NCBI GenBank assembly: GCA_003971905.1
Contig: RSEE01000039.1
Span: forward strand, 62,001-126,000
Source: Moniliella sp. 'wahieum'
Taxonomy: Eukaryota
Reading direction: 5' to 3'
DNA: 64,000 nucleotides
Part shown: one piece after another, positions 1-64,000 of the stretch
Layout of the letters: each line of letters starts with the position of its first letter
Position numbering within the stretch: the stretch's first letter is position 1
Notes under the pieces: model-generated
Told to the model about the DNA's origin: nothing
Database searches by the model: none
The model's input: the letters and a program-made list of their open reading frames with translations, nothing else
Made by a program: the position numbers and the translations under genes

Positions 1-370
1 ACCTCAACACCTGGTTCGACGAGATTGGGCTGCACGAGGAGTTCTGTACCGACGTCATCGCCCTGTTGGAGTGGAAACGGCATGCGGAGAGCGTGACGTG
101 GATGCGGCGACTGATCAAGTTCCTCGGCGTAACCGGGAACTAACTGGTACCCACGCTATGTATACCCCCCCCCCCTCCCACGCCACTCTCCTTCTTCCTG
201 GTCGAGTTAGATGCAGCGTGAGAGATGCGGCGGTTGGTGATCACGTTCGGCAGCTGTGCCAAGTAGGGGTGAACGTAAATATTCCAACAGATCGCATCCC
301 ATGCCCACCATCTACATACGCGGACGCACATTCGCAGACACGTCTGTCTCGAGTAAGGAAGAAAGGGTAG
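1..370 (+). CDS. Possible 3' end of an unidentified gene entering from the left edge
   Basis: A coding-like frame runs from base 2 (..LNTWFDEIGLHEEFCTDVIALLEWKRHAERD..). No family recognised and the end is uncertain. Confidence 0.3.
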   Translation, partial: PQHLVRRDWAARGVLYRRHRPVGVETACGERDVDAATDQVPRRNRELTGTHAMYTPPPSHATLLLPGRVRCSVRDAAVGDHVRQLCQVGVNVNIPTDRIPCPPSTYADAHSQTRLSRVRKKG

Positions 371-482
371 ATTGTACAAACAAGCTTTGAGCCGGGACGA
401 GGAGGACGGTCGGAGAGAAGTAACAACTTGACGCATAAGAGGGGGAGGAGGACCGCGCGGGCGTCTGCAAGGTGCTGGTTAG

Positions 483-917
483 TCATGCATGCCCATCAGG
501 GCGGCTCAGGGTCGAGAAGCGGAGCGGAACGGAAGGACGCACCAAAGCGAAGCTAGCGCATTGTCCTGTTCCAAACACGTTCTCCCCGCTGTACGACACA
601 TAGAGGAAGCCGTCCTTGTCACGGTGCTCGTCGTAGATCGCGCTCATCAGCGCCGCGGTCGCAGGCAAGACGTCATCGACAAAGATAAAGATTGCCTTCT
701 CGGGCGCCAAGCGGATACGCTTACGGATGACATAGACAAACTGGCCCACAGTCAGGTCGCTGGGGACCAAGTACTTTTTCTTGTCGATCGTCGGGATGTC
801 CGTCTTGTCCGCCTTCTCGCAGATGACGGGGATACGGTCCGGGTACTTGGCGCGGATGCGCTGGGCCTCCGCCTGGCGCTTCTCGAACGCGTGCTCTTCC
901 TTGAACTTGGATCGCAT
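483..917 (-). CDS. ATG8: Autophagy ubiquitin-like protein Atg8
   Basis: [35 protein letters not shown]...[23 protein letters not shown]...[11 protein letters not shown] at 917-915. Probable intron 542-465 (GTGCGT..GACTAAC..TTGCAG) lies after the conserved Gly, so the stop position is uncertain. Confidence 0.97.
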
Positions 918-2141
918 GGGCTGGGGGAAGGGGTGGAGGAAGCGGGGACAGGCGGTGGCGGTGGTGGGGGGCTCAAGGCACTCTGCCGCTAGACAGGGGC
1001 GGAGTGGGTGGGCGGAGAGGGCGATAAGCAAAGCAACCCTACTGCTTGCCCCATTCCGCGCGCGGCGGGGTCTGTGCCACTTTCACGGTTGGTTACGTTG
1101 ATCACTTTAATCAATTGCCATTTTGCCCCGCTATGCCTTGTGTTGTTGAGCGGGCTGGCAGCCTTGGTTTGTGCCGCCTGCTCCACCGCCTCGACTGCTT
1201 CTTTTGTCACTGAAGACAGCATAAGATGCATAGCAAACGGACGAGCTGGGGCTTCGTACCCATCCCCCTTCCCCCCTCCCGCCTGGCTCCGTTCTGGCTG
1301 CCTCACCCTCTCCCCCAATCCCTTCTCCCCTCTGCCGCGTGTTTTGGCAAAACCTTTACCGACATCTATACGATCTGCTGCCATCGGTCATCCCCCACTC
1401 CCACACTGCATATTACCCCTTTTCCACACTCCCTCGCCTCTCCATCATGCCCCATTCCAATACACCGACACCGTCTTTGTTTCGTTGCGAAGGTGGGGGA
1501 GCTGGGCAACGTGGGAACTAACCATATATGGAGTAACCCCGACCCAACAGTAGTGCTCACAGCACGCCTATGGGATGGCGGCGTCACGCCCAATCCACAT
1601 TGGCCAACCTTGGACCATCCGACAACCGACAACCGACAGGAGCGGGTGGCAGACCGGTGCCATTGACAGTTTAGCCCCCGCGCCTTATCGTGGACGTGCG
1701 GCGGCAGGCATGGTCAAACGTGTTATGTTGGATTGGGTGAGAGCGGTACGCAAAAGCGCCAAAAACAAGGGGAAAGCGGGGGACAGGGAGAAGCGGGAAG
1801 AGGGGAAACGGGAAAGAAAGATGGCAACAGGGGTCCATACCATCACAGGCTGGCTAGTGGTGAAATCGGGAGGGTAGGGGTGAGAGATAAACACCTTGGA
1901 AGAGCATCCAATTCGGTCCACACCCTCTCGTCATGCATCATGGCTCTTGACGTCTCAACCGCTCACCCTCGTTCGCTCGTTTGTTCTCTGCCCAAGTGAA
2001 AATGATACAAAGCAAGTTCAAGGTGCTGAGGGGAGGCGAGGAAATGACCGAGTTGGCAGTCCAGGAAGTGCATGGAGGTACGAGGAGGAGGAGAGGGAAA
2101 GAGGGAAGAAGTATTGTGTCGCAAAAGCAAGGTCACCCCAC

Positions 2142-2735
2142 TTACTTCCACTCCTTGGAAATCTTAAACGACCAGGTAAAGTCAGTGTAGACATTGCCGT
2201 CGTCGTCAATGATCCTGCTGCGGACGACGTTGGTGCCGGAACGAGCGAGCATGCCGGATGGGGCTTCCTCGGTGATGAAACGCTTGGTGTAAGGCTCGGA
2301 CCGAGGGCCATAGGAGCCAATCATTTCCTCCAGCTTGTCCACTGTCACACCGGCGCGCTTGACCACGTGGAGATACTTGAGCCCGGAGAGAACGGTGGCA
2401 CCCACAGAGAAGGTGATGGCAATGTTGTACTCGACGCCCTCCTTGATGGACAGAGGGTGCTTGCGCAGTGCCTCCAGCGCCTCGGGGGATCCATCGAGCC
2501 TGATCTGCACGCTGCCGGGGGCAGAGGGAGACTCGAGGGCGAGGGTGTGAACAGTAAGCTTGGGCCCACCGACGGCCTTGGCGTCGCCGGTGATGCCAAG
2601 CGAAGCCTTCCACTTGTTGAGGGAGTCGTCGTTGGCGTCCAGCTGGGTATACTCGTCGAGCGTCTTCTTCTCGCCGACCTTGAAGCCCTGGGTCTGGGTA
2701 GGCTGGAGCTCCTCGTCGCGGATGTGGTCGCCCAT
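2142..2735 (-). CDS. RDI1: Rho GDP-dissociation inhibitor
   Basis: Intact 197-aa ORF with GFKVGEKKTLDEY..LDANDDSLNKWKASLG, IKEGVEY, EEMIGSYGP, EEAPSGMLARSG and WSFKISKEW. Confidence 0.96.
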   Translation of the reverse strand: MGDHIRDEELQPTQTQGFKVGEKKTLDEYTQLDANDDSLNKWKASLGITGDAKAVGGPKLTVHTLALESPSAPGSVQIRLDGSPEALEALRKHPLSIKEGVEYNIAITFSVGATVLSGLKYLHVVKRAGVTVDKLEEMIGSYGPRSEPYTKRFITEEAPSGMLARSGTNVVRSRIIDDDGNVYTDFTWSFKISKEWK

Positions 2736-3188
2736 GGTGAGAGGTAAGCGGGAGGAGAGGGAGAGGGGGGGTGCGGATGTGGGGGTGGGTGATGGTGGCT
2801 GGGGATGGGATTAGACGGGCCGGGGGGTCGGCGGTCGCTCGTCGGGTGAGCGCTGTGGGTTGCGTTGGCCGGAGCTTCGTCTGCGCCACTTGGGCTGCCA
2901 CGTGTCGCGGCGCCCCGACAGGGCACCAGGCCAGTGTCCACCTCGGCGCCGGCTGCGCTGCCTGCCCCGCCACGCCCCTCCTCCGCTGCGGTGGGCCAGG
3001 ATATTGATATCGATAGCCTCCCACTGGCCTGCTCCACACCGCTTACCCTCACCGGTCACCGCCACCCCCCGCGGGCTGACGTAACCGCGCGCACCGCCTA
3101 CGCCGCCGCCAGTGCGCCGCAGCCAGCGCCGGACATTCAACGTCGCAACATGTAACACTGACAGATCGCTCATGCATTTCGGGCCCCG

Positions 3189-4687
3189 CTACGCCGCCCA
3201 GACCAGCTCCACGTCCAGGCGGATCGGCAACTTGGGATCTGTCACCGACACTGTCACCGACTGTGTTCCGGCCTCTGTTGGGCCCAGGTCCGCGGCAAGC
3301 AGGTCGGTCAGGCACTTGTCCAGATTGGGCCGTAGCGGCGCCTCCAAGGGCGAAGGCCGCTGGAAGTAGAGTGGCGTCCCCGCCGAGGTCGACAGGGACG
3401 GGCTGGTCAGGCCCAAGTCGTCCTGTTCGACCAAATATGCCAGGAGATCAGCCAAGGTCCAGCCTTGTTGGGCCAGAATCTGCCGCGTGGTGCCGCCGCA
3501 GACGGGACAGTCGTCCCGCTTCTCGTAGGGGTAGGTGTACGTGTACACACCTGCATTACCAGTGTACATCATGTAGTTGTTGAGATACGGTGCGGAGGAG
3601 GTGGCGAACTTGAGCGCTTCCTGTGTGCACGCCGCAGCGACAATCGCGTTGGTCGATGCGATGGCTGGGATGATGCGCTTGACTACGCCCTGGGTCAACG
3701 ACCAGGTCACTCCATCAATGCCAAATTCGTGTGCACGTTCCAGGGCCTTGTTGTACAACCAACTGATCTGGTCAGCGTCGTCCCCATCAATCTTCTTATC
3801 CTCACCCATCTCCTTGGGCCACTGCAGCACCGCTGCCCACTCAATGCAGTGCTCAGGCAACCGCGGCGTATTGGCAATGGTGCAGATCGGGAACGCCATC
3901 TGCTGACCGAGCAAATCAAGCGAGCACTCGTAGCAGCTCGTGATCGTCGGCAGGATCACACGCGCTTGCCCTCGAAATCCCTCGGTGCCCCCATCAATCA
4001 GGACTTTGAACATGTCGGGATCGTCAGGATGGTCCTGGGTCATGCCCACCAACGTTTTGTTTATCCACCTCCTGGCCTCCACGCTGTCCAGCCCACAGAT
4101 GACCAACTGAAACTTGGCATAATACGAGATGGGCTTGTCCTGGATCTTTCCATGGTACCTGGCAAATCGGCCGCACGTCAGTCGGGGGAGGGTGTCATTG
4201 ACGAAGCAGAGAAAGGCGGGACGTACGCATTCACCTTGGTCCCCGGAACGCGGCGCTGGACAAACTCAGCAGCAACTACAGCTTTGGGCCTCCCCACGTC
4301 GGCATCACGAAAGAGGAATTGGCGGTTGAGATTGGAGATGTCAATGGTATCCATGTCAATCACGTCGATCTCCTTGAATCCGCTCAGGGCCAGGTTGGCG
4401 AGGATCTCACCCCAGGCCGCCTGCACCGATTACCAGAACGCGCACTTGATCACGCAACGCTTGTCGGGCGCTGAGGTGGGGGGAAATAGTTAGCGCACGC
4501 ACCTCCTTGTCAGGCGCATGACACGTACGCAGCAGCATTGAATCCCTCCTGGGTCCAGGCTGGGAGCAGGCGGACACACACGACCGTTAGCTTCGAGCGG
4601 GCATCGTCGGGAGGAGAGGCAGTACTCACGTCCGGGGCGAGATAAGACCTTGTCCACATGGGCGGATCGCGAAGAAAGGGTAGTCAT
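3189..4687 (-). CDS. UBA3: NEDD8-activating enzyme E1 catalytic subunit (multi-exon)
   Basis: [47 protein letters not shown], catalytic [20 protein letters not shown] and [13 protein letters not shown] at 4687; short introns near 4630, 4500 and 4230. Confidence 0.94.
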
Positions 4688-5841
4688 GGCGAGGGTGGTG
4701 GTGGAAGCAGGATCAGGCGGCAGAGAGGTGGCAATCGCCAGCGGCGGCGGAGGGACATGTGTGCGGGGATGACCTCACCGCTGCCCCAGTCGTTGATTCC
4801 GCGCCGGGGCCACCGTCGCAACGGCAGCGTTTCCGCGGTCCCAGTGCAGAACCACGTGACGTGTGACGTGTACCCCTCTGTGATGTCGAAGTAAATCACG
4901 CATCCCATCTCTTAGTTCCATATCGGAGGGTGGAAAGAAAAGTGCCAACAACCCTACTGCCCCCGACCTACACGTGACTGGCCGGGGCGGGCCACGCCAA
5001 TCATCGGGCATATGACAGAGTCGCGTCGACGCGCCCCTCCACCCCCTTAAATGCCCCCTACCCGTACTCCCCGCCGGTGCCCCCATTGCGACACCGACGC
5101 CCACACTCGCACACGGTGCCCTTTCAATCCACGCCCACGGTTGTGCCCCCACTGCCCTCGAGGGCTCGATCCATGTAACGTGGTGGGTCACTCAGGTTGG
5201 TGGGGTACAATCCCTTAGGTGAAGGACGACTCACGGTAGTTTCGGGGTTGGGCTACTTGGTGGATCCGAGCTAGGAGGAGAAGCCTTTGGACGTGAAGCC
5301 GAGGCGGCTGCGCGCGTGGCAAGCTGCGTATACGCCGGCTGAAGGGGTAGTAACGTGTCTGAACCCTCCGGGGCTGAGCGCTGAGCGACGGGTAGATGGA
5401 GTGGAGTGGAGCGGACAGACACTTCCAGGGCTGAGGCATGGCAGTGGCTGTGAAAGGAACCCACGCGACATGCTGAGGTACGGAGAACCGACGCGGCTGA
5501 TGGAAGGCTCGCGCGACTGGGCAGATGGAAAGATAGAGTCCGACTTGGGAGCACTCGCGATCCTATGGATGGGCTGCAAAGCAGCCTTCAGACAGGCGTG
5601 AAGGCAAAGAAGTGAGCCACAAGTCTTCAGGCAACATCTGAATTGAAGGGAAGGAGACAGGAGAGAGAGAAGGGAGATGAAGCGAGCAGGGCGCGAGCGG
5701 AACTCTTTCGACCGGTTAAGCGAGAAGCTGCGAAGGCACTAAGAATGTCATCCGATACTTCCTCGTGTGACATGTGTGTGACAGTGCAAGTGACCAATGC
5801 TTAGTGACATCACTGCCCCCACGTGCTGAGGAGCGGGGCGG

Positions 5842-5852
5842 AAACCCTAACC
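5842..5852 (+). promoter_or_regulatory. Telo-box-like motif AAACCCTAACC upstream of EF1-beta
   Basis: Telomere-repeat-like word about 210 bp upstream of the ATG at 6058. Confidence 0.4.
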
Positions 5853-6057
5853 TCCATAATCGAAACCGAGCCGCAACGAAATCATCGAATGTGGAGGCCG
5901 CTGCTGGCGCGCCGCCTTGGCTGTGCTCTGGGCTCACGAAGAAAAAAAAGTGCAAGCGCCGCTCCCGGGCAGTGTCTCTCTAAGCATTTATAGACCGCCT
6001 TCTCGCTCGCCCTCTCGCTCGCTGCTTGCCTCCACCACCTCTTCCTCCATCGCCAGC

Positions 6058-6938
6058 ATGTCCCTCCCCGACTTCAGCAACGCTGCTGCCCTCGCCGGTC
6101 TGGACAAGTTCCTCGCCGACAAGTCCTACGTGGTCGGGTACGTGTCCCTCTTCCCTTCCTCCCTCTGCCTGATGATCTTAATGCTGTGGTCCGTGTTTCC
6201 GAGCCCAGCGGCGTAAGACCCCGCGACTTTCTTGCTGTGAAGACAACAACTTCTATGGCACTCTGAACCTTTCTACCCTGCGCCACCCCTCTCTTGGATG
6301 GCACTGGCTGACCATGTGGTTCTGTTGACAGCGCTGAACCCTCCCAGGCGGATGTGGCCACGTACGAAGCTGTTGCCCGCCGTGTGTTTGCTCAGTACCC
6401 TCACGTCGGCCGGTGGTTTGGCCATGTTGCCTCGTACGAGGCTGAGCACCCGGCCTTGAAGGGCGACAAGGCCGCAGCTGCCCAGGCCCTCGCTGCTGCC
6501 GGTGTGGTTGGCCAGGCTGCGGCGCCTGCGGCCGCGGCGGAGGACGACGATGATGAGGTCGACCTCTTTGGCTCGGACGACGAGGTGGACCCCGAGGCGG
6601 AGCGGGTCAAGGCCGAGCGTGTGGCCGAGTACGAGAAGAAGAAGGCGTCCAAGGGCCCCAAGGGTCCGGCCAAGTCGGTCGTCACGCTCGAGGTTAAGCC
6701 GTGGGACGATGAGACGCCGATGGCTGAGCTGGAGAAGACTGTGCGCTCCATCGAGCGCGAGGGCCTCATCTGGGGCTCCTCCAAGCTTGTGCCCGTTGGC
6801 TACGGCGTGCACAAGCTCCAAATCACCCTGGTTGTCGAGGACGACAAGGTGTCCTTGGACGACGTGCAGGAGAGCATTGAGACTGCCGGCGAGGACTATG
6901 TCCAGTCGACGGACATTGCTGCCATGCAGAAGCTCTAA
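6058..6938 (+). CDS. EFB1: Translation elongation factor 1-beta (exons 6058-6137 and 6332-6938)
   Basis: [21 protein letters not shown] joined in frame across a GTACGT..CTGAC..ACAG intron; [36 protein letters not shown] and [12 protein letters not shown]. Confidence 0.97.
6165..6270 (+). ncRNA. snR18: Intronic box C/D snoRNA U18/snR18
   Basis: Box C TGATGA 6170-6175; guide TGGTCCGTGTTT 6187-6198 (the U18 antisense element to LSU rRNA) followed by D' CCGA 6199-6202; C'-like TGAAGA 6238-6243; box D CTGA 6263-6266. Same host intron as yeast snR18. Confidence 0.88.
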
Positions 6939-7392
6939 GTGGCGGTACTTGTGCTCCCTGGAAGCTTTGGGCGTCCACACTGGGGCACTTTGCTTGCCCG
7001 TCTCGAAGTGCCTGTGTTGCGCCTTGCTTCCCCCTCCCCTCACTCGTATATCCACCCTCCCCCCCCCCTCTCCTTCCCTGCATTTGTACCACCACCCCAT
7101 GAACCTGAGCAGACACGCGGTGTCATGCTCCTCCCCCTAGTGGCTGTTGTGACTGTAGTTCGATGTTCATAGTCCGTACCGGTGCGTGAGTCGAGGGCAG
7201 GGTGCGAGTGGCAGTGGCGGGCAGAGACGGACGCCAGGGCGGCGCGCCGACCCCATGCAGATGTGTACGTAAGGGCGGGTGCGCGGGGCCAGTGTGCCAC
7301 ATCTGCGTGTTTGGCAGACGCGACGGGCAGGGTGTAGGATTGGCAGCTCGGCAGCAGCAAACGCGTCGTCTGCCACCACCTCCGCCCCCACC

Positions 7393-10368
7393 ATGGCCGA
7401 GCCACCCGAGAGTGCTGCGCCCTGGCGCCGCTCTGTCTCCCACTCCATCGACGGCGATGCACCCGACGACGTCTCCAACCGCTCCTCGGGCAGCAGGCGC
7501 CGCACCTCCTATGTCAACCTCGCCGTCCCCCAGCCCAGCTACGCCTACGGCGCCCCGCCCGACGAGACCACACGCAACTCCAAGATCGTAGGCCGCAACG
7601 GCCACCGCGAGTCGGCCGGCTCAGCTGGCTCGGCTGTGTCTGTGTCCGGTGGCGCGTCAGCAAACGGAGAGGAGCGCTGCCGGCAAACGAGCGCTACGCC
7701 CTCCTCCGCGCCCAGCGCCGTTCGGCTGCCATCCTCACCGCCGAGGCCAGCGAGCGGCAGACCCAAGTGCGCCAGGAGAGGCAAGGCCGAGCCGTACGTG
7801 CTGATCCTGCGTCTCCCCGCAGACTTGCACGCGACCCCCCCATCGAGGAAGAAGACGAAGATGAAGAGGAGGAGGAGACGCGCCATTCCCAGCAAGGCAC
7901 TCCAGTTCCCCACCTACCCTCCTCCGGGCGGCTCTTCCCTCGGCCTGCCAGTGGGCCTCCTACAGCTTCCAGCGGCCTGCTTGTTGCCGCTCAGAAAAGG
8001 GGAAATATCCTTTCTTCCCCTCGACCAGGCCCAGCTTCGACCACAGGATCGGGAACAGCGAGCTACGATTATGCCGACGAGTCTGCCATGGCGCGCGACT
8101 TGATGAACCACATGACTCCCAGCGCGAGCCGCGTCTCTTCTCCGCCCATTGAGGCGCCTGCACCCCCCTCCCTCCCTCCTTCCAAACAGAGGCCACAAGC
8201 GCCTGCTCAGGCCCGGAGAAAGAAACGGGGGACCCAGGACCCCGTCTTCCGCCCCACAGCCGAGCCTTCCTCGGATGCGGAGCCTGAGCAGATCGTACTC
8301 ACTGCCGATGACCATCGAGCGCTGATGGAGGCCCAACAGGGGCGGAGGCGTCGAGCCCGCCCGAGCCATGACGATGCTCAATTCCGTCCCGACGAGTCGG
8401 ACGACGACTCGTCGGACGGACGCAAACGTACCTCCCGTCGCCCCACCCGGGCGCGGACTGCGACCAAAGCCCAACCCGTGATCCAGCAGCCTCGTACAGG
8501 AGCCAAGGGGATGGTGAATGGCTCGGTTCCCTTTGGTCGGCCCCTGGAGGAAGAGGAAGAGGAGGCCGACTTGGCCGAGGTGAAGAACTGACGATTTCCG
8601 ATCGAGAGAACGGATTGAAGTGGATCGGCCTCGGCCCAGCCTCCATTCCCTGGTCCTTCCTCAAGACGCGGGCTGGTGTTGCTGTCCTTGTGGGTATACT
8701 GGTCGCTTTATGTGCAGTTCTTTACCCCCTGGCGTTCCCGTCACGAGGGATGTATGTACCCCCGTCCACTCCTCCACGGGACATCATGGCCTTAGCCCAG
8801 CGGCTGCATAAGCTCGAGCAAGCTGTCGGGTCTATGAGCAGTCTCCATGGTTCTCAGCTTACTGCGCTGAAACATGAGTTTGGAAGAACCAAGGCCGAAC
8901 TTTCTGAGCGCCTGGGCAGAGTTGAGCACCACAACCAAGCAGGACAGAAGACGATTGATTCGTTGGAGAGCCAGGCTGCTGAACTGCGCAAAGAACTGGT
9001 GCGCCTGACGGGTCAGGTGGCGGAAAAGGAGCGTGGACTCAAGGCTGAATTGGCTGCGCTTTCCCGTCGCCTTCACCCTGGACGAGGCGAGTGGCTCCAC
9101 CTCCACCCTGGCCGCTGAGCTCAAGAGCAAGATCGCTTCGGTCGAGACGTCCTTACGCAAGATCACCACCGACACCTCTCAGTTAATGCAAGCGCGTTCG
9201 GACGCGCAAGCCCAGCACGCCGCACTTCTGGATCGACTGGCAGGACTAGAAAGTCCCTGCCCGCACAGATGGTAGTGCGAGGGTGGGGGCGGGACTGGAA
9301 ATCGACCCTACCTTTTGGACCGAACTGCGGAAACATGTTGCCCATGGGAACGACGAGCAGCTCCGCCGCCAAGTCAAGCAGGATACCCTCGCGCTCTTGT
9401 CGGATCCCCAGGGGCTGGCAGATACCCAACTGGTCTCTCGGCACGACTTTGCTGCCCTGGTACGCGGAGAGCTACAGGTCCTCCAAGCCCAGCTAGAGAC
9501 CAAGTTTACCGAGCGTCTTGGGGAGGTCCAGAACGACGTGTGGGACCGCTTGCGCAAGACAGCTAAGACATACACCGATGCTGGCTCCCTCGACCGTACC
9601 TCGGCCCGGTTCATTGACCGTCTCCTCCGACCGGGAGACACGCCGCCCGCTGCCGCCTCGGCTCCCCTCGAAGGATCCGCCTCGGTTCTGGCCTTGATTG
9701 ATGCTGCGCTTGAGCGCTACTCGGCGGACAAACTGGCCAGGCCAGACTACGCCCTGTACACCATCGGCGGCCGTGTTGTACCGAGCCTCACCAGTCCATC
9801 CTACTCCCCCTCGCAGCCGGCTGGCTCGGTTCGATGGTACGCGCCATCACACCCGTTCCTTTGGGACAGAGCATGCCACCACCTCGTGCGCCGGTCGTTG
9901 CTCTCCACCCCGACACGACGCCCGGGATGTGCTGGGCGTTTGCCGGGTCAGAAGGTCAATTGGGCATTGCGCTGTTCAAGCCGGTCGTCGTACAGACATC
10001 ACAATTGAACATGTGCCGCGCTCGCTTGTGCACGACGCACGTGCGGCACCGAGAGAGGTGCAAGTCTGGGGCCTAATGAGCAGCGAGCAAGACAAAGAGA
10101 CGTACCTTGCCTATCGCCACGCCCTCTCCTCCGACTCGAGCTCCACTGCTGAACCAATGCCTGTGCCGCCCGACGACGACTACCTCTACCTCGGCACCGT
10201 CACCTACGACGCCTCGCCGCACACGCGGGCGATCCAAACGTTCCCCGTGCCGCCGGCGGTGCGGGCGCTGCGGATCCCCACCTCGGTACTTCGGTTCCGG
10301 TTCGTAGGCAACCATGGTAACCCGAGTTCACCTGTATCTACCGCGTACGCGTACATGGCGATGAATAA
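7393..10368 (+). CDS. SUN-domain inner nuclear membrane protein (Sad1/UNC-84 family), frameshifted in the assembly
   Basis: Low-complexity N-terminus, one TM segment (about 8670-8730) and a coiled coil. SUN motifs follow: RPDYALYTIGGRVVPSLTSPSY, PGMCWAFAGSEGQLGI, ITIEHVP, APREVQVWG, GNHGNP..TCIYRVRVHG; TAA at 10366-10368. Confidence 0.9.
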
Positions 10369-10580
10369 GACTTGCGCACCTTTGTCCTGCCTCTGTCCTG
10401 TCTGCTACCCCCCGATCTGACTACCCTGGTGAGCGAATTGAGGATTGCAGTGGTTCATATGAACACGTCTTATAGATTAAGGCAAAAAAAGTAGTGGGCA
10501 ATGGAAGAAAGAGCTAGAGCTGGGTGGATTTCCTCACCCCCCCCCCCCCCCTGGACCCAAGCCCGCAGATAGTGACCCAG

Positions 10581-11105
10581 TCAGACCAGGGAGGGCTTAC
10601 AACTGGATAAAGCCCAGCGAGATCCAGGCGACAATGAGCGAAATGCCGCCCAAGGGGGTAAGGGGCCAATGATTTTAGCCGCCTTGCCCCCGGGGTAAGG
10701 AAGGAGGGGGTGTGTAGATACCAAAGCTAAAGCGAGGATACCAGTGGTAAACAGACCGCTCGCCACCTCGCCCGCCCGACTGCGCGTCGCAACGCCGCTA
10801 AACGTCAGTCCTGCCAGAGCAAGCGTGTGAATCAGCTGGTACTGCACCGCCGTCCGCCACATGGCGAGACCTGTGTCCAGGGTTAATAACGAGTCAGCAA
10901 TTCCTGATTCGCAATCCGCAATCTACAGTCCGCAGGGGCAGGGCACAGGCGGCAGGGGAGAAGAGGTAAGGCCAGGAAGGAGACAGATACGCACGGAGCT
11001 CAGTGACCTTGCCGGCGAGGCCATGGGAGCCATAGGCACCGGCAAAGACGGCGGTGGAGCCAAAGAAGGCGGTGACGATGGGCAGGTTGCGCAAAAGAGA
11101 GACAT
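10581..11105 (-). CDS. TMEM256 / DUF423 small membrane protein
   Basis: GSTAVFAGAYGSHGL ... WRTAVQYQLIHTLAL ... GPLPP; one intron at about 10880-10990. Confidence 0.85.
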
Positions 11106-11769
11106 GGTGGGCTGGAGGGAAGGGGAGGGCGGTGGTGGTGGGGATGGTGGGGGATAGTGGGGGATGGTGGGGGATGGGGGGGGATGAATGGGGTATGGGA
11201 AGGCCCAGTGGCCCAATCTTAACCAGGCTCCGAATCGCTCCGCGCCGCAGCACCGCCAAAGGCCCTGGCCAGGTCCGTGCCCTCGGGGGCGCCCCGCCTT
11301 ACTCGGCTGCGGAGTTGAACGTTCAAATCCCTCGCTGCATTGTCCGGAGGATACACATGGTGGGTGGCCATTGGCGACTGCCCCCCTGCCGCTCTCGCCA
11401 GATGACGTCGATACCGGACATAGCCGGACACAAGGTGTGACCTGTGGCCGCACCGCGGCAGTCGTCCTGGTTCGACGCGCGTTTCCACGGCACAGGAGCC
11501 TGTTTGGCGACACAAGTGGTGCGTCCGGTCTGCTCTTCGTCCTCACCCCTCCAACTCCAACTCCTCGGATTGCCTCCGCAGCCATCACTTCAATCGGTAG
11601 CCCTCGCTCTCCGGCCATACCACGTGCCTCTCTTTGCTGCGGACGGGGAGAAAGCAGTAAGCAGCGTCACCGGTCAGCGGGTCTCATCACCGACGCCGAA
11701 GAAGAGAGATGAGGTTCTCAGAAACTCGGAGATATAACCCACCCATACGGAGAGGGTAAAGCAACCAGC

Positions 11770-11804
11770 ATCGACCATCGACCATCGACCATCGACCATC
11801 GACC
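11770..11804. repeat. (ATCGACC)x5 tandem repeat
   Basis: Five exact 7-mers read directly. Confidence 0.9.
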
Positions 11805-13210
11805 ACCGACCACCATTTGCCTCGTTGCTAATCTCCGTGCTCGTCCGAGGAGAGGCTAGGCGGAGAGGCAAGTGGGAAGGCAGTGAGCCCCACTCAGGCA
11901 AACAGATTATAAACATCGACTTGGGCTGCTGACCTGTCCAATCTTCCAGCCTCAAGGGACTTGTTGCGGGTATTTGAGAAAGTGGCAAAAAGGAGCTTGG
12001 TTGCTGTCTTCCTTTCCACTCTGCACGGCGAACAATAAACGTGGTCTTCTCTCGCTTACTCCAACACACAGGTGGAGAGCTCCTTGACAATAGCAGCGCA
12101 GCGAGCAGCCCTTGTGGTGGTGTGGCCATGGTGTGGCTAACCGAGGGTCATTCGGTATCGACACGCGAACCCGCAGCAACAGACGCCAATGCCAAGCTCC
12201 AAACCGCGCCAATTATATACCGAAACTATCTGCCATGCTGCATGCCCTCTATCTCCTAGTTACGGCACTAAACAGCCCACAGCCTGATTCTCGGTGGTAT
12301 AGACGCGGTGCACTTATAATTTTGGTACTTACTACCCTGCACGTCGACAGATACGAATGCTGCGGAAGACGCCGCGCGCCCTCGGGGGACGATCGATCAT
12401 CGATGGCTCATTCTCGCTTCCGCATTGCATGACTCACGACACACATACCACGTATCGGGAAACGTCCGTGGCATTTGGGCCCTTTTGAGTTGAGGATGGT
12501 ATTGTCCCACAAGTACAAAATTGAAAGGCATGGATACTGATTGAGTCGCGGTATCCTTTTGTACGCCAACCTTTCCGCGGCAAAACGCCTTAATACTATT
12601 TTGATCTGTCCTGGTGTAGCCGGAGTCATGGGTCGTGTTGCGCCCGAAACAACAGTGTGAAATCTGACGCCATGCAATCCGCATACACGCCGAAAATGGG
12701 ATTGGCAAAGCAACATAATATACGCCGCGGAAAACTTTCGGCAATAAAGCTAGAATATCTCTTCGGCTATGTGCTCCTTCATCATGCACGCACTGTCCAG
12801 CATACTCCCTTTCGTGTGGAAACGCTATCAGTTCTTCGGAAGAGCAACACCCTGGGAACCTACGCGCGGCCTGAGGCGCTGCTGTACGAGCGAGGTCAAG
12901 CGACCTTCTTACGGCCTTAGTTGGTGTGGAAATGCCGCGGCAAAACAGAAGACGAGAGCGATTGAGAGATGTAGTAGTAGTTTTAGTATAAAACCCCTTT
13001 GTTCTCAATTCGTTTGGGTCCATCTTGGTCGAACCACAACCTCCCTCCGTCGTCCCGTCCATCTCGTCATGACGTTCGACACTCCATCTGTTTCTGTCCC
13101 CCTGCCAATGGCGAAGAAGAGAACAATAAGGCCCAAGTGCTGGACCGCATCGTGGACCCAGCCTTGGAAAAAGAGGAGTCGACGCTCTTCTTGCAAGGCC
13201 TGCATACTCC

Positions 13211-13736
13211 ATGTTCCAAGAGACCACCTTTGGCCAGGTAGTACGATGGGCGAGTAAGGGCAAGCTTTTCAAGTACGTCGACGAAACGGAGGATGCGTTG
13301 AGCCACGTCCCGGCCGCTAGTCTCGGCAAAACCAGTCGCCTCAAGTCGGCCCCATCACCCGAGGAGGAGAAAGGCAGCCGTACTTCGTTTTCAACCGTGA
13401 TCAACGCTCCAGGAGCGGTCGAAGGCCCGCCTTCTATGGATGCACCCGACGGTGACCCTTATCTAGTAGAATGGTTTTGGTCCGGAAGACAGGGACAATC
13501 CGCAAAATTGGTCGCATCTGCTCAAAACTGTGGCTTACCCTGGCCATCTCGATTCTGACGTTTAGCGTGTACATGGGCGCTGGTATTTACACGGCTTCGG
13601 AAGAGTTGATGGCCGAGTACTTTCACGTTTCGCTCGAGGCCGTGATTGTGGGGTTGACCGTCTTCATCGTTGGTTATGGGGTTCGTACACGCCTCCCCAG
13701 ACTATATATGACTCTCTGTAGAAATGGGAAAACTGA

Positions 13737-13767
<31 letters not shown>

Positions 13768-15209
13768 CAGCTAGGCCGATGATGGTCTGACGGCGGCTTC
13801 GGAAGTTTCCTGGATCGGACGCAACCTCCCTACATCGTTTGCCTCTCTATCTTTGTCATCCTCCAGATCCCCACGGCGCTCGTCGACAATTACGCCGGGA
13901 TGATTGTCCTGCGTTTCCTGGGGGGGTTTCTTTGGGGGTCCGCCTCTTGCCACGGGGGGGGCGAGCTTGGGGGACATTTGGCCTCCTACGCGGGTCGCGT
14001 TGGCGATTGGGTTCTGGTCGTTGGGAGCGGTGATGGGTCCCACGGCTGGCCCTCTGATTGTGGCTTTGCTTCGCAACGGTTGGGTTGGCGCTGGTCCATC
14101 TGGCCGTTACTCATCTTGTCTGGCACGACGTTGGTCCTGCTCGTGTTTACGCTCCCGGAAACGTTTGCCGATAAACATTTTGCTCCGTCGGGCCAAGCGA
14201 CTGCGCAAGTGACGGGCAATCCGCATTTGCGCGCGCGGTGTGAGCTCAAGCACAAGCAGACGTTCAAAGAAGAGGCGTACGAGACTTGGTTCGTCCGTTT
14301 ATCCTCGGCACGACCCAGCCGATCGTGATTGGGTTGAACATGCACATTGCATTGGTGTTGCTCTGATGTACGTCTTTCTCGAGAGCTTGCCTTGGTGTAC
14401 GTCGTGCCTCGTCCGAGGGCTATGGCTTCAACCTGGGCGAACTGGGAGTGGTATTTTTCTGCCTCAACATTACCTGTTGGATTGCGTATGGATTCTACTG
14501 GATCTGGCACGAGCGTCGGTTCATCCCTACCTTTATGAGCTACCTTCACCGCGGCAGCTTTCCGCCCACCGAGATCTGGTTGGATCTTTCTATCCTCGGT
14601 GGCATTACCCTGCCTGCGATCCTCTTCTTTTTTGCCTGGACGGCCACGCCCAAGATCCATTGGATTGTTCCGACCATTGCCTAGTGTATGTTTGCGGTTC
14701 CCTTTGCTTCGTTGTGCTGCGTTTCGTATGATTGTCATAAGCGCACCTGCTGACCTCGACGTTGTCCACCTCTGCTCCCTTCTAACACATGACAGCTTAA
14801 TGGCTCCGCCCATCTACTTTATCTTCCAAAGTTCGTTTGGGTACCTAGCCCAAGCCTACCCCAACTGGATCGCCAGCACGTTTTGCCGCGAACGAGCGAC
14901 GCGTGCAGCGGTGGGAAGCGCCTTGCCGCTCGTCTCGCGCCAGCTTTAGCAATATGCACAAGTGGTACGGCCCACGTCACTTCCCCATCGCGTGGGGCGC
15001 TACCGTGCTGGGTTCATCGCGTTGGCCATGGCGCCCATCCCTATCCTTCTCCATCGCTATGGACCCCAACTGCGGAAGTGGTCCAACTATGCCGCCACGC
15101 TCGACATGGGACGGGGGATGCTCATGAAGCCAAGGGAAAGGATGAAGAAGAAGAAGACCAGAACAAGCAAGAGCAAGAACAAGAACAACAGAGGGAGCAA
15201 GGCGCCTAA
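13211..15209 (+). CDS. MFS drug:H+ antiporter, DHA1 family (Flr1/Mdr1-like), frameshifted in the assembly
   Basis: MFQETTFGQVVRWASKGKLFKY, PYLVEWF..DNPQNW, LRFLGGF..PPLATGGASLGDIW, LGWRWSIW, LPET and YGPQLRKWS; introns at about 13681-13770 (with a CT microsatellite) and 14686-14794. Confidence 0.9.
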
Positions 15210-15673
15210 CCGTTTTACTATTTCTATATTTCTAGCTCGATTCTTGCTCTGCCCTCCCTTTCTCCCACAATCAACTGGCACCGCCTCTCGTAATCGTCAC
15301 TCCCCCCCTCTCTTTTGCCTATTCGCCTTTTCGGGTGGTTCCCGACCCTGAATTGGCTTTACCTTGTTGAGCTCTGGTCCCCGCGTCGCAGGTCTCCGCC
15401 ATCAAGCGGCGGATATGCCTCTTCTTTGAACTACAGTACCCTTCATGTTCCCAGCATGTCCTGGTCCCCGTAACATAAGATTTCATCACAGGTTGCCCAG
15501 AGCGTGCCACCGTGCAAAGGATAGAAACAGGCATCTGCAGAGAGGGGCAGGTAACATCGGACACATGAAAAGATTGATCCAAGAGGGAAAGTAAATGGAG
15601 AGGGAGTGACAAGGCGCGGGCCCCGCTGGAGGAGGGGGGGCGGGGGGGAGCTGTGAGGGCGGGGAAGCGAGCT

Positions 15674-17504
15674 CTACTCAAAGGACAGGACGGGACGAGC
15701 CGAGGTATAACCGCTTCGGTCCGACATTTTCTTGTCATCTTGCGACGGCACTTCGTACACCTCTTCCTCCTCCAGACCCAGTTCCTTGGGGTCGTACCCG
15801 TGTTCGCGCAGATAGGCAATAAACGCTGCGTCCTCCTTCTTCATCCCGTCTTGTACGACGGGCGGGATAAAGAGATAGGTGATCGCAGCGCTGAACAGAG
15901 CCAAGCCACCGCAATGTAGAACGGACCCGAGTACTTCAGAATGGGATTGTACTTGGCCATGGCCTTTTTGATGTCGGGGTACACATACGACCCTACAAAC
16001 GCCGATCTGGAACCCAAACCAATCACCTGGTCAGCAACTTTCATCATGTCGAGAGGGAAGGGAGAGGATTGGAGGAATGCGTACCTTGCCTACCGCTGCA
16101 GCGACACCATATGCTACCCGCGGACACACGGGGGCGACCGCCTTGGAGGCGAGCAAACCGAGGTTGTTCCCTGGACCCAGTTCGCCCAAGGCAAGGAAGC
16201 AGCCCAACACGAGGATGAAGCCGGCAATGGGTTTTGGAGGAAAGAGTACCCGCCAGCCAAACGCAAAGGCTGATTGCATGACCAAGCCCAGATCATGCAG
16301 TTCTGGCCCCAGCCGCTCCCCACAAACATGGCCCCAATCAGGGTGCCAGGCAAAAAAAACATTGATGAGTGTGGTCCATCCCAGGACCTTGTACAGACTT
16401 TGCTGTCCATCGGACCGGGCTTGACAACAGAAAGAGAATCTGGCTAATGTACAGACCAGTGGGGTAGGTGACCCAGTCGTACGACCACCATGCAAGGCAG
16501 AGCGCAGTGAGCGGACTCCGTAGCGCTTGATGATCAGCCACCATGGCAGCTTGGACCATTTGATGTGATACTTGGTGTACGCCTCCGTTTCCTTCATCTG
16601 GAAGCGGAAGAGGAGCACAGTCAAGGGAGGGACGGCGCCCAAGCCGAGCGAAACACGCCAGACGGTGGTCAGCTGTCCGGGGGAGGTCCCACCAGCGATC
16701 CAAAGGATGATGAGCGGGACAAAGGCCGCGACAACAAAGCCAAAGTCAATAGCGCAGTTGGTGCCAAGGAAAAGTACATTTGTTGCCGGTTCTTCTTGAC
16801 GCCTTCCTGCTCGGTGTTTTCCGAGGCAGCGACCGAGCCTGGGTACTCGGCTCCAATACCAATACCAATCAGGAAACGGTACGCAATCAGGGCATCAAAC
16901 AAGCCGCCAAGCGCATGGTTGCCCGTGGCGGGCGAGCCGCCTGCGCCCCACGCGCCAGCAGAGAGGATGGATATAATGGTAAGCCAGATCGAAGCAAAGA
17001 GCATAGCGCCCTTGCGCCCAGTCAAGTCGACCGCCACGCCAAACACAAGCATGCCCAGCACGGTGCCGGCAAAGGCGAGGGACGAGAAGAGTTGACTGAA
17101 ATTAGCGACACGCGGGTCGTCAGGGTAGAGATAGGTCTGGGTGGGTACCTGTGTTAGCCAACAGCTGTCCAGGAGGGGAAGGCGATAGGGAGGGGGGGGG
17201 GGGGGGCACGTACTGTAATGACCGTGTTGGTCGCACCCGACACGGCGTTCACATAGCTTTACGGAGGAAAAGAAAATAATGCACCGTCAGCAGTCAGGCG
17301 ACGGGGCAGAGGGGGATGGTAAGGGGGGACGTACCCATCTGAGAAGAGGGCGCTGCCACTGGCAAAGACGGCGCCGAGCTGGCCGACTTGGAACATGCGC
17401 TTGTAGAGTGGGTCGCGGCGGGGGGCGTCGGCCTCATGAGGGGTGGTGACCAAGTCATCGACGGGCAAGTCGGGCGAGGAGCGCGAGGCGCGCTTGAAGA
17501 GCAT
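15674..17504 (-). CDS. GIT1: MFS glycerophosphodiester/phosphate permease (Git1-like), frameshifted in the assembly
   Basis: VFASGSALFSDGY|VNAVSG, GTVLGMLVFG..D..GRK, YRFLIGIGIGAEYPGSVAASE, LGELGPGNNLGLLASK and AYGVAAAVGK; several short introns. Confidence 0.88.
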
Positions 17505-20500
17505 GGGGAGGACGCGGGTGGGGACGAGGGGCGCGCGGAGGAGGCCGAGACGAAGAAGAAAAGACGGGAGAGGCTGAGGGCAGCGGTGGTGGTGGCGACC
17601 GAGCCGAGCAGGGAGCCTGTCGGATGGCATTTAGGGCGGCGTGCCGATGGGCTGGGCAGGCAAAGCACCCCGGCTATGTGCGGTGCTTGGCAGAGTGCCT
17701 CGTGCCTCGTTCCCCATGCCCCGTGCCTCAGAGGCAGCGCATCGGCTGCTCAGGCACCAGTGCCCCCGTGCCCCAGTGCCCCGTGCCCCGTGCGCCGGGC
17801 TGCCTTGGCTTTGCTGTGGTTAGCAGGTACTAGTTACTGATTCATGATTCGACCCCGGTGATCGATCTGATCGGTGATCATGATCTGACGCACACATCAC
17901 ACATCCTGCCTGCGGGCTCCTGCCTGCTGTCTGCTGCGTCCGTCGGCCTGCCTGCTGCCTGCTGCCTGCCTGCGCCTGCCGCTCCTGGGCAGTGTGGAGG
18001 GGGCGGATGCGCACGAGGCCTTGGGCGAATATTCATGCCCAGGCGCCAGGGCAGCCCGCAGGCCCCACGCTGTACGAGCCTCACCGCACCAGCCCAGTGT
18101 GGAGGGCTTGCCATGCGTATCGCGTATCGCCGCTGAAACCGACTGCAACCAACTAGTCACTCTTAACGCTTAACTAGCTTAACGCTTAACCCTCCGCAGC
18201 CTCACGTGAGCTGCGCTGCCGCCCTGCCCGCACCCCACCACTGTTCGGCCCCCAGCGCTCGCCTCTTGCCCCTCGCCGCTCGCCCGCCCCAGCCTGCCGA
18301 GTGTGCCCAACCCACACCTCCCAGGCCCCACGTTCCCTTAGGCCTCGGGTTTTGTTGGTGCTCGGGCTCGGGCGCACGACACACACGGCCTGGCCGAACG
18401 TCCGCACCATCTGGCATCTCCACTCGGACTCCATCCTGCACCCCCACCAGCATGCGCGCCATGCGCACGCATACGTACGCCACATGTCCAGGCTTTCAAC
18501 AATTTCAATGTTTGTACCGAATGTTTCACCCCCACGTACTGACTCAGTTGCTGAGACCACGTGGTAGGCACCCCTCACAGGCCTCACACCCGCTCCGGCA
18601 CCCGACCACTACGCCCCCCGGCCCCACCGGCACCCCTCCGGCACCCCAACGCCTCCGCGCGGCATCATCCATCATGCCATGCGCCATCCTTCAGTGCCTC
18701 CATCCAATATCCATCATCGATCATCGACCATCAAACAATGCTGTCGGGACTGATGACAATCACCCCTTTGATCGATGAGTATACTCAAACTGAGTACTCA
18801 ACTGAGTTTTCCTCTCCACATTTTCCTCTCTCCGTCCAAGCACAATGATCGATGATCGAGATGACCCAGGCAGCTGCTGTCCATCTTCTATGCTCTGCTC
18901 CCATTTGTCTTTGCCACACTCCCACCGCTCGCCATTTCCATCTGTCCCTCTCGCCTCACCTCCTCCACTTCCACTCCCCACACTTGCCACAGCCCGCAGC
19001 GCCAGCCACTTCCGTCTCGCCTTCCCACGCATTCTACCACGACGAGGCACACGCTTTTCCACGCCAAAGTCTTTCTCACCTCCGGCCTCGGGCTGGTAGC
19101 AGCTGGAAAGTAGCCTCAGCCTCCTCCCACCCAGGTGTATACCGGAGCTGGACTTGCTGGGCCGCTGTCCATCGTCCATATCCCACTCGAGCTGCGTCGT
19201 TCTCTTCGGCCAATGGGTATGATGCCCTAGTTAGTTGGATGAATAAGGCGGCTATAATAGATCCGTGTGGAGAGGGTGCCTAGCCAACCCCTTCCGCTCC
19301 TCGCCGCCCAACCATCCGTTTTCGCCCGGCTGATCCATGTGGCCCAGACGAACGAACTGTTGGTGCGATGCCCGCGCCATACATCCTGCGTGGTAGGCAT
19401 CACGTCTATTACTTATACTTTTTATCGTCCGGGACGCACCCTCTGCTCTGCGGTACCCTCCGCTATATAACGTCCTACCCTTCTCGCAGCCCCCACAGCA
19501 TACCTCCCCTCCAAACGCCTTCATACTCCTGGCATAACAAAGGATCAGGTGCAGGTGCAGGTGCAGATGGACGGTGAACGCGAAGGTGGGGGATACAAAA
19601 TGGCAGGCAGCATGGACAAGCTAATCAGGTATGCAATGCGATGAGAAGAGGTTAAAAGTGAGGAAAAGGGGGAAAGGGGGACGAGGGAAGTCGATTGGGA
19701 CGAGAGGAGGAAAATGTACGAAAGGGGAGACAAGGATAGTACTGATAAAGCAACCGAGGGCACTCCTTCTACGTCTTGGGCGGGGCAAACTGTGGTGTGC
19801 GGGGTATAACTCCAAGGGCGTGCAAACGCGCGTCCTACGCCGACGCGGTGGGGCTTGGTTGTCGTGTGGCGAGACGATTTGGGCGCACAAAGTACCGCAC
19901 GCATGCGCGCAGTCCCAACCACCCTCTGAGCTTGGGAATGCGCGTGGCAGAAGCAGGCGCGGTTGGGGGGGTAACAACCTGTCTGGTGCTTGGGACGGGC
20001 GCATCAGGAAGAGGATGAGTTTCTTCGAGCGCACCCTGGGTTCAAGCATCGTTTGCAGTAGTTGTCCTACCTCCTCAAGTGCCGCTGTGGAACTTGGGGT
20101 GGAAGGAGCAGAAGGCTCATCCGCCTTTCCTGGGGCTAGTCCGAGCGCAATGGTCATGGCAAAGGCAGGCGGGAGGTAGAAGTGGCTTGGCGCACCAGGC
20201 GACAAGAGTGAAAGGAGGACGGTGAGATGAGGATGATGGCGGTGGGAAAGGAAAGATATATATCAGTCCTGCCTGTGGGTGCTTACAGCTCTGATTCATG
20301 GTGCAGAGAGGCACTCACTATAAGTAACAACACTGCCATCCTTGTTTGGCTATAAGAAGACTTGCCCCGTGTGGGTAACAAAGGCACCTGATGAAAGCGC
20401 CCCTTCCCATTCTGCGTATACCAGTGGCGTTACTGTTTACCTTCACACGACGAGTGCGGGCCATAGACCACACATAAGCTCAGTACCACCGCGCCTATTT

Positions 20501-21906
20501 CCAATCGGCGCAGCCCGCCTCCAAAGGTAATGAAGTTGATGATGGACCGAGATCCACACACAGCTGTGACATTTCCCTTTCGGCTTCTGCCACAGCTCTT
20601 CTGCCTTTCAAGGCGTGCTTTCCGGTGCCGCGACCCCGCCAGACTTAATTTTCACAGCTCCGGTCCAAAGCGGGCGCCCCGCATATGACAACGCCCATCC
20701 ATCCCAAAAACGCCACCAACTATATTGCCTGACACGCTGACACTAAAAGCTCTTTATTATATACGAGCTGAACAAAAATTGCTTTGCAGTTTGAAGTGCA
20801 CCATGTCGCCGCTCTCTCAAAACCGCCCCTATTTACCACGATCAACAGACAATGCATTGCTGGCGCCGCTCCTGGGACCCTTGATGCAAACCATGCATCG
20901 GTCCGATTTGTCAACCTGCTCCGGGCTCTCCGTGACGGTCGCGGGTTACCCCGTCAGGGACATATAATAGACGTTCTTTACTAAACTCTATCCTAGGATC
21001 TGATGATCTTTCCGACTCGGGAGCCGTTGATGGACAACGTAGTCCCTGGACCCTTTGAGTGGATCTCTGGCCAACCTTGCAGTCTACTCCTACGGATCGT
21101 AGGGAGCTTGGTGATCGTTTTGCTCTTCTGTGAACTTGCTGAGATATTTTGTTGCTGATGCAGCCACTGTTTGTCCGTATCAGGTTCGGAGTAGCAATGC
21201 GGTTCGCCTTGAGGACACTAATGTTTTCTCAGGCACCAGGCCTGTGATGCACTAGCTTTTCATGGCCTCATTAATCATTACTCATTGGACAGCATATACT
21301 TGCTTCTTCCTCGTCTCTTCCTGGCCGTATGCTGGTCTGTTCACAGCGTTCTGTTATTGGAGCCCAAGGGTAGACCCAAGACGTTCTACCATTGCACCAC
21401 TCGAAGACAGCAGTTGGTATCCGTTTATCTTTTCTCTAACCTTCAAACCGCGTAGATGGATGTCAAGAACACCAATATGCTCGACCCTACGTTTTCCCTA
21501 TATGTCTTTGGGGGGGCGCTGCAGGCGGCGCACGATGACGAACAAATCATCCATGATGGACGGGGAGGCATAAAAAAAGGCTGGTGACCAAGCGACCAAG
21601 CTAACGGTCGCCTCAGTCGATCGTCATTAAGGTACGCGCCCAAGCGAGACAAAGGAAAGACGACCCGAACCGAACAGAAAGAAAGGAAAGGAAAAGTTGG
21701 GGCTATACGAACAAGGTATGCTAGTAAGAGCAAACAAACGTGAACACATGTGAGCCAAAAAAATGCCCGTCAAAGTGGAAGAACAATCATGACAATCCCC
21801 CTACGAACCCGGGGACGGGGGACAGGGGAGAGAGAAGGAAGAGGGAGGAGGGAAGGGAAGAGGACCAGACACAGGATCAGGATCGGGGTATGAGAAGGAG
21901 GGACGC

Positions 21907-22654
21907 TCAAAGCAGGGCCCACATGGCCGAAGCGCCAGCACCAACAGCTGCCATCAGGGGGACGACCACGGTACCAGCAGGCGACTTGGACGACGATCCC
22001 TTAGAGGCCGAGGCCGAGGAAGTGGCTTGGCCCGAGATGACGCTGGCGCCCGACGAGGACAGCGAAGCCGTCAGCGTGGAGCTGCCGACAGTGGCCGTGC
22101 CGGTCGAGGAGCCTTCGGGAACAGCAGTGGCGGTCGCGGGGGCAGTACCGTTGGGGGAGATGGTGAAGGTGGAGCTGTTGGCAAAGACCTGGGGGTGGTT
22201 CAGCGAGTACTGCGACGCATTGACAAACAGGGCAGTGTAGGTGCCGGCGGGAATGCAGGTGAGCGCAATCACTGCCTCGCCAGCGTGGTGTTGAGACTGT
22301 TGGCGATCTGGTAGTTGCCAATGAGTTGCTGCTGGTTCGAGTTGAGCAGGGCCACGCTAAACAGAGGAGGGTCGTTTTGCTGGTACGTCCACTTGAGCGT
22401 GTTGTTTTGGCAAGCGACCCAGTAGGCATCTGGGTGCGCGAGTTAGCATCAGTCCGACGTGCAGGGCGGAGCAGGGAGGGGGTGTGGGTGGATGCAGAGC
22501 CCCCGCGCTGGGGCGACTCGAGGGGGACAAGGCATGCACTGTAGCCGGAGCGGGGAGGAGACGTACCAGAGGCGGAGGAAGGGAAGGTGATGTCGAACGC
22601 CGAGACGCCCGCAGCGAGCGCGAGGGAGGCAGCGGCAACAGTGGTGAGCTTCAT
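21907..22654 (-). CDS. Small secreted Ser/Thr-rich, probably GPI-anchored cell-surface protein
   Basis: Signal peptide MKLTTVAAASLALAAGVSA; intron at about 22567-22430; YWVACQNNTLKWTY..FSVALLN..FANSSTFTI; S/T-rich stalk; hydrophobic tail VVVPLMAAVGAGASAMWALL*. Confidence 0.82.
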
Positions 22655-23684
22655 GGCAGACGAGAGAGGCAGAGGGGTGGTGGGGGGAGGGGTGGTTTGC
22701 ACAACACGCGGCGGTGGGTTGCGCCGCCCAAGCAGCGGGCTGGGATTTAATAGGACAGCGTTGGCCGACTGGACAGTTGACGCGTGATGCGCGTGACGGC
22801 GGCTGCCCCCCTGCCTGGTGGTCGTTTGCTCTGCCGATCTGACGCGTGACGCCTTCCGACGCCCATTTTCCGACGCTTCTGTGGTTGGCGCTTGGCGGGG
22901 CTCAAGCGCCCAGCGGCTGGGACTGCCCCCGCGGCGGGTAGATCCTGCCCGAGCCACACCGTGCCGTGTGCTGCCGCCGAGTGGGCCAGGGTGTGTCCGC
23001 GTGTGCCGCCCCCGCCGACACCCGCCCAGAGAGGGAAAAAGGCAGGAGACGGGCACAGTGCACTGGCTCCCCCAGCTCCCACCTGCCTCATCGATCATCG
23101 ATCGTCGACGTCCGAGCGGCGCCTGCTGCGCCCCCTTCCCCCCAGGTGGCCCCTGGGAAGGGGGGCAGTGGGTGGATGGCGTGGCGCGGCGCGGCAACCT
23201 GCCAAGTGGGATGTTCCATGATCGATGACAGGACAGCGATGACCGGTGACCAGGAACATGGTTCTCCTTTCCCATCTACTGCCTCCAGCCCAGCTGGTGG
23301 CCCCCCACCAGCCACCGCCGCGCAACTCCATCTGATCGTCCTCTGGTCTCCGCCCTTCTACGCTCCGCGCCCCAGTGGCACCCCCTCCCCCTTTTACCAC
23401 CACAGCCGAGGCACTTAAGAGTGACTAGGTGACAGGGTAGTCACCAGTCCCTGCTTCACTGGGTACTGGCCACCTCTCGGTGGGCAGGCGCTGTGTATTT
23501 TGGCCAAGTGGGTGGCACATGGCCCACCTTGCGGAAGAAGGCGGCTGCAAGTTGGAATCCATCCACAGTTGCAATGTCTGTCTGCGTGGACCATGCTGTC
23601 GCGGAGGTTCAAGCACACGCAGTGGCGCGGCCCATCCCACCCGCTCAATTGCAACTTTCGGGTCCACAGAGATTCAATTACTGC

Positions 23685-23727
23685 ATGTTCAATGTTCAAT
23701 GTTCAATGTGCAATGTTCAATGTTCAA
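23685..23727. repeat. (ATGTTCA)n 7-mer tandem repeat, about 6 copies
   Basis: catgttcaatgttcaatgttcaatgtgcaatgttcaatgttcaa read directly. Confidence 0.85.
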
Positions 23728-24068
23728 AGCACATTCACCTTTCAAGTTTCATTGCGGCCCTTCTCGTTGAATACGTCGTGTGTGGATCACCAGTCACATG
23801 CACGCCACCAGTGGCAGGGATTGATAATCGATCGATAATCCCCCAGAGAGAGTTCGCGCATGCTAGCGCTTCTTCCCTCACTTTAACCTCATCCGCCCCG
23901 AGCCGGAGTTTGATAAGCACCGTCCAGCGTCCAGCACTCGTTTCGCCTGCAGCGTCGTGTTGCGTTGGCATCGAACCCAACGCGTGCGACTGGGACGCTG
24001 GCTCCCACACCTTAACGCTGGCACCACCCCCCCCTTCGCTCGCCTGTCCTTTCTGCTTGCTGGCCACC

Positions 24069-25716
24069 ATGAGCGCCAGGTACAGCCAGCTCCCCACTGA
24101 CGCCAGTGACGACACGCCCACGCCGCGGCTCTTTCCGCCCCGTCTTCCGCCGCCGCGCTGGCGGCCGCCCAGTCCGACCCGCCCGAACCCGACGACGAGG
24201 ACGGCCTTACGGGCGCCGAGGCGACCGATGCATGGCAGGAAATGACGCCTCTCGCCCGCTTGGGCATCTACATTGCGTTTGGATTGCTGGGTGCCGGCGT
24301 GCTTCTTCCCTTGTACGTGCTTTCGCAGTGATCTCCTGAGCCAGCGGCAAGGCAGGCTAACTGGGACCGTTGGTCGCTGCAGCAACGTGGTCATTACCCC
24401 CGTCCGAGTACTACCGTACGCGCTTTGCCGACACGCCCTTTGCCCATAACTTTGCCAACTGGCTCATTGTGAGCTACAACTGCACGGCCATCTTTTTCCA
24501 AGGAGCGGCGACCAAGTCGCTGCCCAAGACCACCCCGTCCAAGCGGATCGGACGGTCGGGAGTGCTGCTGCTGTTCTGCTTCTTGGCCTTCACTCTCATC
24601 ACCGCCCTTGGGCCGGGCAACACTCCGGACCCCGAGGTAGACACGCGAGGTGCGGACCTGTTCTACTTTGGTGCGCTTTTGGTCTGGGCCAATACCCTGG
24701 CCGCCGGCTGCAGTTACTTCCAAAACGCCGTGGTCGCGCTCAGTTCGGCGTTTGGCCCACTTTGTATGGCACGATGCTTTCGTTCCAGGGCATCATTGCG
24801 GTGGTTGTGTCGGTGATCCAATTGGTGGCGGCTGTCTCCTTTGTCCGCTCTCACCCGCCTGCTAACGATACGGCAGGAGTGCAATCTGTCGATGCTGAAT
24901 CCAGCCACCATTGTGTTTTTCGTGATTTCCGTCATGCTGATGAGCGTGGTTCTGATCGCCTTCCGTCTGCTGATTCAGACCGACCTGTTTTGGGAAGTGC
25001 ATTACAAAGAAGCTGGCTCCTCCTCTTGGGCCCGGGTGGACGGGGAGGAGCATGCGGAAGAGCATGACGGTGCGTCGTGGGCTCTCTTGGGTCGTCTGGG
25101 CAAAAAAGTATGGTACTTTTGTTTGGCCATGGTACTCAACTTTGTCGTTACCCTTGCTCTCTTCCCTACGGTTACAAGTCGCGTCCTCCACTTCGCCCAA
25201 GGGAACGCTACTCGGTTCTCCGCTCGTTTTTGCCTCGCTCCATTTCTTCCTGTTCAACTTGAGCGATGTAGTCGGTCGCACGCTACCTTCCTTCCTTCCC
25301 TCCAGCTGGCTTCCCTCACGCCCAGCGTCGGTACTGGTCTTTGCCTTGGCCCGGGTCTTGTTTGTCCCGCTCTTCCAGCATGCCCACACGGGAGGTGCCG
25401 TGGCCGCTTTCTCCGCTCCCGCCCTTAGCGTCCAGGACCAAGGACTGGGCAATGCCACATCTCTCTCCTGGCGCCACGGGCGGTGATGGGAGCGACGCCG
25501 ACGCCTCCCTTTTTGCAGCAAGACTGGGTCTTCTTTACGGTGCTCTTCCTCTTTGGTGCATCGAACGGGTACCTGATCACCAGCCTGTTTGTCTCCACTC
25601 CTTCCCACCCTGGGCTCGATGCCGAGGAAAAACGCTTGGCCGCCTCGGTGCTGAGCTTTTGGTTGGCGATTGGCCTGGCGCTGGGAAGCGCCTTCTCGTT
25701 TGTGGTGGACAAGTAA
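24069..25716 (+). CDS. Equilibrative nucleoside transporter (ENT/Fun26 family), frameshifted in the assembly
   Basis: YIAFGLLGAGVLLP|NVVIT..YYRTRF, SYFQNAVVALSSAFGP, QGIIAVVVS, FVVTLALFPTVT, FGASNGY and GLALGSAFSF. Confidence 0.9.
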
Positions 25717-26519
25717 TCGTCCTGCCTCAGCTTGGCTTCGGGCCTTCTCCTCCACCCCCACCTCCCCGCATCCATTTATCTTACAACATACTGCATTCAG
25801 CAAGTGTTTGCTCCCTCTTTCCCACTCTCCGCATAGAGTGTTATCATTCTGTAGGATTTTCTCCTAATGCTGTTACTCTGTCGCATGTATGGGTCCAGGA
25901 GCTAGTATTCCGTCAGGCTGCGTCGGTCGGGTTTGAGTAATTTGAGCCCTCTTTGGTTTTATGATATCTCACTACTGACGCCACCATACAAATGGAGGAG
26001 AAACGAGCGTTCTCATCCGGTTCAGCTCCATTGCCACCTGCGACGTGATACGGAGAAACCCATTGGCACCCAATGACAGCCTGTTAACCAACACAAGTGG
26101 CTCGCTTGGCGCGGCCGTTTGTCGAGAGTGAGTACACCCTGGTACATCTCTGCCTTGGACGCAGTCCCCAGTTCATTCTATCAATATCACGGCCCGGGCC
26201 TCTCGGAAGGCACTGCCACGAAGGCTCCTTACTTTCCTCTGCTCTCTCCCCTTGTGCCATTTGATTGCGGCCCACGAAAGTCGAGACGACGTTGACGCCA
26301 ATAGAGTGTGCAAATCCTCTCTTCTTCACTCAACATGACAGGAGAAATAACAGCATATCACGTTTCTCCTGTCATGAATAAAATCTGTGTCGCAAGGACC
26401 AGTCTGGACGTCCCAACATGACTTGTACTGTCGGGCGGGGACACGGCAACGCGCGTCTGGGGCGCGAGAAGAAAAGACACAGTGTGAAGGCAGCGCTGCA
26501 CCTACGAACGGGAAAGTAA

Positions 26520-28691
26520 GAGTCAAGTATGATAGCGGATGAACAAAGTGCGCGCATGTGGGTCCAAGGAGTATGGCAGTGCGAGGGGGCGGAGGGCTCA
26601 AGCTTGGCCCAAGGTAAAGGTGCGATGTTTGCGACGCGGGCGAAGAGGCGGTGGGGGTCAGTCCGTTTTCCTCCTCGCCGGAGCGCGGGCTAGGGTGCGG
26701 CGCAAGGTCCTGGCCTGCGCGTACTTGGACATGGTGCAAGGGCGGAGTGTAAGGAGACAGGGTCGGGTGCGACCCGACGCGACCGGTAAAGTGGGAGGCA
26801 GGTTTGGTGGGCAGAGTGCGAATGGTAGAGGAAGGGGCAGACGGGGGCGTGGTACTCGGCATGCGCAGCAGCCTGGTGGGTGCGCGCGATGGGCGCCAGA
26901 GCGGGGGAAGGGGAATTGGTTGTGGAAGACGAGACGAGGCGCGTGCGTCGGGGCGGGACTTGCCCCCGCGTATCCTGGAAAGGGTCCCAGAGCGACGTTC
27001 TTCCTCGACGCGATACGCTCGCAAGATCACTATCGTCTTCTCCCCACGCAGCAAGCGCATCGAATTGGGACGAGGAGCTGTCGGAACCTTCTGGTTCCGA
27101 CACCCTCTCCACCGCCTCGGGGTCAGGATCGTTCTCCCGATCAGAGCCTTGCTCTTGTTCGGGTCCTCGTCCAACGTCAAATCGTACCCTGAATCGAGCT
27201 CGTCCACCTCATCCGCATAGGACCCATCCTCAAACTCTTCTCCGGGGGGTTGGCAGAGGGGAAGTAGAAATCACTCGTCAGTTGCATCGTCCGCCTGAAG
27301 ATCTTCATCGTCCTCCTCCTCATCGTCCTCCTCCTCCTCGTCTTGCACCGTTTCCTCCTCATCGGTCTCCTCCTTGAGACGCTCCAGCTGATTCCGTCGC
27401 TGTGCTTTCAACCCAGGATTCTCATCCAGCCACAAATCCTCTGCTTCCGCTAGGCCCCGCGTGGGCGGCGAGAGGCGACGATCCGCGAGAGAGGTGCGAA
27501 TGGGTCCCACCCCGCGGCGGGGGGGAAGGACACAGGTGTCTCTTTGAAGCCATAGGTGGGTCGTACTCCCCCCTTCAGGATCAGAAGGGTCCATTCCGAG
27601 GGAAACGGCACGCAGCGTTTGAGCGGGTGGAACCGAGGGCGTTTGCTGTTGCATCCCAATCGTACTGGCGGCCTTGGGGGGCTTGGGTGAAGCGAGGGTG
27701 CTAGGTACGCGAGGTCAGAGGAGAGCAGGGTGCACTAGCAGTGCTCCCTGCTCGGGGCTGGGAGGGGCGTAGAGCGCCCGCCTCAGACGCTGGACGAGGG
27801 GGTTTGCCCGGCCGCGCGGTAGCCTTTTTTTTTTTGCCATTCTTTTCGGGTCGTCGGCGGGCCAGTCGGGTGGAGGAGTCACGCGAACGGGTGGTAGTGC
27901 TTCCCTGTGTGGGTACGGGGGATTTTCCCCCCTGCTTTGCGTCTTGCGTCGCCACTGTTTCTGCGACTTTGGGTTTTTGTGACTTGAGCTCACCCCTCAG
28001 GAAGGATTGGGACAGCTGGTGAATGATTGCAGGCAAGTCTTCTCGAAAGGGTGCGGATAGTCTCCTCGATCTGAGTCTGGAGGAACGAGGCAATGGGAGG
28101 GACGTCGTCAAATGTCGAACTCACCGCCACGCTCTCCAGCGGATCGTTTTTGAACACCATGGTGATACCTTTGGTTTTGCTCAGGATGAGCACGACAATT
28201 GCGCGCAAGCGAAGGCGGTGCAGACGAAGCTGCATGGGCACCACGAGTGGCTGAGCTGCGTAGAGGATGCCGCGCCCGCCGAGCAGTGGCCGGGAAGAGG
28301 CGTTGGTCAGCGTCGGACCGTGGCGGGGAGACTGGGTTCGGGCATGTCGGCGGTTGCGCCGGCGGGGGAGAGGCAGCGGCCATGCTGGCGGCCGCAGCGG
28401 CCGCCGAAGCATCGGCTGAGAGCGGTTGGCTTGCACCTTGGTGGCCAGCACCAGCTGGGCATCGCCGGCATAGGTCAGGCGGAAGATACCGCGGAAACGG
28501 TCGGGAGCCAAGTCGCCAATCTCAAAATATCGAGCTCTGGCGGGACATGCCCCATCTCGAGGCGCTCGACGAGAATGTCGTCGGCAATGGCGGCGGGCTT
28601 GGCTCCCTTGTTCAGCGCGCTGGTCAGAGGGGGCCGCATCGGAGAGGAACTGGTCGCTAAAGACGGGCCAGTTGAAAGGAAGGAAGGACAT
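26520..28691 (-). CDS. MDM34: ERMES complex SMP-domain subunit Mdm34, frameshifted; 3' end approximate
   Basis: MSF..[84 protein letters not shown] and GITMVFKNDPLESV.VSSTFD. Confidence 0.92.
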
Positions 28692-29161
28692 GCTGCTGGT
28701 GCGGTGCGCTCCCAGGCCGGCGCGGTGGCGGTGGTGGAGGTGGTGGTGGGCTCGGGCTCAGCAGGACTGCGGGCAAGGCGGAACGCGACGGGCATTGAAT
28801 ATTGATGGCGGCCGGCTGGCTCGGGATGTGTGATTTGTGATTCCGGCCGGTGATGGGATGGGATGGGATGGGACGGGACCAGCGCCCATTTTTTCCTCAT
28901 TAAAGCACACACCAGCCCCCCCGCACTCTCGCCACACCACCATCCGCGCTCCCCGCATCCGTCCCATCCCCACCCGCATGGCCAGCTCTCTAGAGGCGCC
29001 CCGCACCGGCAGCCCCGCGCGGCTCCATGGTCGTACACGCTTCTCTCTCCTCCTCCTCGTCCGGACGATCCCTGCTTCGGCGAGCTGCTGCATGGGCGCC
29101 GCATCCCGCTTAAGTGCCCATCCCCGCAGGACGCAGTGGCACTGTTTTGCCGCTAGACCTC

Positions 29162-30561
29162 ATGGACAGCTCCCAACGTACGCAGCTTGTGTCGGAAATG
29201 ATGCAGCGCTACAAGGACCTGCTCCACTTACCACATGCAGCCTATGCTGCTGCGCTTGATGACTGGCACCTCTCCATCGTCCGGCTCAGAGCGGCGCTTG
29301 GCGGGGAGGCGGTAGAGGGGGAGCTACTCGTACCAGGCTCTTTGAGCAGAACCGCTTCCCATCCCATATCTCACAGCGCATCCATGCCCCGAAAGGAGGC
29401 TCCACTTCCCGGTCAAGCCCCAATTTTTCGCTTCAATCCTCCCCTTCCTCCTCCCACAACCCAAGTCGCGGGTCCTTCCCTTCCAGCTTCTTGGGTCTGC
29501 CACGTTCCATCCTCAACTTCCCCTAATTTCTTCAAGTTTCCGCCTAACGCCCATCCTCCCTCCTCAAACCCCACTCAGATCGCGCCCAACTCTTCGTCCT
29601 CATCCTCAAACATATTTTCCTTCAACGCCCCTTCAACGACCTCAAACTTGTTCCAGTTTCCGTCCAACCCCTCCTCAAATTCTACCAAGCTCGCACCCAG
29701 CGCTCCGTCATCGTCGTCAAACATATTTCCCTTCAAGGCCCCTTCAACGACCTCCAACATATTTTCCTTCAACGCCCCTTCAACGACCTCAAACTTGTTC
29801 CCGCTTCCGTCCAGCCTCTCCTCAAGCTCCACCCAACTCGCACCCAGCGCTCCGTCATCATCACCAAACATATTTCCCTTCAAGGCCCCTTCAACGACCT
29901 CAAACATATTTTCCTTCAACGTCCCTTCAAGGTCCTCAAACGTGTTCCAATTTCCATCCAACTTCTCATCCTCAAACTCCACCCAGCTTCTGTCCTCGCC
30001 CTCAACATATTTCCTTTCAAAGCCCCTTCAACGTCCTCAAACGTCTTTCAGTTTCCGTCCAATGCTCATCCCCCTTCGTCAAACCCCCCCGCTCGCACGT
30101 AACGCTTCTTCCTCGTCTGTAACCCTTTTTCAATTAGCACGCCCCTCTACTTTCATGTCATCCGTCACTCCCACTCCATCACCATCAATTCTCCCTGGGC
30201 CCCCCCCTCGCTTCCAATTCAGTCTTCCCACTCAACCGAACATCCCTCCACGGCGTACCCACCCCCTTCCGCATCCAGTTTTCATCCTTGTTTTTCCCCC
30301 GAGACGAGACGCGCCCCTCATTCGAGCAACCCCCACTGCTTCAGGCATGAACTTGGAGAACGTGTATCCGTGGCGAATCACCAACATACGGAGCATGGAC
30401 GCCAAATGGATGCAAACAGAATTTACGATGCTGTTGGACTCGTCCGACACGGTGCACCCACGCAAATTCGAGAAGGTTACCGACGACTTGAGCAAACGCG
30501 ATGCTGGATGAAATCGCTCGCCTCGCTCCTCTCGGTGCTAACGGTTGGTATACTTTTGTGA
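29162..30561 (+). CDS. Orphan Ser/Pro-rich protein with internal FxF repeats
   Basis: About 450 codons open from ATG 29162; helical-looking N-terminus, repeated SNIFSFNAPSTT/SNLFQFP/SNIFPFKAP units and a short non-repetitive C-terminus. Confidence 0.6.
29605..30065 (+). repeat. 147-bp (49-codon) tandem repeat, about 3 copies, built from 36-bp sub-repeats
   Basis: ctc[a/c]aacatattttccttcaacg recurs at about 29605, 29752 and 29899. Confidence 0.88.
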
Positions 30562-31136
30562 TGCGCTGAACAGTGAGTAGGCGGCCTGATCCCAGTCCGA
30601 GGGCTTAAAGCTAGAGAGTGTTACGGAACGAACAGCCTCATGTGGCGTCAGGCGACACTTTTGAACTGTGTGGCATCCTTTCCAACCATCTTCCGTCCTT
30701 TTTGGCCGCCCTGTTGTTGTTGTTGTTGTCAATTGGTGTATATTTCGGGCTCGCTTCCAAGAATGACGGATGCGCGAGTACATATGAATTGGTGTAACTT
30801 AGTATAAGAACCGTCATATTCCTCCTGTAGGCCAAAACACCGATAAACGCAAAGTGAAGTGTACACTATTTCCGACTCACAGGCGGGGGCACCGGGGGCA
30901 GATAGCAGGGTTGGTTTGGGCATGGTATACCCAAACTCGGGAGTGCAGTGAGGATTTGCAGTTCCCTTCTTCACATCAATTGCATTCGCTTGCTATGGGA
31001 ACCGCTCTTCACTAGAGATAGGGACAGTATGGTCCAGCTATACGAAGAAATACCACTTGTTTGTGTGTTCCACTTTCAGTATTTCCAAGCTGTCTTGATA
31101 CCCTAAAGCTTGGGGGCTAAAATGAAGGCAAAAGTA

Positions 31137-31227
31137 TGCTTCAAAGGGGAATCGAACCCCTGTCACATCGATCTCACAGGCACTAGGCCAGTCTGGCAAC
31201 GATTATATACCACTAACCCATTGAAGC
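31137..31227 (-). tRNA. tRNA-Gly(GCC) with a 22-nt intron; D-arm imperfect
   Basis: Acceptor stem GCTTCAA/TTGAAGC; A-box TGGGTTAGTGG; anticodon loop TTGCCA (GCC at 31197-31195); intron 31193-31172; T-arm AGGGG-TTCGATT-CCCCT. Confidence 0.8.
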
Positions 31228-32183
31228 TCATGAAGGGCTAAATAAATGTTTTCTTCACGCTCATACCCTGACGTGTTTTTCTTGGGAATACACCACCATC
31301 TCCTTTCTCACTTCGGATCATTCACAGCCATTGAAACCGGGATGGCGGCCTTGGTTTCTTCTCTAAAGCTTTTTGGAGGCACCCCGTCGCCAACTGCCCC
31401 TCCTTTTGTCTTTCGACACTCCTCGCTCAAGAGGGACACAACCGCAGACAACATGCGCACGACCCAGGGGTCGATGTTGATGACGGTCGTCGGATGTTAT
31501 GCCGTCTTGCTTGAAGCTCACGCGTCAAAAGCTCGTGAACACGGTGTGGACAAACAAACATACCAAAGTTGTGCCCCCGAATATGGTTTCGAAGCCTGGC
31601 GCACTGGACGTGGCGATGACGTAGGCGCCGCAAGACCGATATTAATTCGAGTAACTGAGAGCTAGTGCTACTGAACGTACTGACGTACTGAGTCTCAGTA
31701 CTGACTGAATGGCGAGGAGCGATGTGGAGCGAACAATGATCATCTGATCATCGATCATCGACCAACTCGTGAAGCTCAGCGATAGCCAATATACGTACCC
31801 GAACCAACCACCACTTTCCAGCCAACGTCGCATCTTGACTGTTTCGATAATTCAAGCCAGGGAGAAAATGGCCCGTGCTGTGTCAGGTGGGCCTAAACAA
31901 CGCTGCGAAGCCACATATCAACACCCGTCGGCTCCACTTACGTCCGTTTCCTCGCCCGTCCGCATGCACACACCGTCCTCGGGCCGCCTGGTTCCGGTCA
32001 CGGCCGCAAGCCTCTGGTAGAATTCAGGCCGCTTTCATGTCACATGTCAGGCTGGCCCCCCTTGACCGGTGACGCGTGACCCCCAACAGGCCCGAAGGCT
32101 TGCGTCTACAAGCCAAAAGCAGAGCAGAGCAGCGCGAACGCTTTCCTTCCCTTCCCCCACCCACACTTCTGCCTCTCGTTGCC

Positions 32184-32873
32184 ATGTCCAGCCGCATCGC
32201 CGTTGTCTCCCACTCGGTATGCCCTCCATTGCACACGCGTTGGCATGTTCGTGGTTCGCGGACTGACCTAACCCATCTCCCCAGCTCTACGGCCACGTCC
32301 GCACCCTCGCCAACGAGGCCGCCCGCGGCGCTGCCTCGACTTCGGCCAAGGTCGACAACTTCACCTTTGCCGAGACGCTTCCGGACAAGGTGCTGGATCT
32401 GATGCACGCCAACAAGGCGCTCAAGGACGAGTTCCCCCCATCACTCCCGGTGATCTGACCAAGTATGACGGTTACATCTTCGCCTTTGGCACCCTTCGGC
32501 CGTGCGCCTGCCCAGGTGAGCAACCTGTTTGACCAGACTGGTGGGCTGTGGGCCAAGGGCGCTCTGATTGGCAAGTTTGCTTCTACCATCACCTCGACTG
32601 GTACCCAGCAAGGTGGCCAGGAGACCCTCACTACACCACGCTACCTTACTTTGTGCATCACGGGATCAACTATGTGCCGAATGGCTACAGCTCCTTCCCG
32701 CTCCAGTCCAATCTGACGGAGATCCACGGTGCTCGCCTTATGGTGCCTCGACGCTGGCGGGTCCCACGGGCGACCGCAAGCCGACGGACTTGGAGTTGGA
32801 GATTGCGTACAACCAGGGCATTCACTTTGCCAAGACGGTGAACACGTACGTGGCCGGATTGGCGAAGTTGTAG
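32184..32873 (+). CDS. Flavodoxin-like NAD(P)H:quinone oxidoreductase (WrbA/Pst2/Ycp4 family), frameshifted in the assembly
   Basis: [16 protein letters not shown] (intron 32217-32284), [53 protein letters not shown] and ELEIAYNQG. Confidence 0.93.
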
Positions 32874-34066
32874 AATTGCAAAGGATAATACGCACAACAA
32901 GTAATGCTAATTATATGATGCGAGTTCTTGATTCGGGCCTCATGCAGTCTGTTGTCGTTAGAAGGTGTAAAGTCATTTGCACAGAGAGCATTGTATGCGA
33001 TATCTCCTTGTACAAAAGATGGGGGTGGGGATGAAGGACAAGAGAAGAGAAGAGAAATGAAACAGGCCACTGTGTTTTGCCCTTAACATATCACGCTAAT
33101 TGACCCTCGTATTGGGTTCCTCTTTTTGAGAATAAGATATCATCATCATGTCAATTCTCTCCGAGTGGTGCCTATGTTTTCTCCGAGCAGGTGGCGATTG
33201 CATCTGTCTCTCATCTGTTCACCTGATCATACCTCATGGCTGCGGCCTCCGCGCCTGAGCCACAGAGTCCCGTAAACCAGCCCCGCTCATCCTAAAAGAA
33301 GGCCCCCCCACGCTCGGTGCTTGTCTCCCGCAATGCCACACCGAGCTGTTGCCTCCCGCCACTGAGGGAATGCAGTCAACGCCGCTGCCAACACCACCAT
33401 CACCATTACAATCGGTCATGAATACGTTTGGACTGTGAAGATACCCACGCCGCTCACATGATGACACGATCCTTGTTGACGGGAAAACCCCTCCCGGAGG
33501 CTGCTCAGCTTATAGCTCTATAGCCCTCGCCTAAAAGCACACCCCCACCGATGGTGTTCACGAGAATGGCGGGCACACCCCGAAACGTGGTTCACAATGC
33601 ACAAAACATGCTGCATTCCATGACTATAACCGTTTTGCACACAGGTTTTATCTGACCCACCCCTGCCCCGCGGCGACGCTCTAATCCCTTTTGGTTCCAC
33701 GCCTGGTTGAAGAACGTGTTTGATGCGACTCATATTGGGATTGTACCGCGAAACATGCTTCAGCTTTTCAGGGCAAGACCATTAATCAAGTACTGTGCAA
33801 AGCTTCATGAAAGAAAGCTCACTGTGGACATCACAGATGACACGATTCTCATCTTCGTCGAGAATACCTCCTCACACACTGCATCAGCAACGACACATGA
33901 CAGAGGAGTGTATGACAATAGTATTTGTATATTTCGAGACCCGCAGGGAAGGCACAGGGATCCCAGGGTGTGGCCACCCACTCCGCACTACGAGATACTC
34001 CCGCTAGACGTGTGTCATATAGGCTAACCGGCCGTTGGCTGCCATCACCTTCAGCCGCAACGCTTA

Positions 34067-34925
34067 TGTTACGGGCGCTCCGGCTATCTCCGGACGCTGA
34101 GCCCCGCATGTCGTAGACATCTCAGCCCAACGTGCGTCAGTTCGGTTATAGACTAGCGAGAGAGCCAGTCGACACCTTATCCTTGCTGCGGATATCCTCC
34201 GCGGCCCCCATGGCCGCATGGTCTTATCGGTACGATGCTTTGTGCCTATTGCGTCCAGTCTTGTCAGAACCCTTCCTGCTGCGCCCGACTGCGCTGCGTT
34301 AGCACCGTGGGAAGCAAGGGCTGTGCATTAGTCTTCTTTACCTTTCTGGGAAGTGCCCGCATTCTGTCCATACCTGTCATGAGCACTTGAGGCCCGGTTC
34401 CCTCTGCTGTAATAAGCAGCCATGTCTAAGGCTTGCTAGCTGTGGTCCTTGTCGACCATCCTGTCTATTACCGTTGGTCTCCCCGACTACCAGTTCCTCT
34501 CTCGCCCTTCCACCTTCTACCACCACCCTTACGCTTACGAATTTACGACTTACGTCGAGTGCACTGCAAGCCGCGCGGTTACTCACATCAGTAGCGCTTG
34601 CTCTTCTTTAGGACTCTGTCTGTTCCCGCCGCTACAGCGTACCGAGTGTGGGTAACGCGGCGAGGAACAGAGTAATTCCGGAGCTCCTGGACCCCTTCAG
34701 CTGGTCTAACGACCTACGTACACGGCTCCTACCTCGGAGGGTCTGGACTGCGGCCTTTGCACGCAGGCAGCCACCCAAACTAGAGGGTCTCTCCCTAGCC
34801 TCTACACCCGCTCGGTTCAACCAGGATCTGGAGCAGACCTAACGTACGAGCCACCGATTGATCTGTCCAAGGGTTTACACCCCTAAACTACAGGGGGGGT
34901 CCCACCTCGGGACCCCCCCATGACA
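34067..34925. mobile_element. Solo LTR, family A (859 bp)
   Basis: TGTTAC...ATGACA termini; 5-bp TSD GCTTA at 34062-34066 and 34926-34930; homologous along its length to 44661-45718. Confidence 0.92.
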
Positions 34926-35355
34926 GCTTACGCCTGAACGCCATTCACCCCGGTGGCGTCAACTTGTGGTCTCGCCTCTGATCCTATAAGCTGTTCGTAT
35001 TAGCAGGGTCACGGCTTAAGCCCCCTCCCCTCCCATTACTCAGGGGGGACCTTTCCAGCGACTCTTGATTGTTGCCCTCTCATCGGAGCGAGTCGGTTTT
35101 CATTGTTTGGGGCCCATCACATGAACATATCCGTCCGCAGTGGTTTCCTGAGCAAGTTTCGGAGCTCATATCTTTCCTCAACATACCTGGACTGATAATC
35201 CACCGCCAATGACTTCGGAAAGCTCATGCCCTCTATGATACTGTGCTTCCAGATGATGCACACAGTAGTATAAGCTGATGTTGGTGTCGCTATACTTCAT
35301 GCTTGCGCCAAATTCTAATGGGCCTCACGAGATTCCCCCCACCAAACCCACAAAT

Positions 35356-38058
35356 TGTCTCGGACTCATCATCACCAGCAGGCAATCGGATCCTCGCCAC
35401 TAAACCCGTATGGGCACTATGGCGTGATTCTTATCAGTTGGGAGATCCTGTGTCCACCTCTCGACTGTGCCCCCTTCCTGAGGAGGTACATATACCTCCT
35501 CTGCGTCCATAGATGTATGCAATCCATCTGCGCCCTTTCCCCATCTCCGTATCCGACAGGTTAGATCCCACTCAGCCTTCCAGGCTCGCGAGCCCCCGGC
35601 GGACATCTCTCCTCGGCCTCGGCCGCCCTCCTCCCCGCCCCGATGTCCGCCCGTCCGCACGGCACACTGCCGCCGTGCGCTGACTTCTACCAGGACGCCT
35701 TGCAGGTCGGCGTCAGGCCCCTCACCCCCCCCCCCCCCCGTGGCCACTGGCCCCCCGCGGACCCCCTCCCCGCCACGGCGCGTGAGCCGGCCCCTTCCGT
35801 TCCGGAATCCCTACCCCTGGCCTGGCCGTGACCGACGCTCGCCCGCCCTCGTCACCGCCACTATTCAGGCCCTCCTCCCCTACCTCAACTTCCCCGCCCA
35901 CCCCACCCCTGCTGCCCGCCGCTCCGCCACTCCCCCCTGCCCCCACGGAGGCAACCCCCGCGGACGCCGCCTTCTCCGGCAGCAGTACTACCCCCTTCCT
36001 CCCGGACGTCATTGCCCCCAACACTGCCGCCGCCATTGCTGTTCCCCTCTCCCGGTCCAAGCACCCCGCCGCTGTTGGCCTCGCCTCACGTCCTCCCTCC
36101 TTACGGTCCGCCCTTTACTGCCCCCCTCATAGGGCATGTCCCGCGACGCTGCCAGCTCCGGCAGCCCCTCTTCTCCCCCATTTTTCCCCCCAATCGCGCC
36201 TCGGGATTTCGTTTCCCCTGCCGTTCATCTCGGCCACCTCGCGCGTTCCCCAAGAAAGCCACTGACGTCTTCGGTAGGCACCTCGGTGCCACTCCTCCCC
36301 CTATTACCAAGGCGCAAAATTGCTTCGCCCCTTTGCCCCGCAAGCCGCTGACCCGCTCGGTCGCTGCCCTGCTGTTCGGATGCCATTGTTGCACGCGTCA
36401 AGTTATGGCATGAACGTGCCATGCATCTTCCCGTTCACAAGCTTCCGGGGCTCACCGCGGCCCTCTCACCGCTGAGCGAGTTACGCACGATGACGTGCTC
36501 GCCGTGAAGGCCGCTGGCTGGCACTGCCCGGCGTGTGACTTAGTTCCCTCTGAACCAATGCCACCCTTGCCTCAGCTGGGCCTGCACCAGCCATTTCCCT
36601 TGCACACGCTTGCTGCTGACGTGTTCGACGACTTCGGCACCTCTCCCAGCGCAACGTGTGCTCTCATCGTCCAAGACCATGACTCGCGTTTCATCTGGTC
36701 TATCCCCCTCAAGTCCAAGACAGACGCCGCTGATGCACTGCAAGCCCACATTGAGTCTCTCGAGCAGCAATTCTCTCATCGCAACCTCAAGGTGGCCCAT
36801 TTGTGGACCACGAGCAGGACCGAGTTTGATCCTATCTCACCCTGGCTCCGCTCTCTGGGCATTCGGCACTGCCGGGCGACCGACGATGACCCTGCCGGCG
36901 TACTCAACCGCGTGCACCTATTGCTGAACAACCTTGTTCAAGCTGCATTGCCTGCCCTCTCCGCTGGCCCAACTTGCTGGCCTGCAGCTCTTGCTCAGGC
37001 CGCCACGGTCATCAACGCCTTGCCGCACCCGTCCTGCTCCAATGCCACCCCGCATCAGCGTATGTATGGCTGTTCTCTCGATGTTCCAGCCCTGCATCCC
37101 TTCGGCTGCCAGGCTCATGCCGAGGACATGAGCTCAGCTGCTATACATCTTGGCTTCAATTCGACGACGCGTCGGTGGCTTCTTCGCGTCTGCCGCAACG
37201 GTAAATGGACAACTACCGAGTCAAACAATGTCCGTTTCCAGGAAAACGACTATGGCCCCCTGTGGTCGCTTCCTCTCCCGCGCCTCCTCTTGCCCCGTTC
37301 ATCGCAGAGGACTGCTCAAGTGGGAAACCCAAAGCCTAGCGCCCGTCGCCTCCCTCGGCGGCGCGCTACCCCTCATCCACCATCGATGCCGACATGCACA
37401 TTCCTCCTGCCCCTGCGGGACGCCGCTACCGCTTGAGGAAAATGAGAGGACCGCGCTTGGCTACGCCTCCAGCGTCACCAAGTGCAACTCCAAGCATGCG
37501 GGCCAAGACACACACTTTCCCGTCGCCTTGCATTCTCTCTTTGTTTTCTTATTTGGCTTTGTCGCATCATTGTCGCTAAGTCGTCCGCATCGCCCTCGCT
37601 TGCGACGTCTGCGCCTTCATCGTACCCACATCCGGTACAAAGAGACGAACGCCGGTATGCTTCCTCTCAGGTCCAGCCCTTCCGACCTGACATGCGCATT
37701 GTTCTTTCTCTTCTTTCCTTTTCCCTTTTCTCACCCTGATCTCTGTTCCTTTGGTTCGGTGGGAGGTGACTTGTCCACTCGTTACCATCGACTTCGTCCT
37801 CTGTTTCACGAGTTGGCCATCGTTGAAGGAGACCCAAAGGTGTCCACAGGATCGGTGGGAGTGTCAGACTCACGCCGTGCTAGGGGCTCCTTGGCCACTA
37901 GACCCGTATGGGCACTATGGCGTGATTCTTATCAGTTGGGAGATCCTGTGTCCACCTCTCGACTGCTGCCCCTTCCTGAGGAGGTACATATACCTCCTCT
38001 GCGTCCATAGATGTATGCAATCCATCTGCGCCCTTTCCCCCATCTCCGTATCCTGACA
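35356..38058 (+). mobile_element. Non-autonomous Ty1/copia-derived LTR element (about 2.7 kb)
   Basis: LTRs of about 200 bp at 35356-35558 and 37862-38058 (TG..CA, near-identical over the 3' 165 bp); PBS-like GGTTAGATCCC at 35559; purine-rich GGATCGGTGGGAG before the 3' LTR; internal integrase ORF; no full RT; no TSD. Confidence 0.88.
36403..37436 (+). CDS. Copia-type integrase homologue, predicted catalytically inactive
   Basis: LWHERAMH..CPAC zinc-binding module (one frameshift); rve core LAADVF..IVQDHDSRFIWSIPLKSKTDA..LRSLGIRH..WPAALAQAATVINALP..TPHQRMYG..LHPFGC; C-terminal IHLGF..ESNNVRFQE. Confidence 0.82.
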
Positions 38059-41000
38059 CGCGTCGAGGCGTGGAGTGGGGCGGGGGGTGTAAGTAAAACA
38101 CTACTAATGATGATGTGGTATACCAAACGTGACCTATAAGTGTGCGAAGCACGATCGTTTGCCTCTACTTGGCCTGTCCATGCCAGGCCACTTCTTTCTT
38201 ACCTCTCCACATATCGATCCTATCCGCTATATCACCTCCTGTCTCTCTTGATAGCTTTTCTCAGTACTGCGGATGAAGTTCTTTTCTTTTGGGGCGTTTT
38301 CATGGCATGGTTGCTTCATCGCGCCCTTTCGCGATAAATCATTCCTAGGAATGGCCCAGGACAAACGAATCCGGTTCGCGTATGCGCGCATTGTCTGGCA
38401 GGATGATGGCTGGGTCTGAGCTCCAGGACAGCTGTCAGCAAACGCGCCTACGGACCATCCTGGTGGTCGCCACAACACCGCGTTCCTTCTTGGCCGCTGT
38501 CGTCCTAGTAGTTTGTGTCGCTTTCCTGCTGTTGCGCTAGTGGCGGTCCCGGCATGCCGAATTCGAGGGCGCTTACGTACCAATCACCGATCGCTATGCA
38601 GTGACCAACTGACCGTTCCGTCCCATCACCCATCATAATGCATGACACATGGTGGTCCAACTGCGCAAGCCACTTGCGCCGTGTGGCACAGGGTCAGTGT
38701 TTTCGGTGTACCTTTCAGCTGGCTAGGGTTGGTGTTGTGCTTGTTTGCAGCGACTCCGTTGCTGAGGTCTGAGCCTCAGACTCCATATTTAAGCAGGCCA
38801 CCATCCTCGTCATCACCACAAGCTTCATGTGCTGAAAGTCCTGTGCGAGGTGTGCTGGAGCTCAACGTTCGCTCACCATGCGCACTGCTTAATGCTGCTG
38901 GTGCCCCCAGTCTTTCATTCTTCGGTTCCGCCTGTCTCCCTGCGTTCACCCTCAGCTGAGCCAGTACGTGTGCCGTTGCCTTTTGGTACCGGGTTGTGTG
39001 TCCAGGAATAACCATTATCTCGCAGCGCTTTTTTGTCGATGCTTTGAGAGAGTTCACTTGGGTGGGAGTACCGCTGTGGCCTCAATCGCAGAGATGAGAC
39101 GGAGTCGGGAGCATGCCCCAGTCTGGTCGCTGATCTGGACCCGTTGAGGTTCGGAACGTGACATGAAGGCTGCTTTTGGCTCCATCGTGCTGGGGTGATT
39201 GACGACAGCCCCTTCCCCCCTTCCCCCAAGTGCACAGAGTACACCATGATCGTCGACCCGATTCCCCCACCGTTGAATGGAGTCTCTGGCTACGCGCAGG
39301 CCGTTCTGCCCCGCTCATCAGACTATTCAGCAAGTCGACCACGGGGGTGACACGGTGATCGTATCCCGTCCCTGGGGCGAGGGGCAGGTCACTCTATCAT
39401 GGCCACATCTGGCCTCGAAGCGGAATATGCCCGCGACGAGCGATGGCGCGCGAGACGCGTTGGCACCCATGGAATATCTTCACGGACTTCACGCACTTTT
39501 CTGCCTAGTCGTGCTGGACCGCCAAGATTGAGCTACGCTGGTGACACCCTAACTGGACATGGGGGGCGCTGCCCACGAAGAGGGAACTTGACTCCTACCA
39601 TCAAGTTATTTCTTGCGTTACAACCCCCAACGGTACCTCAATCGGTCGCCCGTGCGAAGTACATACAACATGCATCATTATATTCCTGGCGAAGACGGGC
39701 GGACGATCCCGACGGCGTACCCACAAGGTTCCTCCGTCTCTCTTGCTTGGGTTATGTCTGCCTCACGAACGGATTATCTCGTCGAGCGAAACGATGTACT
39801 TGGTGCTGTCGAAATGGTGCAGTTTCCCTTCGACCTGTTCGCCTGGGCCCATCAGCCTTATCAGCCATACGGCGGTGGTTATTTGTGCGCTGCTATTCGG
39901 GCCTGCTTCCAATCCTTTCATATGTTGACCTATTCGATCGCCAATGTCGAACTCCCTCATTTGTGCGTTTCGTTTTCGTCCGGAGGCTTTTCCCCACTGC
40001 ATTTTCTGGCTGAGACTGGGGTGCTTCCCCCTTTTGGTCCCTGTTCCTTTTGTTGCGGGCTGCGGGCCTTATTGTTTACACTCACAATTTCTCTTTTTTG
40101 ATGGGCCCTGGCGTCTTGATTGCGGTCGACAGTGGTGCAATCGCACTAGTGGTGTGGTGTTGGCCATCCAAGTCAGGCTATCATCCCCACAGGGTCATCA
40201 TGCGGCCAGTCGTCATCAGGCCTGATCGCGCTGCATGTAAAGCAGAAGTGCGAAAACAGCGGTGCCCCACAAGGCCGCAAGGGGCTGACGGGATCATGGC
40301 CAAAATCCAAGAGCTATCCTGCAACGCTCACAATTTATTTTGTTGCCTATTCCTCTACAGGCTTCATTGTCTTTGCAACTTGTTCGTCGCCTCTTCCGGG
40401 TCATCGATCCTCTTTTCCATCGCCATCCTTCCGACAATTCATTCTCAAAATCCAAGCAAATCCTGCCTTTTTAGTATCTCATGCAGTCCCACAGTCCCCA
40501 GTTTCTGGTGGGATCAACTTTTGGTCTTCTAACCTTTTCCTCTCGACCGCGTATGGCTCACACTCAAATCGAGGCTTCGTGATAGAATTTTGACTATACA
40601 TAAAGTTTCCATGGGAAGAAATTCTGAGCAGTTATGCCGGCATCCTCATCTATATTGTCGGTGAACTCCAAATCCCGAAAGAAATGTCGTTACGTGTCAG
40701 ATCCAGAGAACGGAAATGTGTCCGTCGGGACGAGCCTGGTTAATGCTGCGGCAGAGACACTGTTACGTAACAATAATTGTGCACTAGGCCAGTCTGGTAC
40801 GTAATGAGTGGGGAAATCGCGGTCCATGTTAGGGTTACACGACCCCGCGGGCACTGGCGTTGTGAGCGTCTGCTGAGCGAGGGTGGCGTGAACAACACAC
40901 ACCACCGCCGGGGCGTTCCTTACAACCGACATCGGCCAGCAGCGTTTTCGCTCTGAGCTCTGCCCAACCAGCTCCGCCTCCGCCCGCTGTGGTCTACGCT

Positions 41001-41060
41001 TTGCCATCTGCGGGAACAGCACTCAGATTGCCGCCTGCTCTATCCGCTTCTACCACAGCC

Positions 41061-43655
41061 ATGCCTCCATCTGGTGCTGCTGACGCTGCGGCGAGCGCTC
41101 TCGCCGGTGTATCCACCGTCACGCCAACTCCAAGCCAGGTTACTGAAGTGAACTACGGGCGTGTGCCCGTATACGAGGCAAAGGTGGGCAACATTGCGTG
41201 CATGCGCCGGAAAACCGATGGATACTTGAACGCGACCCAGATCCTGAAAGCTGCTGGACTGGGGCCTAACGAGTGGAAGGGTATACTGAAAAAGCTCATC
41301 CTCACTTGCAAGTATGACAGGGTGAAGGGCAGCCCCATCCAGTGCCAGGGCACATGGATTCCGCTTGGCCCTGCAGTCCAGCTGGCACTTCAGCACAATG
41401 TTGCCCATCAACTCCAAATGCTTCTAGGGTTTGATTGGCCTCCACCAGAAACAACGCGCAACGTTGTTGTGGAGGTTGCCCCGCCGCCACCACCACCACC
41501 ACCTGTCACACCCACATCCACGCCTACGCTCTCAGTTCCTCGGGGTTTCCCTATCGCCTCTGTCGAACCTGGCTCACACCCCCTCACCGCCGCTCTCGCT
41601 GCGTCACAGGGCACCGAACCGGGAATAACCCGTCTCCGCCGCGATGCACGCTTTGCTGCCGTCTGCCAATCCCTCTCGGCTTTCCGGCCACTCCTCGGGT
41701 CTGCCACCATGTCACCGTGGCAACTGGAACAGGATTGGTGAATGGATCGGCTGTGCGCACAGCCGAGATAATTCGCCTGCTGATGCGCTTCCTCACTCCG
41801 GAACCGTCTCGTCTGAAACATGGCTCAGCACCCTGCGGGCTGAATACGAGCGCCGTATGCCTTCGCATTCTGCTTGGCTCAGATCGGACGAGCACCCACG
41901 CACGTTTGCCTCCCTGTCCCGTCCCATTCAACTAGGAATCCTTCATGATGTCACTTCCTGGATCTCCGAAACGCCCGACTGCCTCCATACGGTGACTGAG
42001 GAAAGTCTTGTTCAACACGAGCAAAACGACCCTATAGGGTCTGATCGGAACGGGAACACGTACTACCCAATTGGCACGCGCTTATGGGTACTCTATGCCC
42101 ATTGGGGAAGCCCCAGCAGCCAACGGAAGCGGAGGCACCAGGAGACTCAGAGGACTCAGAGGACTCAGAGGACTTGGAGGATCCTGTGAAGGGGGTGCAT
42201 CTTCCTGAATTACTACGACCACTCGAGTCGGAGCCGTCGTCAGAAACCCGGCTCATTCACCAACCAAGATGGAAATGGTGTCCTCACAACAGGCACCTAA
42301 CCCCTGGCCCCATCAAGATTCGAATGCAGTGAGGATGGTGGGGAAGACACATATTCTGATGCCCTACTGACTCAGCAGGGCCGTCCGTCGACGGACGCCT
42401 ACTCATCCAAGTGTGATGACGGTATCGTCGTTGATCCTCCCCCTGCAGAGCAAGGGACGGCGATACCCTCTCGTTCACATATGCCGTGCCCGGAGGCAAT
42501 GTTGAGTCCTGAGCACCATGTTGGTCCGGACGCCAACGATATGGTGCCAGGAGCACAGTCGGAAGTGGAAACGGCGTGCTGCACTCTCATGCCGACGCGG
42601 AAAAGCTCGCACAGTTCCAGCAATGGGACAAACAGTACGCATTGGATACTGCAGCGCTCGAAGCTCCACTCGAGGGGAGTGTGGAAATGGAGGTGGTCTG
42701 CTGCGCACGGTCCGAGTGGGAAGCCTTCTTTTCCGCCCTTTGCCCACCAAGGAAGAAAAAAGGCAAGAGGAGGAGGAAGCAACACCCGGACGAGGTGGCC
42801 ATGTTCACATGTTTGTCCGCGCGCTTGGACAAAATATTAGCGGATGTGGATGTCCAAGCCAAGGCCGAGAAAATGGAGGCAAATCAAGCCCGCGCTCAAC
42901 TCATGGAGCTTTTCCAGGGCACGGAAGCGATCTTGCCGCACCGTGGCTCAAGAGCAAATGCGGGTTGAAGACCAAGACAAAGGGAGGTGGATACTACGCT
43001 TGAATCCAGGAGGAAGAAGGCCCGGAGCGCAGGCCAGGACGGAGAAAAGGAGGGCGCTGCAAGTGACCCAGGCTAAGAAGGAGAGGGCCCTACAGCAGAC
43101 TTCGGCCAAAAAGGAGCGAGCGGCAGCCCAGCGCAAGTGGTTGAAGGCGTGGCGGGCAACTAGAGGCGAACAAAGGAAGGCGGTGCTGTAAGACCATGGC
43201 AATATTGCCAGGGAGATCCCGCTCATTTCCTGGACCCGATAAGCCAGAAGCTAGAGCAGCCCACACCGAGGGATCCCACTGCATCGCTCGCTTCTAAACC
43301 CAAGTCAGCGGCGACAACAGCACCAAGAATGGTGACCTATGACTGTGAGGTCTGTGGCCGCACGGGACAGTTTTCCCTCGATGTTCGAAAGTGGCCGATG
43401 CTAGAGTGCGCCGTGGTGTGGCATCAGGCAGCATACCCGCTGCTGGAACAACTATCTAATTCGTCAAAATGTTTCTCCGATCAACTGGCGTGCCAACGCC
43501 TTTTATTGTACACGTCATCGTCCCGAGGCCCTCCGAAAGCGCGACGGCGGTGTTCCGGAACTCCCCGAGGAGGAACTGCGAAAGAGGCGAAGCGCCAAAC
43601 GCTTACTGTATATGGATCGGCGCCGTCAAAAAATGCGCGCCGATATGCTCCGTGA
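41061..43655 (+). CDS. APSES (Mbp1/Swi4-type KilA-N) domain fused to a DDT/WHIM1-WSD-PHD module; frameshifted, 3' end approximate
   Basis: APSES: VYEAKVGNIACMRRKTDGYLNATQILKAAG..QGTWIPL..A.QLA. In the same ORF: LRRDARFAAVCQSLSAFRPLLG..LEQD. Then ETWLSTLRAEYERR..FASLSRPIQLGILHDVTSW, PIGSDRNGNTYY..RLW, EVVCCARSEWEAF..HPDEVAMF, a coiled coil and YDCEVCGRTG..MLEC..VWH. Confidence 0.75.
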
Positions 43656-44660
43656 TCAGGCCACCGATGCTCTACCGCTTCCTCAGAAGCAGTTGTCAAC
43701 GAGGGGTTCCAAATTTGTGACCCCCCCTCCGTCCGCTCAAGATATGTTCTCGCCATTGCGTTGTCGGAGGATCTTACTCCATCCCCCTCCCCTTCTCCGT
43801 CATCCTCCATGGACTGCACACTTCCCGTGCCACATGATGTCCAAACACCGACGGCATAGAGCCACATGCGTTTGGCAGCATCGCGTGAAGGGTGTGATAA
43901 GGGTACACGCCTAGCTCCTCCTCCCCCTTCCTCCAAGTTACGTGCGACATTCGTGAAGAAGGCCGCTTCACCTGTCCGCAACTTCACGTGGAGGAACATA
44001 CCATGAAGTCGCTAAAATCACAAGTTGTGAGAACCCCTACCACCCTACCCGTGGTATGTTCCTTATGTGCTTTCGAAGCCAAAGTTCTCTGAAATGCCCC
44101 CTATGGCCACTGTCCACCGAATTCACCTTCCCCCCCCCTCCATAATGTCTACCGCGTGCTCTTTCACCTCGTCGATCAGTTTCAATCCTTGTCGGTCTAT
44201 ATGCGGCGGTGGTTCGCAGGATTGTGATGGTGTTACCGGTTGTGGTTACACCCGCATTATGGTCGGAACAAAATGGCTTGCGGGTAGCGGTGGATGGGAT
44301 AAAACTGAAACCATCCACAAACCCCCCGTGAGCGCTGAGCAGACCAAACCTTCGTGAATAAACAAGGCATCACCAGTCTCGAGATCCACCGTGTCCATCC
44401 GTATAGCGCGTCACTCGTCGCGCTTCCGACATCCGAACCGGATGGGGTATGTCCGTGGCGAGAATTTCAGACCGTTTCCTGACCTGGCTGCGTACTCTCT
44501 CACTTAGTATATCAACGATATGAAAATCGATGAGAGCGGCACGAACGAAGATTGTGCGAGAAGCTTTCGTGGGCGAATAGTCTCTGGATACTGTATCGGG
44601 TTGTAATAGTCCGGCTGATCTCGTCATCCTAATTTCCAATTTCTTCGTCTCGAGCGTTTC

Positions 44661-45718
44661 TGTTACGATGCATCCGGTTATCTTCTGACGCTGAGCCCCG
44701 CATGTCGAAGACATCTCAGCCCAATACACGTCAGTCTGTTTTAGACTAGCGAGAGAGAGCCAGTCGACACCTTATCCTGCTGCGCGGATATCATCCGTCG
44801 CCCGCCATGCCGTCGATGGGCTCATTGGTACACGATGCTTTGTGCCCATTGCACCCAGTTAGTGACAGAACCCTTCCTGCTGTGCCCGACTATACGCACC
44901 GTCAGTGACTTTCAGCGCATGGGCTGTGCATTTTTAGTCTTAATCTCTCAGGAAAAAGTGCCCCGCATTCTGTCACAGTCGGGGCTAAGGCGAGGGAGAC
45001 CAGGATCGGACTAGGCCAAGGGGGGTGTAGCAATCGTTCGTGGGGAAGAAACAAGAACAGAGGACATGGTGCGAAGTGGAAGGAACAGGGAAGGAGCGAG
45101 ACGCTCGAGACGAAGGAAGAAATTGGAAATGGGAGCGAGATCAGCCAAACTATGACACATTCCGTCTATATCTGTCATGCATCATGCACATCATGGGGCA
45201 CTTGAGGCCTGGTTTCTTCTGTTGTAGAGAAGCAGCCATGTCTAGGCTTGCTGGCTGTGGTCCTTGTTGACCATCCTCTGTCTTTGGTCTGCCCGACTAC
45301 CCGTTCCTCTCTCGCTCTTCCACCTTCTATACCACTGCCCTTATACGCTTATTACGAAATTCCGACTTACGTCGAGTACACTGCAAGCCGCGGTTACCCT
45401 CATCAGTGGCGCTTTTGCTCTTCTTTAGGACTCTGTCTTCTGTTCCCGCCCACTATACAGCGTACAGAGCATGGTAACGCGAGCTCCTGGGCCCCTTCAA
45501 CTGGTCTAACGACCTACGTACGCGGCTCCTACCTCGGACTGTCTGAGCTGCCGCCTTTGCACGCAGGCAGCCACCCAAACTAGACAGTCTCTCCTCTTAC
45601 CGCTCGGTTCAACCAGGATCTGAAGCAGGACCTAACGTACGAGACACCTATTGGCCTGTCCAAGGGTTTATACCCCAAACTACAGGGGGAGTCCCATCTC
45701 GGGACCCCCCCTATGATA
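44661..45718. mobile_element. Second, diverged copy of LTR family A, interrupted by a nested LTR
   Basis: TGTTACG start; shared blocks with 34067-34925 (gacgctgagccccgcatgtcg, gactagcgagagag, ctggtctaacgacctacgta, gctcggttcaaccaggatctg); ends ATGATA; no TSD. Confidence 0.9.
44971..45157. mobile_element. Nested short solo LTR, family C (187 bp)
   Basis: TGTCA...TGACA termini; TSD CATTC at 44966-44970 and 45158-45162; absent at the equivalent site of the 34067-34925 copy. Confidence 0.9.
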
Positions 45719-46244
45719 AGATTCTTAACTCTCCTCAATGCGAACACGTGGCATGAATGAGATGCAAAACCTTGCAGAACCCCATTTCGATGCCTTGTCG
45801 TGTTTTTCTGGGACCAATATTAGTCTCGATAGGCAGAAGACTGTCGGAGAGAGTGGTGTGTATAGGGGGGCATTGCGTGTGGTAGTTTCTTGGGTTACCG
45901 GTTACATGGTTACCGGTTACCGGAGACACAGAAGGGTGACCGGTGATGTGTGATATGTGATATGTGCTGTGTGATATATTGCATGGCGGTTGAAAGTTGA
46001 AACGAAGGCGGTGTGGCGGAACGCGGAACACTTGCTTGCACGCCTCCCCGTTTCCGCACGCGGCACGGGCATAGCTAAGGTGTGGGCAGTAACTAGTAAC
46101 TGGGGTAACCCCACACCCTAGCCCGCCCTGTCCAGTCTGCCCTCTGCCATCACAAGGCCCTACCACCTCCCCCACCTCCCCCACCTCCACCGCCTCCACC
46201 TGGCCGTGGGGCATTAAAATACATTACCTTGTTTCCACCCGACC

Positions 46245-49200
46245 CTACAACACGCTCGGCAGCCCTCGCTCTTCGCTCCCCGCTCCCGTGGGGCACGCGA
46301 CAAAGTACTCGCGCACTGCCGTCTGCAGGCGCTCGGCGTACTCGCCCGGCGGGAGGATGGTGACGTTGTGTTTACCATCGGGCGACTTGAGCACGCGCTT
46401 GGACGTGCTCTCCAGTGCTTGCCCCATGTAAACGCCCCGAGATAGTCCACCAACTGCACCCGCACCCGCGTGCCCGCTACCGCCACCAGCAACGAATAGT
46501 CCATCCGGTCCGCTGCACTAGGAACGCCACGTCGCGCTCGAGCGCATGCAGTAGCCGCTCCTTCTCGGGCGCAGGTACAAATGCGCTGCGCCGCATTTGT
46601 TCCGCCCACTCGGCATCGTGCCACACATGGCCGCTAGGTCCGAGGCGAAATTGGCATGCTTCACCCGTCGGTCGCGGATGCCCTTGAGATCAAAGCGCAG
46701 CAGTGGCCCAGCCCCGGCAGGATGGGCAAATACATTGTCCAGCACCATCGATTCATTTGCTTCCGAGGAATCGGCCGGTGGGTGTCCTTGATCTTGATGC
46801 TGTAGACGCCGAGGATGCGGACCAGCAGACTAGGCTGGTGGCTGGTGGCGCAGTGGGTCGCGTACGCCAAGTACGAAGGCGCAAAGTCCAGGAACGCTTC
46901 CTCTCCATGGTCCAGACGGCCTGCAGTTGCTTGGCCACCAGCTTGCCATCTGACGAACGGAAAAATGCCGAGGAGGACTTGCCGCCACCAGCGGCCCGTT
47001 GGTACAATGGCTCAACGACTCTACCAAATCCGTCTCCCCCATGCCCCACAGGGAACGCAAGCGGGCAAACGAAGCGGCGTGCCATGCGGTACAAGATACC
47101 TTGAGCGCGCCCCGGGTGACCGTGTGCTTGACATGCGCTGAGTGGGGGTAGTGGGGGTAGGTGGGCGTGCCATGGCCGCCATCCGAGTCATACTCATCCT
47201 TTTCAGGCATGCTGTACAGGCTGGGTGTCGACACGGGACGCAACGGGTATACGGCGCCTTGCGCGGCCACGTATGGTCCCTTCTTCGTTCTGCCGCGAGG
47301 AGAGGCGACGAGCTTGTTGAACGTAAGCAACGACGCATCCTTGGCCCGTTTCTTGGCCTTGGTCAGCCTACTGTGCGCTCGGGCGGTAGAACTGCGCGTC
47401 GGGATCGTCAGGGTCGGGAGGCGGTGGCTCAGCGGTGGACTGTTGGGAAGTGGAAAACAGTGGAGCGGGAAGGTTGCGCAGTCAACTCTTCCATCGAATC
47501 CTTGGGCTCGAGTGGGGAGCCCGCCGAATCCCGGCTGACCGCATGGGAATGAACGGCCCGTTGGAAACTAGGGAGGCTGAGGGTGTACGCCACGACGGAC
47601 AAGGGATCGTTCATGCGCACCACGACAGAAGACGAAGGCAGCATCACCTCCTCTTCCCAGGGGGGCCAGGCATAGTGCGTCTCTGGCATGGGATCAGCAA
47701 GGTACTTCCCCCACCAAGCCTCGGCCCGTGCCGCCGCAGCGTGGGCCGCATCATGCAACGCTATCCGTGCATCGTTCAGCTCTGTGATGGGGGTGGAGCG
47801 GATGGTGGTTTCGAGGTGGGTGTGCTCCTCGGCGAGAACCTGGCGCAGCGCATACAGTCTGGCTCGAGGAGAGCTGGGGTCATCCTGTGCCTCGCTCGCC
47901 GCGGCACCAGCCGCTTCCGCCTGCTGCGCCAGGATGAGCGCGGCGTTGTCTAGGTGACGCTGCACCGACGTATAGAAGGACTGGGTCCAGTCCACAAGCG
48001 TCTCGCGTGTCTGGAGATCGTCAGCTCGGCTCTTCACAAAGGAATTCCAACGTACCGCTTCCAAACGCCGCTCCTTCTCCTGGGGTGGGGACGGAAGGAA
48101 GGGATCTTGGAGCTGAAGGTGATAAACGACGAAAGCGAGAAGCTGTGGCCTTGACCACGGCGTGGGTCGTACGGAAGAAGAAATGGGGGTGGGCCGGGGC
48201 TGGGAGGGAAGGCCGTCGGCGGTAAAGGTGTGGTAGATCAGCATTTCGACAAACTTGCCCAAAGACCACAGGTAGGCACCCGGTGAGAGCCATTGGGTCT
48301 TGGACGGGACCCCGTCGACAACCGTCCAGAGCGAGACGGGCCCAATGGGACCGTGAACGAGTGGGTCGGAATCGACGCCCAAGTCAGCCTCGGCTTGCTG
48401 CTTAGCGCGGCGCACCAGGCCATCGGCCAAGCGAAGCGCCTGGCGTGCAGGCTCAATCCCAACTTGGAGTAACTCGGCCACAGCCCGTGCCTCGCTCTCG
48501 GGATCGGCTTTCTCCGACTGGCTGTGCGCCGAATCACTCTGCTGGCCACGCTCACCCGGGAAGACAAGGCGGGTTCCCCCGCCCGCGCGTACCGCTCGAG
48601 CGGAAAGGGTAAAAGGTACCCATTGTGCGCTAGGGTCCAGCATGTCTCCTCTCCATACGCCACGTCGGGCGGCGCCTTGCTTGGCTCCGCCCCCGCCCCT
48701 TCCCCTGGCTCTGCCTCTGGCCCCGCCCCTGGCCCAGCCCCGGCCGCGGCAGCCAAGGCTAACGTCTCCACCACCTGTCCTAGGCGTACATCGCCTGTCT
48801 TGCGAAGCGCGCGGAAAAAGTCGATCGTTACCCATTCCGCATCATCGCCCAAGATCAAGGGCCGAGGCAGAGCCTCTGCCTTGTCGGTCGAGGTGGCTCG
48901 TCAGAGGCTATGCCCTGCGCCAAGTCCGCGTCCGAGGAAGGAAGTGTCATCGAAACGCTCCGGGGCTTGGCTTGTATTGGGCGCGGGAAGGTGAGACTTG
49001 TGACGCGGCGCTGTTCGTGGCGCACGGGAGGGGAGTGTCCTGGGTGACGAAGGGGTGGGGTGGGCGGACGTGCCTCCCATGTCGTTGGGGCGAAGGGCGT
49101 CCGTGGGTATTGGGATCGGCGTAGGCGGTGGGAGGGGGATAGCGCGAATCAGGGCTATCGCTTGGGACGAAGCGAAACTTTTCCCTTCCCTTTGGAGGAA

Positions 49201-51081
49201 GGGAGACGTGGGCGATCCGCTCGACCTTGGTGGGTCGTGTCCAACGCACGGCCTGCACCGCCTGCGCCGCATGCTCCGACTCGGGCTCCGATGCGCTACC
49301 CTCATCATTCTTGCGATGAAAAGGGTGGTGGGAGGAGGAGAGGGTGCGGCGGAAAGAAAAAGAGTGCGAGACCGAGTAAACGAAGGACGTCGCGATGAAA
49401 CTGGAGAGGTGTTTGACGTTTCCTCATTTCCCCAAAGTGAACGGAGAAAACGCGAAACGGAACCAGGGCGCGGTTGGTGCAGATGCCCAAGCCGGCTTAC
49501 AGAAATGGTTGAAGCGAGGTGACTGATGTGTGGGCGCGTCGGGTGCGAGGGGGCATCCTCAACGCGCAGGATGCGCTCACTGTTCCATCTCTGCTCCTTG
49601 GGGCGCACAATGAGTGTGCCTTGGTGGTTGGGACGTACCGAAGAGAGTAAGGACCAAATCTGCTTCCCCCAACCATCCTTCTCTTTCGCGTGAGTCTCGG
49701 AGACAGTGGGGTGGCATCACGGGCGGCGGGATTGAAGTCGGCACATCTTCCGGATAGGGCAGTTCCATCCCCATATTGGCCAAGAACTGCGCTTCAAGCA
49801 GCATCGCCTGCCCGGCATACATCTAGCAAACATAGATCAGCTCACGTCTCTTGCCCGCAGGGAAGGAAACAGACGACGTACCAGGGTACGCAACATGTCC
49901 ACCACGCGTCTTGCCTCGGAAGCCGAGCGGGCATGGATGGAAAACGTCCCGCCCACCAAATGAATCTTATCCTCGCCCCCCGAAAGTGCGGAAGGGAGAG
50001 GCGGTGTTGGCAAAAGCGAGCTTCCTGGGGAGGATCGAACCGTTGCGAGTTCCAAGGGGGTAGGGATATTGGAGGAGGAGGAGGAGGAAGAGGAAGGATA
50101 CACTCGTCCAAATAGGTCGGGCTCATCGGACTGGCTGGGTGGTCGGGGGAAAGAGGACCAGCGTACCCTGGACGAGGGGCCCGGCACGTCCTCCGTGTCC
50201 CCTAAATGCGCATCAAGATGGGAGAGTGGCACCTGCTTCCCCTCAAGAAAGACTTCGACCTGGAGTTGAACTTTGGCAACTCGGGTGGAAGGCTCACACG
50301 CTTCAACAATCCGTGCCGCAAACGCGCTCGGCCCGTTCCACTGTCAGTCTTTCCGCCTCGGACGCAGTTAGGGTGAGTGTCACGCCCTCTGGTCCTGGCG
50401 TCTGGGGCGGCAGGGGTGGCCTACGCTCACGGTGTGGTGTACGAGACGGTCCGGAAGCAGCGATGGCGGCAAGGTGCGCATGAGCACGGCTTGTACCTCC
50501 TTCCTTTTCTTTCTCTTCCTCTTTCTCCTTCTCTTTCCCTTTCTCTCTCTCTTTCTCTTGGGCTTGTCTTCGCTCACGCTCGAAGGAGGACGGGGTGATG
50601 TGGAAGGGGTTCGAAACGCCTCCGAGCCCAAAACGCCCACCCCATGGGCTGCGATGGAGGCCAAGTGCATGACCGACGGCATGTCCTCTGCGCCTACCGT
50701 GCTCGACACGGCCGGTTCGGGCAGTGCCAGACTCGAACCCGATGCAGGATTGTCGGCAGTGACGACGACCGCGGGAGCGGCAACGGCAGGGCGTATGTGC
50801 ACGCCATCGGAACTGTATTCAGTATGAGGCTTGCGTTTAGACGTCTTGGCACCAGCGCGCAAAGTGAGCGGCGCCGGTTCCTCAGTGGACGACGTACTCA
50901 GGGCATGCGTCAGCATCTTGACCGCGACCGAACGGCGCATGATCCGCTCTTGCTCGCCCTCCCCCAACAGGCACAGCTGCCACTCATCCGACTCGGTCTC
51001 GCGAACCTGGTCGGGACCGGGCGCGGGGACAGGATCATCCGCAAGGGAAGGGGAAGCGCGCCAGAAAAGGCCCAGGCCCAT
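46245..51081 (-). CDS. Fab1-like phosphatidylinositol-phosphate kinase, heavily frameshifted; start uncertain
   Basis: SLGKFVEMLIY, VVVRMNDPLSVVAYTLS, HVKHT, FARLRSLWG, GGKSSSAFFRSSDGKLVAKQL, DFAPSY, LLVRILGVYSI, FDLKG, MDYSLLV, VDYLGAFTWGKALES and TILPPGEYAERL. Confidence 0.85.
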
Positions 51082-53222
51082 CGCGAGACTTGGGTGGAAG
51101 GGGTGGGCGTGGGCGCAGGAAGGCGTGGTGGGCAGCGACCGAGCCCAAGCGCCGTGCCTGGAGACGGATCCATCCTGGCTTCTCCGTCTTGGGTGGTGTG
51201 GCGGCTGGTGTAGAGTGGGTCCAGCCGCCAGGCCAGACTGGCGGAGGCGGCGAGGGAAGCAAACGTGTCGGGGCTGCCAAGGACAGAGAGGGCGGAGAGG
51301 ACAGCGTCGAGGATTTGGGGGACGGTGGACCCGTCGAGCGGGCGGCGTGAGGGGGCTGGGCAGCCCAGTGGGCGCGGGCGAGGGCATGCAGATGGGTGGA
51401 AAGGCAGTGGGGAGGGCGAAGAGGAGGGGTGGGTGGGGGACTAGGGGGGGAGAGGGGGGTGTGATGGCCGGCGGCACTGGACATGGCCACGGCGCCGCGT
51501 GATCGCGGCTCATCGGCCCACGGCAGAGGGAGGGGGGGGGGTAGCGGGGGCGGTGGTGGTGGTGGGGGGGGCGATGGCGAGGGCCGAGGGCGGGGGCAAG
51601 GGCGATGGCGAGGGCGGAGCAGCAGGAGGCAATCAATGCTCAATCAACGCTCAGCCATCGGATGGCTGAGCAGGCGCATGCGATCCACCGCCTGCCGTCC
51701 GCAGCGTAGCACCCCAGCTCCGACAGCCGACAGCCGCCTGGCCCCGATGGGATCTGGCTGTCCAGCGCAGGCAGCAGCGCACTCTCCATCGCCATCGCCC
51801 GTATCACATTGCATCATATCACACGGCCCATCACACCTCGCCTCTGCAGCCGCACAGTCCATCCGACACCACCCCATCGACCATCTGTGCCTAGTATTAG
51901 TCCCCCCTTCCATCGTCGTACGCCATTTCGCTTCCCGATTGAGGCTCAAGCCTCACCCTTCAGGCGTCATCCTTAGGGCAACATGCCCGCCAACTCATCC
52001 ATGGGGCAGCAGCCCAACAGCTCCAACACCAGTTTCCGTCACCAGTATGCACTTTTGCTCGCTTCTTGGCCCCCACATCATAGGCATCACAGCAATACTA
52101 GTGCCTCGCCCATTGTAGGGCCCAATGTGCCAAAACAGAACACCCTATCCCCCGACATGTCACAGAGAATATGCATGGCCGTTCCACACGGCACCAGCAA
52201 ACTACGCTTGCAGCATACAATGCAAGCACACATGATGCCCCACACCACCCCTCAAACCCTCCAACTTCCTCCCGATCGTTCGTTCCAGGCAGGTCTCCGT
52301 GTAGTTCAAGCGGGCCGCGAACCTGGCTGAAGCTACAAAAAAGTTGCCTGGACCACCATCGCCAGCATGGAATGGTCGCCGCGGTGGTCAACCCAGGGCG
52401 AGAAGCGCACAGACACGGCGTGAACTCATTGTCTGCACGGGCCTGGCCGAATACGATTCCGATGCCACAACCATTGGCGAAAAGAGAGAGAGCGTGGAGA
52501 TATGCTGCCCTAAATCCTATCTCCTTGTTGACCAGGTCTTATGAGAGCAACACTGGGTGGGGTAACAAGGTAGGCATCGTCTTCGATACGCCCAGTGCCA
52601 ATCGACGGAGGGCAGCAAGTGACGTGGTACTTGACTTAGTGTGGAAGACTCGCCTAGGTGGAGGGAACGCGTGCGGATAAGGGGAAGCCGCGGAGCCAGG
52701 CGGCAGCCAGGACGCGATGCTGTGCCTCCCTCGGAAGAAGGCGTGACTGGGCTGCACCCGTGGAAACAAACGCCAGAGGGTCCCGAGCCATCGATGGTAA
52801 AAGGAGGCGACAACTCTACGTATTACATCCAGTGTAGTATACTTAGTAGGTGGGGAAATGTGTAAGACCCGGGGGTCGGATTCCGACATGAAGCACAGAC
52901 GTAAAAGTGTGAGGGGCGCGAAGAGATGGATATGGGGCCAGCACGCCCGCATGTGTGGGACGGTGCGGGGCGGGAGCGCCGGACGCAAGACCGATCCTGG
53001 TGCGTGCGATGCCTGCCTCGGCGTGGGGGGGGCGGCGCGACGCGTCAAGGCAATCCCCCTCCGCTGCTCTCCTGGGCAAGACAAGTGTGGGGCTGCTGAT
53101 GTAAAAGCGGCGCGCACCACCTCTTCGCTTTGGCTGCCAAAAAAAAAAACAACAAAAAAACCAGCCAGCAAGCCTAGCACGCCTCCTCTCCACCACTTTT
53201 CTGCTGCTGCTCCCCCCCACGC

Positions 53223-56200
53223 ATGGCTGATCCTGACGCGGTTGCCCAGCTCCTCGCCCAGACCCTCGACGCCGACACGGGCCTCGCTCCCATGCCGAGG
53301 CCCAGCTGCAGCACCGCAAGGCCAGCGACGGCCTCTTTGGCCCTGCTCTCGTCCAGGTCGCTGCCACCCCGGCCGTCCCACTGCCCATCCGCCAAGCCGC
53401 TTCCTTGCTTCTGCGCCAGGTTGTCGATGCCACCTGGTCTCCTCTCGGCGCCAACTACACAGGCGTAAACGGCGAGGCCATGCCCGCCGCGGCCAAGGCC
53501 CAAGTTCGCGCCACCCTCCTTGAGCTCCTGCTCTCTGACGAGCGCAAACTTCGACTCGCCTCGGCCCTCACGCTCAGCCACGTGGCCAGCACCGACTTCC
53601 CCGACCAGATCCCCGAGCTCCTGCCTGTCCTCATTTCCGCACTTGATCCAGCCAATGTTACCCCGCACAAGGCTCATGGCGCCCTCGTCTTCCTGTCCGA
53701 GTTTGCCCGTTCCGAGTTGGACGAGCACCAGCTCCTCCACCTTACCGATCAGCTTCTCCCCAGTCTCGAGGCCATCGTCTCATCGCCCCAAGGCATCGAT
53801 GCCCACCTACAGGCCCGCGCTGTTGTCTGGTGCGTCAGATGCTCGAGGCTACCTACTTGATCCGGGAACAGTTCCCTCAAGCGGCCCAGACGGCGCTTGA
53901 GACTGTGCTCCCCCGTTGGATCCCAGCCCTTCTCCAGCTCGTGCGGCAAGGCGAGCAGGGCTTGCATGCACTCGCCACGAGCGCCCAGGGAATCGAAACA
54001 TGGGAACAGCTTGCACTCACTGCCGAGGCGCTGCGCACGCTTCAGCTGGCCTCGCATGTCAAGCCTGTGTTCAAATCGCACGTGTCGGACGTGGTCGTTG
54101 CCTCCCTCGCTGTTACCCGCGCTGCCGCACAGGCTTTGGAAACCTACGAAACCAGCCCCTCGGCAGAGGGGAGCCGGCTGACTTCCCCCCCGAAGGCGAT
54201 GGGGACATTGCTTCCTCCCTCCCGGGTGTGGCGATGCAGCGGTGGAGACGGCCAGCGCGCTTCTCCGCGCGTACCACAAGACGGTCTCCAACCTGCTCCA
54301 ATCTTCTCCGCCCGGTCAGGAAGGTGGCATCTCCCTCCTCGGCTCCTGGGTCGAAAGTTTGACCCAACTTGCGATGGTGACCAACGAGCAAGAGGAGGAA
54401 TGGTCTGTCGACATCAACGCCTTTGTCGCCGAGCTTGACGAGGCCGATGGCGGAGGTGCCATCTTTGCTGGCACGGAATCCTTGCGCGCCACTGGGCTCG
54501 AGACCGTGTCGGACCTATTGGAGGTGATTCCGGACGCAAGTGTCAAAGCATTGGTACGCGCTGTGCCGGCGCGCGTGGCCGTCGGAGAGGCGTACCGCGC
54601 TCAAGGGCGATCAGATTGGTGGAAACCGATTGAGGCTATCCTGCTCCTCTTGGGAGGCAACGGAGACCTGCTCGCTGAAACGCCGGCGTTTGAACTGGAA
54701 AAAACGTTTGATCTGGCCGTGGCGCCGTATGTGCAAAATGCCCCGCCTCTTTTGACCGCCCAAACGTTCCTCTTTGCCTCCCAGTTTGCCGCCGCCTTGC
54801 CCCTCAGCATCTCTCTTCAGTTCCTTAACGCGGCCACCCTCACTCTGGGCGGCAGCGATGCGATTGCGACGGCCGCCGCGACGCGGACCGTGCGCAACTT
54901 TTATCGTCACTTTGCCTCCTCTACCACGCCACCTGAAGCCAGCGAGTGTGCGCCGACTCTCCTGGGCCACCTGGGCCGTCTGTTGCAAAGCACCCAGACT
55001 GCTGAACAAAGTGACACGAGCGTTCTGGTTCTGGAGGCCGTGCAGGCTGTTGGCGTCGCTGCGCTCTCCTCGGTAGTGTCAGCGCTGCTGAAGCGTCCGC
55101 GCTGGCCGAGGGCGTGGTGCACACCTTCCTGGCCCAGCGAGACGATCCGGTAGTGAGCTCGGTGGCGAGGATGTGTTGGAGGCGTTTGTGTCCCAGGTGC
55201 AAGCGCCGGCGGATGTGGCCATTCTCAGTGCTGCATTCCCCTTGTTGGCTGGGTACGTGGTGCGCCCGACCGAGGCCGAGGTGCAGCTGGAAGGCAGTAT
55301 CGAGGGGGCGACCAAGGAGGACATGGGACGCTGGGCTACGCGGGCGGCAGCTACTCTGGCATGTGTTGATGCGTTGCTGCGTGCGGCTCAGCCCGATGCA
55401 CTGCTACAGGTCCAAGCTGCCTCCACACTTCTCCCCGCCCTGGTGGGTGCCTGGGCTGAGTTGGGACAAGACCGGGACGTGCAGCAGGCGCTCGTCCAGA
55501 GCCTCACCTACCTCATTGGCAAGGCGCCCGAACCCACACTGGCCTGGAACGGGCTTCCCATCACCCTTGCGCCTAGCGCTGCCACCTCGACACGCGCCTT
55601 CCTTGCTCCCGTGCTCACGGCCTTGCTCGACCCCGAGGACACGCTCGAGACGGCCGGGTTGGCGCTTGGGCCGTTCCTTTGTGCCCTGATCCGGAGGGAG
55701 AAGGGCATGCTCCAACAGAGCAGCGAGCTGCTCCGTGCCCTCGTCTCTCGCCTCAAGGCAGCCAAGACAGCATCCTTAACCCACGGCATCCTCGTGCCCC
55801 TTCTCTACCTGATTGCCGGCCCGACGCTGGTGTGCCCGCCGGACCCGATGCGCTGGCTGTGCTCGCTGCGCTGGACTTGGGTGACGGGACAGGGCTGCAG
55901 CTCGTGGCGGAACGCTGGATGCAAGAGACGGGATCGCTGCATGGCGTCTGGGCACGCAAGGTGAACGCCCTGGCGCTGCTGCGTCTGCTGCGGGAGGGAG
56001 GGGATCTGCTACTGACGCTACCTGTACGGGGGAAGTGCTACCGACAGGAGGCAAGATTGTAACGCGTTCCATGGCCAAGGCCAACACACTCTACCGCTCC
56101 GTGCCGCTTGCTGTGGGTGCGCTGATGGGGTGCTGGACGAGTGGGAGTCGGCAGGCCAGGAGCCCGAGGCGGAGGAGGTCGACGAGGACGGGTGGGACGA

Positions 56201-56462
56201 CGAGTCGTTGGGGGGCATGCACGTGTCGGACCTGCTGGATCTGGGAGTGATGGACGAGGCCGGCGCAGTCGATCCAGCGGCCGCGATGGGCAAGGAAGAG
56301 TGGGCTCACGACCCGGTCGCCACCCTGGACCTGAGGGGGGAAGTGCCGCGGCGGCTGAAAGAGCTGGGGCCGACGCTGGAGGCGATGCAGGGCGCCCGTC
56401 CAGGCTTGTGGGACGAGCTGGGGGACAAGTACAAAGGTCTGCTGGCCAAGGCGATGGCGTAG
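53223..56462 (+). CDS. KAP114: Importin-beta family karyopherin, importin-9/Kap114-like, frameshifted in the assembly
   Basis: LLAQTLDAD..IRQAASLLLRQVVDATWS, LSHVASTDFPDQIPELLP, QEEEWSVDINAFVAE, WWKPIEA and IVTRSMAK..YRSVP; acidic C-terminal loop. Confidence 0.85.
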
Positions 56463-57017
56463 GCGCTGCGCTCGATGGCCAGGATGCCGCCGCCGCCTGG
56501 CCTCTCTCAGCCCGCGCGGCAGGCCCAGTGCCATGACGCGGGGGACAGCCGCCGTTGTGTAGCCGAGAGAGGCGGATCGGGACGGCGCTCAAGCTGAACG
56601 GTCGGTGAACGAAGTGCTGAGTAGCCCAGGGCGCTTGGTCGGAGCGACGGCCCAATGCATCGATGACGACGACGCGTGAGGATGGTTGTTCATATAGGTG
56701 ATGGGTTAGTTGCATGGCGATGCGAAGACGTACGGTTCTAATCCGCTGCTCGCCGTCTTCGATCCTCGTGGTGGCCCTCGAGTTGGTCAGTGCGTCCAGC
56801 TGAGCATTCAGCCCAGTGTGCGGCCCGCTGGTCCGACGGCAGCTATGACGTTGCCCTGCAAGAAGAGGAGATCGACGTTTCCCTTGTAGCTTGCCCTCGA
56901 CGTCATTCGCCCTCTTGCCTGCATCATTAGGCCTTAGGTGCTGGTGGTATAAATCGCATGCCTTCGCTCTCCTCGTTCTTACCCTCATATGCCCACGATC
57001 CCCACCTGAGCAACACC

Positions 57018-57566
57018 ATGTCGGAAGAGTACGCTGGCAAGTCGGATGCGCAAATCATTGAGGAGCAGGTACGCGCCCCCCCCCCCCCTTCATTCATCTC
57101 AGCTAACAATGGTTTCCCCTGGATCAGGCAGCCTCGCTCGGCTCCAAGAGCAGTTACAAAACCAAGGACAAGTTCCAGCCGCGCAACACTGTCACCTCGG
57201 ACGAAACGGGGGAACGAGTCTGGGGTAGCAGGGTTCCCAGGTGCGTCTGTACACACTGGACAGACGGGCCAAACGGGTGGCCGAGACTCGATGATCATTC
57301 CTCCCGAGGAAGGGGGCGACGATCACGCCGAGTCGCTCGGCACGCGTGCCGACGCCTTTGACGGCCCTGTCTTGGGTGGACCCGAGGATCAGCTTATGGC
57401 CCAAGCCAAGCAAAACCCCGGGGGCGTGGACGTGACCAGCGCGCCCATCTCTAAACCGCGACACGCAGCCTACAACGAGGCAGTTCCTGCTGGACAGCCG
57501 GTGCAGCAGCTCGAGGCGGACCAGGAGGCGGCGGCGGCAGGCCTGCTGAATGGTAACAAGCCGTAA
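57018..57566 (+). CDS. Small hydrophilic Gly/Glu/Gln-rich protein of unknown function
   Basis: TATAAA at 56948; MSEEYAGKSDAQIIEEQ, intron 57069-57127 (GTACGC..CTAAC..CAG), then NESGVAGFPGASV.TG..IPPEEGGD. Confidence 0.65.
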   Translation: MSEEYAGKSDAQIIEEQVRAPPPPSFISANNGFPWIRQPRSAPRAVTKPRTSSSRATLSPRTKRGNESGVAGFPGASVHTGQTGQTGGRDSMIIPPEEGGDDHAESLGTRADAFDGPVLGGPEDQLMAQAKQNPGGVDVTSAPISKPRHAAYNEAVPAGQPVQQLEADQEAAAAGLLNGNKP

Positions 57567-57773
57567 GATTGTATAAATGTGTCCAGCTCGCGGTCTCCAC
57601 ACTGTGAGCTGCTGTCACTGCAATGCCAATGCCAATGCCAATGACATCCGACTATCGGGTCCTCTTTTTCTGCTCAACATCAAGAAAGGCGCACACGACC
57701 GTTGAACATGGTTGGCGTATAAATAGTGATAGGTCGCTTCGCCTCTGGGCGTTGATGTTGGGCGCTATGACGG

Positions 57774-58921
57774 CTAGATATCCAGGACATGGAATGGAGA
57801 CCATACAATAGACAGAGGTGGATTCCATTCAGCGTTGCCGTTCTGTGCTCCATTTGTACGACTTTTTCTGGGTTCGGGGGTACCCTTGAAGCCACGTTGC
57901 TTGAAACCAAACGAGTCCTGGTAGTCTGCATCCGCCTGGGCATCCTCGTACCCGGGCAATGCAATGCCAAACGGTGTCACCTTGCCCTCGGCGACCAAGT
58001 CGGTGAGCTGGTCATGACGCTCCTCGTCTTTGCGGGTCTGAAGCTTGACATGCTGTCCCTTTGTCCGCATGATTTTGCGCACCAACTCCAGCTTGCCCAA
58101 CGCCGATTCCAGCACGGTCATTCGTGCTTGCCGTCCACTCAGCAGTTGCACCAGGTATGCAGCATACTTCTCCCCCCTCCTGCCTTCGGGGGCAAGATCA
58201 TCGTCGCCATCCAGGTCGGTCGGGTCGATTTCCTCCTCCTCCTCGTCAGGTTCGGCCCTGCGTTTGCCCTTATCCTTGGACGCCATGCTCCGCACTATCC
58301 CTTGGTCAGTATCAGCCAAACAACCCGTCTGTGTGCATCAACGTACATTCGTCCACAGAATCGCACCACACGGTCTTCTTGCCCATCTCCCCCGCCTGGG
58401 CCTCGGGATCGATACGTCCATCTCGTCCAGCGGACCCCATTCGCCAGCCAAGAGGTTAGCCAGCTGCATGACCTGTCCTCGTGTTCGGCCCTGAAAGTCG
58501 CCGACCACAAGCGTGCGCAGCCATACAACCCGCATAGTCGGCACGAGCGGACCGAGCTTGTCCACCAGCTTGGCCGCCCGCTTCTTTTCGCGCCGCAGCT
58601 GGTCGCGCAGCGCAGCCGAGTCCTGTGTCTTCAAGAGCGAGATGAGTGCGTGGGAGAAATTGGCCTGCTCCTTGGACAAGCCGGTGATGTGGCGTCCGGT
58701 GCGCTGGTCGATGCGACCGCGGATCATGCTGAAGCTAAACTCATCCGCGTTCCGGTTGGCGGCCTTCTCCTCAAGCCGCTTGATTGCACGAGACTTGGCG
58801 TGGTGGTCCTCTGCGCGTAGCTTGTAGTCCTTCTTCTTCTCGAGCAGGCCAGCTGGCTGCGGGAAGCGAGCTGGCCACGCTCCTTGTGGTTCCTCCGCTG
58901 GACGTAGTTGCGCAGCGCCAT
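57774..58921 (-). CDS. UTP11: U3 snoRNA-associated protein 11, frameshifted; 3' end approximate
   Basis: MALRNYVQRRNHKERGQLASR..GLLEKKKDYKLRAEDHH, AANRNADEFSFSM and LLKTQD. Confidence 0.92.
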
Positions 58922-58972
58922 GGTCAGAGGATTGGAAGCGTCGTATCAGGCTGGCGAGAGGGCTGGACTGGA

Positions 58973-58984
58973 CGAAAAAAATTG
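58973..58984 (+). promoter_or_regulatory. RRPE-like element in the UTP11/ASNSD1 divergent promoter
   Basis: CGAAAAAAATTG about 55 bp upstream of the UTP11 ATG resembles the ribosome-biogenesis motif TGAAAAATTT. Confidence 0.35.
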
Positions 58985-59187
58985 CCCTGGCCAAACCCCG
59001 GCAAAAAGGTGGCAAGGCAGGGCGGAACAGGAATTCCGCAGATGCCCCCCACCGGTCGAGGTCAGGCCTGACGTCTTGAGGCGCCTTGAAGCTTCAGGCT
59101 TCAGCGCCTTTAGGGACGATCAACAAAAAATTATTACAAGACGCCGCGCTGCCTGCTGGCTCCACCATCCAAGCCGTCCTGGCCATC

Positions 59188-60934
59188 ATGTGCGGCATCT
59201 GTCTCGTCGCCGCCGCCAGCTCCTCGGATTCCGGCGACGATGGCGCGCACTGGCGCAGCTGGTCGCCACCAACCGCCTGCGTGGTGCGTCTTGCTCTCCC
59301 CCCGACCCTCCACAGCCTCGCAAAACTAACCCTTCGTCCTCCCGCCCAGGCCCCGACCAGTGCGCCACCATCGCCCCCTTCTGGCCTGCCTGGCACGACA
59401 CACGCCTCTTCTCCAGCGTCCTGGGCCTCCGCGGCCGCTCCATAACCCCCCAGCCCCTACGCTCTGCCCTCGGCACGCTCGCTGGAACGGCCAGATCTTC
59501 GCTCTCGACCCCCGCCCTGCCGCCCCCGCCGTCGCCTCCGCTCTCAGCCACCTCTTCGCTTCCCTCCACACCGCCGCCAACGACGGCGAAGCGCTCCTCG
59601 CTGCCCTCGAGTTATTGGTCCACACCTCTTCCCTCAGCCCCACCACCGCCCTCCTCCACCTGCTTGACGCATTGACGGGCCTTACGCCTTCTGCTTCATC
59701 ACGGACCAAGACCTGGTCTATGGCCGCGACCCCCTGGACGGCGCTCCCTCCTCCACTCCCCTAACCCCGAGCACTCCTCCTTGCTTCCTGCGGTGCTGCA
59801 GGTCCCACTCCGCTCACTGAAGTCCCATGTGATAATTACTTTCTCCTTCGCGCCTCTGACCGGACCTTGACCTCCTCCCCCGATCTCGCCCAGAATGGAC
59901 GTTGCCTTCGGTCTTGCCCGACACTAATACCACGCCTAGCGAGACACAGGCTGCGGTCATTCAGCACCTGATCCAAGTACTCCGTGATTCTGTCGCCAGT
60001 CGCCTTCCCCCGATCCTCTGCCGCCCTGAAAGCAACACTGTCTCCGCTGCCCTCCTCTTCTCGGGCGGAATCGACTGCACCACCCTGGCCCTGCTCATGC
60101 ACCAGCATCTCCCGCCTGCACAGCCGATTGACTTGTTGAACGTTGCCTTCCAATCTTCTGACGACTACAACACCCCCGATCGGCTCACCGCGTTTGCTGC
60201 GCTGGAGGAGCTGCGCACGCTCCACCCCGAGCGTGCCTGGCGCCTGGTCACGATCAACGTCTCCAAAGAGGAATATGCCGCCCAACGAGCCAAGGTGGTA
60301 GATACGATGGCTCCAAGCGATACAGTGGTACGTGCGTGTCCGCGTGGGCGTATGCGTATACATGGGAGGTATGGATCAGCTGACTCTTGGTATGGTGATG
60401 GGGATCCAGATGGACCTGAGCATTGCCATGGCACTCTACTTTGCTGCCTTGGGCCGGGGCATGGTCGCCAACCCAGAGACGGGGCACGAAACGCCCTATA
60501 CCACGCCGGCTCGTGTACTGATCAGCGGACTAGGTGCCGACGAGCTCTTTGGAGGCTACCAACGTCACCGCCTCGCGTTTGAGCGCAAGGCCTACCCGGG
60601 CCTCCGGGACGAGCTGCAGCTCGATTTGGACCGCTTGCCCGAACGCAACCTAGGGCGCGACGATCGGGTCATTTCTTCTACCGGGCGGGAAGCACGTTTC
60701 CCGTTCCTTGCCTTGGCTGTGGTCAACTATGTGGCCCAACTGCCTGTGGAGCAAAAGGCGTTCTACGGTCCTAAAGACCAAGTCGGGGACAAACGCTTGC
60801 TGCGGGACGTGGCACATGCATTGGGGTTACGGGCTACCGCCGAGCGGGCTAAGCGCGCCATTCAATTTGGTACACGCAGCGCCAAGCTCGACACGGCTGG
60901 GGGCAAAAACATGCCCGCGGGGTACGCAAGGTAG
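59188..60934 (+). CDS. Asparagine synthetase domain-containing protein (ASNSD1/YML096W-like), frameshifted in the assembly
   Basis: N-terminal MCGI, SSVLGLRG..QPL, WNGQIF, NDG, LLFSGGIDCT, IDLLNVAF, PDR, MDLSIAMALYFAA, SGLGADELFGGY, RNLGRDDRV and KRAIQFG. Confidence 0.92.
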
Positions 60935-61001
60935 AGCGTCTCCCTTTGCCCTAACGGCCAATCCCATCCACATGCCACGCGCCAGCTAGCCACCAGATGC
61001 A

Positions 61002-62575
61002 TTAATCCCATTTATCATAGTCATCGTCACCGGGATTCGAGGCCCGCATGGGCGGTGGTGGGCGGCGCTTCTTGTAGTCGCGCTTGATCAGCATCTCTTC
61101 GTCTTTCGGGCGGGCGCGGAGGAAGGCGAGGGCATTGTCCCGCTCGTACACAGCCTGCGCCGTAGCCTCCTCCCAGTTCCGTTCCATCGGGTACTCCTTC
61201 CGCGCACGCGGGGTCACCACATGCACCTGGCACCACCCGCATCGACCATGGCCCAGTTACCGTCACCCCTCTTGCGCTGATTGTCGACCCGAGCCGCGAT
61301 ACGGGGACCACGGAAGTTGATGTACCGGTTGGTTCCGGGGTTGGAACGGTTCACACGCGGTCGCCTGGGTAAAGGGGACGAGACCTTCGTATTGCACCGG
61401 GTGGATGGGACGTTGGCTCTTGGTGGGTGTCACCAGTTCCCGACCCGAATCGCGATCGACCAGGGTGTAGGCATGCTGCATCACCACCTTGGTGGGTAGG
61501 GCGTCGGTCCGCGCATCGTATCCCTGGAGCTGAGCCTTCTGCTCTTCAGCGGGAGGGGGATGTTGTAAGACACGCTCAAATGCAGCTTCGACCCGATCAA
61601 ACAGCGAGCGCTCCAACTCGGGCATCGCCGCTTCACGCACATGCTGGAACTGCTGCAGACGGGTGTTACGCCGAGCCAGCTGGGCCGGAGGGAGGGGAAC
61701 GTCGAGCTGCAGCAGGCGCTGGACCATGTCCTGGGAAAGACAGAAGACAGTGCTGAGCACTTGGGTGTGTAGCGCTCAGGATTGGAACTATGCAGCATCC
61801 GAATGCCCTCTTGGACCTCACGCGATACGAGAGGCGGGCCAGGGGGGCTCCATTCGCTCCTCAGGAGTGAGGTCAAGGGTTTCGAGGAACTCGGCTGTGG
61901 CTTCCAGTGCCACAGCGGGAGGGGCGGTTTGTTCCAACTTGGCATGTTGAAGGTTAGTACAGAGGCAAGAAGAGGGGGAGGCAGATGACGTACGTAGTAC
62001 CCGATTTCCTCTCCAGGCGTTTGACCGCACCGCGCGTGGCACTGCGGACCTCGATGATGAGGATCCAGTCGGCTGTGGGCTGCTCAGGCGCGAGGGAAGG
62101 GTATGGATGAAACGCATCGGAGGGCGACGCGAGTGACTGCGTCCGGCAGGACAAGGCTCTGGTGCATGGAGTAGACCGAGCCCTCTCCCATCGTGGGCTC
62201 GAGGACAGACGCGACCAAATGGGACGCGGGACCAGAGAGGAGCACGTCGTACAGATCCTCCAGCTGGCTGGGCAGAAGGAACTGTGCGGTATCATCCACT
62301 CCCTCCCCCATGCCACTAAGGACGTTAGGCGGGGAATCTCGGGGTCCTGCACAGGGCCCCGCACGAAGGCCTCGTCCTCGAGCGCCGTCTCCTCTTCCAT
62401 GAACCAGGGAATGTCCACACTCCCGGCCTGGCTGGCGCGCACAGGGGTGGTGTGCACGAGGCGGGCGGGCACGCGGGCGGCACGCGGCGGCAGCGGCGGG
62501 ACGACGAGGCGGCGCGTGGGGCGGTGAGAGCGCGGGGCGTGCGACTGCCCTGGCGAGCATCCGGCGAGGCAGCAT
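61002..62575 (-). CDS. Probable mitochondrial Atp25/RsfS-like protein, frameshifted in the assembly
   Basis: Arg/Ala-rich presequence MLPRRMLARAVARP, IPWFMEEE and ADWILIIEVRSATRGAVKRL. The family call is from recollection only. Confidence 0.5.
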
Positions 62576-63347
62576 CGTAGGCACACTTGCTTGCTTGCTT
62601 GGCTTAGGTGGTGGCGCACGAAAAAAGAACAGCAGGGTGCTTAAGCCCTCCATCCACCCGTCTCAAGAAGCCCGCTGTTCCGCCCCTTCCGCTCAACGCA
62701 CGTGAGGCCCTGGTCACGTGAGTCTCTGGGCCGGCGTCGGTTTGCAGGTGCTCGTGGGGGCTCGAAGGGACGAGGAAGGCCAGGCTGAGGCCACGGACGA
62801 TGAGATCGATGAGGAATCTACGCCAGCCGAATGCTGGGCCAAGGAGCTGCATCGGCTGCCCGAGCAGACCGAGTGCGACCAGCAGCAGGCATGCTGTCGG
62901 CACGCCGTTTCTTTCCTTTGCCCAGAGGTTTCGGTATTCTCCGGCGGAAGGAACTTGGTTGCAGTGTTGTCGTGTGGGTGACGGCCTCGGCTTCATCGCC
63001 AACACGTCCGCCATGCTCATCCTCCACTCACGCTGCTTGGAAAAAACAAATGCCGGGAGGCAGAGGGTCTGGGCCTGCGGGCGACACCATTGACCTCCTG
63101 ATGAATGATTGGATGGGCACGAGCTGATATAGCAAACGCTCGAAAAGCGGGCCTAGTATAGGTGAAGCGTTTCTGATGTCCCTGCCACTCAAGGTGGCAA
63201 ATGCTATACTACGAACACGGAAGTGCAAGGTGCCATCATTACGAATTCCCCCCCCCATCATCGCGATGATCTACGACCCAGTCAAGAGCACCAAGAAAAA
63301 TCAATCATATTGACATCCAGCAGAACCAACACCTTCCACGTATCTCT

Positions 63348-64000
63348 TTACTTTGCACTCAGCAGCTGCGCCAGCTCGCGCTGGGCGAGGCGCTCCGACG
63401 CGTTCTTGCGCCGGCCCTGGGCCACCAGTTCCTGGTACCGCGCCCGCATCAGCTCCGTGTCAACCGTCAACGGACAGTCCGCAAGCGGATGGTGCGGCGT
63501 AGCGTGGCACACCGCACACTCGTGCACACTGGCCATCCCCCACTCTTGGCCAGGGCTCTTCTGCGTTTTCTTCGGCTGTGTCCCGAACGGCGTCGTCTCC
63601 AACTCATCGCTCTCTGCGGCACTCTGCTGTTCCTCATCGGACGCCATCACGTCATCCGTGTCCGCAGTCGCGCTAGTCTGGGTCCCCATCGCTAGCCCAG
63701 CCGCATGTCCAATAGCATCATCCTGCGGCGCATCCGGGGCGGCGGCAACAGGCATCTGATGCGAAGGCTGGGGGAAAATGAACTGGTACGAGTAGGATTC
63801 CGGCGGCTTGACGTAGATCACCACTTCCTCCGGGTCCAAGGCGGAAGAGCTTTGATCTTGCGTTCAAACGCAGCGAAATCGGTCTGGTTACGCAGCTCAA
63901 TCATCATGCCACGGAAAGCATAGGCCAACAACACCGTTTCCGTCGCGTCCAAGTCCAACCGATCCCGCACCAGCGATTGCATAGCAGCCAGAGTAGGAAT
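63348..64000 (-). CDS. 3' end of a gene with a C-terminal CCHC zinc knuckle (possibly a Mit1/CHD-type remodeller)
   Basis: CAVCHATPHHPLADCPL followed by a helical tail and TAA at 63350-63348; the frame continues off the right edge. Confidence 0.45.

Follow-up and report, generated by a model that had tools for sequence, protein, structure and literature searches.

A probable APSES-DDT/WHIM-PHD chimeric pseudogene in Moniliella sp. 'wahieum'

The 64,000-nt stretch of Moniliella sp. 'wahieum' DNA analyzed here (hereafter the window; assembly GCA_003971905.1, contig RSEE01000039.1, positions 62,001 to 126,000 of the forward strand) contains, at 41061..43655 on its plus strand, what is probably a lineage-specific chimeric gene that has by now become a pseudogene. 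Judged from its sequence, the locus is a chimera of an APSES domain with a DDT/WHIM and PHD module, the two halves being joined in one reading frame, and the copy is most likely dead or dying (Table 1).

An earlier, sequence-only reading of this DNA had described an uninterrupted ORF in which an APSES domain of the Mbp1/Swi4 type, with an altered wing and no ankyrin repeats after it, runs via a poly-Pro linker into the start of a DDT-like helix, and each of these elements held up. The ORF (41061-41741) comprises 226 codons without a break, and the same frame is open from 40866. The APSES part matched 94 longer proteins at E ≤ 0.001 (best 2.9e-24) and, by BLASTP, P0003 with 49% identity over 134 residues (E = 5e-32); the similarity spans the whole domain (49-55% identity over 102-134 residues, E from 2.9e-24 to 5e-32), with the Pfam KilA-N profile scoring 22.3 bits, just under its cut-off of 23.8. 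In a tree of the window sequence and the 45 best of the 94 relatives, the window grouped with Ustilaginomycotina-like SBF/MBF members (a clade of 7 rows, SH-aLRT 97) on an end branch of 2.65, compared with a median of 0.044. Ankyrin repeats, which are listed for 93 of the 94 relatives, gave no Pfam match in eight translated pieces of the locus, and tblastn matches of the four ankyrin-bearing relatives P0002-P0005 were confined to the APSES part (41004-41435). The conserved helix B and wing are not retained, the window reading ..EWKGILKKLILTCKYDRVKGSPIQCQGTW, with VKGSPIQCQGTW replacing the consensus of the 94 relatives. APSES subfamilies are named in PMC4862756. Like the SBF/MBF proteins (Mbp1, Swi4, Swi6, Res1/2, Cdc10), the locus has a complete APSES domain and falls in that subfamily's clade. 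It differs from them in lacking ankyrins, in its replaced wing, in having a chromatin module as C-terminal partner, and in keeping 24 of 44 near-invariant columns (≥ 90% conserved), where the relatives keep at least 35 (median 44).

The second half is homologous to a small set of basidiomycete proteins (P0097, P0098, and P0099-P0103). The ORF that crosses the junction reaches the first conserved helix of this family (RLRRDARFAAVCQ in the window compared with RLRRDWRFAAVCQ in P0097), so that the APSES and family homologies lie within one ORF, with about 90-160 nt between them. The WSD-like motifs (PIGSDRNGNTYY..RLW, EVVCCARSEWEAF) and the PHD-like motif that had been noted from the sequence were all found and are homologous to the family of P0097, though in frames other than that of ORF 41061-41741. 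Homology of the locus to the family was detected by both tblastn (summed E 1.2e-27) and phmmer (2.6e-16). In a tree of the family part, the window was sister to P0097 (100/100), with a branch of 1.22 compared with 0.11 for P0097. The window keeps 19 of 31 family invariants; this loss is no worse than that in the divergent member P0098, where 31 of 56 columns invariant among the other six are retained. The PHD finger shows its full set of eight zinc ligands (CEVC..C..C....H..C..C..H) only in a reading that crosses an extra G at 43416, which divides the finger between frames, and neither half of the split finger matched the Pfam PHD profile. In the family itself, PHD scored above the Pfam cut-off in four of the five named relatives, with PDB PHD matches at 9e-5.

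The same reading had called this half an ISWI-partner-like module, and fold comparisons point the same way, on models of the homologues P0098 and P0099 rather than on the window copy. The P0098 model ranked chain 2y9z_B, which we take to be Ioc3, first of 48,161, with 239 residues aligned at Z 8.6 and rmsd 6.9; no other chain had Z ≥ 8. For the P0099 model, 2y9z_B came at rank 11 (Z 6.9, rmsd 11.8), level with CH-domain matches. Among structural neighbours in the Atlas, clusters with DDT, WHIM1 or WSD made up six of ten (TM 0.65-0.80; 0.65-0.83 for the neighbours overall), and neighbours of the family carry the names RSF1, DDT or WHIM1. Foldseek searches of the PDB with both models returned nothing at E ≤ 0.001, and the family profile searched against PDB sequences found PHD fingers only, with no DDT/WHIM entry. 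Pfam DDT, WHIM1 and WSD were above cut-off in no family member and not in the window, whose pieces gave no match to these three profiles even at E ≤ 10; sub-threshold scores were seen in P0097 (WSD 22.5, cut-off 25.4) and P0099 (WSD 16.8, WHIM1 13.9). On these models, the family is predicted to be an Ioc3/RSF1-like DDT/WHIM scaffold followed by a PHD finger. It appears to have a fold like that of Ioc3 of yeast ISW1a, and shares with RSF1 the order of a helical DDT/WHIM region, a beta-strand WSD motif, a coiled coil and a PHD finger. In Neurospora, WHIM and PHD proteins (IAF-1/IAF-2) co-purify with ISWI, according to PMC9038196. In contrast to Ioc3, RSF1 and IAF-1/IAF-2, the family has no Pfam DDT, WHIM1 or WSD above cut-off and the window copy is frame-shifted, and ISWI binding is putative.

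Table 1. Features of the chimeric locus and its flanks (window coordinates).
Feature	Position	Strand	Basis or remark
Left copy of direct repeat bracketing locus	34061..34923	+	about 78-81% identical to right copy
Copia-type integrase relic, between repeat copies, same strand as locus	36414..37436	+	
Intact ORF, frame 3: start codon, APSES, Pro tract, first DDT-like helix	41061..41741	+	ORF map
APSES (KilA-N superfamily), SBF/MBF type, wing rewritten to VKGSPIQCQGTW	41121..41456	+	homology; Pfam KilA-N below cut-off
Junction: Pro-rich low-complexity linker separating two parental homologies	41457..41549	+	homology limits
Block 1, frame 3: family N-terminus and first DDT-like helix RLRRDARFAAVCQ	41550..41735	+	homology
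Block 2, frame 2: second DDT-like helix AEIIRLLMRFLT; frame shift at about 41736-41738	41738..41811	+	homology
Perfect 5-bp tandem duplication CGTCT/CGTCT, within 23-nt interval of frame 2 to frame 1 change	41805..41814	+	sequence
Block 3, frame 1: WHIM1-like helices and WSD-type strand motif PIGSDRNGNTYYPIGTRLW	41815..42096	+	homology
Unconserved acidic/basic linker; no frame open throughout; needs 3 shifts, or 2 stops and 1 shift	42097..42614	+	ORF map
9-bp microsatellite inside acidic/basic linker	42144-42174		
Block 4, frame 3: second conserved family module SVEMEVVCCARSEWEAF...	42615..42890	+	homology
Block 5, frame 1: family KRSSR motif (RKRSCR) and charged coiled coil	42892..43188	+	homology
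Block 6, frame 3: PHD finger first half (CEVC ... EC)	43329..43415	+	homology
Block 7, frame 1: PHD finger second half (CGIRQHTRCW ... FYCTRH) and basic tail; open to 43914	43417..43680	+	homology
Right copy of direct repeat bracketing locus; about 200 bp longer	44655..45716	+	

Beyond codon 226 the reading frame is repeatedly broken. Seven homology blocks follow one another in frames 3-2-1-3-1-3-1 without intron-sized gaps, giving six anchored shifts, and the ORF map of the locus requires at least eight disruptions. A frame-aware alignment gave 17 frame changes, of which only the six between conserved blocks were counted; the remainder sit in unconserved linkers and may be scoring artefacts. 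The chance of finding a 5-bp tandem-duplication site within the interval of the frame 2 to frame 1 change is about 0.03-0.04. In relatives the corresponding region is read in a single frame or, with an intron-sized gap, in two, and in the related locus L011 it is a single 503-codon ORF. Judged on the assembly sequence, the frame is thus disrupted relative to intact homologues beyond what introns explain. An intron was considered at the first shift: the sole GT..AG pair there spans 25 nt, compared with apparent introns of ~42-85 nt elsewhere in the window, and family homology continues through it in frame 2. The sequence-only reading had allowed that real frame shifts would undo its interpretation, and they probably are real, other conserved genes of the window being read through cleanly. 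Atg8, RhoGDI, EF1B, the C-terminal part of UBA3 and an importin N-domain each have their full Pfam profile inside one ORF, and given these clean genes the shifts are not general assembly noise. A conserved nucleoside-transporter gene of the window matches well apart from one +1 shift, indicating that sporadic indel errors or other recent lesions do occur in this stretch.

In-frame stops are absent from all 488 + 226 alignable codons (714 total). In a neutral simulation at 5% divergence, the probability of finding no stop was 0.05 for 488 codons and 0.37 for 226 codons. Many frame shifts without nonsense are also the pattern expected from indel-type assembly errors. GC3 of the locus is 0.57-0.69, compared with 0.69-0.80 in housekeeping genes, a drop toward the background level, and that of the 226-codon ORF (0.58) is as relaxed as that of the broken part. 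No RIP-like or CpG-depletion signature was found in the island.

The combination of domains had been thought new, and the searches agree. None of the 94 longer APSES proteins, the 7 family proteins or the 11 metagenome loci showed APSES joined to DDT/WHIM-PHD, and APSES joined to DDT/WHIM was not found in the literature searched. A word-indexed search of "longer" proteins with the WHIM-like piece gave no match, exact look-up of the 226-aa ORF found it absent from the protein collection, and a metagenome scan with that ORF yielded 208 pattern matches and no relatives. DDT/WHIM proteins with an N-terminal DNA-binding head do exist, namely WAC in Acf1/Itc1 and the plant homeodomain-DDT proteins. 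The locus follows a like logic, with a DNA-binding domain ahead of a DDT/WHIM scaffold; its head, in contrast to theirs, is an APSES domain.

The locus lies in a gene-poor stretch, adjoining the integrase relic and a sugar-transporter relic. The description of this region as a transposon-rich island stood in part: one copia-type integrase relic and two pairs of direct repeats were found, but no other transposon domain was detected in 100 ORFs of at least 110 aa (26.3 to 55.2 kb) or in 100 ORFs of 62-109 aa (30.2-41.1 and 43.8-46.8 kb), the Pfam scan covering part of the ORFs on the minus strand and in 55-64 kb. By eye, neither clear TG..CA ends nor a primer-binding site or polypurine tract stood out in the flanking repeats, which may be the LTRs of a gene-carrying element, and regular expressions found no RT, protease or gag motifs in 34.9-44.7 kb.

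What the locus does today can be explained in several ways. The sequence-only reading proposed a working gene that steers remodelling, and this part of it was not borne out: there are six homology-anchored shifts, one of them at the 5-bp tandem duplication, and family-kept residues are lost in both halves. We consider it unlikely that the locus is now, or was until very recently, a working gene combining a DDT/WHIM-PHD scaffold of ISWI-accessory type with an SBF/MBF-type APSES head and a rewired DNA-contacting wing, its shifts being errors of the assembly, or lesions particular to this strain in a clade-specific gene that is otherwise conserved. If that were true, it would be a sequence-directed nucleosome-remodelling subunit in a fungus, of a kind without earlier description. 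The version in which the fusion is intact and alive, with local indel errors in the assembly hiding a fast-evolving APSES-DDT/WHIM-PHD protein of ~900 residues that might anchor a remodeller of the ISWI type at altered DNA sites, seems to us equally doubtful. It draws on the absence of stops at about 50% protein divergence, on the retained PHD zinc ligands and many family invariants, on the lone shift in the nucleoside-transporter gene, and on the fact that single bases can explain several shifts (41736-41738, 43416). However, Pfam-verified coding sequence elsewhere in the window amounts to about 2.7 kb and is shift-free, with several ORFs of 417-470 codons; errors at a rate of at least 6 per 2.2 kb would therefore need to be confined to the locus itself. 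Moreover, one of the shifts consists of a 5-bp tandem duplication, two more lie outside homopolymers longer than 2, GC3 is relaxed, and the wing and 20 of the 44 near-invariant APSES positions are changed.

At the other extreme, the locus may never have been a gene, two unrelated fragments having been thrown together, for example through capture by, or rearrangement with, the neighbouring retroelement, in an accidentally shared frame. The direct-repeat copies that enclose the locus together with a same-strand integrase relic, the copying of only the APSES-coding piece of the parent, and an architecture seen in no other protein or locus examined would all fit such an origin. Yet the APSES piece is complete and begins 25 codons after an ATG, the in-frame join is about 10 residues from the native N-terminus of the family gene, neither half has stops despite very long branches, contrary to expectation had selection never acted on them (at d = 0.3, P is about 0.007 even with the APSES ORF taken by itself), and the searches between the repeats turned up no reverse transcriptase and, besides the integrase relic, no other transposon domain; we regard this origin as quite improbable. 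A functional role for the first ORF alone, as a 226-residue stand-alone APSES protein with a tail from a dead partner gene, has still less to recommend it and strikes us as very improbable. The ORF is intact with an ATG, and stand-alone APSES proteins exist (StuA/Efg1-type, Xbp1), but its GC3 is relaxed like that of the broken part, its DNA-contacting wing and 20 of the 44 near-invariant positions are lost, and it ends in a TGA only because the first frame shift creates one.

A chimeric gene that has since decayed thus remains our preferred reading, and its history may be sketched as follows. A paralogue of a conserved basidiomycete gene would have received, fused in frame at its extreme N-terminus, an APSES-domain copy of an SBF/MBF-type (Mbp1/Swi4/Swi6-type) gene without the ankyrin part of its parent. 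The product of the recipient gene would combine an Ioc3/RSF1-like DDT/WHIM scaffold with a coiled coil and a PHD finger. Such a scaffold would, by analogy with known proteins, dock on an ISWI ATPase and serve to measure linker DNA, and the PHD finger would read a histone tail. The intact product may then have been an ISWI-accessory-like subunit with a sequence-specific DNA-binding head, comparable to WAC in Acf1/Itc1. We infer that selection probably kept the fusion open for most of its history and that it broke recently, because no stop is found in the alignable codons at such divergence in both halves. In the sequence as it stands, at least six frame changes lie past codon 226, the wing has been replaced together with many residues invariant in the family, and the codon bias is relaxed. 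The longest product possible today would be a 226-residue APSES-plus-stub protein.

Where and how ISWI remodellers space nucleosomes is believed to depend on their DDT/WHIM accessory subunits, to which different DNA-binding heads have been recruited repeatedly. Short of an intact allele or orthologue, the finding has modest practical value. A fold-level annotation has been gained for a conserved basidiomycete PHD family that is largely unannotated in Pfam. The locus itself is mainly a record of how a chimeric gene arose and died in a repeat-flanked region that is decaying, and an APSES head would be a new case that would tie a fungal cell-cycle-type DNA-binding fold to nucleosome remodelling.

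The locus at 41061-43655 is most likely a lineage-specific APSES-DDT/WHIM-PHD chimeric gene that is now a pseudogene. Its 5′ part reads without interruption for 226 codons (ORF 41061-41741), in which a complete APSES domain (residues ~21-132) is followed by a run of eight prolines and then, in the same frame, by ..PGSHPLTAALA..ITRLRRDARFAAVCQ.., homologous to the N-terminus of P0097, a member of the basidiomycete protein family (P0097-P0103) that matches the downstream half. The sequence-only reading had described a single open frame joining APSES to the start of the partner module, and homology on either side of the junction confirms this. APSES homology stops near 41456, and family homology starts somewhere in 41505-41619. 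Native N-termini in the family begin ~45-70 residues ahead of the first conserved helix, and because most of this stretch is retained 3′ of the proline tract, the APSES domain is an N-terminal addition by which no domain was replaced. The APSES-coding part was the only piece of its parent copied into the locus, as judged by tblastn with APSES relatives; neither that search nor Pfam on the translated pieces found ankyrin repeats in the locus, in agreement with their reported absence.

The APSES ORF matched 94 longer proteins at E ≤ 0.001 (top match 2.9e-24), and BLASTP against P0003, an SBF/MBF-type relative, gave E 5e-32 over 134 residues at 49% identity, while Pfam KilA-N scored 22.3 bits, slightly under the cut-off of 23.8. 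Its wing, the conserved DNA-contacting segment, reads VKGSPIQCQGTW and differs from the consensus of the 94 relatives, so the alteration noticed earlier is real. Of 44 columns conserved at ≥ 90%, the window copy keeps 24, whereas each of the relatives keeps at least 35 (median 44). In a tree of the window copy and the best 45 of the 94 relatives, it falls within a clade of seven Ustilaginomycotina-like rows (SH-aLRT 97), on an end branch of 2.65 against a median of 0.044.

For the downstream half, the 104-residue WHIM-like piece was compared exhaustively by phmmer with 1.84 billion representatives, which gave two proteins, P0097 (1195 aa, 2.6e-16) and P0098 (503 aa, 3.3e-4). P0097 as query added P0099 (Ceraceosorus), P0100 (Sporisorium), P0101 (Kalmanozyma), P0102 (Jaapia), and P0103 (Tilletia), and the downstream motifs listed by the sequence-only reading are all present and homologous to this family. 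Pfam PHD lies above cut-off in four of the five added proteins, while WSD and WHIM1 appear in family proteins in the correct order, below cut-off only. A family profile matched PHD fingers in the PDB (best 1wee, 9e-5); Foldseek of family models against the PDB gave nothing significant. The AlphaFold model of P0098, built from a 9-sequence alignment and confident over residues 30-200 and 260-400, had as its top match among 48,161 PDB representatives, and its sole chain with Z ≥ 8, 2y9z_B (Z 8.6, rmsd 6.9, 239 aligned residues), which we take to be Ioc3 of ISW1a. The WHIM motif was defined on Ioc3. The P0099 model placed 2y9z_B at rank 11 (Z 6.9, rmsd 11.8), tied with CH-domain matches, and its residues 55-235 had ten structural neighbours in the ESM Atlas (TM 0.51-0.83), six of them clusters with DDT, WHIM1 or WSD, and others named RSF1 or PHD proteins. 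At the level of predicted fold, this evidence settles the identity of the family's N-terminal module as DDT/WHIM-type. The earlier assignment to DDT/WHIM/WSD + PHD proteins of the type accompanying ISWI thus has the support of predicted folds, for the family homologues, but not of Pfam thresholds. According to the available text of PMC9038196, Neurospora ISWI co-purifies with WHIM and PHD proteins. In the family tree the window part is sister to P0097 (support 100/100), with branches of 1.22 vs 0.11; it retains 19 of 31 family-invariant columns, which is poor, yet no worse than divergent P0098. Eleven metagenome loci (L001-L011) encode compact DDT/WHIM-PHD relatives of ~480-500 residues, so the family reaches beyond the named basidiomycetes; tblastn found no PHD match in L001-L003.

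The combination turned up in no other protein, locus or paper covered, in line with the earlier view of it as a new fusion. None of the 94 longer APSES relatives lists PHD, DDT, WHIM1 or WSD, and 93 list ankyrin families. KilA-N is absent from all seven family proteins, and the six members of the P0097 cluster, at 1149 or 1195 residues, leave no space for an added domain. No APSES match at E ≤ 1e-3 was found in the eleven metagenome loci, with 4 kb of upstream flank in eight and 2.6, 1.7, and 0.2 kb in the other three. Nor was an APSES + DDT/WHIM architecture found among the listed papers on APSES, WHIM and DDT proteins, judged by the terms they contain or by title and abstract. Four fungal KilA-N subfamilies are given in PMC4862756: SBF/MBF, APSES, Xbp1, and Bqt4.

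Alignment to P0097 by tblastn and frame-aware methods divides the downstream half into seven contiguous homology blocks.

Homology blocks of the chimeric locus and the direct repeats around it
Feature	Coordinates	Strand	Remark
Direct repeat, left copy	34061-34923	+	78-81% identical to right copy
Direct repeat, right copy	44655-45716	+	~200 bp longer than left copy
Block 1	41550-41735	+	frame 3
Block 2	41738-41811	+	frame 2
Block 3	41815-42096	+	frame 1
Block 4	42615-42890	+	frame 3
Block 5	42892-43188	+	frame 1
Block 6	43329-43415	+	frame 3
Block 7	43417-43680	+	frame 1

The six homology-anchored frame changes, with an unconserved linker (42097-42614) in which no frame is open end to end, give at least eight disruptions in all. 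Introns were rejected as their cause, because homology runs uninterrupted over the shift points and the first shift offers a single GT..AG pair, only 25 nt from end to end. The second shift is the site of a perfect 5-bp tandem duplication of CGTCT (CGTCT/CGTCT, 41805-41814); such duplications occur at 1.8 per kb across the window, so the chance of one within this 23-nt interval is ~0.03-0.04. The shift in the PHD finger is one extra G at 43416. The related locus L011 has the same region as a single 503-codon ORF. The linker also carries a perfect microsatellite (42144-42174, +; 9-bp unit GACTCAGAG x 3.4), reading SEDSEDSED in one frame.

We consider it fairly probable that these shifts are real lesions. 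That the gene is intact and masked by local assembly errors seems unlikely, even though both the 488 block codons and the ORF of 226 codons are free of stops. A simple neutral simulation, whose values G+C-biased substitution would soften, put the probability of no stop at 0.05 (blocks) and 0.37 (ORF) for 5% divergence; for 10% the values were 0.004 and 0.13. A conserved nucleoside-transporter (ENT) gene (24817-25713, +), in three ORF pieces with one intron-like gap, shows a lone apparent +1 shift, a single extra A near 25175-25180 in a conserved segment (FPTVT/VASSTSPKG), which could be a sporadic error or assembly indel, or else a recent lesion. Weighing against general error, Atg8 (104/104 profile positions), RhoGDI (190/193), the EF-1 beta exchange domain (87/88), the E2-binding domain and the importin-beta N domain (73/73) each lie in one ORF, and several ORFs of 417-470 codons occur elsewhere in the window.

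G+C in the window is 52-65%. Housekeeping genes lie at 0.5-11 kb (Atg8, RhoGDI, UBA3-type E1, EF-1 beta, Sad1/UNC protein), and an importin gene at 53-55 kb comprises three successive same-frame ORFs (53237-55150, +), separated by single stops at 53858 and 54179, both within apparent short introns of ~42 and ~83 nt that carry branch sites of the CTGAC type. A sugar transporter (MFS; 16574-17097, -), recognisable over profile positions 48-123 and 142-198 of 452 (~150) in two frames, is a true relic. A 465-codon ORF without Pfam match (29114-30511) contains a 147-bp tandem repeat (29604-30044, +; 2.6-3 copies, 63-91% identical), encoding 49-residue repeats. Rfam matched a tRNA at 31137-31227 (-; 91 nt, 36.1 bits), whose length could accommodate an intron; ARAGORN reported no tRNA over the window.

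Around the locus itself genes are sparse and G+C is lower; its best protein matches are from Ustilaginomycotina and other basidiomycetes (Ceraceosorus, Ustilago, Sporisorium, Kalmanozyma, Tilletia, Jaapia). The direct repeats (0.9-1.1 kb copies) bracket it together with a copia-type integrase relic on the same strand, an open ORF of 340 codons (36414-37436, +). Too divergent for Pfam rve, the relic matched only SH3_retrovirus (E 0.069), with Atlas feature scores of 0.92-0.96 to clusters with rve, gag_pre-integrs and SH3_retrovirus. Two 165-bp direct repeats, 96% identical and 2.5 kb apart (35396-35558 and 37894-38058), flank it. The larger pair is LTR-like in look; clear ends, a primer-binding site and a polypurine tract were not seen, and pattern search between the copies found no RT, protease or gag motifs. 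No further transposon domain was found in 100 ORFs of ≥ 110 aa (26.3-55.2 kb) or 100 ORFs of 62-109 aa (30.2-41.1 and 43.8-46.8 kb). The larger repeats may be the LTRs of an element with the chimera as cargo.

Evolution has been abnormally fast in both halves of the locus. GC3 is 0.57-0.69 in all its pieces, including the intact ORF, against 0.69-0.80 in housekeeping genes and a regional G+C of ~0.56. Such strong divergence without a stop suggests that most of it would have gathered while the frame was under selection, in which case the fusion was probably a working, quickly changing gene, later broken. The proposal of a functional new regulator is not borne out by the sequence as it stands, with its frame broken at least eight times. 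The significance of the locus is modest, unless an intact copy comes to light in accurate reads or in the genome of a sister species; DDT/WHIM scaffolds with DNA-binding heads are a known theme, of which the APSES head is a variant.
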